Made by a program: the position numbers and the translations under genes. DNA of 64,000 nt, taken from positions 51,650 through 115,649 of the forward strand of contig MU626313.1 in NCBI GenBank assembly GCA_025603075.1. Direction: 5' to 3'. This document shows, piece by piece, positions 1 through 64,000 of the stretch. How positions within the stretch are numbered: the stretch's first letter is position 1; each line of letters starts with the position of its first letter. The notes under the pieces were generated by a model that was not told where the DNA came from, searched no databases, and saw nothing but the letters and a program-made list of their open reading frames with translations. Source of the DNA: Neoconidiobolus thromboides FSU 785 (Eukaryota; Fungi; Entomophthoromycota).

Positions 1-313
1 ATTAGATAAACTTCGTAACGAAAAGAAGGTGATCTAAAAAATGATATTACTTTAATAAAATTGAAAGTTGAATTTTAATTATCACTTTTTAAACATGTTT
101 ATTTTTGTTTTGTGTTAATATGTTTTTATAATTGTCGGATTATGCTTGGTAAGTTATTATTAAATATATTTTATTTCAGTATCTTAAAATTGTATAACAA
201 CACTATAATTTATGTTATTTATATTCAAATTAGATGAAAATAATGGAACCAAAATGATACATTTATCTTATTTACTTATATGTGACTATAAATTAGATAA
301 AAATTCAATATAT

Positions 314-410
314 GGGGATGTATTTTTTTGTTTAAGAATTTTGCTAACAATCTTTGTACTCAAATAGTACTTAAAAAATGGAAAAGTAATGAAACCAAAA
401 AAACATACTC
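314..410 (+). mobile_element. MITE copy 1 (~98-bp family)
   Basis: GGGGATG...CATACTC flanked by ATAT/ATAT. Confidence 0.9.
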
Positions 411-573
411 ATATTTTAGTTAAATTAATAAAAACAAACAATACATTCATGTATGCCTGTATTTCTATGAAATAAATAATAATAAATAGAATAAATTGGA
501 CCTTAAAAAAAATCAATAAATATAGAAGTATAGACTTACTGTTAAATTTTAATAGACAATAGATTAAAAAAAA

Positions 574-2586
574 TTAAATCACATCCGAAGATGAGGATGC
601 TTGAGGTGGTGTACCTGGTATAAAACTTGGATCATTTTCATCATCCCCAATTAATTGTCCTTTAAAAGTATCAATTTGATCGGGTACCCAATTCGAAGTT
701 AATCTTTCCAGATTACTTCCAGCTCCTTGTGGGCATTCCAGAACACCTTGAGTATAATTTTCTTTTTCCTCACGAGGCGGAGTGTCAAAAGTACTTGAGT
801 TATCTTCACTTGAATTGACACTATAATTTTGCTTTCGCTCAGCTGGATAGCTATTTGCTGATAATGTAGTGGCTGTTATAACACTATTCGCTAACACCGT
901 AGCTACTGTTCTATTGCTATTTGCTTGTAGCGTAGTGGCTGTTCTGTAACTATTTGTCTGTATAGTACTGGCTATCCTATCACTATTTGCTGGGACTGTA
1001 GTGGCTGTTCTTTGAGTACCTACTGATATTGTGGTATTTGTTCTATGACTATTTCTTTCTGTTGTAGCAATTGTTTTTCTTTTTTTCAAGCTTAACTTTT
1101 CACCCGTCCCTCGAGTTAAATTCTATAATATTAAAGTGAAAAATAAAAGTATTAAAATTATTTACTGTTTCATGGTTATGCTCTTGTTCAATGGGATTTG
1201 GGAGATCTAAAGCTGAATCCAAACTAGAAGTTAGTTCATTTATAGGAGCCATACCACTACTTCTATTGTAAGCGTCTAATAAAATTAAGTTAATGATGCT
1301 TTTAAGGCAATAAAACTTACGAATTTCTAAATCACTTAAGCTTGTTGAAAGAACATTTACATTCGAATTCTGAGTTACATTCTCAGCTAGATCTCTTTTC
1401 CCAGATGCCTCTTGAGTTGCTGGTGTTGCAATAAAAGAGCTATTCAAATTGCTATTATTCTGTGTATGGAATAACTTAATGTTTTGCTCGCCACTTGTAC
1501 AAATCACAAAACGTGCTTGAACCGTTCCTCTTAATTCTAAATCAAAAAATATTGGTCTAATAATATGATTAGATATTCTTCAATTATTATTATTATTTAG
1601 TTTACTCTCCGCCACATGTAAAATAGGCATTGATATCACATTCCATTTCTTTAGCTAAAACTAAAACTGCCTATGAAATTAAATAAATGTTTCAAATATT
1701 TGTGGTATTCTTACTTTAAACTCCTTAACATTCAAAGTCAAATATACATCCTTATCAACATTAAATCTATCTAAATCAGAGGGATGGATCGTTAAGATGG
1801 TATGTGGATGTTTTTTGATTTTTTCTATAAATATTAAAAATTCTTCAAAATTAGCAAATCTCTTACTCAAATCGGTGATACTTCCCAATGCTTCATTGTG
1901 AAACGATTTGATCGAAAATGAGTCACTTGTACAAATAAGTGTAAATTCTTCTAACCGAATATCAAATTGAGCTAATAACGTTAATAAAAACTTTGAATTC
2001 ATTCTCCAGTTGTAACAGTTATTGGAACGTACAATATGTAATGTTTCTACAGCTGAGTCCTGATAGGGTACCTTTATCTGTTGATAGACTAAGTTTGGAT
2101 AAATAAACCTGATTTTCAATCTCAGACCTTCGGATTCTTCCTTATTTTCAAAGTCATTGATACTGAATTCACATCTCTCTGCTTTATCAGTACTTGACAT
2201 GCTTAGTTTTACTACGTCTAATAAAGTCTGATTTTTAATTAATTATATACATCTTAAATCTAATTACCTTTAAATCCACTTTGCAATTTACTTCTGAGTT
2301 CGTTCCCATTTTGATCTCATCAAAAAATCCACTTTTGAATAATATTTTACCATAAGATGAGCGACTACTATCCATCAATGAGAATAAAATCTACTCTTTA
2401 TTAGCTTTGGATATCAAAATTAGTGCATCTTTACCTCATCTTTATTCCCGGTGATAGATAGCGAGTCACCAAACTTCAAAAGACAGGATAGTATTTTATA
2501 AAATTCTAAAAGGTGTTTAGTTCATATAATAACTTTATTAGCCTTATTATACCCTTTAATGAAAACCCTGGGACAATAAAATCCAT
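574..2586 (-). CDS. RAD9: Rad9/Ddc1 subunit of the 9-1-1 checkpoint clamp (multi-exon)
   Basis: Manual GT-AG splicing from ATG at 2586 gives MDFIVPGFSLKEFYKILSCLLKFGDSLSI..DSSRSSYGKILFKSGFF..TLNVKEFKAVLVLAKEMECDINAYFTCGGEPIFFDLELRGTVQARFVICT, which matches Rad9 hallmark motifs. It joins track ORFs 1679-2200, 1100-1507 and 574-1089. Confidence 0.85.
847..1077 (-). repeat. Seven degenerate 33-nt (11-aa) coding tandem repeats in the Rad9 C-terminal tail
   Basis: KTIATTERNSH/RTNTTISVGTQ/RTATTVPANSD/RIASTIQTNSY/RTATTLQANSN/RTVATVLANSV/ITATTLSANSY. Confidence 0.8.
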
Positions 2587-3238
2587 AATGATAAGTAATG
2601 ACGATAAAAACTTTAAAAGGCAAATTAGAACATTTTCATTTTATGCAAAAAAGAAACCTAAATTTCAATTCAGCTTTTGATTCAAATGCTTGAACTAAAC
2701 AGCCCATTTAATCGACGCGTTTATGGCTATTTAATTTTAATAGTCACTTACATCATTTTCTTGGTCTATTCTTACGCTTTATTTTTTTCAAAGTATATTA
2801 CCTTAGAACCAGAGTATGAGGCAAGTTAATTTGTTTACTTTGACTACACTAGATTAATTGTTTAGATTTTAACTTGGATACGGGAGAATGAGTACTATTT
2901 TTTAGCTTCGATACTGTTTCTACCAATGGGGCTATGGATTATCTTCTGGAATTGGGCTGGTATGAAGTATTTTAGGCATAATTGATGGACGAATAGACAT
3001 CAAAATGATTTGTCAATAATCACTATAACTGCGACCCTAATTTATGTGAGTTTAGCCACTTAAGTTGAATCTGATGAGCTAATAATCTTTATTTAAAAAC
3101 ATTTCTATTAAGGAATTCTCATTATGGTACTTAATTATTAAATAGGCGATGTTTTTATTTGTAACTACACTCGTTTACAAATTTCAATAATAATTTAAAT
3201 ATCTATTTTAGATTTAAACAAACTCAGATTCATCATAT

Positions 3239-3336
3239 GAAGATGTTTTTTTGGCTTCATCACTTTTTCTATCTTTTAAGCAGTATTCAAGTGGAAAAAT
3301 TGTTAGTAAAATTCTTAAATACAAAAATACATCTCC
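3239..3336 (-). mobile_element. MITE copy 2
   Basis: GAAGATG...CATCTCC flanked by ATAT/ATAT. Confidence 0.9.
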
Positions 3337-3572
3337 ATATTAATATCTGTCCGACCAATATGTTAATAATGAACTCTATATTAATATCTTTATAGATTAT
3401 CCTTATAGTTCTTATTGAAAAAGAAAAATCTAAATTCAAATCAAACACAGCTTCTTTAAATACCTTATTTTAAAATGCCATGGCTATCTATTTCTTCTGT
3501 AAACCAATCATTTGTATATAAGACAATTCAAATATAGACTTTTAGAAAGCTAAATCAGCGAGTTTCAATACT

Positions 3573-5410
3573 TTATTGTTTCAGATGAAAAGTTAAAAGT
3601 AAATCTGGTAAACGATATCTATCCAAAATCAATAAGTCCATTAACAATGGCAATGAATCTTTGTGAACAGTTGGCCTTGATTCTAAAAATGCATTATGAT
3701 TTTTCATCTCTTCAATTTTATTACTGCATCGTTTTAATACAGAATAAAAGTCGCCCTGTAACAAAGTTGTTATATGAATCAAATAAAATTGTCATAAGCC
3801 TTACCTTTTCAATATGCAACAACCCTTTTAGCTCCTTGGATAAAATATATTCTGTCAATGGTAATTTTATCTTTTCTTTTGCTTTAGGCTCGACAATATT
3901 GACGACTCTCTTCGAACGATCCTCTGGGATAGAATGTGAACGTTTTAATAAATTTTTGCACCCTTCACCTTGATCAGTGCTCCAGTTTGTTTTGTTTGTT
4001 TTGAATGATTTTATTACCTTATAATAATTATGTTTAATGTACCTATTAGCTTTTTTAAATGCTAAAAAAGTAAATCACTCTTTCAAAATATTGTGATATT
4101 ATAATACCTCTATTATTGAATTTGGCCCTTAATTTCCTATCATTCTTTTTATTTGATTTTGCGATCACTTTTTCAGCTGCAGCGTTTGCTTCTTTATTTT
4201 TAATTTTAAGTGTAATTTCATTTACGTATCTCGTTACCACCTTACTACTTACACAATTTGTTTCATTTATTTCGTTCGAATTCACCTTTTTAGATTGACT
4301 ATTCTTTAAATTTTTATTATTAATTACATAGTTCTTATTTGTAGCTTTCTTATCAGCATTTCTTTTGTTTGAAGTTAATATTATATCATTATGTTTTTTC
4401 TGTTGTGATTCTAGTTCATGAATCTTTTGCTTTTGTCTACTCAATCCTGGTTCATGAGCCTCTTCTTGCTGCAACTCTAATTTCCAAATATTTTGTTTTT
4501 GTAACTCTAATTCCTGAATCTTTTTATTTAATAACTGGATTTCCAATACCTGATCATAATTAATAGTCCTTAGCAAGTCCCTGCTTAACTTCTCTGATAC
4601 TAATTCCCTTTCTAAACTTTTAAATTGCAATTCTTTATCCATTATTAAATTTAGCTCCTCATTTAGCAATAGACCATCACTTTGTAGCTCATTGATATAA
4701 CTCCTTTTTTCCTCAAGTTCTTTTTCTAATTGGATAACTAATAATACTAGTTGATCTATTCTTTTTTCTTTTGAATGTAAACCCATTCTGAAATCCTCTC
4801 TTTCTTTTTTCAACTGAACTTTTAAGTCATAAATCTGCTCATATAATTCCTTCCGAGAGTCTTTCTCGACTCTTTCATTAGCTAGTTGTATTGGATTAAG
4901 TTTTTTATCCCTATTATTTTGTTTATTTATCAATACAAAATTTATATACCCGGTACTACCATCATTTAACAAAATAGGAGCTTGGCCTATTGAAGTATCT
5001 GAGCTTTTATTAGTACTGTTTGTACTATTTCTAGGCTCGTGATTGTCATTTGGATTAATAAAGTTATTTAATATAACCGTTTTGAAATGTATTTGCTCAC
5101 TACATAATGGGCATATACTTTGCTTCTTAACAGTTTTAGTATACCTTTCAATGCTAAAAAACCAGTTAGTTAAAGTGTTGAAATCTACTCTAATTTACTT
5201 AAAATTTACCACTGATTATGGAACATATGACCGCCTTTAAGAAATTAATTGATTATAGTATTATTTAATAAATTACTTACAATTAGTAACTACAACCTCT
5301 TTGCTTTTTATTATATTCTGCCAGTGATCAGACTCTTCATATCGCTTCAATATATCCTCCTTTTTATACGTATATCTTTGGAAGTTATGTTGACAAAGGG
5401 TACAGCTCAT
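3573..5410 (-). CDS. RING-finger + long coiled-coil protein (TRAIP-like architecture), putative E3 ligase; multi-exon, 3' end uncertain
   Basis: Spliced N-terminus MSCTLCQ...VVTNCGHMFHNQCIERY...ICPLC is a RING domain. It is followed by the coiled-coil ORF 4055-4972 and further exons. Confidence 0.7.
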
Positions 5411-5773
5411 TTATATTTAAAGACAAAACAAAGAAAGAATAAATTTAAATTTTATGTCTTATTGGTACAAGACAATCACGAAAATGCCTTTAGCTTTATT
5501 ACTTCTGCTTATTATTTGCCTTATTTGGATAAAACTCTTATCGTGTTTATTTGGCTCATGAAATTTTGCAGTAGACCGCTGTCTTTAGCTGTTTAATTAT
5601 AACTTACATGCTAATATAATAAATGCTTACATCTTATAGTATAAAGTGTTAGAAAGCTTCAAATACATTGTTAAAAAGAGATATTGCTATAGCAATAAAG
5701 ATCAGAGAAAATATTATTTTTAAAGTGTTCAAAATACCTTTTAAATTAACTCAATTATAATTTATAATTTTAT

Positions 5774-7060
5774 TCAAAATAAATAAAAATTAGAAAAAGG
5801 AAGAATCTTTGAGAGTATATCAATATCAGACTTATTCACAGCTAAGTAATCAATTAGAAAAAACGTAGAATAAGCCATAGTATTTAAACAAGTTTCATTA
5901 GTTATAGTTAATTGTCCATGTTTAAACTTCACTTGAGTAACATTAGGGAATAGCCTTAATACATTAAAGAGTACTTCAATACTTAAATAACACTCTTTAA
6001 ACACTAATTTAGTGGTAGAGGGGTTTATTGTATTACTTGTCTCATTTCTACTACAAAAATAAGGCGCCGTTATGGACTCATTTTCATCACTTTCATTACT
6101 ATAGAAGACGACTGTTGAAACTGTTTTAAACTTCGATAGTCTTAATATCACATCTTCTAGTTCATTGTTAAGCCTGATATACACTTTATTCAAGTGAGAC
6201 ATTGAGTTAACAGTTATACCATCAATTAACTTTAAATCAATCAACCCTAAATTCTGGAACTCAAAATGATTTTTATTGCTAATGCAATCTAACGTAGCTA
6301 GCTTTTTAAACGGAACTTTTAATGTAGTCAAATTAGTTAAATCACCAAAATATTCTAACCTAAATATTCTACTAAACTTTCCATTAAGTACAAGCTTTTT
6401 TAAATTAGTGAATGACTTGGTTTTATTAAAATTGTATGGAACCACAAATCTAGTACATATTAAATATAAGGTGCCTAAATTCTGGAAGCTTTTTTGTAGT
6501 ATTTCTAAACCAAACAAATTGATGGCAAAACCTTGAATCTTTAATTTCTTTAATCTATTAGGGTTGAGATATTCAGCTACGAGAGAAATGGCTATCAATC
6601 CGGTTACTTTTAAATCAAACTCCTCCACCTGGAATAAGATGCTGGCAAAATTCAACATAGTAGCTTTATATTTTTCATCGATTACAAAGGTTATTTTTTT
6701 TAAAAATTTAAAAGTAAAATCAAATATTGTTCTTGAAAATGGATCATTTGAATTGAAATGAATAGTGAAATTAGATATATTAGTATATAAGTTCAAATCA
6801 AGCTCATGATTGCTCTTTATCATCAACCTCTTTACTTTATTTGGATACTTTTTTATTATCCTATCATGATCTTCCATTCGCTTTTTACTTGGTATATAGC
6901 TATAATATAATGAGTTTCTAAATAGAACACCATTTATTATTTTATAGATTGTTTTGTTAAGAGCCATAAGGTTGGACAATCCATTTAGATCTATATACAA
7001 GAATATTTCTTCTATTAAAACATCTGGTAAGTCATCTAGCTTTAGCTTGCTTTGGTTCAT
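5774..7060 (-). CDS. F-box / LRR-like protein, single exon
   Basis: N-terminal LDDLPDVLIEEIFLYI F-box motif and leucine-rich repeats; paralogous to 56703-58034. Confidence 0.75.
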   Translation of the reverse strand: MNQSKLKLDDLPDVLIEEIFLYIDLNGLSNLMALNKTIYKIINGVLFRNSLYYSYIPSKKRMEDHDRIIKKYPNKVKRLMIKSNHELDLNLYTNISNFTIHFNSNDPFSRTIFDFTFKFLKKITFVIDEKYKATMLNFASILFQVEEFDLKVTGLIAISLVAEYLNPNRLKKLKIQGFAINLFGLEILQKSFQNLGTLYLICTRFVVPYNFNKTKSFTNLKKLVLNGKFSRIFRLEYFGDLTNLTTLKVPFKKLATLDCISNKNHFEFQNLGLIDLKLIDGITVNSMSHLNKVYIRLNNELEDVILRLSKFKTVSTVVFYSNESDENESITAPYFCSRNETSNTINPSTTKLVFKECYLSIEVLFNVLRLFPNVTQVKFKHGQLTITNETCLNTMAYSTFFLIDYLAVNKSDIDILSKILPFSNFYLF

Positions 7061-7236
7061 AATAAAAAATGGTTAGAAAAGTGAAAATATTCTTGAGCTT
7101 TACGGTTGTTTTTCTAGAATTTGTATTACTGACTTTATTGCTCAAATCCTCATTTACATTAAAAAACTCAAATTGACAAAATGAATTTAAAAAATAGTAT
7201 TGAGTAAATCGTCATCTTTTTAAGTTTTGATTAGGA

Positions 7237-7971
7237 ATGGTATATTTATTAAGTATAATAAATCAAGAAGGGATTGAAAGATATAACAAATTATTTCAGC
7301 CAGTAATTTTCAAAAAGGCCGAGGAGTATAATCAATTTAAAGATACTTTGTTTGATATACTATCTAATAGAGAAGAATATGAAGTAAATCTAATGTGAAA
7401 TTTAGTTTATTTTTATAAATATAAATAGGGTCCTATATTTGAATTTCATAATACTGAGAATATGATTGGTATATATATATATATTAAAGGTGATATTTAT
7501 CGTTTGTAGTCTATAAGAAGTTTGCTTCGTTATATTTCATGGCATATATTAATCCTAAAGAAGTAAGAGCTTTTATTTACTTTATTCAATTATTTACTTT
7601 CATAGAACGAATTCGAAGTATTGGACATTTTAAACCATATAATGGGTATATTATTATCATTTTTTTAAACTTGATTTTAATGATAAATAGAGACCTTAAG
7701 CATTTCGTTTGAAAGCTTTGTAAGAAAATTTTATTGTTAGCCATTTTTCAAGCTAATTTGTGTTTTTAGTGCGAATTAGATATATCCTTTTTTGAAAAAT
7801 AATCTATTACATAATCATAGTAAAAAGACTATTTCCTTAACCACTATATACATTATATATCACTTAGATAAGGTAAACTTAATTATTAGTGAGTTTTTCA
7901 ATATCAATGGGGAAATTCAAGCAACGGATCCTATTCAAATACTAACTTCAATTGAACAATTTGAGGAGTAA
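7237..7971 (+). CDS. Adaptor-protein (AP) complex sigma/small subunit, divergent; contains an AT-AC intron; absent from the ORF track
   Basis: Spliced: MVYLLSIINQEGIERYNKLFQ..ILSNREEYE|GPIFEFHNTENMI|VYKKFASLYFMAYINPKE|NEFEVLDILNHIM|ETLSISFESF|CELD|IIYHLDKVNLIISEFFNINGEIQATD..EQFEE*. The VYxxxASLYF, NE and CELD motifs are those of clathrin adaptor small chains. Confidence 0.85.
7782..7851 (+). other. U12-type (minor spliceosome) AT-AC intron, 70 nt
   Basis: 5' splice site ATATCCTTT at 7782, branch site TTTCCTTAAC at 7832-7841, terminal AC at 7850-7851. Removal restores CELD-IIYHLDKV; retention gives a stop. Confidence 0.9.
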
Positions 7972-8923
7972 CACAAACCCGATTAATATTTTGTAAGGTA
8001 AGGTTTTTTATAGTTTAAAGGCCGATATTCCAAATATTGTATATTCGCTTATAATTGTTAGTATATAGTGGGTTTGAAATTGTTTCTTACAAGACATTAA
8101 ACATTATATTTATAGATTTGATTAGAAAAGGGGTTTTTTTTTATGTGCCTTTTTTATCTGGTCATACATTCAATTATATGTATTTATAAAACTTGTAGTT
8201 ATTTTACCCTTATGAGTCAAGGAATTAAAGGTGGGGTTTAATAATTTGTTAGATATTACTATTTCATTTTATATTAGCAAATTTTAAGCGTTCTACCTTA
8301 TTAAAAGATAATTATTATACTTTAGTGTTTTTTCATATTATTGGTATTTGTTTTTTAATCATTTGTTATAGTTTTGTTTATTTAGTTATATTTGTTATTT
8401 TCAACTTTAATACAGCTCATTAATTAACTTTCAATTCGATTTATAGTAATCATGAAGTTTTTAAATATGCTACCATTCATTTTATTTCTAGAGTACAGTT
8501 ATTTATACTAACATTTAAAAAATAAACATAAAAAGATATTTTATATTCTAATAATTTTTATCATATATTTAAAGGATAAGAAAGGAAAGGAAGATGTAGA
8601 TCGGTATTTCAATTTTTTTAGCCCTCTTGGTACTCTTCCTGCTTTTTATGCTCTTGATAGCCATACACTTTTGTCCAGTTTATTGGAAATCTCTGAAAGT
8701 ATTCTCAGATCACTAAAAGACTCCTAGTTTAAGTATTTATTAAATATTTTAAGCAACAAAGAAGCAGTAGATTTATAGTCAAAGTCTGCACCTGTGCTTA
8801 TTAAGCCAAAACCTCGAAGTTTAATTACTTTAAGGTTTGAGAATAAAAATATAAAAGAAGAAAGTATTTAATTAGCGTATGAATTTCACGAATTTCATAT
8901 TGTTACTTCCATTAACAATATAT

Positions 8924-9022
8924 GGGGATGTATTTTTGTGTTTAAGAATTTTGTTAGCAAATTTTCCGCTTAGATAGCGCTTAAAAAATGGAAGAAATAG
9001 TGAAGTTAAAAAAGACACTCCC
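8924..9022 (+). mobile_element. MITE copy 3
   Basis: GGGGATG...CACTCCC, ATAT/ATAT; the right ATAT is shared with copy 4. Confidence 0.92.
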
Positions 9023-9026
9023 ATAT

Positions 9027-9125
9027 GGTGATGTTTTTTTTGGCCTCATTGCTTTTTCTATCTTTTAAGCGCTATTTAAGTGGAAAAATCGTCAGCAAAG
9101 TCCTTAAATCCTTAAATACATCCCC
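9027..9125 (-). mobile_element. MITE copy 4
   Basis: GGTGATG...CATCCCC, ATAT/ATAT; inverted relative to copy 3. Confidence 0.9.
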
Positions 9126-9629
9126 ATATATATCCTTAAGTTATATTTATACACAAGATTTCCTCTAATTAAAAATGCATTTTATAAAGAATGCTGCTAT
9201 AACTACTTTGAGTAATATTTAAATATCAAATTAAAAAGACTGTCACAGCTATTTTACTTTTATATACTTAAATACAGCCTACCATTACTTAGATATTTAA
9301 TTTCGTTATATAAAAACTTCGATTTTATTATAACCTTAAGTACCAGTTCAATACATTTTACCTGTCCTGAAGTATGTAAAAATATCACGTTTAAAGAAGT
9401 TAACAAGTATTAATTTAATATAAAAACTCCACTAATATAAATTATATGGTTCTATCAATATATAGTGTAACTAAAAACAGTGTAAGTACATCCCTTTGCT
9501 TATAGTAATTCAAATGTTTAAAAACTATTCAAAGTATGGCTGGCTTCTTTTAAAGTAAATTATAACTATATACGACTAATTATGTGATAACTAGATAATT
9601 GCTTAAATTCATAGTGATTTTTATGATAT

Positions 9630-9724
9630 GAGAGTGTTTTTTTGACTTCATTATTTTTTCCATGTTTGAGCGCTATTTAAGCAGAGAAATTGTTGGTAAA
9701 ATTCTTACACAAAAATACATCCCC
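9630..9724 (-). mobile_element. MITE copy 5
   Basis: GAGAGTG...CATCCCC, ATAT/ATAT. Confidence 0.9.
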
Positions 9725-10260
9725 ATATGTATACTAATTGTAAATATTCATTTATAACTGTTCTTTAATAAATTAGAATCCTTCACTTAATGATAAGTTG
9801 GAATTTACTTTGACATATAAATAGACTTCGATGCTCAATCAAATACCTTAAATGAGATTCAATAATAGAGGAAACTAAATAAGTTGTTAGCCTTTTAATT
9901 CATTAAAATGCCTATTTTAACTAGATAGAGTATACATTTATACTGTGTTTCTACATTTCAAAATATTCTATATAAACTGAAAGCTGACATTTCAAACATC
10001 TATTTATTATGTCTTTATAAGGAACTTTTGAACTTAATCAAAACACCAAATGTTTTAAAATAAGCTGTTAACGTCCAAGTTTAAGTAATCTGACTTTAAA
10101 AATACCAGCCTAATATATTGTATTATTTCAACATTGTACATCTTTAATTAAGCTTTTAAGTAATATAAAATGAAGCTCAATTATAAAAACATTTATTTTT
10201 TAAAATAATCTTATTATATGTAGCATATTTTCTAATATTAAATGCCCTTTGTAAAAATAC

Positions 10261-10354
10261 GATGTTTTTTGTGATTTCATTACTTTTCCATTTTTAAGCG
10301 CTATTTGAGTGGAAAGATTGGTAGCAAAATTCTTAAACAAAACAATGCATCTCC
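10261..10354 (-). mobile_element. MITE copy 6 (left terminus degenerate)
   Basis: Internal TTAAGCGCTATTTGAGTGGAAA and AAAATTCTTAAA; ends CATCTCC-ATAT. Confidence 0.85.
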
Positions 10355-11182
10355 ATATAATGATTTTTGCATTTTCATTAAAGTTTGAAAGTGTTTTGAT
10401 TTCAATAGTTTTACTAGAGATATATAAAAATACTGAAAGTAAATACTGAGTTTATAAACATCAGCTTAACTTTGCTACTTTACAACTATTTTTTCCCATT
10501 AAAAAAACTAGATTTTATCAATAATGGTAATAAATGGCATGATTTTGGGTGTGTAAAAGTTGTAGTTGATTAAAAAAATTAAAACAGATTAAAAACACTT
10601 TTTAATTCCTTGAATTGGTATTAAATAATGTGGCTGTTTAATCTTTAAAAAATTAACACAAATCTTTCATTTAATAATGAATCTTTGTTTTAGTGGACTT
10701 TTAAAATTAATATTTACTTCGCCATACCTTCTTTTAGCTATATTTAATTATAAGGTTTACGTTGAAACAAGGCTTTATCATTAATTTTGAAATATAGAAT
10801 AAATAAATAAATTCATCATTAATTTTCAATTATAATTAAAGTTAATCTAAAATAGTATACTCCTTAAATATATTAGACACTCCTAATTACAACTTATTGT
10901 GTATAAACAAGTTAAATATTGCTCACAACTAAATAATATAAAAAGTCAAACTTTACTTCAATTCTTTATAAATCTAATTTACCACATCTAAATCTTTTTC
11001 ATCTGACTTTATGATTTTCAAACTTTGGGTGTTTATTTTTCAACTACTTTATATTTTGTTCAATCAATCTTTAAACATCAAATTGATCGTGCCTCCTATA
11101 TTCATTTACAAATTAGATAATACATATATAAATACCCAAAATACTCGATACTCTCAATTAGATAGTTCTTTTTTACTTTAAA

Positions 11183-12523
11183 ATGGTGCAAAGTATTTTA
11201 GTTCAAGATCAAGAACCACCTCCATTAGTTGTAGTAGAAGGTTTTTTGGGCTCTAAAGACCGATGTTATTGGAACAACTTTCTAAAATGTCAATATAAAA
11301 TAAAAGGTAATCTTGTGAGAAGGGTTCTATTTGTAAGATTGGGCTCCTTATCTTCAGTACATGATAGATGCTGCGAATTATACTATCAACTTAAGGGCGG
11401 TACCGTTGATTTTGGTGAGGAGCATAGCTTACAAATGGGGCATAAAAGGTATGGAAGAACTTACCCAGGACTTTATCCAAAATGGTCTGATAAATATCCT
11501 TTGCATATACTCGGTCATTCTTTAGGTGGCTTAACATGTGTTCGTTTTCAGCGTATGCTAGCTGATTGCTATTTTGATACAGCCACGAGTGAAAATTGGA
11601 TTAAATCCGTCACTACTTTTTCTACTCCACATAGGGGCTCTACTTTACCGTATACAATTGGTGCTAGTGAAATAAACCCTATTGATGTCAATCCGTTCTC
11701 AGTTGGAGCTTTTCTTTACAGATTTGCATACATAATATCTTGGTTTGGGTTTCAAAATATTGACTTACAGCTAGATCATTGGGAATTATATAAATATCCA
11801 TTTTGGCAATTTTTGTATAACCTTATATTTAGATTTCAATTTGATAAAGGATTTGACAATGCCGCTTCTGATCTCACTTTAAGTTTTTGTGAAAATTATA
11901 ATCAAAAATATTCTAAAGAGTTCAAAAGCACTTATTATCGCTCATATTCCGCTTCCATGTCTTATAAAGTCAACCAATATTACTATCCCATTTTAAACTG
12001 GAGTAGACCATTTAGAACCATTTTATTTTCAATGATATTGGGTACTTATTCCTTTAAAGCAAAAGATAAAGTAGATGAAGAGTGGAGGGATAACGATGGG
12101 GTTATACCTGTGATATCTCAATATCACCCGAAATCATGTAAAGACCAAAATTGTATTCACTTAAAGTATAAAAAAGCCGAAAAAATCTTATACCAACCTT
12201 TGTTTAGTCAAATTCAACCTGGTATTTGGTATACAATTGAAATTGAAGATGCTTGTCATTTCAATGTCATTCGTTCTAAAAATAAAATATCCAAAGAACA
12301 TCAGGTGCTATTAATGGATATTTGGGTGTATTTAAATCAAATCGATACAAATACTAAGATACAAAAGGTTAAAAAGATACCAAAAGAGCTTAAGGTATCC
12401 TTTAGCGCTTTTAATAATATTCATTTATTGTCCCCTTTAAATTCTGGGCTAAGTCCTGCTTTCTACTCTCCTCTACTTTCACCACTTGTCAATCCTATTG
12501 TTTCGCCTATTTCTACATGCTAG
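11183..12523 (+). CDS. Alpha/beta-hydrolase lipase resembling bacterial family I.5/I.6 (Geobacillus/Staphylococcus-type); single exon
   Basis: DRCCELYYQLKGGTVDFGEEH..GHKRYGRTYPG, GHSLGG nucleophile elbow, TPHRGS, NDGVIP, candidate catalytic His in ACHF. Confidence 0.85.
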   Translation: MVQSILVQDQEPPPLVVVEGFLGSKDRCYWNNFLKCQYKIKGNLVRRVLFVRLGSLSSVHDRCCELYYQLKGGTVDFGEEHSLQMGHKRYGRTYPGLYPKWSDKYPLHILGHSLGGLTCVRFQRMLADCYFDTATSENWIKSVTTFSTPHRGSTLPYTIGASEINPIDVNPFSVGAFLYRFAYIISWFGFQNIDLQLDHWELYKYPFWQFLYNLIFRFQFDKGFDNAASDLTLSFCENYNQKYSKEFKSTYYRSYSASMSYKVNQYYYPILNWSRPFRTILFSMILGTYSFKAKDKVDEEWRDNDGVIPVISQYHPKSCKDQNCIHLKYKKAEKILYQPLFSQIQPGIWYTIEIEDACHFNVIRSKNKISKEHQVLLMDIWVYLNQIDTNTKIQKVKKIPKELKVSFSAFNNIHLLSPLNSGLSPAFYSPLLSPLVNPIVSPISTC

Positions 12524-12559
12524 CTTCATTTTTTGTTTTCGTTTTAGATTTTTAAATAA

Positions 12560-13330
12560 ATTGTATTTTTAAAGTTTATTGAGTTTCAAATAAGTTGTCA
12601 TACTGGTAACAATATATGTCAGATATTCTTTATAAGCGTCTTAAATTTAATGTTAAGTTACAACTTGAATATACTACTATTAAAGGTGAGTTTTGATGTT
12701 TTAAAAGCTCAGTATAAATAAAGTTTAAAACAATCATCATTGATAATGTTTATGATATTCAATTTAGACTATTTTTAGTTTAATATAAGGATCCAGAGCT
12801 TATAATTAAGCACTATTGTTCATATTTAAATTTTCAACTCTAAGAATTCTATTAATCCAAGTCCCCAATATTGGTATTATCCATTTAATGTTAAGTTCTG
12901 CTCAACTATACGGAGATGAGTTTTTGGTTTCATTACTTTTTCTATCTTTCAAGCGCTATTTGAGTGGAATAATTGCTAATAAAATTTTTAAAAAAATACA
13001 TCCAATATATTATATTTGATCTGATATTCTATTTACTGTCAAAAGAGCTTGAGATTGAAAATATCAAAACATTTTTATAATTGAATTAGAATATTAGAAT
13101 ATTTTTATTTTCTACTACTTGTAAACGCCTATAAGCTCATACGATAATTTTATACATTGAACCTTTAATTACAATACTTTCATAAATGTATTAATACTTT
13201 GAATAGCTTCAACTTCATTATAAATCCATTGTCTACAAAAGTCGGTATTAATTTATACTTAAATTATAATTCCAAAAACAATATTATAATATTAATCAAT
13301 TTAAAATGCTACTTTCTATTAACATGAGTT
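12560..13330 (-). pseudogene. Possible decayed F-box/LRR-family paralog interrupted by MITE copy 7
   Basis: Stop-riddled leucine-rich frames including a NIGDLD segment similar to YFGDLT/YLGDLG in the two intact paralogs; weak. Confidence 0.3.
12912..13004 (-). mobile_element. MITE copy 7
   Basis: GGAGATG...CATCCA, flanks ATAC/ATAT. Confidence 0.85.
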
Positions 13331-13380
13331 ATATTTATTTAACAAGAAACATATTTTAAACCTTGTCGAAACAAATGCTA

Positions 13381-14118
13381 TTAGTTTTTACTTTCGTTAG
13401 TATGATTATCCCCTTCATTTTCTTGAGATGTAGATTCTTCCATGACAAAATCTTCATACTGTGTCTTTTCCTTAAATGGCCTTTTGCCTAACAATTGTAC
13501 CATATCTGAACGATTCAATACTTCTTTTTCTAATAAAAGTTGTGCCACCTTTTCAATATCTGCCTTTTTATCTGTTAACAATTTAGTAGTACGATCATAG
13601 GCTTCTTGGATTAAGTTACGAGCTTCAATGTCCATAAGTTTAGCAGTATCCTCTGAGTAAGGTTTTTGGAATTGTTGACCATCATCCCCAGAGAAAGAAA
13701 TTTGGCCTACTCGAGGATTCATGCCAAAGGAGCTTATTTGAGAATACGCAAGCTTGGTAACTTTTTGTAAATCATCTTGAGCTCCAGTAGTGATAGTGTT
13801 AAAGAAAATTTGTTCAGAAACTCTTCCACCTAAAGTCATACACATCCTGTCGAAAAGTTGCTCTCTTGTAAAGAGATATTGATCTTTAGGTAAATATTGA
13901 GCATAACCTAAGGCTCCAGCTCCACGTGGAATAATAGAAACTTTGAGTAATGGATCGGCATGTTGTAAATACCATCCAGAAACAGCATGACCTGCTTCAT
14001 GGTAAGCAACAGTTTTCTTTTCTTCTGGTGACAAAACTTTAGTCTTCTTTTCTAAACCAGCTATAACACGCTCAATAGCTTGCTCAAAGTGAGTTTCTTC
14101 TACTTCGTCTTTCATATG

Positions 14119-14163
<45 letters not shown>

Positions 14164-15648
14164 AGCACCAGCGAAACCTGGAGTCAAGGCAGCCATTTTT
14201 TTAGCTATCGTTTCTTTGTTAAGACTGGTAACGATAGGACGAAGATGCACTTTAAAAATGGCGCTTCTTCCAATGATATCTGGTCTATCAATTGAAATAT
14301 GACGATCAAAACGACCCGGGCGCATAAGAGCTGAATCTAATACATCAGGTCTATTTGTACCTGCTAAAACTACAACGTGGGAATCAGTACCAAAACCATC
14401 CATTTCGACTAATAATTGATTAAGTGTAGTTTCTCTTTCATCATTACCACCGAAACCACTATTTTTACCAGCACGAGATTTACCAATGGCATCAATTTCA
14501 TCAACGAAAATAATACATGGTGCATTTTTTTTAGCTGTAGCAAATAAATCACGAACTCTTGAGGCACCAACACCAACGAACATTTCAACGAATTCAGATC
14601 CAGAAACACTGAGGAAGGGTACTCCGGCTTCACCAGCAGTAGCTTTAGCGAGTAAGGTTTTACCAGTTCCTGGGGGACCAGATAAGATAGCGCCTCTTGG
14701 AATTTTAGCGCCTAGTCTTTCATATGAACGTGGATCCTTTAAAAATTTAACAAACTCCATGATTTCTTCCTTGGCTTCATCCATACCAGCAACATCCTTA
14801 AATTTCATTTTAATATCTGTTTCTTGGTTAAAAAGCTTAGCTTTGGATTTTCCGATTCCAAAGATACCTCCCTTGGAGCCTGTCCCTGCACGACGAGTCA
14901 TCCATACAAGCAACCCTGCAATAAGTAAAGTTGGTGCAAGGTTCATAAATAATCCAAACATATTGACTTGATCTTTATAAATAACTGGGATAAATTGTTG
15001 TGGAGGTATTTCTAACTCTCTTTGAGCTTGCTCTAATTGACGTTCAAAGGCATCGATACTCCCAATATTAAACACAATTTGTTGTGAATTACCATTTGGA
15101 TCAGAGTGAAGTTTAACTTTGACCATTTTTTTATTAATTACTTGAAGACTATGAACAAGACCTTTTTCTAAGTAATTTGTGCGGAACTCTTGCCAACTAA
15201 CTTCATGAACATTTGAACCGGATTTCAAATATTCATAAGCAATTAATGAAGCAATTACCATCAAATAAGTACCTTGGGAACTACCAAATTGGTTATTGTT
15301 ATTTTCGTTTGGAGATCCCTTATTGTCTTTTTGATTGCTATTTTCATTCTCTGATTTTTTGGTTTGTTTAGAACCAAAAAATTGCTCAAATCCTCTTGGA
15401 AACTGTTTAAAAATTTCATCTTCCTCTAATTTATTTTCGTCCTTTTTATCTTCTTTTTTAACTTTTTCTTTTTCTTTGTCTTTTGAATCAGAGTATTGTC
15501 TTATGATGTGTTTATTCAATGGCTTGTACTTCATCATCTGGAGATTAGCCTTTGAATTCAAGTTGTTTAAGTTTTTGGATGCTCTCAATATAGAGCTTGA
15601 GTTTAATATAGGCCCAGCCTTGGTTCTTAAAAGTGAAGCCAAAACCAT
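13381..15648 (-). CDS. AFG3: Mitochondrial m-AAA protease subunit (Afg3/Yta12, FtsH family)
   Basis: Presequence-like N-terminus, two TM segments, Walker [13 protein letters not shown] Walker B, HEAGH zinc site; 755 aa intronless. Confidence 0.95.
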
Positions 15649-17661
15649 ATTAAAATACCTAATTGTTTAAAATCAATAAAAGTTGCTAATAAGCTGAAGA
15701 TATCATTTTATATTAATTATAAAAATTCTTACTTAGTCTAAAATTTAATATAATAAAAAATAATTTGTAATTTAATTCAAGCTTTATTTCATTTTTTACA
15801 ATAATTTTGAACAGAATCGAATAAAAATTATGGTTTTAGGAGATTTTTACAGAACTTACTAGACAATTACGTAGTAGTTGGTACAAATTTGTTTTAGGAC
15901 TAAGTATTCACTAAAAATCAAAATTGAATTATTCCATGTAGAAATAAAACATCATTAATAATCGAACGTTGTCTATAAATAATTAATATTCTTTATGTTA
16001 TTTTTTTCATACATTTTCAAAGACTTGATAAAAGTATCAATTATATTATATTAGATTTCTTCATTTTTGAAGCTTTGATTCTAATAAATCGTCTATTAGA
16101 AGATATTCTAAAGTACAACCACGACATAATAAACAATGAAATTGCAATTATATATTATCCTTGAAGATTTCTCAGCTTTCGATTATTTTAATAATTTATA
16201 TCTGATTTCAAGATTCCTTATATTACTTAGTCAAAACTACAACTAACAGACAACCATGTAAATTTCGCAAATAAGCTACTATAGGTCAATAGATGTTTAA
16301 GTATAAACAATAGTTTATATTAATTTCTATAACATCAAATCACTGGTGACTTCTTAACGACAATTTATTTTGAACATTATAGCTCTACTCCATATTTATA
16401 TCTTACTTAATTAAGTGTTAACTTCTTTTAACTAAATATGGGGTCTAATTTATTTCTCTTAAATTGTTCCTTTAAATTCTCGAAAAAAAGTTGTAAGTTG
16501 TAAGTTTAAAAATAAACAGTAGATTTAACTAATCTAAACATTCAGTCTTTTTTAAACAAATCAACTTTTTATATTTATAAAACGAAATTTACGTGTTTAG
16601 TGGACCATCGTGAACTTTCTGTAATCCTCGTGCTTAAAGGGAACGGGTATATAATCACATAAAGGTCATAACGCTATAATAATTAAATCTATTTCTTTAG
16701 CATTAGCTTAGAGTTATCATCTTGAGAGTAAGAACAGTGTTCAATATTGAGACATCTTCAACAGATTAAACAGATTACCTAATCGATGAATCAAAACATA
16801 TTTAAAAGTATTTAAGGTAAATAAAAAATCCTAGATACCTTTATTCTACTAGTGAGATAGAATAAAGATTTAATAATAATTAGTATTTGATATAGATAGT
16901 TAGAGACAAATTAAATGAAGTAATTTTACATAAGTAGATAAAAATTTCTAATATAAATCATCATCCTGATTTTCAGTTTTTTATAAAAAATACAATGAAA
17001 ATGTGCCCAATAAAATATAAAATAAAATAATACAATACAATAATACAATACAATACAATATTATAACATTTGTTGAAAAGACATTAAGTAACTTATCAAT
17101 AAGATCATAAATATAAACCACATTTAAAGGTTATTTTTATTTAATGAAGATATTATTAATTCTTGCTCAGTATTCAATTATTATAAAATTATAATAAAGC
17201 TAACTGGCTACTGTTTGAAACTTTTGAGTATTATGTTAAAAATAAAACTAACAATAAACGATACACCTTATATCATGAAAAAATAAAGTAAAATGCGAGA
17301 TTACTAAACTAGGCACTATAAGGTATATTTAACTGCTTAGAATCTTGATATTTTATTTATTTATTAAAGTAACAAAAGAATGGATGTAAATTTGTAAAAC
17401 TTTTTATTCCATATTTCATCCCTTATCCATGATACATTAAGATTGGTGTACAAAAAGGGTTATAACTTATAAGCTTGATTGTATTAGAAACTTTGTCTAA
17501 CTATCTTCATTTGAATGAGGGTACAAGAACTGATCCAATTCAATCAAAAGTGAGATAAAACATAGTTAATAAAAGTGTGTAAAGCAGTACTTCAAATTGG
17601 AAATATAAAAAGATAATAGAAACCCCTTTAAGAAAATAAAAAAGCATTTTTGAAGAGAACC

Positions 17662-18111
17662 ATGAAATTCATTACTTTAGTCTCTGCATCTTTTCTCTCC
17701 ATTATTGTTCAACAATGCTCTGGCGCTTACTACAACCAAGAGTTGTCTAATTACAAAGATTTTGTGGATCGGAAACTTAACAAAAATGAATATAACAAAA
17801 TTGTGAGTCCCAATACTGCAGCAAGCGGGAAACACTCTCAGCCAGAAGAAACTGGGAAGCTTAATGAACAAAAAGACATAGTATATAATGATAAATTCAT
17901 TCGTAGAGGTAGCGGAATTCCGTTCGGTGGCTATATTCCAGATGAGCTCCTTGAAGCTTATCCTGAATTAATTGAATATCTTAAAGAACAAGACGGAGCG
18001 TCATATAATGATAAATTGGTTCGAAGAGATAGTGGGATTCCGTATGTCGACTATTTTTCAGATAAATATTTTGAAACTCATCCAGAGGCGTTGACAAAGG
18101 TTCGGTCTTAG
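17662..18111 (+). CDS. Small secreted protein with two 40-aa repeats following RR dibasic sites (candidate Kex2-processed precursor)
   Basis: Signal peptide MKFITLVSASFLSIIVQQCSG; YNDKFIRR-GSGIPF and YNDKLVRR-DSGIPY are exactly 120 nt apart (17884, 18004). Confidence 0.7.
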   Translation: MKFITLVSASFLSIIVQQCSGAYYNQELSNYKDFVDRKLNKNEYNKIVSPNTAASGKHSQPEETGKLNEQKDIVYNDKFIRRGSGIPFGGYIPDELLEAYPELIEYLKEQDGASYNDKLVRRDSGIPYVDYFSDKYFETHPEALTKVRS

Positions 18112-18781
18112 ACAATTTCTGCTGATTCAAAATTTACATATTTAAGAGACTAATTTTTTGATAATAAAGTTATTGGCTTTTTTATTTAAATCAAGTCAGA
18201 AATTTAAAAATTATATGGTTAAATAACTATGGTAGCTTTTGTATTAGTAGTTTTATCATGTTTGATTATTTTTGTATTATTTAAAGCATTATTTGAAAAG
18301 CAACACATTATTTTTGTAAATAACTTATGGAACTTAAATAACATCGCCTATATTATTAAGCTTAATATGTTAAACAAAATTATCAAATATTTTAACAATT
18401 ATTAAATTGTTTTTTTCAATCTTGTAAATAATAAAAATGTAATTTGAATGTAGCAAAGCTTAATCCAAAATTTAATTCAAAATTTTCGTTTAGCATATTA
18501 ATACAGGCTGTTATTTTATAATTGTTTAACATGACTGTATTTCATACAAATAAAAGTTTGGTATCAATTATTTCGTGTCTCTCAAACAACAATAAGCACA
18601 AGCATACAATTTAAATACGTAGTATAGCTTAATTTTGAACTATACTACTGGCTAATCCAACTCTAAAAAGTATACATTAAATAATAATTACCTTAAAAAA
18701 CTTTACTAAATATATTAAAATAATTTTATTATTCTGAAAACGATTAAATTGGACCTAAAGCCTTTTTGGACCTTCTAGATA

Positions 18782-23604
<4,823 letters not shown>

Positions 23605-25309
23605 ATTATTCTTTTTATTCAAATACTAAGTGTATGATAGGTAATTATCTATTCGATTTAAACAAAACTATTTCATTGCTTGTTATCTTTTATAGCTTAT
23701 TTATTTAATTTTGGTGCGTAATCTAAGTTTAAAAACTATTGGCTATTTTCAAAATTGCGAAAACGATTAGTAATCGCTAATTGTAACTTAATCATAGTTT
23801 ACTAAATTTAGTAGTTATTACTCCTTATTTCTTCAAACTGATTTAATAGCATTAATATTTAATTCCGACTTCCTTACCACAGTTAATTGAATTATCGATT
23901 ATTCAAGGCTTCTCCACAAAGATTGCTATTTCATTTTTAGCCCACATTAGTCGATTTTAAAAGTATTAATACAGTTCAGAACTCTAAACATTCAATATTG
24001 TACAATATTATCTATCGAAAATAAAACTAATCCTATATCGCTAACTTTTATTAGCTTTAATAAGTCTAACTTTTTAATATTTGTTTAATTAGATTAAATA
24101 AATGATGTGTCAATTTATGTAGATGAAAAATTATCTTAATAAAATATAGGATAGTGGTAAACAATAGTTTATCTAGCATAAAAAATCCAGTAAGCTAATT
24201 TAAGTTTATTAGCTAATATTCCAAAATTTCATTATTCTACAAAAATTTAATGTCCCGAGGATTATTTCGGTACAACTTTTACACATGAATTTACTAGTAG
24301 ATTTGCTTTGGTACATTTTATGTTGCAAATTTCCCACACCTATTGTACCATTTACTCAATAAACTAACAAATAAAATTTACTAATTTCATTAATATAAGA
24401 GTTATAACTACTGCCATATAAAGCACTATTGCTTTATATATTTAAAGTTCCAATCAATTTATCCCATAAAATCATTATCACACAAAACATACTTCCCTTT
24501 TGTGAACAATATGTTGCTCTTTTGCGCCTAAATTTTTACTTTAACTAACTCACAGTCTCTTATTGTTTCATATATATACTACTATGTTTTATATACAGTA
24601 TTGTATATAGTATCTATATAAAACTTTTACTATTTTAATTAAATGTTGAATAGCATACAGGAATGTTTTCTATTAAATTTCCTGATCACGTCAAGCTTTA
24701 AATATAAAAAAACAGCTAAAACCTTAAGCAAATAAGGTATGTATTTATTGATTTATTGTTTAAAAAAAATTATATATATTTACAAGCGAAAGGGATGTAA
24801 TATAAAATATTTCAGTGTATTATCTTTTGTTTTAAAATTCTAAGTTACTACCAAAAGGCTTACATAATTATAGAAAAGCCAGTCCTAACCTATTTATATT
24901 ATAATAAATTTAAATCCTAAAATAAATTAAAAATCATAATAAATAATAGCTATAAAAGTTATAAAGACTTCTTATCTAATAGTTTATTTGATTATTTTTA
25001 TTTTTTAAAGCAAATAATATAATTAAAATTTATCTTTAATAACTTTTTTTACTAAAAACGTTTACGCCTATACTATTATTAAGTAAAAAAGTGTAGCTAA
25101 ATACTCAGTAATTTATCTATAATTAAAAATTAAATACGTTATAATAGTAATTATAGTTAAGATTTTACTTTGAATCTGTACTTTTAAATAGTAATAATAG
25201 TAACAAATTAGAAAAAGCTGATTGATCTAAATTTAATTCATAGCATATTAAACTTTTCAAAATTTATTCATAATATTAAAAGCTAACTCTTATATAAATT
25301 AAAATATAT

Positions 25310-25408
25310 GGGAGTGTTTTTTTTAACTTCATTATTTTTTCCATTTTTTAAGCGCTATTTAAGCGGAAAATTTGTTAGTAAAATTCTTAAACACAAAAAT
25401 ACATCCCC
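25310..25408 (-). mobile_element. MITE copy 8
   Basis: GGGAGTG...CATCCCC, ATAT/ATAT; shares an ATAT with copy 9. Confidence 0.92.
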
Positions 25409-25412
25409 ATAT

Positions 25413-25508
25413 GGTGATGTTTTTTTTGGCTTCACTTTTTTCATCTTTCAAGCACTATTTGAGTAGAAAAATTGTTAGTAAAATTCTTAAATACAAAAAT
25501 ACATCCCC
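25413..25508 (-). mobile_element. MITE copy 9
   Basis: GGTGATG...CATCCCC, ATAT/ATAT. Confidence 0.92.
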
Positions 25509-25592
25509 ATATAATATTTGCTTAATAACTTAACTACTATATTAAGATTCAGTAAAAAAAATAGTGACAATAAACACCTATCAAATAATTAT

Positions 25593-25687
25593 GAGAATGT
25601 ATTTTGTTTAAGAATTTTACTAACAATCTTTCCATCCAAATAGCGCTTAAAAAATAGAAAAATAACGGAATCAAAAAAAACATCCCC
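25593..25687 (+). mobile_element. MITE copy 10
   Basis: GAGAATG...CATCCCC, flanks TTAT/ATAT. Confidence 0.88.
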
Positions 25688-25699
25688 ATATATCAAATA

Positions 25700-27010
25700 A
25701 AAGCAAAAAAATGATATGATAAATATTTTGATAATTTAAGATAAAGCAGTAGCTAAGTTGATATTTTTAATATATACCAAGTAATTTTAAGAATACAGCA
25801 AGAATAATAGATTTGTATAATGTATGGGGATATATTTTTGTTTGATAACTTTATTAATGATTTTTCTGCTTAAATAGTACTTAAAAATAGATCAATTGAT
25901 GATACCAAAAAACATATACTCATATGTAGTGGGATGTTTAATTAATTTAATATCTAAAAAGCTTATAAAAATTAATATACAGGGAAATATAGGGAGCTGT
26001 TTTTAGTCTCAAAAGTTTTTATATTATGAATTTAAAAAAAAATAGTAATTTAAATACTAATCTTGATTTTCTTGTCAACCATTATAGAAAAAATATAGTT
26101 AATAGACATTTTGAGAATTTTTTATAATAGGAAAATAGTTCTGGATCATTAAGTAAATTTAAAAGTATTAATTAATCAATTTTAAAATTTGAGATTTTTA
26201 CTTAAAATGTAATAAAATTAATAACTCAATTACTAATAACAATAAAACGGATATAATTTTTAAAAAGTATAAAAAACAAAAATATATAAAAAACAACAAA
26301 AACACAAAGTATTAAAAAGTATTACATTTTATTAGACATAATGACAAATTACACTATTAACCAGTATATAATGAATTAAATAAGAGTGACATAATTCTAA
26401 TTAAAGTTACAGAGCCTATAGAAAATAGAGAAATTAAAAGATTAGCCTTAGTTTATTTTATAAAAATAACAGAAAGTTTAAAAGTTTCAATATTTACTAA
26501 GCAAATACGTAGTTCACTAAATGATAAAAACTAATTACTAAATATTAAGCTATTAATAACTTGAATAATATAAGTTAATAAATAATTAAAAAGCAAATAC
26601 CCATAATAATGAATAAAACCTATTTTTATATTGCTTGTATTATATAAGGATGGTTAATCGTAGTCTCGGGACTAGTCACTCCCTCCCATACAGCTATTTA
26701 TTAACTTAGTGATATATTAATAATGCAATTATAACATTAAAATAATTTATTTAATAGAAAATCTGCAATGTTAGCTACAGAGTAGTCAGTAATAAATACT
26801 TCTTAATAAAGTTTATAGGGATATGTATTTATCCACATACCACGATTTTGACTAATATCAATATATAAGTTATATTAGTAAAATTCTCGCTAATCTGGAG
26901 ATTTCTGTTAAACTTAATAGAAATCCTGGTAACTTATAATAAAATAGTTTAGAACTGTATTGAGTACTTGCTTTTTAATAAAAAAAATTATTTTATAGAA
27001 TTTTAAGCAA
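25700..27010 (+). mobile_element. Decayed Sola2-like DNA transposon, copy A (internally deleted, MITE-interrupted)
   Basis: Collinear nucleotide similarity with the reverse complement of ~62300-63897. Remnant frames IPSNFKNTARIIDLYNIC and LDFLVNHYRKNIVNRHF. Confidence 0.7.
25826..25921 (+). mobile_element. MITE copy 11 (inside transposon relic A)
   Basis: GGGGATA...TATACTC, flanks GTAT/ATAT; removal restores DLYNIC. Confidence 0.85.
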
Positions 27011-27039
27011 AGCTTATAAAATATATTTAAAAATTGGAT

Positions 27040-28626
27040 AAAAAATGAAACCAATTCGGATATCTGTATATGTTTTTAGTAGATGGAGAAACGTTCTCCA
27101 GTGCAAGGTAATGTATAAAACAATATCAACTAATTAATATTGAAAATTTACTAGAGAAAATTTCATTGTCAAAGAACAGTTAATCTATGTAATTTATATA
27201 AGCTAATGATTAATAGATTAGAAATCATTGCTCCTTCATTTTCAGAAAGAGTAATAGAAAGCATAAAAAACTAGGTTAAAAATAATGTGGATAGCCTTAT
27301 AAATAAAGTGGATACCCTTGCAGCTCAAAACCAGGAATTGATCTTGAACTTCACTTTCATTGCTTTGCCTTTATAAGCTATTTTGAAAATAGCCAATACT
27401 TATAATGATGTAGCTGTTAGGATATAATCGGAGACCCGACTTTTGAAAAATCATTTATCATGTTAGAAAATGGCAATTATCTAGTAGTAGGACAAACTCA
27501 AGACATATTTAAGGAGAGTCTACTGAGAAATTATCTCTTTATATAGTATATAGAATTATTTGTACCATTTCAGGTACTCGTATTCCAATTTATGAGACAT
27601 TATCAATTTAATGGCGCTAAAAACACACATGAGGTACCGCTTTTTAAATTGTTTCTCAATCTCATTTAACTGATGTTAGTTTGCTTATTAAGTAATAAGA
27701 GAAGCTAAAAATAATCATAATAAACCTACTATTTTAGATATCTCAATTGAAACAATGGATCCGGATACTGAAAAAAAATCGATCGAAAAAAATATAGCTG
27801 AAGAATCGATACTATAACTATGACTACAAATCGTTTATGTGTTCTCTATTGAAATTAATTCGTTATAGCTCCGCTAGAACAGATACCACCTCCGATTCAC
27901 TTACATGGTAATATGATATGATTGAAAGCTTCATAAGAACTGATTAACATAATAGGTTGTTTTATTTGCTATATAATTATCCAGAAATATATAAAAATGA
28001 TAAAGAAATGTTCATAATACTCTCAGATGATAACTCGATTACTTACACTAAATGTGAATCAGGGTTTCATTACCTTAATGCTGCAATCCATGAAAGTTTA
28101 AAAATTTTACCATTAGTTGGTGGCATCACGATAAGATATGTGTTCAAAGAAGGCATAGTCATTGATAAGTATTATATACCAGAGAGCTTGACTAGAACAG
28201 CAAGTAAAAACTCACAAGATATATCACTTCAGGTCACAGTTGGAGTAAACGTCAATGGCCTACATAACTTACCATCCCAATGGAAGAATCCGAGTCAATT
28301 TAATCCTCAAAGATGATTACTAAATGGAAATTTTAAAGCTGATTCCAACTTCCCACTGTTTATAATAAGACCCAGAGCTTGTGTTGGTAGGACGTAAGTA
28401 TTACTTAATGAAACAAGATGATTGTTTACTTTTGATAACTAGTTTAGCTTGGATAGAATTATATCTAGCTACTGCTAATTTGGTAAGAACTTTCACCTTC
28501 AAAAAAGATATTGGAAAGAATATTAAATGTAAATATTTTGTGACTGCTCAACTTGTTAAATTCATTAAAGTTTCTATTATTAGATTAGTAGTAATTACTA
28601 AATGTGGACAATCAAAATTTGGTTAA
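27040..28626 (+). pseudogene. Cytochrome P450 pseudogene
   Basis: Degenerate RTDTTS (I-helix), IHESLK (ExxR lost), FNPQR followed by an in-frame TGA, FIIRPRACVG (heme motif with Gly lost), LAWIELYLATANLV; many stops upstream. Confidence 0.75.
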
Positions 28627-28954
28627 ATATTTCAAATCATTCCTTTAAAAGATTTGTTTTGAATAAATACTAGCTTTAAGTATCAATTTTTAAAGGCGAT
28701 AATGGAATTTATTTTAAATATGATTTCTATTCGCTTTACCACTTTTGAATATATGGATTAAATAGTTTATTAGACTAATATACTAATTTAATCTATTATT
28801 TCAATATTACTTATTTACACTGTTCCTTTTAAAATATTAACTTATATTATTTTACAACATTGAAAAATATAACTTTTAACACAATTAAATGCAAGGATTA
28901 TTAGTTTTAGAAATAAAAATAGAAAATAAAATTATTAAATATTAAATCCGGGCT

Positions 28955-30640
28955 TTAAATATATTTTATTTTAATACATTCAATAATATTAGCCTTAATA
29001 GTACCCATGGAATTAAACACTTCAATTTTACTTGACTGTTTTAAGTAGTTTAACCCATTTTCAATTGTGGTGTCAAAATTTAAATTACTTTTTACTTTAT
29101 ATCGAATAAGAAAGATAGTCCATTGAGTAATTATACCCAACCCAAAGCTAAACATATCAGCCACTCTCAACCCTGTACCATAAATAATAGCTAATTGACA
29201 CTCGATTAATATTTTCTCTAAGCACCCACTTCCATTTTTTGATGAAGAATAGGTTGAAAATCGATCAGTGTTTAGTTGTGCTGGGTGATAAAACTTTGGA
29301 GATAGCAAAAAGAACTTCAAAAAATGGCAAATAAATAATACGATGCTCCCATAGGCTTGAATTGGAGAATCCAAAACTTCCAAGTATGGCATTATGCCCA
29401 ACTGAGAAATTGCTATAAAGTAGTGCTCCTTTGTACTTTTAATTTTGTTTATTAAAAGCATAGTTCTTTCTATAATTCTTGTATTTTCTTCATTGTGCAT
29501 CATATAACTTTCTTTCAGTAAGCATATATGAAAGGCTATTAAACTTGAATCGCAGTAAAGTGAGCAAATTGTAACTTCACAGTATACATCGAAACTCTCA
29601 TCATTAACATATATCAATCCTTTGATATCTGTAAGATTATTTCTAATATTGAAGTATTCATATGATAAATAGATTGGGTTTCGTGGTATAGATAAATAAA
29701 ACCCAGCTATTAAGATGATAAAAGTTTGAAGCATTGCTATACACGAATATAACATGGCCCTTTCTAATAATACACATTGATGCATATTTTTAGGGCAATA
29801 GTTTAGACCTAGTAGATGGACTGCTTTTGCACAATATGCAAGATAATTTGTAAATTTAGAATAAACCCAATTGATTGAATACGAATAAAACAATAGTATA
29901 GTAATTATTTGAATGTTTTATAGCGTTGGCCTGATTGAATGAGGTACACCGAAATGAACCCTAAGTTTGCTTTTGAAATATTCAGTAAGATAGTTAGTTG
30001 TCTCATTTTTTTCCATATGACTTAAACCTACTAATAATATTGCTATTCTCAAAGGGCCCTTCTTCGAAGAAATATTAAAATGAGATTTTATAAATAGAAG
30101 AAATATTTTATTACTATATTCAAAAAAGCATTTGTGAGCTTCACTTAATACATAATTTAAGTTTATTATTTTTCGAATCTCTGGTGTGTTGTGTGGACTT
30201 AATGTCCCTTGGATCTTTACAGCCGGAGCAAACTTTGTACTCAAATCTAAAAATACGGATTGGTTTTGATTTTGACTAAATAAAGATGGATATTAGAATA
30301 AAGTCATTAGATTATGAAAAGTTTTCTTATCTGGATAGCTCGTAAATAGTTCTAATACTGTCTGATTTTGAAAAGACTTAATTGATCTAATCAGCTGTAG
30401 GTCATTTTTATGTGTATCTATAATTCCTACCTTTTGTTCTATTTGTTTAGCTTTATTGGTAACTTTCTTCTTTACTGATCCTTCTAGCTTAAAGCTTGAT
30501 ACATTTTCTTCCATTCCAAGTAGCTGTTTACCATATATATTCTTTATTAAATAAACACACATTCTTCTTTTTACAAGTTTGACGAATTAGTAACGCTCTG
30601 TCACATTTACGGTGGAGTTTTATATATCTATCGCATCTAA
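28955..30640 (-). pseudogene. Zn(II)2Cys6 transcription factor pseudogene
   Basis: CDRYIKLHRKCDRALLIRQTCKKKNVC at 30555-30635 (2 of 6 Cys lost); downstream region broken into three ORFs. Confidence 0.7.
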
Positions 30641-31453
30641 TTAAGGTACGAGAAACAGTTTGTGTGCCCGATTGTATCAATATTAAGGAAATAAAAGAGA
30701 TAGGCGAAAAAAATCTAGAATGGACCTTAATATATAATTTTATAAGATGCGAACTTTCCAGACTAATTAAAACTATTGAACAAATCAACTTAAGTTTGTC
30801 TAGAATTCCTTTTAAAATCACTTATACCTTAAATTATTTATGAGCTATATTTTTTAGATCACACTTTTTATTAATAAATTTTAAATGTCACGAATTGTTT
30901 TTATCAATATTAATTATAAGAGGTAGTGGTAAAAGGTGATTGTTGAACTATTTGAGCTCAATAATTATTAATATTTGTACAAAAAATACCAATAAGTAGA
31001 AAAATATCAAGATGCCATATCCTAAGTATAATGTCGGAAATAGTCAAATTTAATGCTAATCCCAACCTTGATTTCTTGGGTCAAACGTAAGATAAATCAT
31101 CCTTTAACCTTTTAATATAACTCATTATTAAGAGGTTTAATATCAGCTCATAGTTTGACCTTAACTATAAAATCCTTATTTACATTTAACATTAATAAAA
31201 TGTTCCTATAGCTGCAAAATTATCTGTAACTGTTCTAGATTTAAAACTGCAATTTCAAAAGGAATTGTTAAGCTTAAATGATATAAACATAATAGTTTAA
31301 AATAAAGTTTATTTTTTTCTTAAAATATGAAAACAATGTATTTTTAAATTAGTTATGTACCAATGTTTTTATTATACAAGCTAGGTTATAATTTATTGAT
31401 TATAAACAAATTGCCTAAAAGAAGGTTGTATCATATTTATAAAATAGTTACAT

Positions 31454-31551
31454 GGGGATGTGCTTTAATGTTTAAGAATTTTACTGACAAATTTTCCGCT
31501 TAAACAGCACTTAAAAAATGGAAAAAATAATGAAGTTAAAAAAACACTCCC
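31454..31551 (+). mobile_element. MITE copy 12
   Basis: GGGGATG...CACTCCC, flanks ACAT/ATAT. Confidence 0.9.
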
Positions 31552-32531
31552 ATATGATAAAAAATATAAAAATTATTACAAAGAAATAAAACTATTACAA
31601 CATAAAATTACTACAAGGACATTATGACACGCACGTACAACGTTTATAGCTTTATTCCTAACAAATGTATTAAAATGGCAGAGAAATGTCAATGTTAAAA
31701 TGAAGAAAGGTTGTTAAATGTTTTCTGAAGTTAATTTATTCCAACTTAAGCTTTTAACTTGTAATCTTGTATTAATCTTAGTTAAATCGTGATAGCTATA
31801 TGCAATAAATCCTGCTACCTTAAAGATATTTTTAAAGTATTTAATAAATAGTTTACTAATAGGATTATGATCATAATTGAATAAAGAAATCTATAAAAAT
31901 TTTTACGAAATTTCACCTAAAATTATATTCAAATTATATTATAACTCGATCTAAAGTAAATGTGACTAGTTTGTTAATTAACTCTTAATAGGTAAGTCTT
32001 ACTTATTTTGCATAATTTAATTATAGCTGTTTATTTTTTTAAATATTATCTTATATTATTTACATTTTAGTGCATATATACGCCTTTATCTTTATTTATT
32101 TATAGTTTATATTTTCAATTAACATCATGTTACTACAATTATTCTATTTAAATGTAACAATATAAACGTCATCAAACTAACTAGACTATTTTATAAAAAA
32201 ATTAGGTATCTACTTTCAGCATTAGCAACTTTCTTTTAATGTTTTCTAAACAAAGTGCAATGATTAACTCAGCAATCTGTAAGCTAATTGCTGATAAATT
32301 TTGAGATCATTTTCCAACTACCAAACAATGAAATTATGCAGTAAAGGAATAATAACCAATTATAATGAGCCAAATGGAAAATTTAAGCTACCAACAAATT
32401 GTAATAATTTAACGATATTTAATTGGTTAAAAATGAAAAAATTAAGATTTGAGTATTTAAAAAAAAAAAATCAAGTTTAAAAAAAGCATTCTTTTTATTA
32501 AAATTCATAATAAAAACCAAACTATAGCACT

Positions 32532-33560
32532 ATGAAGCTATTAGTATTCCTATTTGTTTTAGTCTCCGTATTAAGTTTATCCGTCCAAGCCTTTAAGAAA
32601 ATTGTTAAGGTAAATTTTATTGATGAAGGTATCGAAGAAATTACACTTGATGTCAAAACCAAAGCTTACGAGTGCAAAGATACTTCTTACAAAGTACTCA
32701 ATATTATACCTAACTTAGCTGATTCCCTTTATGAGAAATTTTTATCCTCTGAGACCCCAGCTGGAAAGGTAACTAAAGAATATACTGATTATGCAACTAA
32801 TTGGATCAATGAAAAATACAACTCAATGATACAAAATAACCAAGCAAGCTTTGTAGTAAATGATGAAGCCGTTGATGAAAAGATACGTAAGAATGTAAAG
32901 AAAGTGGATGTTTTTGAATTGATTGGAAAAAGATTTCAAGAAATTATCAACCCAGTTTATCCTTATTTATTAAATGCATACAACAACTTTGATAAATATT
33001 ATGAAATTGTCGTTGAAAACATTGAAAAAGGTATTAAGTTAGCCCAAAAATATATTGTTGCCGAATACAACCAAATTGTAAAGAATTATAATAGCCATCC
33101 AATAGTCACTAAAAATAAAGGATCCCAATTTCAATTTGTTAATGTACTTAACAAGAATATCCAAGATATTAGAAAATGGTACCACAAAGCGCTACCAGCA
33201 ACTGTTCAAGTTGAAAACATAGTCTATCATGGCCTTGGTGGCTTCCAAAAACGAGGTAGTGAATTATATAATAAAGCTTATGAATCTGGATGTGATTATT
33301 TTAAAGCAATTACCCAAAGCAATGGACTTAAAGTGGTTGAAATTGACAGTAAAAAAGAAACCAAAGCCCCAAGAAATACCGAAACCAAATATTTCAATTG
33401 TCGTTTAATTACCAAGTTTGGTACCAAAGTTGATCCTAAATCCACTGATATTCATGAAAAAGTAAAGGAGATTATCAAGGAAGGTGTTTATTCGGAAGTT
33501 ATCATGGGATATAAAATGAAAGATAAACAAAATAGAGTCTATCTTAAATTAGTGTGTTAA
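32532..33560 (+). CDS. Secreted protein of unknown function, single exon
   Basis: 342-aa open frame with hydrophobic signal peptide MKLLVFLFVLVSVLSLSVQA; no family recognised. Confidence 0.75.
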   Translation: MKLLVFLFVLVSVLSLSVQAFKKIVKVNFIDEGIEEITLDVKTKAYECKDTSYKVLNIIPNLADSLYEKFLSSETPAGKVTKEYTDYATNWINEKYNSMIQNNQASFVVNDEAVDEKIRKNVKKVDVFELIGKRFQEIINPVYPYLLNAYNNFDKYYEIVVENIEKGIKLAQKYIVAEYNQIVKNYNSHPIVTKNKGSQFQFVNVLNKNIQDIRKWYHKALPATVQVENIVYHGLGGFQKRGSELYNKAYESGCDYFKAITQSNGLKVVEIDSKKETKAPRNTETKYFNCRLITKFGTKVDPKSTDIHEKVKEIIKEGVYSEVIMGYKMKDKQNRVYLKLVC

Positions 33561-33935
33561 TACGTAAATAATACTATCGCTCGCTTTTGCTGAAATAAAA
33601 ATTTTGATATTATTACTCTTATTTTTTACCTTTGTTTTTTACCTTTGTTTTGTAATTGTTATATACAACAAATTTGTATAAGTTAATAGAAACAATGTAA
33701 AGTTTTAATCTTGGTTATCTATATTGATATCTCACAGTCCGTTTATTAAAGCGCTTAAACTTTAATACATTTAGTTTGAATTAAACATAAGTTTTAAAGC
33801 TAACTTACTGAATTTATAAGATTTAATTTTAAATAACTCAAGTATGGAATATAGCATGAATTAAACAATACACTATTAGTAATTATCTTTATTCACTAAG
33901 AAATAAAAAATTTAAAAACAATTAATAAAACACTC

Positions 33936-35173
33936 CTATTGATGCAAATGGGGATGGATAACACCTTCTTCATTATTATCATTTTGAAGGGGTTGATAAT
34001 TAGCTTTCTTTTGCTGATACTTAAAATAATTATACCAACCAATCCCAATAATAGAAATAATTAAACTAAGAAAAGTTATTAGCTTAAATATTATATAATA
34101 AAAATAAAGGATTTACCCAAAATAATTCAATAAACTTAATGTATCTTTAAATAATAATACCGAAATAGCAATCATCATAACTTCTTTAGAGATACCAGTA
34201 ATTGACATAGTCAACGTTGAAGTAAGTTGAATTAAACCAAACTCTGCTAAAGTCATTAAAAAAGCGATAAGACCACCAATGAGTACTAGAGTCCAAGAGG
34301 GTAAATAAGTATGTGAATTAGTAGCAAACATATGACTAGGTAAATTTAATATATCTTCAAAAAAGAGGGAACAAATGAACATGAATACACTCATAACAGG
34401 TGCTACTTTATAAAGGGTAATAATAGGGTGGTCTAATCCAAGTTCACTATTTTGTAATAAAATCTGAGTTAAACACCATTTTATACCGGAACTTATTGAA
34501 CCAACTAAAATTAATATAAAACCCAACAAATTGAAGGTAGTGTTATTGATAGAAGCTAAAGCTACACCAACACATATTAATACTATTATTAAAATTAACT
34601 GGACTCTCACTTTTTCTAATTTTAATATAAAAGAAAACAATAATACCCAAATTGGTACTGTAGATTTTATCACAGTATAAAAACTTAATGTTACAAACAT
34701 TAATGCAGCATTGCATGTACTGATTTCTAAACCTCCGGCAATGGCACATGGAGCCTTGGATTAAAAATTAACTTATAGAAAAATAGAAAACAAAAAAAGA
34801 GATGAACTTACCACTTTAAGCCAAAAATCTTTTTCAAAAAAAGAGACTACTTTTTTATCATTAAACTCGGTCCCTGTATTATGAAAGTTGGGAAATTGAC
34901 TTGGTTGTAGATAATTGATGAAAAAATAAGATAAAAAAAAGTGAAAACAAGCATGAAATGAAGAGGACAATAATGGATATTTAAAATTATTATATTTTGC
35001 TCCAAATAATATCTTGTTGATAGAGCTTAGTCCTGCTGAACATGCAAACCAAGTTATTATACATAGTAGTATTTTGATTGCATTCAGACTTAATCTAGAG
35101 GTTTTAGAATGAATTATTATTTTTGAATAAATTGATAGATGTGTAGTTACTTGTTTTTTATCGTTTGATACAT
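33936..35173 (-). CDS. Nucleotide-sugar / triose-phosphate transporter family (SLC35C2/Ymd8-like), multi-exon
   Basis: WFACSAGLSSINKILFG, FVTLSFYTVIKSTVPIWVLLFSFILKLEK, SGIKWCLTQILLQ, LTSTLTMSITGISKE. Confidence 0.85.
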
Positions 35174-35514
35174 CCTTTTTAAATATCTAAAAAATAAATT
35201 AAATAATACGAAAATAAAAAATTTGAATCTCAATAAATGTTAGTTGAAACTAAAATCTCGTTAAAATAGTGTAGCTTTTTATTCATCAACTGATAAATTG
35301 TAAGGTTTCGACTTGAATTTTATTGGTTTCTTAATAAGAAATAAAAGGAGTTTTAGTGCCATTATTTTTAAAAAATTGCGTTTTTTGCAATAAGTTGATG
35401 CTAACAAATTAAACTAATAAAATACACCTACATCATCTCAAAAAAAAGAAAGCAAACTTCCAATTCGGACAAATTTCAATTTTTAGTTCATAAATTAACA
35501 AATATACTAATAAA

Positions 35515-37046
35515 ATGGAATATGAAGAAGTATTAACAAATCAACCTATAGTAATAGATAATGTAAGCTGCAATAATATTTTAAAAAAGATTCAAATAAT
35601 CAATACCAAATAAAAGGGTTCCGGTGTTATCAAGAGTGGTTTTGCTGGTGCAACTTCACCAAAATCGTATTTTCCATCAATGTAATTCATTATTAGCCTT
35701 CATTTACTCCACTTAATAAAAAAATTAATCCATTATCAGCGTAGGTCATCCTAAACATACAAGAGTGTTAGCAGGGGGAGTAGAAGGGGATACATTTATC
35801 GGTAAAAGAGCGGAAGAACTTCGAGGTTTACTGAAATTGAGTTATCCAATTGAACATGGAACTATCAATAACTGGGATGATATGGAAACTATTTGGAGAC
35901 ATTTATATAGTCAAGAGTTAGATGTTTCTTCAGAAGAGGTAACTAGCTATAAAGTAAAAAATAGAGTCTTAATTAATATTCAACTTTTTTTTAGCATCCT
36001 GTCTTGTTAACTGAAGCCCCATTTTCACCAACTCAAATGAGGGACAGGGCAGCTCAAATTTTTTTTGAAACATTCAACGTACCTTCCTTTTTAACTTCGG
36101 TTCAAGCTATTTTAAGTTTGTAAATCTTATTATTATTATAAAAAGATCTTTTGATTTAATTTGATAATAGGTATGCTTCTGGTCGTACCACAGGTATAGT
36201 GTTAGATTGTGGTGATGGAGTAACTCATGCAGTACCCATTTATGAAGGGTTTTCTATGCCAAATGCAGTCAAAAGAGTGGACATTGCTGGAAGGTAAGTA
36301 AAAACTGAGATTATCATATTATACAGCGACTAAAGAAAGATATAAATGTATAGAGATGTAACCGAATATCTTCAAGTATTATTACGTAAAGGAGGATATA
36401 ATTTTCATACCAGTGCCGAAAAAGAGATCGTTCGATTAATTAAAGAAAAAACATGTTATGTTAGTTCTTCACCTAATAAAGAAGCTAAAGAAACAAGTGG
36501 TAAGGTTTCCGACTTTTTATTACCGGATGGGCAGATTATTAAAGTAAGTGAATGATTTTATTTTATTAAAATTTCAGGGTTAATATATTAATCTATCTAT
36601 TTTATAGTTAGGTTCTGAACGCTATAGAGCGGCTGAGATTTTGTTTAATCCAGAAATTTATGGATTAGAATATTCAGGATTACCACAGGTGATTGTGGAT
36701 TCGATATCTAAAGTGGATTTAGATTTAAGAGCTGATCTTTATAAAAATATAGTATTATCAGGTGGTTCAACTTTATTTAAAGGTTTTGGTGAACGTATGC
36801 TTCAAGATATACGTAAATTAGCACCTAAAGATTTAAAAATTAAAATCACCGCTCCTCCTGAAAGAAAGTTTACTACTTGGATCGGCGGTTCTATTTTGGC
36901 TTCACTTTCTACCTTTAAAAAAGTAAGTTTTTTATAGCTATTATAAGTTGTAGGTGAAGTGTTAATGTTTTTTTAATTAGATGATGGTCACTATTGATGA
37001 ATATCGTGAAGATCCACGAATCATTCATACTCGTTCTATTTGTTAG
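35515..37046 (+). CDS. ARP1: Actin-related protein 1 (centractin, dynactin), multi-exon
   Basis: [87 protein letters not shown]. Confidence 0.92.
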
Positions 37047-37405
37047 AAGTTATTTTTACACCATTGGAAGCTAGTTGGAACTCAATTTTTTTAATAAAAA
37101 ATAAATAAATGATAAGTTTGTTGTTTATAGATAGTTTTTTTGAATAATGTTCAATATTCTCATCTTTTTTAAAAATTTGTTTAATAATAATATATAAATT
37201 ATTTCTTTTTAGATATTTGAATTGAATTTTTCTTGAATTAAAAAGTACTAATAGTTAAACTAATAAATTAAATGGAAGATAATCAAAATCAAACAATCTA
37301 TAAAAGATACTCTAAACATCCAGTTAGAAAGTAATTAGGATTGGTTATCAATGAAGAATTTATTAAATCCTAAACAAACTCTAAATCTTCCATCAATTCA
37401 CTCAT

Positions 37406-37755
37406 TTATTTCTAAAAAAATCTATTAGCGAAAAACCCTCATCAAAAAAAAAAACTTACAGTGATCATCTTATACATTTTGTAAGTAGCACCAACAGATC
37501 CAGCAGCGATCAAAGTGCAGAGAACTCCAAAGACAAGTTTATCGGAACTACCTTTACGAAGATAAAGTAAAGAGTTGCTTGGTTTCTAAAGAATGAACAA
37601 ATATTAGTTTCATTGATTTTGTTTATATTGTTATTTTTAGTATCGTTGTTGTTTCAATTTATAGCTTTTATATTAGATTAATGAATGACAAGTTTTCTAC
37701 TTACTTGGAAAAAAATTTGTTGTTGACGTATAGTATTTGGGTTATTAAAACTCAT
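37406..37755 (-). CDS. Cytochrome c oxidase subunit VII (Cox7/COX7A-like), small multi-exon gene
   Basis: MSFNNPNTIRQQQIFFQ|KPSNSLLYLRKGSSDKLVFGVLCTLIAAGSVGATYKMYKMIT: N-x-Q-x-FQ motif, LxKGxxD and one TM helix; last exon uncertain. Confidence 0.65.
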
Positions 37756-38024
37756 CTTTTGAATTCGAAATATTGATGGAAAAAAAAATCACTTAATTGA
37801 ACTAACTAGTTACAATGGCACTCGGCTTAATTTTGAAATTGGATCATTCGATTTCATAATGGGAACTTGGAATGTAGTAAATTTCATTCTTTTTATTAGA
37901 TCTTCAATTTTTATTTTAAAAATAATAATACAAAAATTACAACCTCAAAAAAATAAAACGCAAAAAAATAACAGTCTTATTATCAAAAAAAAGTAAATTT
38001 ATTGAACTTTAGATTTTGTGTTTG

Positions 38025-38087
38025 TATTTATATTTATATTCATATTTATATTTATATTTATATTTATATTTATATTTATATTTATAT
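38025..38087. repeat. (TATATT)n microsatellite, about 10 units
   Basis: Direct reading. Confidence 0.9.
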
Positions 38088-38175
38088 CCATATTCATATA
38101 AAAAAAGAATAGTTTTCTCCGTAAAAAAATAGAACTTAGTAACCTATATACTTATAACTATACAAATTCAACTCA

Positions 38176-39707
38176 TTATTGATGAAAGGAGATGGATCTT
38201 GCTGACATAGTATCTACTCGACTACGATGAATCATAAAGGCAGGAGTAATCCATTTGCCACAAGAACATTGAGAACCTAAAATAAAAGTAACAAATATTA
38301 AACTTAAAATTATAGATAATATAAACTTTATTTACCTCTCCATGAATAAGTACCTAATTTAGTATGACATTTTGGGCATTCAATTTTACCATCTATGTGT
38401 CCTTCTTTAATTCCTTCTATCCAATCCATAGGTTCAATAAAATAGGAAGAACAAGACTATAGGTTATTATAAAATTATTATTATTTATTTATTTATTTAT
38501 TACCTCTTCTTTTTTATGATTTGAAAACATGGGATCTCTTTTTCTATAATTAAAATCAGTTTGCCCACTACCTACTTCATGAGGTATTATATTTTCTGGA
38601 TTGATTAAAGCTCGTCTATATTAATATTTGTTTTAACATTGTTATTTTAATTGCTATTTTAATCATTTTTACTTACCTGCATCGTTTACACCTAATTTTT
38701 TGAATTGTATTACCTGGGAACATAGTACCATTCATTATTTGTTCAGGATCAATACCTAATATCATATCTTTGGAAAAGCCTTGAGCTAATAATTATGAAA
38801 ATTATATTAATAAATAAATCATAATAAAATGGATATAGTGTAGTATAATATAAACAATGATAAGATAATATAAAATTATTCTACTTACAAATAAAATCAC
38901 TGCTCATTTTAGTAATTAAAAATCTTCTATAAAGTTCATTTTTAATATCAACTTCATAATTGATTTCATAATATAATTGTAATTGTTCTCTAAATCCTGG
39001 ATTAGGACTAAAAATGTCAATTCTTGTTATAAATTTGATATCAAATTTTTTTAACTTACTCAATAATACTTCGTGCCTTAGTTACTTGATTTAATGCTTC
39101 TTCAACAGACCAATTATGTTTTTTCATTAAATAAGCAATCACTACTGTTGCACTACGTGATATCCCTGCCATACTATTAAATTATATTAAACTAATTCTT
39201 TTATCTACTGATTTGTAATAATGTTAACTTACCAATGAACCAAAACATTACCATTTTGTTTAATAGCTGCATCAATAAAATTATTCGTTTGATCAAAATA
39301 TTGTAATAAATTTTCATTTTCTTCATCAAATACATTAATTTGTAATCGAATAATCTAAATTAATTATAAATTTAGTTATTATAATAAATATAGTATACTT
39401 AAAGGAGGATAAGGTTGATTAGTCAATAACTTACTTTTTCAGTTAGATTACAGTTATTCATATTTTTACCAACAGTCAATATATGCGTGATATTTAGTGT
39501 TTCTAATAATTGAGGCTTCTGTAATGCATCATAACTATCATTATTATATTGTTATTATAAGCTACTATTTATGTTGTTGATTACTTACCTTCCAAGATAT
39601 AAGTGTTCTTTAATTTGGTCACATAAAGAAATAGCTAATGTTTTTTCACTTACATCTAAGTTTAGCAACTTAGGAGGTTCAATTTTAATTTTGTTTTCTA
39701 AAATCAT
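38176..39707 (-). CDS. YVH1: Dual-specificity phosphatase Yvh1/DUSP12, multi-exon
   Basis: Exons flanking the VLVHC..AGISRSATVVIAYLM active site, PNPGFREQLQLY, C-terminal Zn-binding region CSSYFIEPMDW..GKIECPKCHTKLGTYSW. Confidence 0.88.
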
Positions 39708-40301
39708 ATTAAAATATCAATATATATCTTTATTTTATAGCTTATTAATCTATTTACTCATTATTATGTTCTTATCTATAATTGAAATTTACAATAGTTT
39801 TATTAAAAAAAATTCTCAAGAAATATATTCTATTTTAATTCCAATGCTGATTATTTGTTTTAATTTAATGTGACTTAGATTTGGCTTATTTTCACGGCTA
39901 TTTTTTCAAACTGGAATCAATTCATTCACTATTGTTATTACTATGATGTAATTAATAGATTATGCTATTATTATCTATTATAAGTAATTAATAATAATAA
40001 TAACATATATTTTAGTATTTAAATAATAATAGCTTGTAATAGAATGATAGAATGATAGAATGATAGAATAATATAGCCAATGATCAATATAATAATATTC
40101 GATTAAATTTTAAACAAATCTAAAACAAAATATAATATCAACAAATAAAATTTTATTACCACTTTAAGAAAAGAGTGGAGAGAAATTTAAACTCAAAAAA
40201 TTCCAAGTCACTTGAAAAATTTATCTACACAATTGCAATCTTCTACCAACCTCTTTTAATACTTCTAACTACAACAAATAACACCTTCACCTATAGTCAA
40301 C

Positions 40302-41445
40302 ATGGACCCCCATTCTTCCCACAATAGTAGTATACCACCATCTACTCCATTGACCACTCATTTTTATCAACCGGACAATTATTCAAATCCAAGTAATTCA
40401 GCATCTCAAGCAGAAAGGGAAAATTTAAAAACATTAAGTAATAAAAGGATAGCCACATTTGCTCATTTACATCGAGTACTTGAAGGAAAAAGTCATTATT
40501 TTAATACAGTAACTATATTAAAAGAAGAAATCTATTCGATTTATGATAATTCAAAATTAAGGAAAAGGTAAGTTTTGAAATGAAAAATAGAAAGAGACCA
40601 TAAAGAATTAATAGATTCAATGAATACAATTTTTTTTTTATAAACTTTAGAATTAATTTTATTATTATTTAGATCTCTTCAATATTTTACTTTAGGTTCT
40701 AGTTTAGGACCTATTATTGATATCCATCATCCAATGGATTTTTCAAAAGCATTAAGCAGTTTATTAGATGAATATGAAAGTTATATAACTAATGAAAACA
40801 GTAAAAATAAACGAAGGCCTAATTTTTTTCGTAGTAGAACGAGTTCAGATGTTAATAATAATTCCATGAACATTAATGAAAATTCTGAATTTATTAATTT
40901 AGATATTAAAAATGTGGTAAGCTATTAAATTTAAAATAATAAAATTTTTTAAATTAACTAATTATTTGTTTTTTATTTTAGCCTTTTGAATTAGATTATC
41001 TACAAGTGTTTTATGCTTTATGTAATATAATTTGTGTAGTTTATCATAAAATTGTAGATAATATGAAAGTACCTGTTCCTTCTAGTTATATTGAAACAAT
41101 GTATAAAGTAGATAATAAGTTTAAGGTAATTCTATTGTAATATTAATTTGTATCTATTTTATATTATCCTATTTTTATATTATTTATTGTTTGTTCGTTT
41201 TTTATTTATTAATTCTAACATTATTTTATTTAATATAGAAAATCATTCAAATTGTAACTAAAGAATTAGATAATATTGTTAGAAATAGTATTAAAGAAGA
41301 ATTGGGTATATTAGACCCCTTAATTTCTCAAAAAAATAATAACGTTTCATATCCATTTGAAGATTGGGAAGCTTTATCAATGGTAAGCTGAATTGTTGTG
41401 TTATGTAAGATAAATGTACTAATGAAGTTTTAGGATTCAAAATAA
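40302..41445 (+). CDS. Conserved-looking hypothetical fungal protein, multi-exon
   Basis: GT-AG exons chain in frame (KRIATFAHLHRVLEGKSHYFNT; YFTLGSSLG; PFELDYLQVFYALC); family not identified. Confidence 0.65.
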
Positions 41446-41629
41446 GCGCTTCTATAGGGTGGAGCTCTTTTATTTAAATAAATCTCTTTTTTTTCTATTA
41501 TATATGCATATGTACTTGAAGTTTACTATTTTTATGTTTAAAGAATTTCTTTTTTAAACTTCATAAAAAAAAAAAGAATTTTTATTCCTTATCTTTTTTT
41601 CATATTCAACTTCAACAAACAATAGAAAG

Positions 41630-42767
41630 ATGACTCAACACTCCAACATACCTCAAGAAGAATTAAAACAATTAAAAGAGAAACATAATCAATTATTAAA
41701 TTTTGAAAACGTATTGAAAAACAATTTGATAGATTATAAAAATTATTTAGATTTAAGTAAGTTGATTTTGATTTTATTTCATCTCACTTTATATAGAAGC
41801 AAGATATACAAAGAGTTAAAATGAAGATCGATTGAGTTTTTAATTCTTAGATTTCATTGAACTAACCCATTCAACTTTTATTTCTAGTTCAAAAAAGAGA
41901 TTTAGCTAAAGTAAAACGAAGTCAAATAACGGATAAATTAGGGATTGAAAAAGAAATTCAACTATTAAAAAAAGAGTTAATTGAGTTACAAGCCAAAAAA
42001 CAGATTAAAAATAAAGTAATTGAAAAGTAAGTTTAAATACTATTATTGGAATTGTTGGCTTTGTTTAAATTCATCTCAAATATCTTAAAATATTCAAAAT
42101 TACTGCTTTTCTCTTGAGCAAATAATAGAAAAGATTCAACTAGCTTAACTAAGACTGATTCTTTTTCTTTTTGTTTAGTACTATTGTTCAAGTCGAATTA
42201 TTAAAATCGTACTATAAAGAAAATAAATCAGTTAATGGGATTGATGAATTAACTAAATTAGATCAAACAATTATGAAATTGGTGGATAAATTAGAAGATT
42301 TAGATGACAAAAATAAACAGTCCTTTTTTTTGGTTCAAGGTAAATTAATAAAACATAGGAACAAGTAGAAAAAGAAAAGAGATATTTTATTTATAAAGAT
42401 TTTATTTACTAATTTGATTTTATTAGATCATCTTGAACAATTAAAAAAAGAAATTGAAAAACAAAGTCAAACAGATCCATCTCAACAGTAAGTTGATGAA
42501 TATCTTGTAATCAACCTAATATAATAAACTAATCTCATCTTTTAGTACTTCTCAAAATCAAAAATCAATACAAAATTTAAATTTCTTAAATAAAGAAATT
42601 CGATTGCTTCGTCAAATAATAACGGTAAATAATAAAAATCAAACAATTCAATTGATTAATATAGTTTATTTATATAAATTGTATAGGGGTTAGTCTTTAC
42701 TAGTAAAATTGATTGGTATAATGATAAAGAAATATACGAATTAATGATGGAAGAAGAAGAAGAATAG
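41630..42767 (+). CDS. Coiled-coil protein, candidate kinetochore CENP-H/Fta3 homolog; exon 1-2 junction unresolved
   Basis: C-terminus EIRLLRQIIT|GLVFTSKIDWYNDKEIYELMM resembles the CENP-H C-terminal SxVxWxxDxxL motif. Confidence 0.5.
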
Positions 42768-42838
42768 GAGGGAAAGAGGAAGAGAGATACGGTAAGAGAA
42801 TGTAAAATAAAAGAGAGCAATAATAATATATAACGAAT

Positions 42839-42996
42839 TTATTTATTTAAATAAAAACCGTTAAAATCTAATTTGATAGCTAATGGAATAAAAAAATCAT
42901 TACCCCTTAAAATTGACAAAATTAAATTTTTAACTTCATTATCAAATTTTACAGATAATCTTAATAACTTTTCTTTTACTTTAATATTTTTTAAAC

Positions 42997-43032
<36 letters not shown>

Positions 43033-43816
43033 CTTGTTGATAAATTATTAAATTACAATATTGTTGAATTAAATAGATTAATTTAATTAATATCAAACTA
43101 ATATTCTTGATTTTAGATTCTGGTAATAGACAATAATTAATCATTGAAATTAATAACATTTCATGTTGTTGATTCATTTGATATAAATTTAATTTATTAT
43201 TTAGTAATATTTGTTGAATATTATTCCATTTCGACATAATAATTTCATAATAACAAAATGATTGATAATGAATTAGAAATTGTACCATTTTAAATAAAGT
43301 TAAATGTTGAGTTGAATTAAATTCATTCTTTAAATTATATTTATTATTCATTAATATTAAGTTAATTTGATTTTCAATTCGTTTTAATTTAATTAAATAA
43401 TTAAACATTTTTTGATATAATTTATCGATTTTGTTATTCATTAAAATACTTTGTATTGAATTATTGTTATTATTATTATGTTCTTTATTGTTATCATTTT
43501 CATTAAGTTGATATTGATATTCAATTATTAATTTATCCCACCACCAATTATTATTACTCATATTATTATTATTATTATTTACTTCATTATTGATATTTGT
43601 ATTGTTACTACTATTATTGTTCTTAATATATATATTATTATTATTATTATTTAATTCTTCATTAATACCTTCATAATAATTCCAATTATTAATAAATTTA
43701 ATCTTTAATTTCCCGATTAAATAATTCAAATTCGAATCTCTTAATGTTGTATCTAATTTTGTATTTAAACTATTAATTAAGTAAGTTTGATTCATGCTAT
43801 TATTATAATAACTAAA

Positions 43817-43869
<53 letters not shown>

Positions 43870-45760
43870 ATATTGAATTAATTAAATTTTTGATAAAATC
43901 TCCATTACCTAACAAATACAATTGATAATAATTAATAATTTCAGTTTCAATCTTTATCTTATTTTTTAAAAAATAATTAATTTCATTATTAATTAATTCT
44001 TCAATTATTGTTAATTGTTGAATATTAATTACTTCTTCTAAATTATTACTTTTTAATATTTGATTTAATGTTTCATTAAATCCTTCTCTTTCTTTATTTT
44101 TAATTAATTTTCGACTCTTCCCAATTATTAGTATTTTTTCTGCTAATTCGATTGTTAAATAATTAGGGATTTCTATTTCTTTAATTAGATATTCTTTTTG
44201 TTGATGATTATAATAAATAAAATATTCATTATACGGATCATTATTAATTGTTCCATATTTAATCCATTCAATTATCATTTTGTTATATGGCATAATACAC
44301 TAAATATAAAATAAATTATATCATATTAAATAATATTCTATTCTATTATATTACCTTACAAATAATTCTATTAATTAATGTTGTTAGTTGTGAATCCCCA
44401 TGCTTAATGAACTGAAATAAAAAAGATAATATTTGATATGATTTTTTATATTGAATATTAATTAATAAATTGAATAGAATATTTAATTTGATATTTATAT
44501 CATTGAAAAATAATATCATTTGATTTAAACTAACCTTTTTTTCATTAACTAGTTCATTTTCAATATTAGCAATAATACCATAATACTCTTTTAATTCATT
44601 ATTAATAAATGAATATATGCTTTGTAAGATTAATCCTTGATTCATATCATTACTCATATCATTACTATTAATTATATTATATATAATTTTAAATTGATTT
44701 CCAATATCTATCAAATATTGAATTTTACTTTTACTATTTCTACTTAAGTTAATGTCATTATTAATTATATACGTTTTTAAATTATGATCATATTGAATGT
44801 ATTTTCCGTCAATACCTTGTAATACATAAATTAAATCTTTAATTATTTCAACTTCGTTGACGATTTCTAAAATAAATATATATTAGTATTTTTGTTTAAT
44901 AAAATAATGTTATTTGTATTGTTTCTATTATCTTTTTAAATTTTATGCCAACCTTCATTACTTTCTTTACCTCTTTTTAGAGGGCGAATTAGTCCGTTAT
45001 CATTCTTTAGACTAATGCTTTGTCGTTTATTAGTATTCATTTCATTTAATATTAAATTTTCATTAAATCTAGGTATTTCTTCAATCCTCGGAATTTCATT
45101 AATTACAACTGAATCCTCCTAAAAAAAACTATTTTATAACTAAACAGTTATTAAATTTGAAAAAACTCACCATTTCTACTTTATTAAAAAAGAAACTTTG
45201 TTCATTGTTATTATTATTATTGTTTAATTGAAAAGATAAAGAATAAAATAAATAAATAATGGACCAACAATTTTTTATATCTTTTTTAGTTTCTATATTG
45301 GTTATAAGATTATTAATCTTTATTACTTTTTTCATTGAAACTTCTTTTTTTATTAATTGTTTTTTGATTTGTTCTTTTAGATAAATTAAATTCTTTTTAA
45401 TGCTGGGTTGAAAACCACTATATAAATTGAATATTAATTAAATTGTTGTCTCAAATTTTAATATATATAAATTACCAATTTAATATCTCTTTGAAATATT
45501 GAATTTTTTTCAATACTTTAGTTTGATCGATTTCTAAATAGATTCTTTAAGTAAACATGATTATTAAAAATAAACAATAATTACCATTCAACTTATCATT
45601 GTCTTTTTTTCTTTCATTTAATATTATTAAATTAAAAAATTCTCTATCTGGACTATTAACAATATTCATTTTAATATTTGATTTATTTAATAGAAAAGTG
45701 TCTAATCTTAACAACTCAACTTACTTTTTTTGCAATAAAATTAAAACTTCATGTGCGAAA
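42839..45760 (-). CDS. SPC98: Gamma-tubulin complex component 3 (Spc98/GCP3); 5' end approximate
   Basis: EVEIIKDLIYVLQGIDGKYI, LQSIYSFINNELKEYY, YLLGNGDFIKNL, C-terminal LAIKLDFNGFY. Confidence 0.8.
43817..43867 (-). repeat. (AAT)n coding repeat (poly-Asn) in GCP3; a second run lies at 42997-43032
   Basis: Direct reading. Confidence 0.9.
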
Positions 45761-47048
45761 TTTGAAATGGATATGCAAAGTTTTTAATTTACTGCATTAG
45801 ATAAACTTATGCAACTTTCAGTGACGTTTTAATAAACTAGATTTCTTTGTATCTAAATATGATATATAATAAAAGTTATTATTATTTAATAAATACTATT
45901 GTAGTTTACATTATCAACAAAATTCAAACTATCAATTTGAATTTTTATATTCATCTTTTATCTAACTCTTTATTACTTTATTTGATATTTGGCCCTATTT
46001 TTTTAAACAATGAAATAAATAGAAATTTTAATATAATAAAAAATATTTTAAAGAAATGTTAATTGTCAATCTATCAATATAAGTTATATTCTATAAAAAA
46101 GCACATCGCGTAACTATTTTTATGTTGATCTTTTATTTTAAATATGTTATTACTTTCAAATACAATAGTAATAAAAAGTAGTAATATAACTATTATTACT
46201 ATATTAACAATACATTACACCTTATACTATAATAATGACATAAATATCATTATTATAAATAAACTGAATAGTATAAATACATTATAAAATTATCATTAAA
46301 TAAATTACCTTGTTATATATAAACTTTTTGATTTCAATTTATATATATTTATATGTGAGTAGAATATTAAATTCAAGTCCTTATTAAAAAAATGAAGTAA
46401 AGTAGACTAAAAAATGATTAAAATCACCCAATTTGGAATAGAATCTTACGTATCATATCAATTCAAGTCTACTGTCATCTTTTATCCCTGTTCCTTTCAT
46501 ATTCTTTCTTTTTTTATTTCCTTCCTACTTAAACCACTCCTTCATCCCACACTTGTCTTATCTATCCCTTAAATTTCTAATTCTTACCTCATTCTTCAAT
46601 GTTATTTCATAGCAAAATCTTATCAATAATGTTCAGCATTATTTGAGCATTTTGACAAAAAATGTAGTCACATTGAGTTTAAAATTCAATCTCATCCAAT
46701 AAGATTAGAAATCTACTGAAACTAAAGTATCAAATAAACTCAATTGATTGGATAATTAAACCAGTTTAAGATAATTCTGATCATGTGCTTAGAGTGAATA
46801 CAGCCAATAAAATAGTAATTAGATATTAATTTAATAAAGTTTCAGCCAAAAATTGATGATAATAAAAGCATAAAATAGGATAATTATTGAAAATCAGGTG
46901 ATTAAATAATAGAGAGTATAAAACTAACAGAAATTAACCATTTTAAAGTTTTTAACATTTATTTTTCTTTATTCTTTTTAATTTTTTTAACTTTAATCCA
47001 AAAGATCTTAACTCTTTTTCTCTTGAAACTAACACTTTTCTATCAATA

Positions 47049-48107
<1,059 letters not shown>

Positions 48108-48377
48108 GCATTGAGTCTTTTGATTGTATATTTTATGTTTATTCTTTATTCTGTCTTATTTCTTCTCCATCAAAATTCTCCTCTATTTTTTATATTTTCT
48201 GTCTTTTATACATCATGAGTATTTGATTTTTTAATAAAATTGTATACCTTTTAATTGAGTTGATTGATCTAAAGTTCCATAATTTAGGTTGTGTTCATTA
48301 TAAAGAATTGATTAAATATAAAAGAAATTAAATTTAATGAGAATTAAATACTATATAATTAATAATGGGTATTATAT

Positions 48378-48475
48378 GGGAATTTTTTTTTGGCTTCATC
48401 ACTTTTTCTATCTTTTAAGTGCTGTTTGAGTGGAAAATTTGTTAGTAAAATTCTTAAACACAAAAATACAGCCCC
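48378..48475 (-). mobile_element. MITE copy 13
   Basis: GGGAATT...CAGCCCC, flanks ATAT/ATGT. Confidence 0.9.
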
Positions 48476-49177
48476 ATGTGCTTAAAGTATTAATCTTGAG
48501 AAAGAGATATATCAAGGCCATTAATCAAAACGCTTACTTTCTAAAATCAAATGTTCTAATTAAACAAGATTCAATACAAGTTGAATGCATTTTAGAGGAT
48601 GATGTAAAGAAGACCAATAATAAAGTCATTACTAGCTTTCATGATGTATATGTTAAATATGAATATAAAGTATAGATAATTAATGCATTTTCTACTCATA
48701 CAAAGTATGTAAACAGTCAGATCTCTTCTTTTGGATCTTTTTTTATGAGTTTTTTGTTTTCTGAAATAAACTATATTTTTAACCCTTGTTGATTATCTTA
48801 ATTTAGTTAACTCAATCCAAAGTATAATATTCACTGTATGTTTTTCAGAAAGACGCAACTTCACATTACCTTTGGTCAGATATTGGGTCTATCTTATCTT
48901 ACTTTTATGTCAGCTTATTAGTTGGTATGTTACTGAACTTAAGGATTTTAAAACCCTTGCGACTTACATATAAGGTTCTATCAAGACAAAATGGTATTGT
49001 ATGCTATGAATCTCAGATGAGATTAAATAAAGTGATCAGTATCTAAACGAAGGTTGGATATAAACGGTGGTAATGAAATATTCAACTCGTTTAAGATAGT
49101 AATAGGTTTAATTTATTTCAATAAATATATATTTTAATATTTTATAAGGCTAATATAAAATGTAAATTAGAATAAAA

Positions 49178-50227
49178 TTAACAATAAGGAGGGGTAGGGA
49201 CCAATTGATTAAATGGTAGAATATGAGGCCAGATAGATACTTTATTCTCTTGGCTAATGCCGCATTTTGGATCCTCATCAAATTTTTGATCGCAATAAAC
49301 AAACTCTGATTTATTACCAACATTATTATGATAAATTTCCGGTATAGCATGTGTATAACCAAACCCCCTCGTAGGTAAATTAGAAATCAAATCCTTAGCT
49401 TTATTATATCTTCCCATTTTTATATTCAATTCAGATAGATATTTCGAAAATTCTAAGTTACCCGGCCGTGGTGATGCATACACATATAATTGAATTGAGC
49501 GTGTATCATTCCTATCTTTCATAAATTGAACCCAATCTGGTGTTGCTATAGTAGCTACCCCTGCACCTAAACTATAGCCAGTGATGTGTAATGTATAATT
49601 GTCATAGTTTGGATTCTCTAATATTTTTCCTAATGCTTCTCGAACTTTGAAATAATTAGCCAAATAATGAGTATAAAAACCATAATGAACCTTGACACCA
49701 GGACTTGCAGTAGGTAAATCAATTGATGGAATTTCAAAACTAGTAATATAATTTTGATAAGATAAACTAGGTTGATATGAAATAATAATTAATTTTGGTT
49801 TCTTTTCAACTGCTATTGTAACTAAAGAATCTACTTGTTTATTTTTTATTAGTTGATATTCATGATATAAATGGGGACATATACAGTTTAAAAATAAGAT
49901 ATTTTCAGTGGCACATACTGATATTAAAGACCGTTGTAGATTAGATTTCATTTCTTCTATGCTAGGTTGGACAATAGTTCTATTTGGGAATGCCTTTATA
50001 GATGGGACTTTTTCAAACCAATTATTGTAATTATGTATTAAAGTGGGTGTCAATCGATTGAAGAAAAATTTAACTAATGTTTGTTTCAATTGAGAACCTT
50101 GCTTATATCCAATTTTCCTTTGAATATTATTTAGGAATTTATAATTGTTTAAGTTGAGCTTTGGATTATGACTTAAGATAGAAAATATGAATATATTGAA
50201 TATTAGTAACTTTAAGTAATAAATCAT
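49178..50227 (-). CDS. Secreted class-3 lipase, single exon
   Basis: Signal peptide, VKVHYGFY, ITGYSLGAG (GxSxG), SPRPGNLEF, DLISNLP, late catalytic His (WPHILPF). Confidence 0.88.
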   Translation of the reverse strand: MIYYLKLLIFNIFIFSILSHNPKLNLNNYKFLNNIQRKIGYKQGSQLKQTLVKFFFNRLTPTLIHNYNNWFEKVPSIKAFPNRTIVQPSIEEMKSNLQRSLISVCATENILFLNCICPHLYHEYQLIKNKQVDSLVTIAVEKKPKLIIISYQPSLSYQNYITSFEIPSIDLPTASPGVKVHYGFYTHYLANYFKVREALGKILENPNYDNYTLHITGYSLGAGVATIATPDWVQFMKDRNDTRSIQLYVYASPRPGNLEFSKYLSELNIKMGRYNKAKDLISNLPTRGFGYTHAIPEIYHNNVGNKSEFVYCDQKFDEDPKCGISQENKVSIWPHILPFNQLVPTPPYC

Positions 50228-50304
50228 AATTTATGATAATTTTAAAAAAAAGTTCAAATAATTGGAAGTTTTATATTGATGAGTTAAATTACTGATCAAC
50301 ATTT

Positions 50305-50402
50305 GGGGGTGTTTTTTTTGATTTCATTACTTTTCCATTTTTTAAGCGCTATTTGAGTGGAAATATTGTTAGTAAAATTCTTAAACACAAAAAAACATCG
50401 CC
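50305..50402 (-). mobile_element. MITE copy 14
   Basis: GGGGGTG...CATCGCC flanked by ATTT/ATTT direct repeat. Confidence 0.92.
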
Positions 50403-51729
50403 ATTTCTTACATTTGTTTGAGATTATTAAATTCAGGAAGATATAAAAATTAAAGTTGAATGATAGCTAATAAAATTGAAAATAGTAAGCTAATATAATA
50501 AATTATAACTTATTTAAAAATATTTTAATTATTTAGTAGCGATAATTACTCTTAAATATTATATTTATTTATACTCAATTATTGTAAATTTAATTATAGT
50601 TAAAATTTATATGAGTATGCTTTTTATTAATGAAATCAAACTAATAATTTCAAAATTTTAAAGAGGAAATGAACAAAATATTAATAAAAAAACATCTTAT
50701 ATCCTCATCAATTAGCTTTTAACTGAGGGTTGATTAATTATATAAGAACATAAAACTATATTTAGTAACACCTTAACTATTCATTATACTAAGTGAGAAA
50801 TACTTTTAATTATAATTGCAATTTCATTAAAAAAAATGGCATATTCACCTCAATTTTATTTCATTCTCTTAATTTAATTTTTTAAAATCCAGTGCATTTG
50901 AATAAATGCTGTCACTATAACTCCATTTTCAACTTGAAATTTAAAACAAATAGTGGTTTTAAGTTTTGTCAAATGATGCTATTGGATTTAAAAATTCTTA
51001 GGGTGTTAATAAACAACAAACGATATTTTAATTTATTAATTTTTCAATTTAAAAATATAAACTTTATAAAGATTCAAAAACTTAAAACAACTGTTGTTAT
51101 TATTCCCAGTTAATAATTAGTAATGGTTTGACAATAAGAGAAAAGAGTATAAACAATCATAAAAAAAGAGTTTCCACAAAATTTAAAATAAAATCTTCCA
51201 GCATAACTTGTGCTTGAGATTAAAATAAGATTAAAATAAATTTGAAAGCTTATCTACGATTTATTATTAATCCAAAATGCAAAAGCATACAACATCGTTT
51301 TTACATGGAGATTCTTATAAAAAACAAGAAGCTGCTTCTAGTCCACTTCATGAAGGTAAAATAAAGCTAAAGAACCTAATAGCAACTAAGGAGTCAAAAA
51401 TAAGGAAAATATGGAGAGAATTGGGAATGGTCAAGAGAATTTACCAATCAATCGTTACTATACTAAATAGATCGTCTTTTATTGGCCATAACATTAGAAA
51501 CTGAAACTTGCGCCTAAAATTGAATAATTAAGAAAATGTAGCTTGTGCCTAAGAGTGAGTAAGGGTGGCGGGTAGGAAAAATTCCCTAATTTTTAAGTTT
51601 ACTAAAGATTTCTCTTTTTTAATATTATTTTTAAAATTAATAAATATTGAAAATTTATTTTTAATAATCAAAAATAAAAATCAATTAATAGTATCCATTA
51701 TATAAAAAGAGTATTAAGTTTCATCCACC

Positions 51730-54173
51730 ATGTCCTTATCTGGAGGCAAAAAGTTAAAGTCGATTTATTCAGTCAATGATTTGAGCAATCATTTTAAAAA
51801 GAATTCGAATAGTAATAGTAGTAATAATACGATTGATAATGGGCATTCAACAGGGGTGTTATATGGTAGTATGTCTTCTAAATTTCGAAATTTTTTTCGA
51901 CTAAATCAAAAAAAGTCAGTGTCTAACTTTAATAAGAATGAATCTTTAACTACAATAGTTCAATCCAATGATATGGATAAATTTAATAGTATTAAAATTA
52001 CTACTACAGAAGAGGAGAATGGAGTGTATTTAAATGGTAATTCTACGCAGCAGAACAAGGTCCCAAGGAGATGTAAATCGGATAATTTACTGATCAAAAA
52101 CACGGATTTGTTTAAAGAGAGAAGCAATGTGAACCCAACTTCTTCCCCTACAGCGAGAACCTATTCATCTAATTCTATTAAGGTTAAATCATTAAATGTT
52201 AAACCTAGTTCATTTAAGACTATTAAATTGCTGGGTAAAGGGGATGTAGGTAAAGTTTATTTAGTGAAACATAAACTTACGGACAAGCTGTATGCTTTGA
52301 AAGGTAATTTTGAATATTGAATGTGAAAGAATGTTAATGACTAATTTATTTTTTAGTATTATCGAAGAAAGAAATGTTAAAGAGAAATAAAGTGAAAAGG
52401 GCACTGGCTGAACAAGTAACTCACATATGATTAAAAGAGAATTAAGGAATTAATATTCAATTTTGAAGGAAATTTTAGCTTCCGCTAATCATCCATTTAT
52501 TGTTACATTATACCATTCTTTTCAAAGCGAGAATCATTTATATTTATGTATGGAACATTGTCTTGGTGGTGAGTTCTTTAGAGGTAATTAAAATTGACCA
52601 TTTGATACATATGTGATGAATATTAATACACTTTTTTGTTTAGTTTTACAATCAAGACCTGGGAAATGTATTTCTGGTAAGTTATATTAAGGAGTATGTA
52701 TTATATAGAGATATTAATATCTAAATTATTATAGAGGATGAAGCTAAATTTTATGCAGCTGAAGTTACCTGTGGTAAGTTAGATTGATAACTGGAGATTT
52801 TGAATACAAATTAATTGAATTTTTTAGCACTTGAATATTTACATTTAATGGGCTTTATTTATCGTGATTTAAAACCAGAAAGTAAAACAGAAGATTTAAA
52901 ATGAGTTTAAGTTGATATTAAATATTTATTAGATATTTTATTACATCAATCTGGTCATATTATGCTCACAGGTAGGATTTAGTTTGAAGAAACATTAAAA
53001 TGGATGATATTAATATTAATTATAGATTTTGATTTATCAAAACAAACATTTCCTATCGGAGAACCTTCAGTGATAAAAAGTTCCTTTACCTTTTCTGTAT
53101 GCTTATAGGTTATATTGTTATTGAAGATAACTAACATATATTCATAGTTAAGACATAATGATCTCCCACCAGCATTAGATACCAAATCTTGCACAGGTCA
53201 TTTTAGAACTAATTCATTTGTTGGTACCGAAGGTGAATTGAGTTATAGTTACAATTATATAATGACTAACTTTAGTAATAGAATACATCGCACCTGAAGT
53301 TATTAAGGGTACTGGACATACAAGGTTAGTAAAACATTAAATTACTTAAAAGAATAAAATAATTAAACGATTTTATTTAGTGCGGTTGATTGGTGGACGT
53401 TAGGAATCTTATTATATGAAATGATCGTAAGGAGTTTTTTTATAATACAAAGTTAAATTAATAATGATTTAAAAGTATGGCACAACCCCATTTAAAGGAC
53501 CTAACAGGAATGCTACGTTTGCAAAAATACTCAAAAGTGACGTTTCTTTTCCAATAACACCTCAAGGAAAGAATGTAATTTATAAGTTTTAATTGTTAAT
53601 TAATTTTTATTAATAGTTTTTTAGTTAACTAGGTAGATATAATTTAAAAAAACGAAAGATTAATATATTAATAAATCTTAAATTTAGTAATTGTAAATCA
53701 ATTATTAAGAAGTTATTATATAAAGATGAATATCGAAGGTTAGGAAGTAAAGCAGGAGCTTCAGATGTTAAAGTGCATCCTTTCTTTAAATCACTAAACT
53801 TTGCTTTATTAAGAAATATGGTACCCCCCATAGTACCACCACAAACGATAACGGAATTAGATCGAAGTCAAAATTCAAGTTCACCAAATCAAACAACAAA
53901 AAGAAATGGGGAAACAAATTCATTAGATATTGAAAAGGAAAAACTCATGTTGGATCCATTAAATAGTAATCCATTTAGTAATTTTAATTCAGGTAAAATT
54001 ATATTATATTGTATAAGTTAAACATAGGAAGTTGATTGGTTTGTTTTTTAGTTACGTTGACACATGAAGGAGATGAAAATGAAGTTGAAAGTGAAAATGA
54101 AGGTGAGGAGGAGGATGCACTTAGTATTGAAGATGATGATGATGATGATGAGTTTTTTGATGCGTTATCATAA
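51730..54173 (+). CDS. AGC Ser/Thr kinase of the Fpk1/Kin82/nrc-2 family, about 14 exons
   Basis: [62 protein letters not shown]. Confidence 0.92.
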
Positions 54174-54597
54174 TTTTAAAAATCAATTTGATTATTTTTT
54201 AAAAATTGAAAAGTTTTAATCTCTCTTCTCTGGTTTTAATTTACTCTTATTCTCCTATCTCTATTATCACCTTCTCTCCTCTCATCTTCTCCACTTCTTT
54301 TTTTTTCTTACTCTTGATTTGAGTCACCCACCCTACCTACTCCTATGCTCGGTTTATATTATTGATTTACTATTTTTTCATTAAATTTTTTTGAGTTTTT
54401 GAAATTAACTTTCTGAGATCCAAAATTGTTTTTTCATCAAAAGCATTAATATTTATAAGAGTATAAAAAAACAATAATAATAAAAAGACCAAATTAGTAA
54501 CTTATCTGTTGAGATATGAATCGTCTGTTTATGAAATGTATAAAAATATCCATATATTAATTTATAATACCAAATCAAAGCTAGATTAAATGCATTT

Positions 54598-54696
54598 GGG
54601 GACGTATTCTTGTATTTAAGAATTTTATTGACAACTTTTCCGTTCAAACAGCGTTTAGAAGACGGAAAAAGCGATGAAAGCCAAAAACACCCCCCC
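54598..54696 (+). mobile_element. MITE copy 15
   Basis: GGGGACG...CACCCCCCC flanked by ATTT/ATTT direct repeat. Confidence 0.92.
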
Positions 54697-54878
54697 ATTT
54701 GATGTTTACTTTTAGTATTTTATAATATTAATTTTAGCAGAATCAATGAGGATGATTTATAACTAACTATTGAAATTTTATTTTTAATAAAACTAGTTGC
54801 ATTTAGATGCCTTTATTTTTTTTAACTTGCCATCAATTTCTTTTATAATAAATATAAATTAAAATACCCGTATATGAT

Positions 54879-56400
54879 TCATAAATTTGACATAAATCGA
54901 CCCTTAAATACTAACTCATTAAGCATTACTTTATTAAAATATGAAAGCTGATTAATCGTTAATACTAAATGATCTGACAATTCATAATTCCCAAAGATAC
55001 TCCTAATAGAATCCAAAGTAAATTTTGCTTGGTTTAAAATCCTCCTATTTTTATGCTTTTTTAACAGATTCAATTTTTCTATCACCCTTAAATCAGGAAC
55101 TTGACTTTGTTTGCATAACTAAATAATTATTATTTTTGAAATCCAAGACGTTAAGACAAAAGTAAACACCATATACCATTTGATTTAAATAAGACAACTC
55201 ATAGTTATGGTAAAATTGAATCTTATCACTCTCGGGAGTAAGTTTAATAAATGATATATTTTTAGTTACACCTAAGCAAATATCTCTCCAAAAAGCTTTC
55301 AATAATTCTATCAGAAGTTTTGTGTAATGATCATATTCCATGTTTAAGAAAAGGGATTGGTTTTAGGTAGATTAATATTGAACGACAATGTAAATAAACA
55401 ATATTTGTTTGTTATATAATATAAAGACAACAATACAAATTAGACCTACAATCATCATCTGAATTATTGTCAAATTAATAGCTTAGATTGAAGTTTAAGA
55501 TGAATGTTAAATAAAAGTTAAAATCCTCTGGAACTAGTTTTAATTTATCGACTACTATTTTGAACCAATCTTTTTGATTATGTTTTAATTTGGCTTTATA
55601 TATATAAATTACTATTTTTCTATTAACTTCCACTACATTCTCTATAACTGCACTTTTCAACTATTCACTGCCGAATCTCCTTTTTACTAAGGATTTAAAT
55701 TTAGATCTACCTACTTTTTTAGGTTCTTTAACATATAACAATAGTTCTCAAATGTCGAATCGAATCAATGGAAAGCTAAGTATGGTGGAGCAAAATGTAA
55801 GATAATTTACATACAGTGAATTCCAGAGTTTGGCTTCTTTTTTGAAATTATTGGAATTGACAGGCTAATTATCACAACTGCCATTATTTAATCATTCCGC
55901 CATTCTTATAGCAGAACCAAAACAAAGCTTAGATCTGACGTGATCAAAATGTTATACTAACATATACTAGCAGTCCGATTGCTATAATATTGCTGTAAGT
56001 AGGTGAAGAATGAGCTAATAGTAAGAATTCATTTTTTTCTAAACAGTTACTATATAAATGTCTATAAAGAATCCCATTGTGAGGAAGTATAAATCTTTTC
56101 AGCATTACTAAATATACACAAAATAACAAAGGCTTTTATTTGGATCAATGTATTCATTCGAATTGCCAAACTATAACTTATAATAGTCAATTAATTTGGT
56201 GAAAACTTCTCGTCCTCGCTCTAAAAACATAGCATATTTTCAACAATATTTTTTAGAATCCTATTATTTGCAGCAACATTGTGTCCGTTTGAATTGCTGA
56301 AATTAGATTACTCTAGTATAGCCAATTCTGTTTTGTTCTTGTAAACGATTATCTCTGACTTATACTCAGTCAAACCTATATTTTTTGTATTTGATTTCAA
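54879..56400 (-). pseudogene. Probable decayed fungal transcription-factor (middle-homology-region-like) gene
   Basis: Fragmented ORFs; remnant FGSAIRMAE*LK and KLWNSLY segments; boundaries approximate. Confidence 0.35.
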
Positions 56401-56702
56401 AATATAATTAATCCATCTTGAGTATTCTAGATTTTAGTTAGCATTATTTGTTTAATATAAAATTACCATTAGTTAATGCTCTTAAATACTTATTACTTAT
56501 ATCCGCTATATCTTTAATGCTATTTATTAATGTAAAAAGTTCGCCAAGTTTCATTTTAATAACAGTTGTATGACTCCTTATCCTTTGGCCTTTATTTTGG
56601 GTTTTAACTTCTATTCTTTATAAAGTAGCTAAGCAGTTTTGTTCAAAATCAACTTTCAATGTTGATAAATTTTTGAAACAAAAATTGAACATCAACTTTT
56701 AA

Positions 56703-58034
56703 ATGAATTTGACTTTTGATAATTTACCAGACCTTGTTTTAATCGAAATATTCCATCAATGTACTCCAGTTAGTTTATTTGGACTTGCTCTTTTAAATAA
56801 AAGGATCTATAATATAGTTTTTGAAGTGATACGATCAAACTTTGAATGGAATATATATGAGAAATGTGGAGGCGAATACAAAAGATTACAAAAGCAATTC
56901 ATCAAAAATAATATTAATAAAGTTAAGAGTTTATCTATTTATAACGTTGATAGTTTAAAGCTATTGGATTCATGTTCTAATGTGAAAAAAATCAACTTGA
57001 ATGCTTTTGTGGCGTTACCCCACTGGGATGAGATTATTGTTTCGAACAAGTTATTAATGTTGACGAATCTAAAAGTCACATTAAAAGTAACAGATTATGA
57101 TAAATTTGTAAGCATATTTAAAGATATACTACACAATATTGTGAATTTTGAAGTTTATATTGAAGAGTTTTACTTGGCTAAATTCATAGAGATTTTAAAT
57201 CCATACAAACTGAAATGTCTGAAAGTTGAATCAATGTGTCTCAATTTGAATGAATTAGAGATATTTAAAGGAAGATTTGTAAAATTAGGAGCATTACAAC
57301 TTTATGGATATGAAATTAAGATACCAACTGGTTTTAAAGATGAATCTAGTTTCCAATCTCTTAAAAAATTAAATATCGTTGGGAGTCCATCACATAATTT
57401 TAAATTAGATTACTTGGGAGACTTGGGAATGATAACATTGCTAAATATAAACTTACTGGGATTTGAGCATGACTTGATTCTATTTAAGGATTCATCAAAG
57501 TCCAAAGTCCAAACTTTAAAGTTAAGGGAGTGTATAAATTTTAATTTAAACAATGTATCAGATATGCCTTTGCTGAAAAAAGTATCTATACATGGAAACG
57601 AGTTATTTATGATTATGATAGAAGACGTTTTGCCACAATCTAATATTCGGATCTTTGAGGCACGTGAACTATACTATCCTGAAGTCAGATACTTGACCAA
57701 ACAAAGCGATAGCTTAATTAATAATTATTCCTATTTAAGTAACTATAAAGAAGAGTTAAAGCTTAATATATCGATTATATCTAAATCTGTGATGGAATTT
57801 ACTATTAAATCCTCTTGTATCACCTTTCAAAGCTTTTTCAATACTATAAAGTCTTTCCCAAATCTCACACTAGTAAAATGTAATTTAGGGTGCATTTATG
57901 ACGAAGACTGTAAGGTCGACAATAACCAATCGTTTTATTTTCAGATCTCAAAATCTTTTGATATAAATCATGATACTTTAATACTCAAAAGGCTATCTGT
58001 GGTTCCGTTAGTTAGACTCGAGGAGGTATATTAG
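56703..58034 (+). CDS. F-box / LRR-like protein, single exon
   Basis: LTFDNLPDLVLIEIFHQC F-box motif; ILNPYKLKCLKV and LDYLGDL align with 5774-7060. Confidence 0.75.
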   Translation: MNLTFDNLPDLVLIEIFHQCTPVSLFGLALLNKRIYNIVFEVIRSNFEWNIYEKCGGEYKRLQKQFIKNNINKVKSLSIYNVDSLKLLDSCSNVKKINLNAFVALPHWDEIIVSNKLLMLTNLKVTLKVTDYDKFVSIFKDILHNIVNFEVYIEEFYLAKFIEILNPYKLKCLKVESMCLNLNELEIFKGRFVKLGALQLYGYEIKIPTGFKDESSFQSLKKLNIVGSPSHNFKLDYLGDLGMITLLNINLLGFEHDLILFKDSSKSKVQTLKLRECINFNLNNVSDMPLLKKVSIHGNELFMIMIEDVLPQSNIRIFEARELYYPEVRYLTKQSDSLINNYSYLSNYKEELKLNISIISKSVMEFTIKSSCITFQSFFNTIKSFPNLTLVKCNLGCIYDEDCKVDNNQSFYFQISKSFDINHDTLILKRLSVVPLVRLEEVY

Positions 58035-59085
58035 GCTATTATAGCCTATTGCTTTACTTTCAAATATTCATATATACTAGCGTAGTATCTTATTAAGATG
58101 TAATACTAGAATAATACTTTATAATGGATTTAATAAAATAAATATAAATACTATCTAAACTACGTATTACTTTAACAATTTAATTAAATCGGAGAGTTGA
58201 TTCAAAATGAGCTATTCATTTTTAATGTGTTGCTATTCAAAAATATCAAATTAACAAAAATTAAGGATTTGTAAAAAAACTCAATAAATTCCTGGATAAG
58301 ATAAACCCTTGGATATTGTTAAAAATACACCTTCAAAGCTGCTTTAACCAGAGATATTTATTCTATGCTTTATATACAAATAAAGTTGATTTTAAAAATA
58401 GATTTATTTGTTAGCCAATAAATTTTTGTAGAGTAAAATATTCTTTTAGCAGAATTTTACTAGTTTTAAAACCATAGCATTACTCATCCATTGCTGTTAT
58501 CTTTAAGTGCAAAAAGTTATTAATAGTGATTATGTTAAATATACAAATAAAATTTAAATTTATATACCACAAAACTTTATATTTTCATGATATTTAAAAA
58601 AGTAAACAGCAAATAATAAGATTATTACATGGTTTAGAATTCCAACCTAGTTTTATTATTTGCTGCTACAAAATTAGTTTATACAATACAACTAATGTAA
58701 GAACCATTTCAAATCAAACTTTAAGATCAAATTCCAAACAACTGAAATTAAAGCAAAAACGCAGTAGTAAAAATGAATATTTCAAAAGCTTCCAATAAAA
58801 AATAAAATCTTTAAAGTTGCTTTTAATGAACCAATTAAACCCACTTTTATCTTATCGCATTCATCTAAAAACATTAATATTTCATATTTGAAATAACTTT
58901 ACTAACCTTTTCTCCTTACCTTTATCTTTTTTTCTCTTTGCTCTTAAAGAGCATTTATCAATGTAAGATATTTTATACTAAAGAACAATCACGTTTATTC
59001 ATTTTTGAACTCAATTTATCAATCTGAACTAAAACTATTATTTCCAGTTTTTAGAAAAGTTTAACATTACCTCATTTCTCCTCAA

Positions 59086-60355
59086 ATGACAGATAACCCC
59101 ACCTCCCTCAACAACCAAGAAGCCAATAGATCTAACGGTAAAAGTACTAAAAATCATGACATTAACTCGTAAGGCTTTTAATTTTATACTTGAATTTATT
59201 AAATACATTTAGCGATTCTGACGAAAGAGGCTCAAAAAATGGCTTAACCATCCGCGCACTTGTATCATCAAAAGAAGCAGGTGTTATTATTGGAAAAGGC
59301 GGAAAGAACGTTACTGATATTAGAGATGCTACAGGCGCTCGCGCTGGCGTTTCTAAAGTTATTCAGGGTGTTCCAACCAGAGTTCTTTCAATTAGCGGTA
59401 CCTTAGATTCAATTTCCCAAGTAAATTTATTTGAGCTATTTGTAATTATATTTTATTAATGTTTTAGGCATATGGTAGAGTTGCGAAAGCACTTATTGAA
59501 AGTGTTGATTCTTCTCCTGAAGCCTCAACTAACCTTAAAGCTGGTACTAATACAACTTCAGTCCGTATTCTCATTTCACATAGTATTATGGGCTCAGTTA
59601 TTGGGAAGCAAGGAACAAAGATCAAAGCTATGCAAGAAGTATCTGGTACTCGCATGATTGCTACCAAAGAAATGCTTGGACAAAGTACTGAAAGAGTTGT
59701 TGAAATACATGGTAACCCAGATTCTATTGTTACTGCTATGTTTGAAATCGGAAAGTGTATTTTGGCAGATTTCGACAAAACGCAAAACACTGTTTTATAC
59801 AATCCTTCACAAAGATTAACCCAACCTGTGCAGCCAACTGGATTCTATCCTAATTTTCAATCAACCTTTCAGCCTCCTATAAACGGTGGAGAATACAATT
59901 ATCTTCATGGTGCTCCACGGTTCCTCTCAAACCCTAGATTTGAAAATCATATACCACATCCACATGTACAACCTCATATTAACCCTGCCATCCAAGCTCT
60001 ACCACATCATTCCTCTCTAGCCCCAATGGGCTTAGGTCCAGCAATCCCAACGATTCCAACGATTCCGTCGTCTCCTTTAGTTACAAAAAAACTTAGTATA
60101 GCTTCTGATATGGTTGGGTGTGTTATTGGTAAACATGGCTCAAAAATTGCCGAGATCCGCCGCCTTTCAAGTGCCAAGATTAGCATTGCTAAAGAAGCAG
60201 AATCAGATACTAACACACGTCTTTTTACGATTTATGGTACTGCAGAAGCCAATGAGACAGCCATATATCTTATTTATGCTCAATTAGAAGCTGAAAAGGA
60301 ACGCCGTGCTTCACATCCATTAGCTGATGGCAAGAATGGCAATTTAGCTAAATAA
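59086..60355 (+). CDS. Triple-KH-domain RNA-binding protein (Rnc1/Pbp2/PCBP-like)
   Basis: Three GxxG KH motifs: GVIIGKGG, GSVIGKQG, GCVIGKHG; two introns. Confidence 0.9.
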
Positions 60356-60746
60356 AAAGGACACATGGTTGCCCCCCTACTATGCTTTTTTGAGTTTTTA
60401 GAAATCAAGCTTCAAACGATGAGCTTAGAAGTTATTCGCAGTTTTATTTTTATTTTTTTTATATTGAAAATAAAGTATTGTCTTCTTTAGTTACCTTTGC
60501 TACCATAAAGTTTATAATAATCTAAAAGGTATATTGAATAATTATTACAAACATATCTATTAAATTAAAACCTTTCCACACTAAAATGTTATCAAAATAG
60601 TTAATTTATAAATTATGTTTTAATGAAAAGTTTAAAATTATTTAAATTTATTACTTAGTAAATTAGATGGAGTATATGATTAACTATAATTTTTAATGAA
60701 AAAATACTGTTAAAAATTCAAGTTAATATGAGAATAATAATCAGTT

Positions 60747-61829
60747 TTAAAGTTTAGAAGAGACAGACTTAAATCCATTTGGATTCTTTTTTTGCCAACG
60801 CCAGAGATCATCACACATATCTTGTAAGCCACGCTTAGCTTTCCATCCCAATTCCTTCTGAGCTAAAGAAGGGTCTGCAACTACTTCGGCTACGTCACCA
60901 GGTCTACGAGCAGCTATTTTATATGCTATTTTACGTTGACTAGCCTTTTCCATTGCTTGGATCATTTCTAATACAGAGTAGCCTCTCCCAGTTCCTAAAT
61001 TATAGATCCAGCATCCATTATTACTTAGACTGGCTCCATTTTTAGGGAATCTACTAAGAGCATGCACATGCCCAAGAGCAAGATCAGTGACATGAATGTA
61101 ATCCCTGACACCTGTTCCATCTCTTGTTGGATAATCATTTCCAAAAACGTCAACTTGTTGAAGTTTACCAATAGCAACCTGAGATACATAAGGCATTAAG
61201 TTATTGGGAATACCATTCGGGACTTCACCAATATGGCCTGAAATATCAGCACCAACTGGGTTAAAATAGCGTAATAAAACGGCTGATAAATTTTTATTTC
61301 CGTTACAAGCGTCTTTTATGATTTCTTCATTAAATAGTTTGGTACGTCCATAAGGATTAGTGCACCCGGTTTTACTATTTTCATCTAAAGGCAACTTTTC
61401 AGGAATACCGTAAACTGTTGCAGATGAAGAGAAAACAATACGATTAACTAAGTATTTTTCCATCAATTTCAATAAGATTACTGTTGTTCCAATGTTAACA
61501 GAATAATACTCTAACGGAATCGTGCTTGATTCTCCAACTGCTTTCAAACCAGCAAAGTGAATTACAGCGTCAAATTTGTAAGTTTGAAATAAAGACTCAA
61601 TTTTATTTTCATCTCTTAAATCGTATTTGTAGAACTTTAATTTTTTACCACCTAATTGTTCTACTCGTTTTAAGCTTTCCTCGCTACTGTTGCATAGATT
61701 ATCGACAACAACTACATTACAATTTAATTTGAGTAACTCCAAAACTGTGTGGCTACCAATGAACCCTGCTCCACCAGTGACTAAGATTACTGATTGATTA
61801 TTTAACTCGAACCCGTTTTGAATTTGCAT
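60747..61829 (-). CDS. galE: UDP-glucose 4-epimerase (GalE domain only, no mutarotase fusion)
   Basis: TGGAGFIGSH, HFAGLKAVGES, YGRTK, LLRYFNPVGA, DGTGVRDYIHV. Confidence 0.95.
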   Translation of the reverse strand: MQIQNGFELNNQSVILVTGGAGFIGSHTVLELLKLNCNVVVVDNLCNSSEESLKRVEQLGGKKLKFYKYDLRDENKIESLFQTYKFDAVIHFAGLKAVGESSTIPLEYYSVNIGTTVILLKLMEKYLVNRIVFSSSATVYGIPEKLPLDENSKTGCTNPYGRTKLFNEEIIKDACNGNKNLSAVLLRYFNPVGADISGHIGEVPNGIPNNLMPYVSQVAIGKLQQVDVFGNDYPTRDGTGVRDYIHVTDLALGHVHALSRFPKNGASLSNNGCWIYNLGTGRGYSVLEMIQAMEKASQRKIAYKIAARRPGDVAEVVADPSLAQKELGWKAKRGLQDMCDDLWRWQKKNPNGFKSVSSKL

Positions 61830-62299
61830 AATAATTTTAACTAAAAGCTATTTACATGAAATTCTCAATTTTATTTGTTTAGTCCATCCAATCATAAACC
61901 AGATTAAATTACATACATTGTAATATATTTTTAAATATTGATTTATTTTTAAACATTGATTTATTTTTAGTTTATAAGTTTAAAATAGGATTATCAAAAT
62001 GAAATTTAAAAAGTGTAGCTCATTGTGGAACTGTGTTTTCTATTCTTTAGTAGTATTTTTTTTAAAGGTTTTAAAAATGATATAAGCTAGTAACTAAAAC
62101 TTATATTAGATTAATATATTGTACCTTTCCTTTATATTTTATTTTGCAATTGATAATATCAAAATAAGTTAAAAGGTATGTCTAAAATAGTATACCCCAA
62201 AACTATTTAATAAAAACACTTGAGAACAAAAAATAGCTATTATAATTAGCTTCATTTTTAAGCTTTTGATTTTTTTTAAGTTTTTAAAGTCTTAAATTT

Positions 62300-63897
62300 T
62301 ATATAATTTGTTTTAATAAATAAAAAGTAATATAAAAACAAAAGTACCCAATATAGTTTTAAGTTACTTTATTATAATTTATATTATAAGTTAACAGAAT
62401 TTCTACTAAATCCAATGGAAATCCACAGATTAACAAGGTTTTTACTAATATAACCTATATATTAATATTAATCAAAATTATAATATGTAAATAAATACAT
62501 GTTTCTATGAAAATTTATTAAGAAATACTTGTTATTAACTGCTTTGTAGCCAACAGGGCAGATTTGTTACCAGATAAATAAATTACTTTAACGTTATAAT
62601 TACATTATTAATATATCACCAGGTTGATAAATAGCTGCATGGGAGGAAGTGGTTAGTCCCAGAACTATAATTAACCATCTCTATATAATACAAGCAACAT
62701 AATAATAATTTTTACTTATTATTACAACTACTTACTCTTTTGCTATTTATTAACTTAATTATTAATAAATTAAGTGGTGTTAACATTTAACAATTTATTT
62801 TAATCATTTAGTAAACTACTTACTTGCTTAGTAAATATTGAAAATTTTAAATTGTTATTTTAGTAAGATAAACTGGAATTAATCTTTTGATTTCTCTATT
62901 TTCTATAGACTCTATAACTTTAATTGGAACTATATCACTTTTTTTTTGGTTTATCAGATACTGAATAACAATATTAGCTATTACTATATTTGATAAAATA
63001 TAAATACTTTTTAATACCTTTGTGTTTCTTTCATACTTTTTAGGGATTATATCCATTTTCCCATTGTTAACAGTTGAGTTATCAATTCTGTTATGTTCAC
63101 AAATAAAAGTCTCAAATCCTAAAACTAATTGATCAATATTTTCTATTTTACTTAATGCTCAGCAAAAATAATAAGATCAACATTTAAGCTACTATTTACT
63201 TTATAAATTTTTTTAAATATATAGTATAAACACTTTTAAGATTTAAAATAGCTTCCTATATCTGGCTATATATTAATTTTTGTAAACTTTTTAAGCAAAA
63301 ACTTTCTTGCTATTAAATCAATTAAACAATCCTTTCCACATGCTGAATCATAACTCAGTATTTCAGATAAATACTTGAAATAAACTTTGTTTATTGTTTT
63401 ATCATTTTTTAAATATAAAATACCAAAGCCTAATACTGATATAGCTTGTTTATTATGATAATCTAAGTTTATTGGATTTGACTTTGTTTCTATTTCCATA
63501 TTTCGTTTAAAGTCTAAAATTACCATACAACTTTTGGGGGTATTTTTTTTGACTTCATTACTTTTTCCGTTTTTTAAGCACCATTTGAGCGGGAAAATCA
63601 TCAGTGAAATCATTAAATACAAAAAAACACCCTCTCCTATTGCTTAATTTTTTGATAGTTTTATTAAATGTATTTTTTCGAGTATTAACACAAAATTTGT
63701 ATAATTTATCTGATTTTTTTTATCTTTGTTTTATTTTCTATTGCTGTATTTATTTTATTTTAAAATGATTTTTTTATAACTATATACTAGGCACACATAT
63801 TATATAAGTCTGTTTTTCTTGCTGCATTTTTAAAATTGATATATATTTACAAAATATTGATTTAGCTACTGCTTTATTTTTTAAATTATTAAAATAT
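62300..63897 (-). mobile_element. Decayed Sola2-like DNA transposon, copy B (transposase pseudogene)
   Basis: Reverse-strand remnants NFKNAARKTDLYNMC..FNKTIKKLSN[MITE]SCMVILDFKRN..DYHNKQAISVLGF..LSEILSYDS..KINI*PDIGSYFKS..IFAEH; collinear with copy A. Confidence 0.72.
63536..63637 (-). mobile_element. MITE copy 16 (inside transposase relic B)
   Basis: GGGGGTA...CCCTCTCC, flanks TTTT/TATT; removing the element plus 4 bp restores the frame LSNSCMVILDFK. Confidence 0.88.
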
Positions 63898-63996
63898 GGG
63901 AGTGTCTTTTTTGACTTCATTATTTTTTCCATTTTTTAAGTGCTATTTAAGTGGAAATTTTGTTAGTAAGATTCTTAAATACAAAAATACACCCCC
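63898..63996 (-). mobile_element. MITE copy 17
   Basis: GGGAGTG...CACCCCC, ATAT/ATAT; the window ends on its target-site duplication. Confidence 0.92.
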
Positions 63997-64000
63997 ATAT

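Follow-up and report, generated by a model that had tools for sequence, protein, structure and literature searches.

The locus and its gene

The window analysed here, a stretch of 64,000 nucleotides with a GC content of 26.6%, is part of scaffold MU626313.1 (assembly GCA_025603075.1) of Neoconidiobolus thromboides FSU 785. It carries on its forward strand a gene of the sigma-adaptin family, the small subunit of clathrin adaptor (AP) complexes, whose coding exons are separated by six introns (Table 1). Five of these six are GT-AG introns with 13–24% GC; the remaining one, at 7782-7851, begins with AT and ends with AC. Splicing was followed in eight public RNA runs that contain the locus (X1–X8; three studies, three coded organism labels), using Logan assembled contigs aligned to the window, the depths of which only approximate read counts. 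Run X3 also contains a contig that leaves the intron of the 3' untranslated region unspliced.

Table 1. Features of the sigma-adaptin gene, in window coordinates
Feature	Positions	Strand	Description and basis
Sigma-adaptin family gene	7237..7971	+	7 coding exons, 146 aa; splice model, identical public protein, Pfam
Exon 1	7237..7383	+	
U2-type GT-AG intron 1	7384..7428	+	45 nt; joint in X3, X6, X7, X8
Exon 2	7429..7468	+	
U2-type GT-AG intron 2	7469..7509	+	41 nt; joint in X3, X4
Exon 3	7510..7562	+	
U2-type GT-AG intron 3	7563..7605	+	43 nt; joint in X1, X2, X3, X4, X5
Exon 4	7606..7645	+	
U2-type GT-AG intron 4	7646..7690	+	45 nt; joint in 8/8 runs
Exon 5	7691..7719	+	
U2-type GT-AG intron 5	7720..7769	+	50 nt; exon 5 sequence directly upstream of 7770 in contigs covering 7770-7881
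Exon 6	7770..7781	+	12-nt micro-exon coding CELD, between upstream U2-type and downstream U12-type introns
U12-type AT-AC intron (very probable)	7782..7851	+	70 nt, phase 0 after residue D107; sequence, RNA joins, deposited protein
5' splice site ATATCCTTT	7782..7790	+	full U12-type consensus match
Branch-point motif TTCCTTAAC	7833..7841	+	candidate branch A 7839 or 7840
Terminal AC of AT-AC intron	7850..7851	+	sequence
Exon 7	7852..7971	+	
3' untranslated region GT-AG intron	7996..8113	+	118 nt, cut ambiguous by 2 nt; joint 7995 to 8114 in X1, X2, X3, X5

The gene is present in the public annotation. With exon 1 as the only query, phmmer retrieved a 146-aa protein (P0001) that equals our spliced model letter for letter. 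NCBI lists it as 'snare-like protein [Neoconidiobolus thromboides FSU 785]', its gene range there corresponds exactly to window positions 7237-7971, and when the protein was mapped back to the locus the sole path ran through the AT-AC intron. The full agreement between deposited and spliced sequence means that the public model already includes this intron. A preliminary description of the DNA, made from its letters, had expected standard GT-AG gene callers to miss or mis-model the gene, an expectation not borne out in this genome.

A second public model, on the reverse strand, is shorter than the ORF at its position. Positions 5774-7060 (-) hold an uninterrupted 428-aa ORF that carries an F-box at its N terminus (residues 8-47; Pfam 1.4e-06) and, in addition, LRR-like repeats. 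The corresponding public model spans 5774-6658 only (294 aa), starts at an internal Met and thereby omits the F-box, which is why an exact database look-up of the 428-aa ORF returned no record.

The identification of the host gene as a sigma adaptin, made in the preliminary description, is borne out by a match to Pfam Clat_adaptor_s (PF01217) over residues 1-145 (2e-22; 80.1 bits against a cut-off of 22.5). Exons 1 and 7, searched singly against Pfam, were too short to inform. Among solved structures, the best match was AP-3 sigma-1 (PDB 9c5c chain S, residues 2-142), and phmmer scores fell from 68 bits for AP-3 to 57 for AP-1, 47 for AP-2, 46 for AP-4, and 20 for zeta-COP. The AlphaFold model (pLDDT 91.4) superposes on the sigma subunits of AP-1, AP-2, AP-3, and AP-4 with TM scores of 0.86-0.92 and identities of 22-31%, showing no preference among them, and predicts the longin-like alpha/beta fold of AP small chains. 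We take the protein to be a sigma adaptin, on sequence scores probably of the AP-3 type.

Close relatives did not turn up in protein libraries. Apart from P0001 itself, scanning a 1.84-billion-protein representative library with exon 1 returned one unrelated protein of 1,777 aa (E 8e-4), and a word-indexed search of a 5.8-billion-protein library returned only AP-1-like proteins (23-44% identity) among the matches listed. Whether queried with the whole protein or with its residues 58-146, the word-indexed search gave only P0001 and one AP-1-like sequence, and a profile search had only AP-1-sigma-like proteins among the 120 matches listed. The closest full-length relative found was an AP-1-sigma-like protein (P0003), 34% identical overall and 44% identical within residues 58-146. 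Neither library search contained an orthologue, and a metagenome scan for relatives found none. Judged by these comparisons, the fungal sigma subunit is unusually divergent.

The AT-AC intron in sequence and in RNA

As marks of a U12-type intron, we took a 5' splice site of the form /[AG]TATCCTT, a branch motif TCCTTAAC that places the branch A ~10-15 nt ahead of the 3' splice site and lacks a pyrimidine tract, and excision in vivo at the predicted AT-AC boundaries. Intron 7782-7851 has both motifs. Its two candidate branch A's, 7839 and 7840, lie 12 and 11 nt before its last base, and the branch motif is followed by CACTATATAC, without a polypyrimidine tract. Its boundaries are those joined in RNA contigs, at 7781/7852. 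Excision connects CELD to IIYHLDKV in phase 0, and the unspliced frame reads CELDISFFEK and then stops, six codons past CELD. The motifs, termini, branch distance, spliced product, and early stop all agree with what the preliminary description had read from the DNA, and the junction it predicted is the one used in RNA.

The cut at 7781/7852 can be slid by +1 or +2 nt with the product unchanged. These placements, which would give TA..CA or AT..AT ends, were rejected, and the AT-AC placement was preferred because it is the only known splice-site class among the possible cuts. The phase of the intron counts against a U12-type reading, phase 0 being the rarest phase among minor introns (PMC10639083).

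We evaluated how readily such motifs arise by chance. The octamer RTATCCTT occurs 5 times in the window against 8.0 expected from shuffles, and when 64-kb windows are simulated, roughly every second one contains a loosely defined combination of a 5' splice site with a branch motif and an AC/AG end (mean 0.75). The motif pair was therefore rejected as statistically significant by itself: being no commoner than chance, the motifs prove nothing alone. Intron 7782-7851 is the sole such combination in the window, and its removal restores the reading frame. This restoration, together with the RNA, is the decisive evidence for the intron. Elsewhere in the window, GTATCCTT octamers at 12395-12402 (+) and 21075-21082 (-) lack a suitably spaced branch motif and are not minor-intron candidates.

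The RNA evidence is exact to the base. Contigs of all eight runs join exon 5, exon 6, and exon 7 precisely at 7781/7852, the full exon 5-6-7 join being seen in X1-X3, X5, and X6-X8. In X1 and X8, a contig lacks 7720-7851 apart from the 12 letters of exon 6, which stand between 7719 and 7852, and in X2, X3, X5, X6, and X7 the contig start at 7852 is preceded by 28 letters made up of the end of exon 5 and exon 6. One X8 contig runs continuously through exons 4, 5, 6, and 7. Contigs bearing the 7781/7852 join have had the neighbouring GT-AG introns removed as well.

The runs also sample sequence variation at the locus. One organism label corresponds to a perfect match to the window, one includes a second allele or strain, and the third is ~2-3% diverged in exons. 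[quoted passage not shown] Under a uniform spread, the chance of all six falling between the motifs is ~0.05, so that the variant-free motifs give weak support to constraint on them. Runs X1, X2, and X4 of organism A carry, over window positions 7462-7690, a second allele, strain, or paralogue in which exon 4 has diverged. This second version has five changes inside the AT-AC intron and the same splice motifs.

Taking motifs, frame, and transcripts together, we are highly confident that the AT-AC intron at 7782-7851, which interrupts a divergent N. thromboides gene for a sigma adaptin, is of the U12 (minor-spliceosome) type.

Retention, mechanism, and competing explanations

Spliced and unspliced forms of the AT-AC intron coexist in most runs. 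Contigs covering 7770-7881 in X2, X3, X4, X5, X6, and X7 keep the whole intron and have lost intron 5, and the prior removal of intron 5 identifies them as derived from RNA rather than DNA. The depth of the retained-intron contig was 16.6 in X5, 44.6 in X6, and 50.8 in X7, against 11.9, 18.8, and 40.2 for the spliced-junction contig; X8 had a spliced-junction contig (34.8) and no retained-intron contig. Depth bins wholly within U2-type introns 2-5 were zero in the runs covering the flanking exons, as was the bin within intron 1 in every run except X8 (6.4), the only further exception being one unspliced X1 contig. Crude as contig depths are, they clearly show the AT-AC intron to be removed after upstream intron 5 and much less completely, late and/or inefficiently. 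Partly spliced contigs that keep it are common and consistent with slow minor splicing, and slow removal of minor introns is described as general in two studies (PMC4615840, PMC4066798).

Minor splicing follows an established model, from which the steps proposed for this intron are taken. The U11/U12 di-snRNP would pair with the 5' splice site ATATCCTTT and the branch site TTCCTTAAC, and U4atac/U6atac.U5 would join after it. [quoted passage not shown] We infer that splicing of the intron depends on minor snRNPs. Minor snRNAs and proteins are expected in the genome because an AT-AC intron is spliced. Within the 64-kb window, Rfam searches at gathering and E<=1 thresholds gave no match at all, with no U11, U12, U4atac, or U6atac gene and no snRNA of any kind.

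Each step of this argument has to be weighed against other explanations. Were the 7781/7852 junction an artefact, it could have come from an assembly error, from template switching by reverse transcriptase, or from a processed paralogue without the segment. The data are assembled contigs and not raw reads, and two bases (AT) are common to both ends of the deleted segment, both of which leave room for such an origin. A 2-nt repeat is, however, too short for recurrent template switching at one site. Eight runs, three studies, and two sequence variants all yield this one junction, and the adjacent GT-AG introns have likewise been removed from the contigs that show it. Moreover, its excision restores a full-length sigma-adaptin fold. 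An artefact is accordingly exceedingly improbable. If the junction is genuine, the intron might still be removed by the major (U2-type) spliceosome, in which case it would be uninformative on the minor one. The absence of minor snRNAs from the 64-kb window is compatible with this, and U2-dependent AT-AC introns are reported to exist (PMC1557818). Against it, retention of the AT-AC intron greatly exceeds that of its five U2-type neighbours. U2-type AT-AC introns are not known to carry the U12-type 5' splice site and branch motifs. Removal by the major spliceosome is therefore very unlikely.

A more serious alternative accepts the intron as real and treats its retention as the regulated or main outcome, the gene chiefly giving rise to a transcript that is degraded or to a truncated product of 113 residues, with the intron as a brake on expression. 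Retention that equals or exceeds splicing by depth in X5, X6, and X7 and is absent in X8, hence high and variable between samples, speaks in favour of this view. The contig depths behind this pattern are crude, though, and slow minor-intron removal, described as general (PMC4615840, PMC4066798), need not be regulatory. In addition, Larue and Roy found proliferation-linked control to be absent in Rhizophagus (PMC10639083). Retention as the regulated or main outcome is unlikely, though the least unlikely of these alternatives.

Minor introns in fungi and in other sigma-adaptin genes

NCBI taxonomy places N. thromboides in Entomophthoromycota, Entomophthoromycotina, in keeping with the early-diverging fungal host that had been proposed from the DNA. 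Classifications that recognise Zoopagomycota put Entomophthoromycotina there too. Basidiobolus has been placed in Zoopagomycota by Larue and Roy (2023), who counted 249 minor introns in Basidiobolus meristosporus, 205 in Rhizophagus irregularis, and 0 in Dikarya (PMC10639083). Minor snRNAs had been reported in Zygomycota and Chytridiomycota, with Rhizopus and Phycomyces having minor snRNAs and a few U12 introns (PMC2846911). That Dikarya lost minor splicing while some early lineages kept it, a point on which the preliminary description relied, therefore agrees with the literature (PMC10639083, PMC2846911).

The minor introns of Rhizophagus, Basidiobolus, Rhizopus, and Phycomyces resemble the one described here in coming from non-Dikarya fungi, in their consensus motifs, and in the evidence for their splicing. 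The published surveys of fungal minor introns differ in that Neoconidiobolus and Conidiobolus are unnamed in their main text (PMC10639083, PMC2846911). In the literature searched, we found no paper linking Conidiobolus or Neoconidiobolus to U12 or minor splicing, and nowhere were the sigma gene and its intron 7782-7851 described as minor-type.

Intron 7782-7851 is an ordinary instance of a phenomenon known in early-diverging fungi, and its gene already has a correct annotation. Its mildly unusual points are only the preceding 12-nt micro-exon and the high retention. Current views are unaltered, as minor splicing outside Dikarya is established and the public gene model is right. The result adds a transcript-verified minor intron for an Entomophthoromycotina species unnamed in the main text of the published fungal surveys, and a spliced AT-AC intron would amount to indirect proof of a working minor spliceosome in N. 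thromboides. The gene is also very short, with five major introns of 41-50 nt, a 12-nt micro-exon, and a highly retained 70-nt minor intron, and would serve as a handy minigene in which to compare minor with major splicing for order and efficiency.

The preliminary description had also named AP sigma genes as known hosts of minor introns in animals. The mouse and human tables of MIDB list AP1M1, AP1M2, AP2A1, AP2A2, AP4E1, and AP4M1 as minor-intron genes (PMC6717393). Mouse Ap4s1 is the sole sigma gene in these tables, from which the AP1S, AP2S, and AP3S genes are absent (PMC6717393), so that the statement is weakly supported. No link of AP3S1 or AP4S1 to minor introns was found in the main texts of the literature searched. 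The Ap4s1 minor intron has GAT before GTATCCTTT and a branch motif TTCCTTAA, and is flagged mouse-only (PMC6717393). It resembles the fungal intron in being U12-type and in following an exon that ends in GAT, and differs in its GT-AG subtype, its length of 7.6 kb, and its restriction to mouse. Unlike Ap4s1, the fungal protein scores nearer to AP-3 sigma than to AP-4 sigma. The GAT common to the two upstream exons is suggestive at the level of sequence.

Intron positions were compared with those of AP-1 sigma genes from two sponges, Halichondria and Oscarella, and an oomycete, Pythium. None of the three has an intron between ELD and I, and there is therefore no evidence that the position is ancestral. 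The three genes have a conserved phase-0 intron before VCELD, one codon upstream of fungal U2-type intron 5. In all, the sponge and oomycete genes share introns at three identical positions (one after Met1, a phase-2 site within YK|RY, and the phase-0 site before VCELD), which are very old introns. None of these positions exactly matches any of the six fungal introns.

A more far-reaching interpretation would have the minor intron between ELD and I be an ancient sigma-adaptin intron, shared with mouse Ap4s1 and surviving in a fast-evolving fungal subunit, in which the 12-nt micro-exon forces an ordered hand-over from major to minor splicing. We regard this as distinctly improbable; if true, the sigma gene would offer a compact natural system in which to study how the major and minor spliceosomes interact.

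Among known proteins, AP-3 sigma (PDB 9c5c chain S and its relatives) is the best full-length sequence match and has the same fold, although its identity with the fungal protein is only ~30%. The intron itself compares closely with the U12-type AT-AC introns of animals and plants (e.g. MIDB, PMC6717393). It shares with them ATATCCTTT, TTCCTTAAC, a short distance from branch to 3' splice site, and AT-AC ends, and like them it is a single, retention-prone minor intron among several major ones. It differs from them in being 70 nt long, in its 21% GC context, in its phase 0, and in following a micro-exon of 12 nt.
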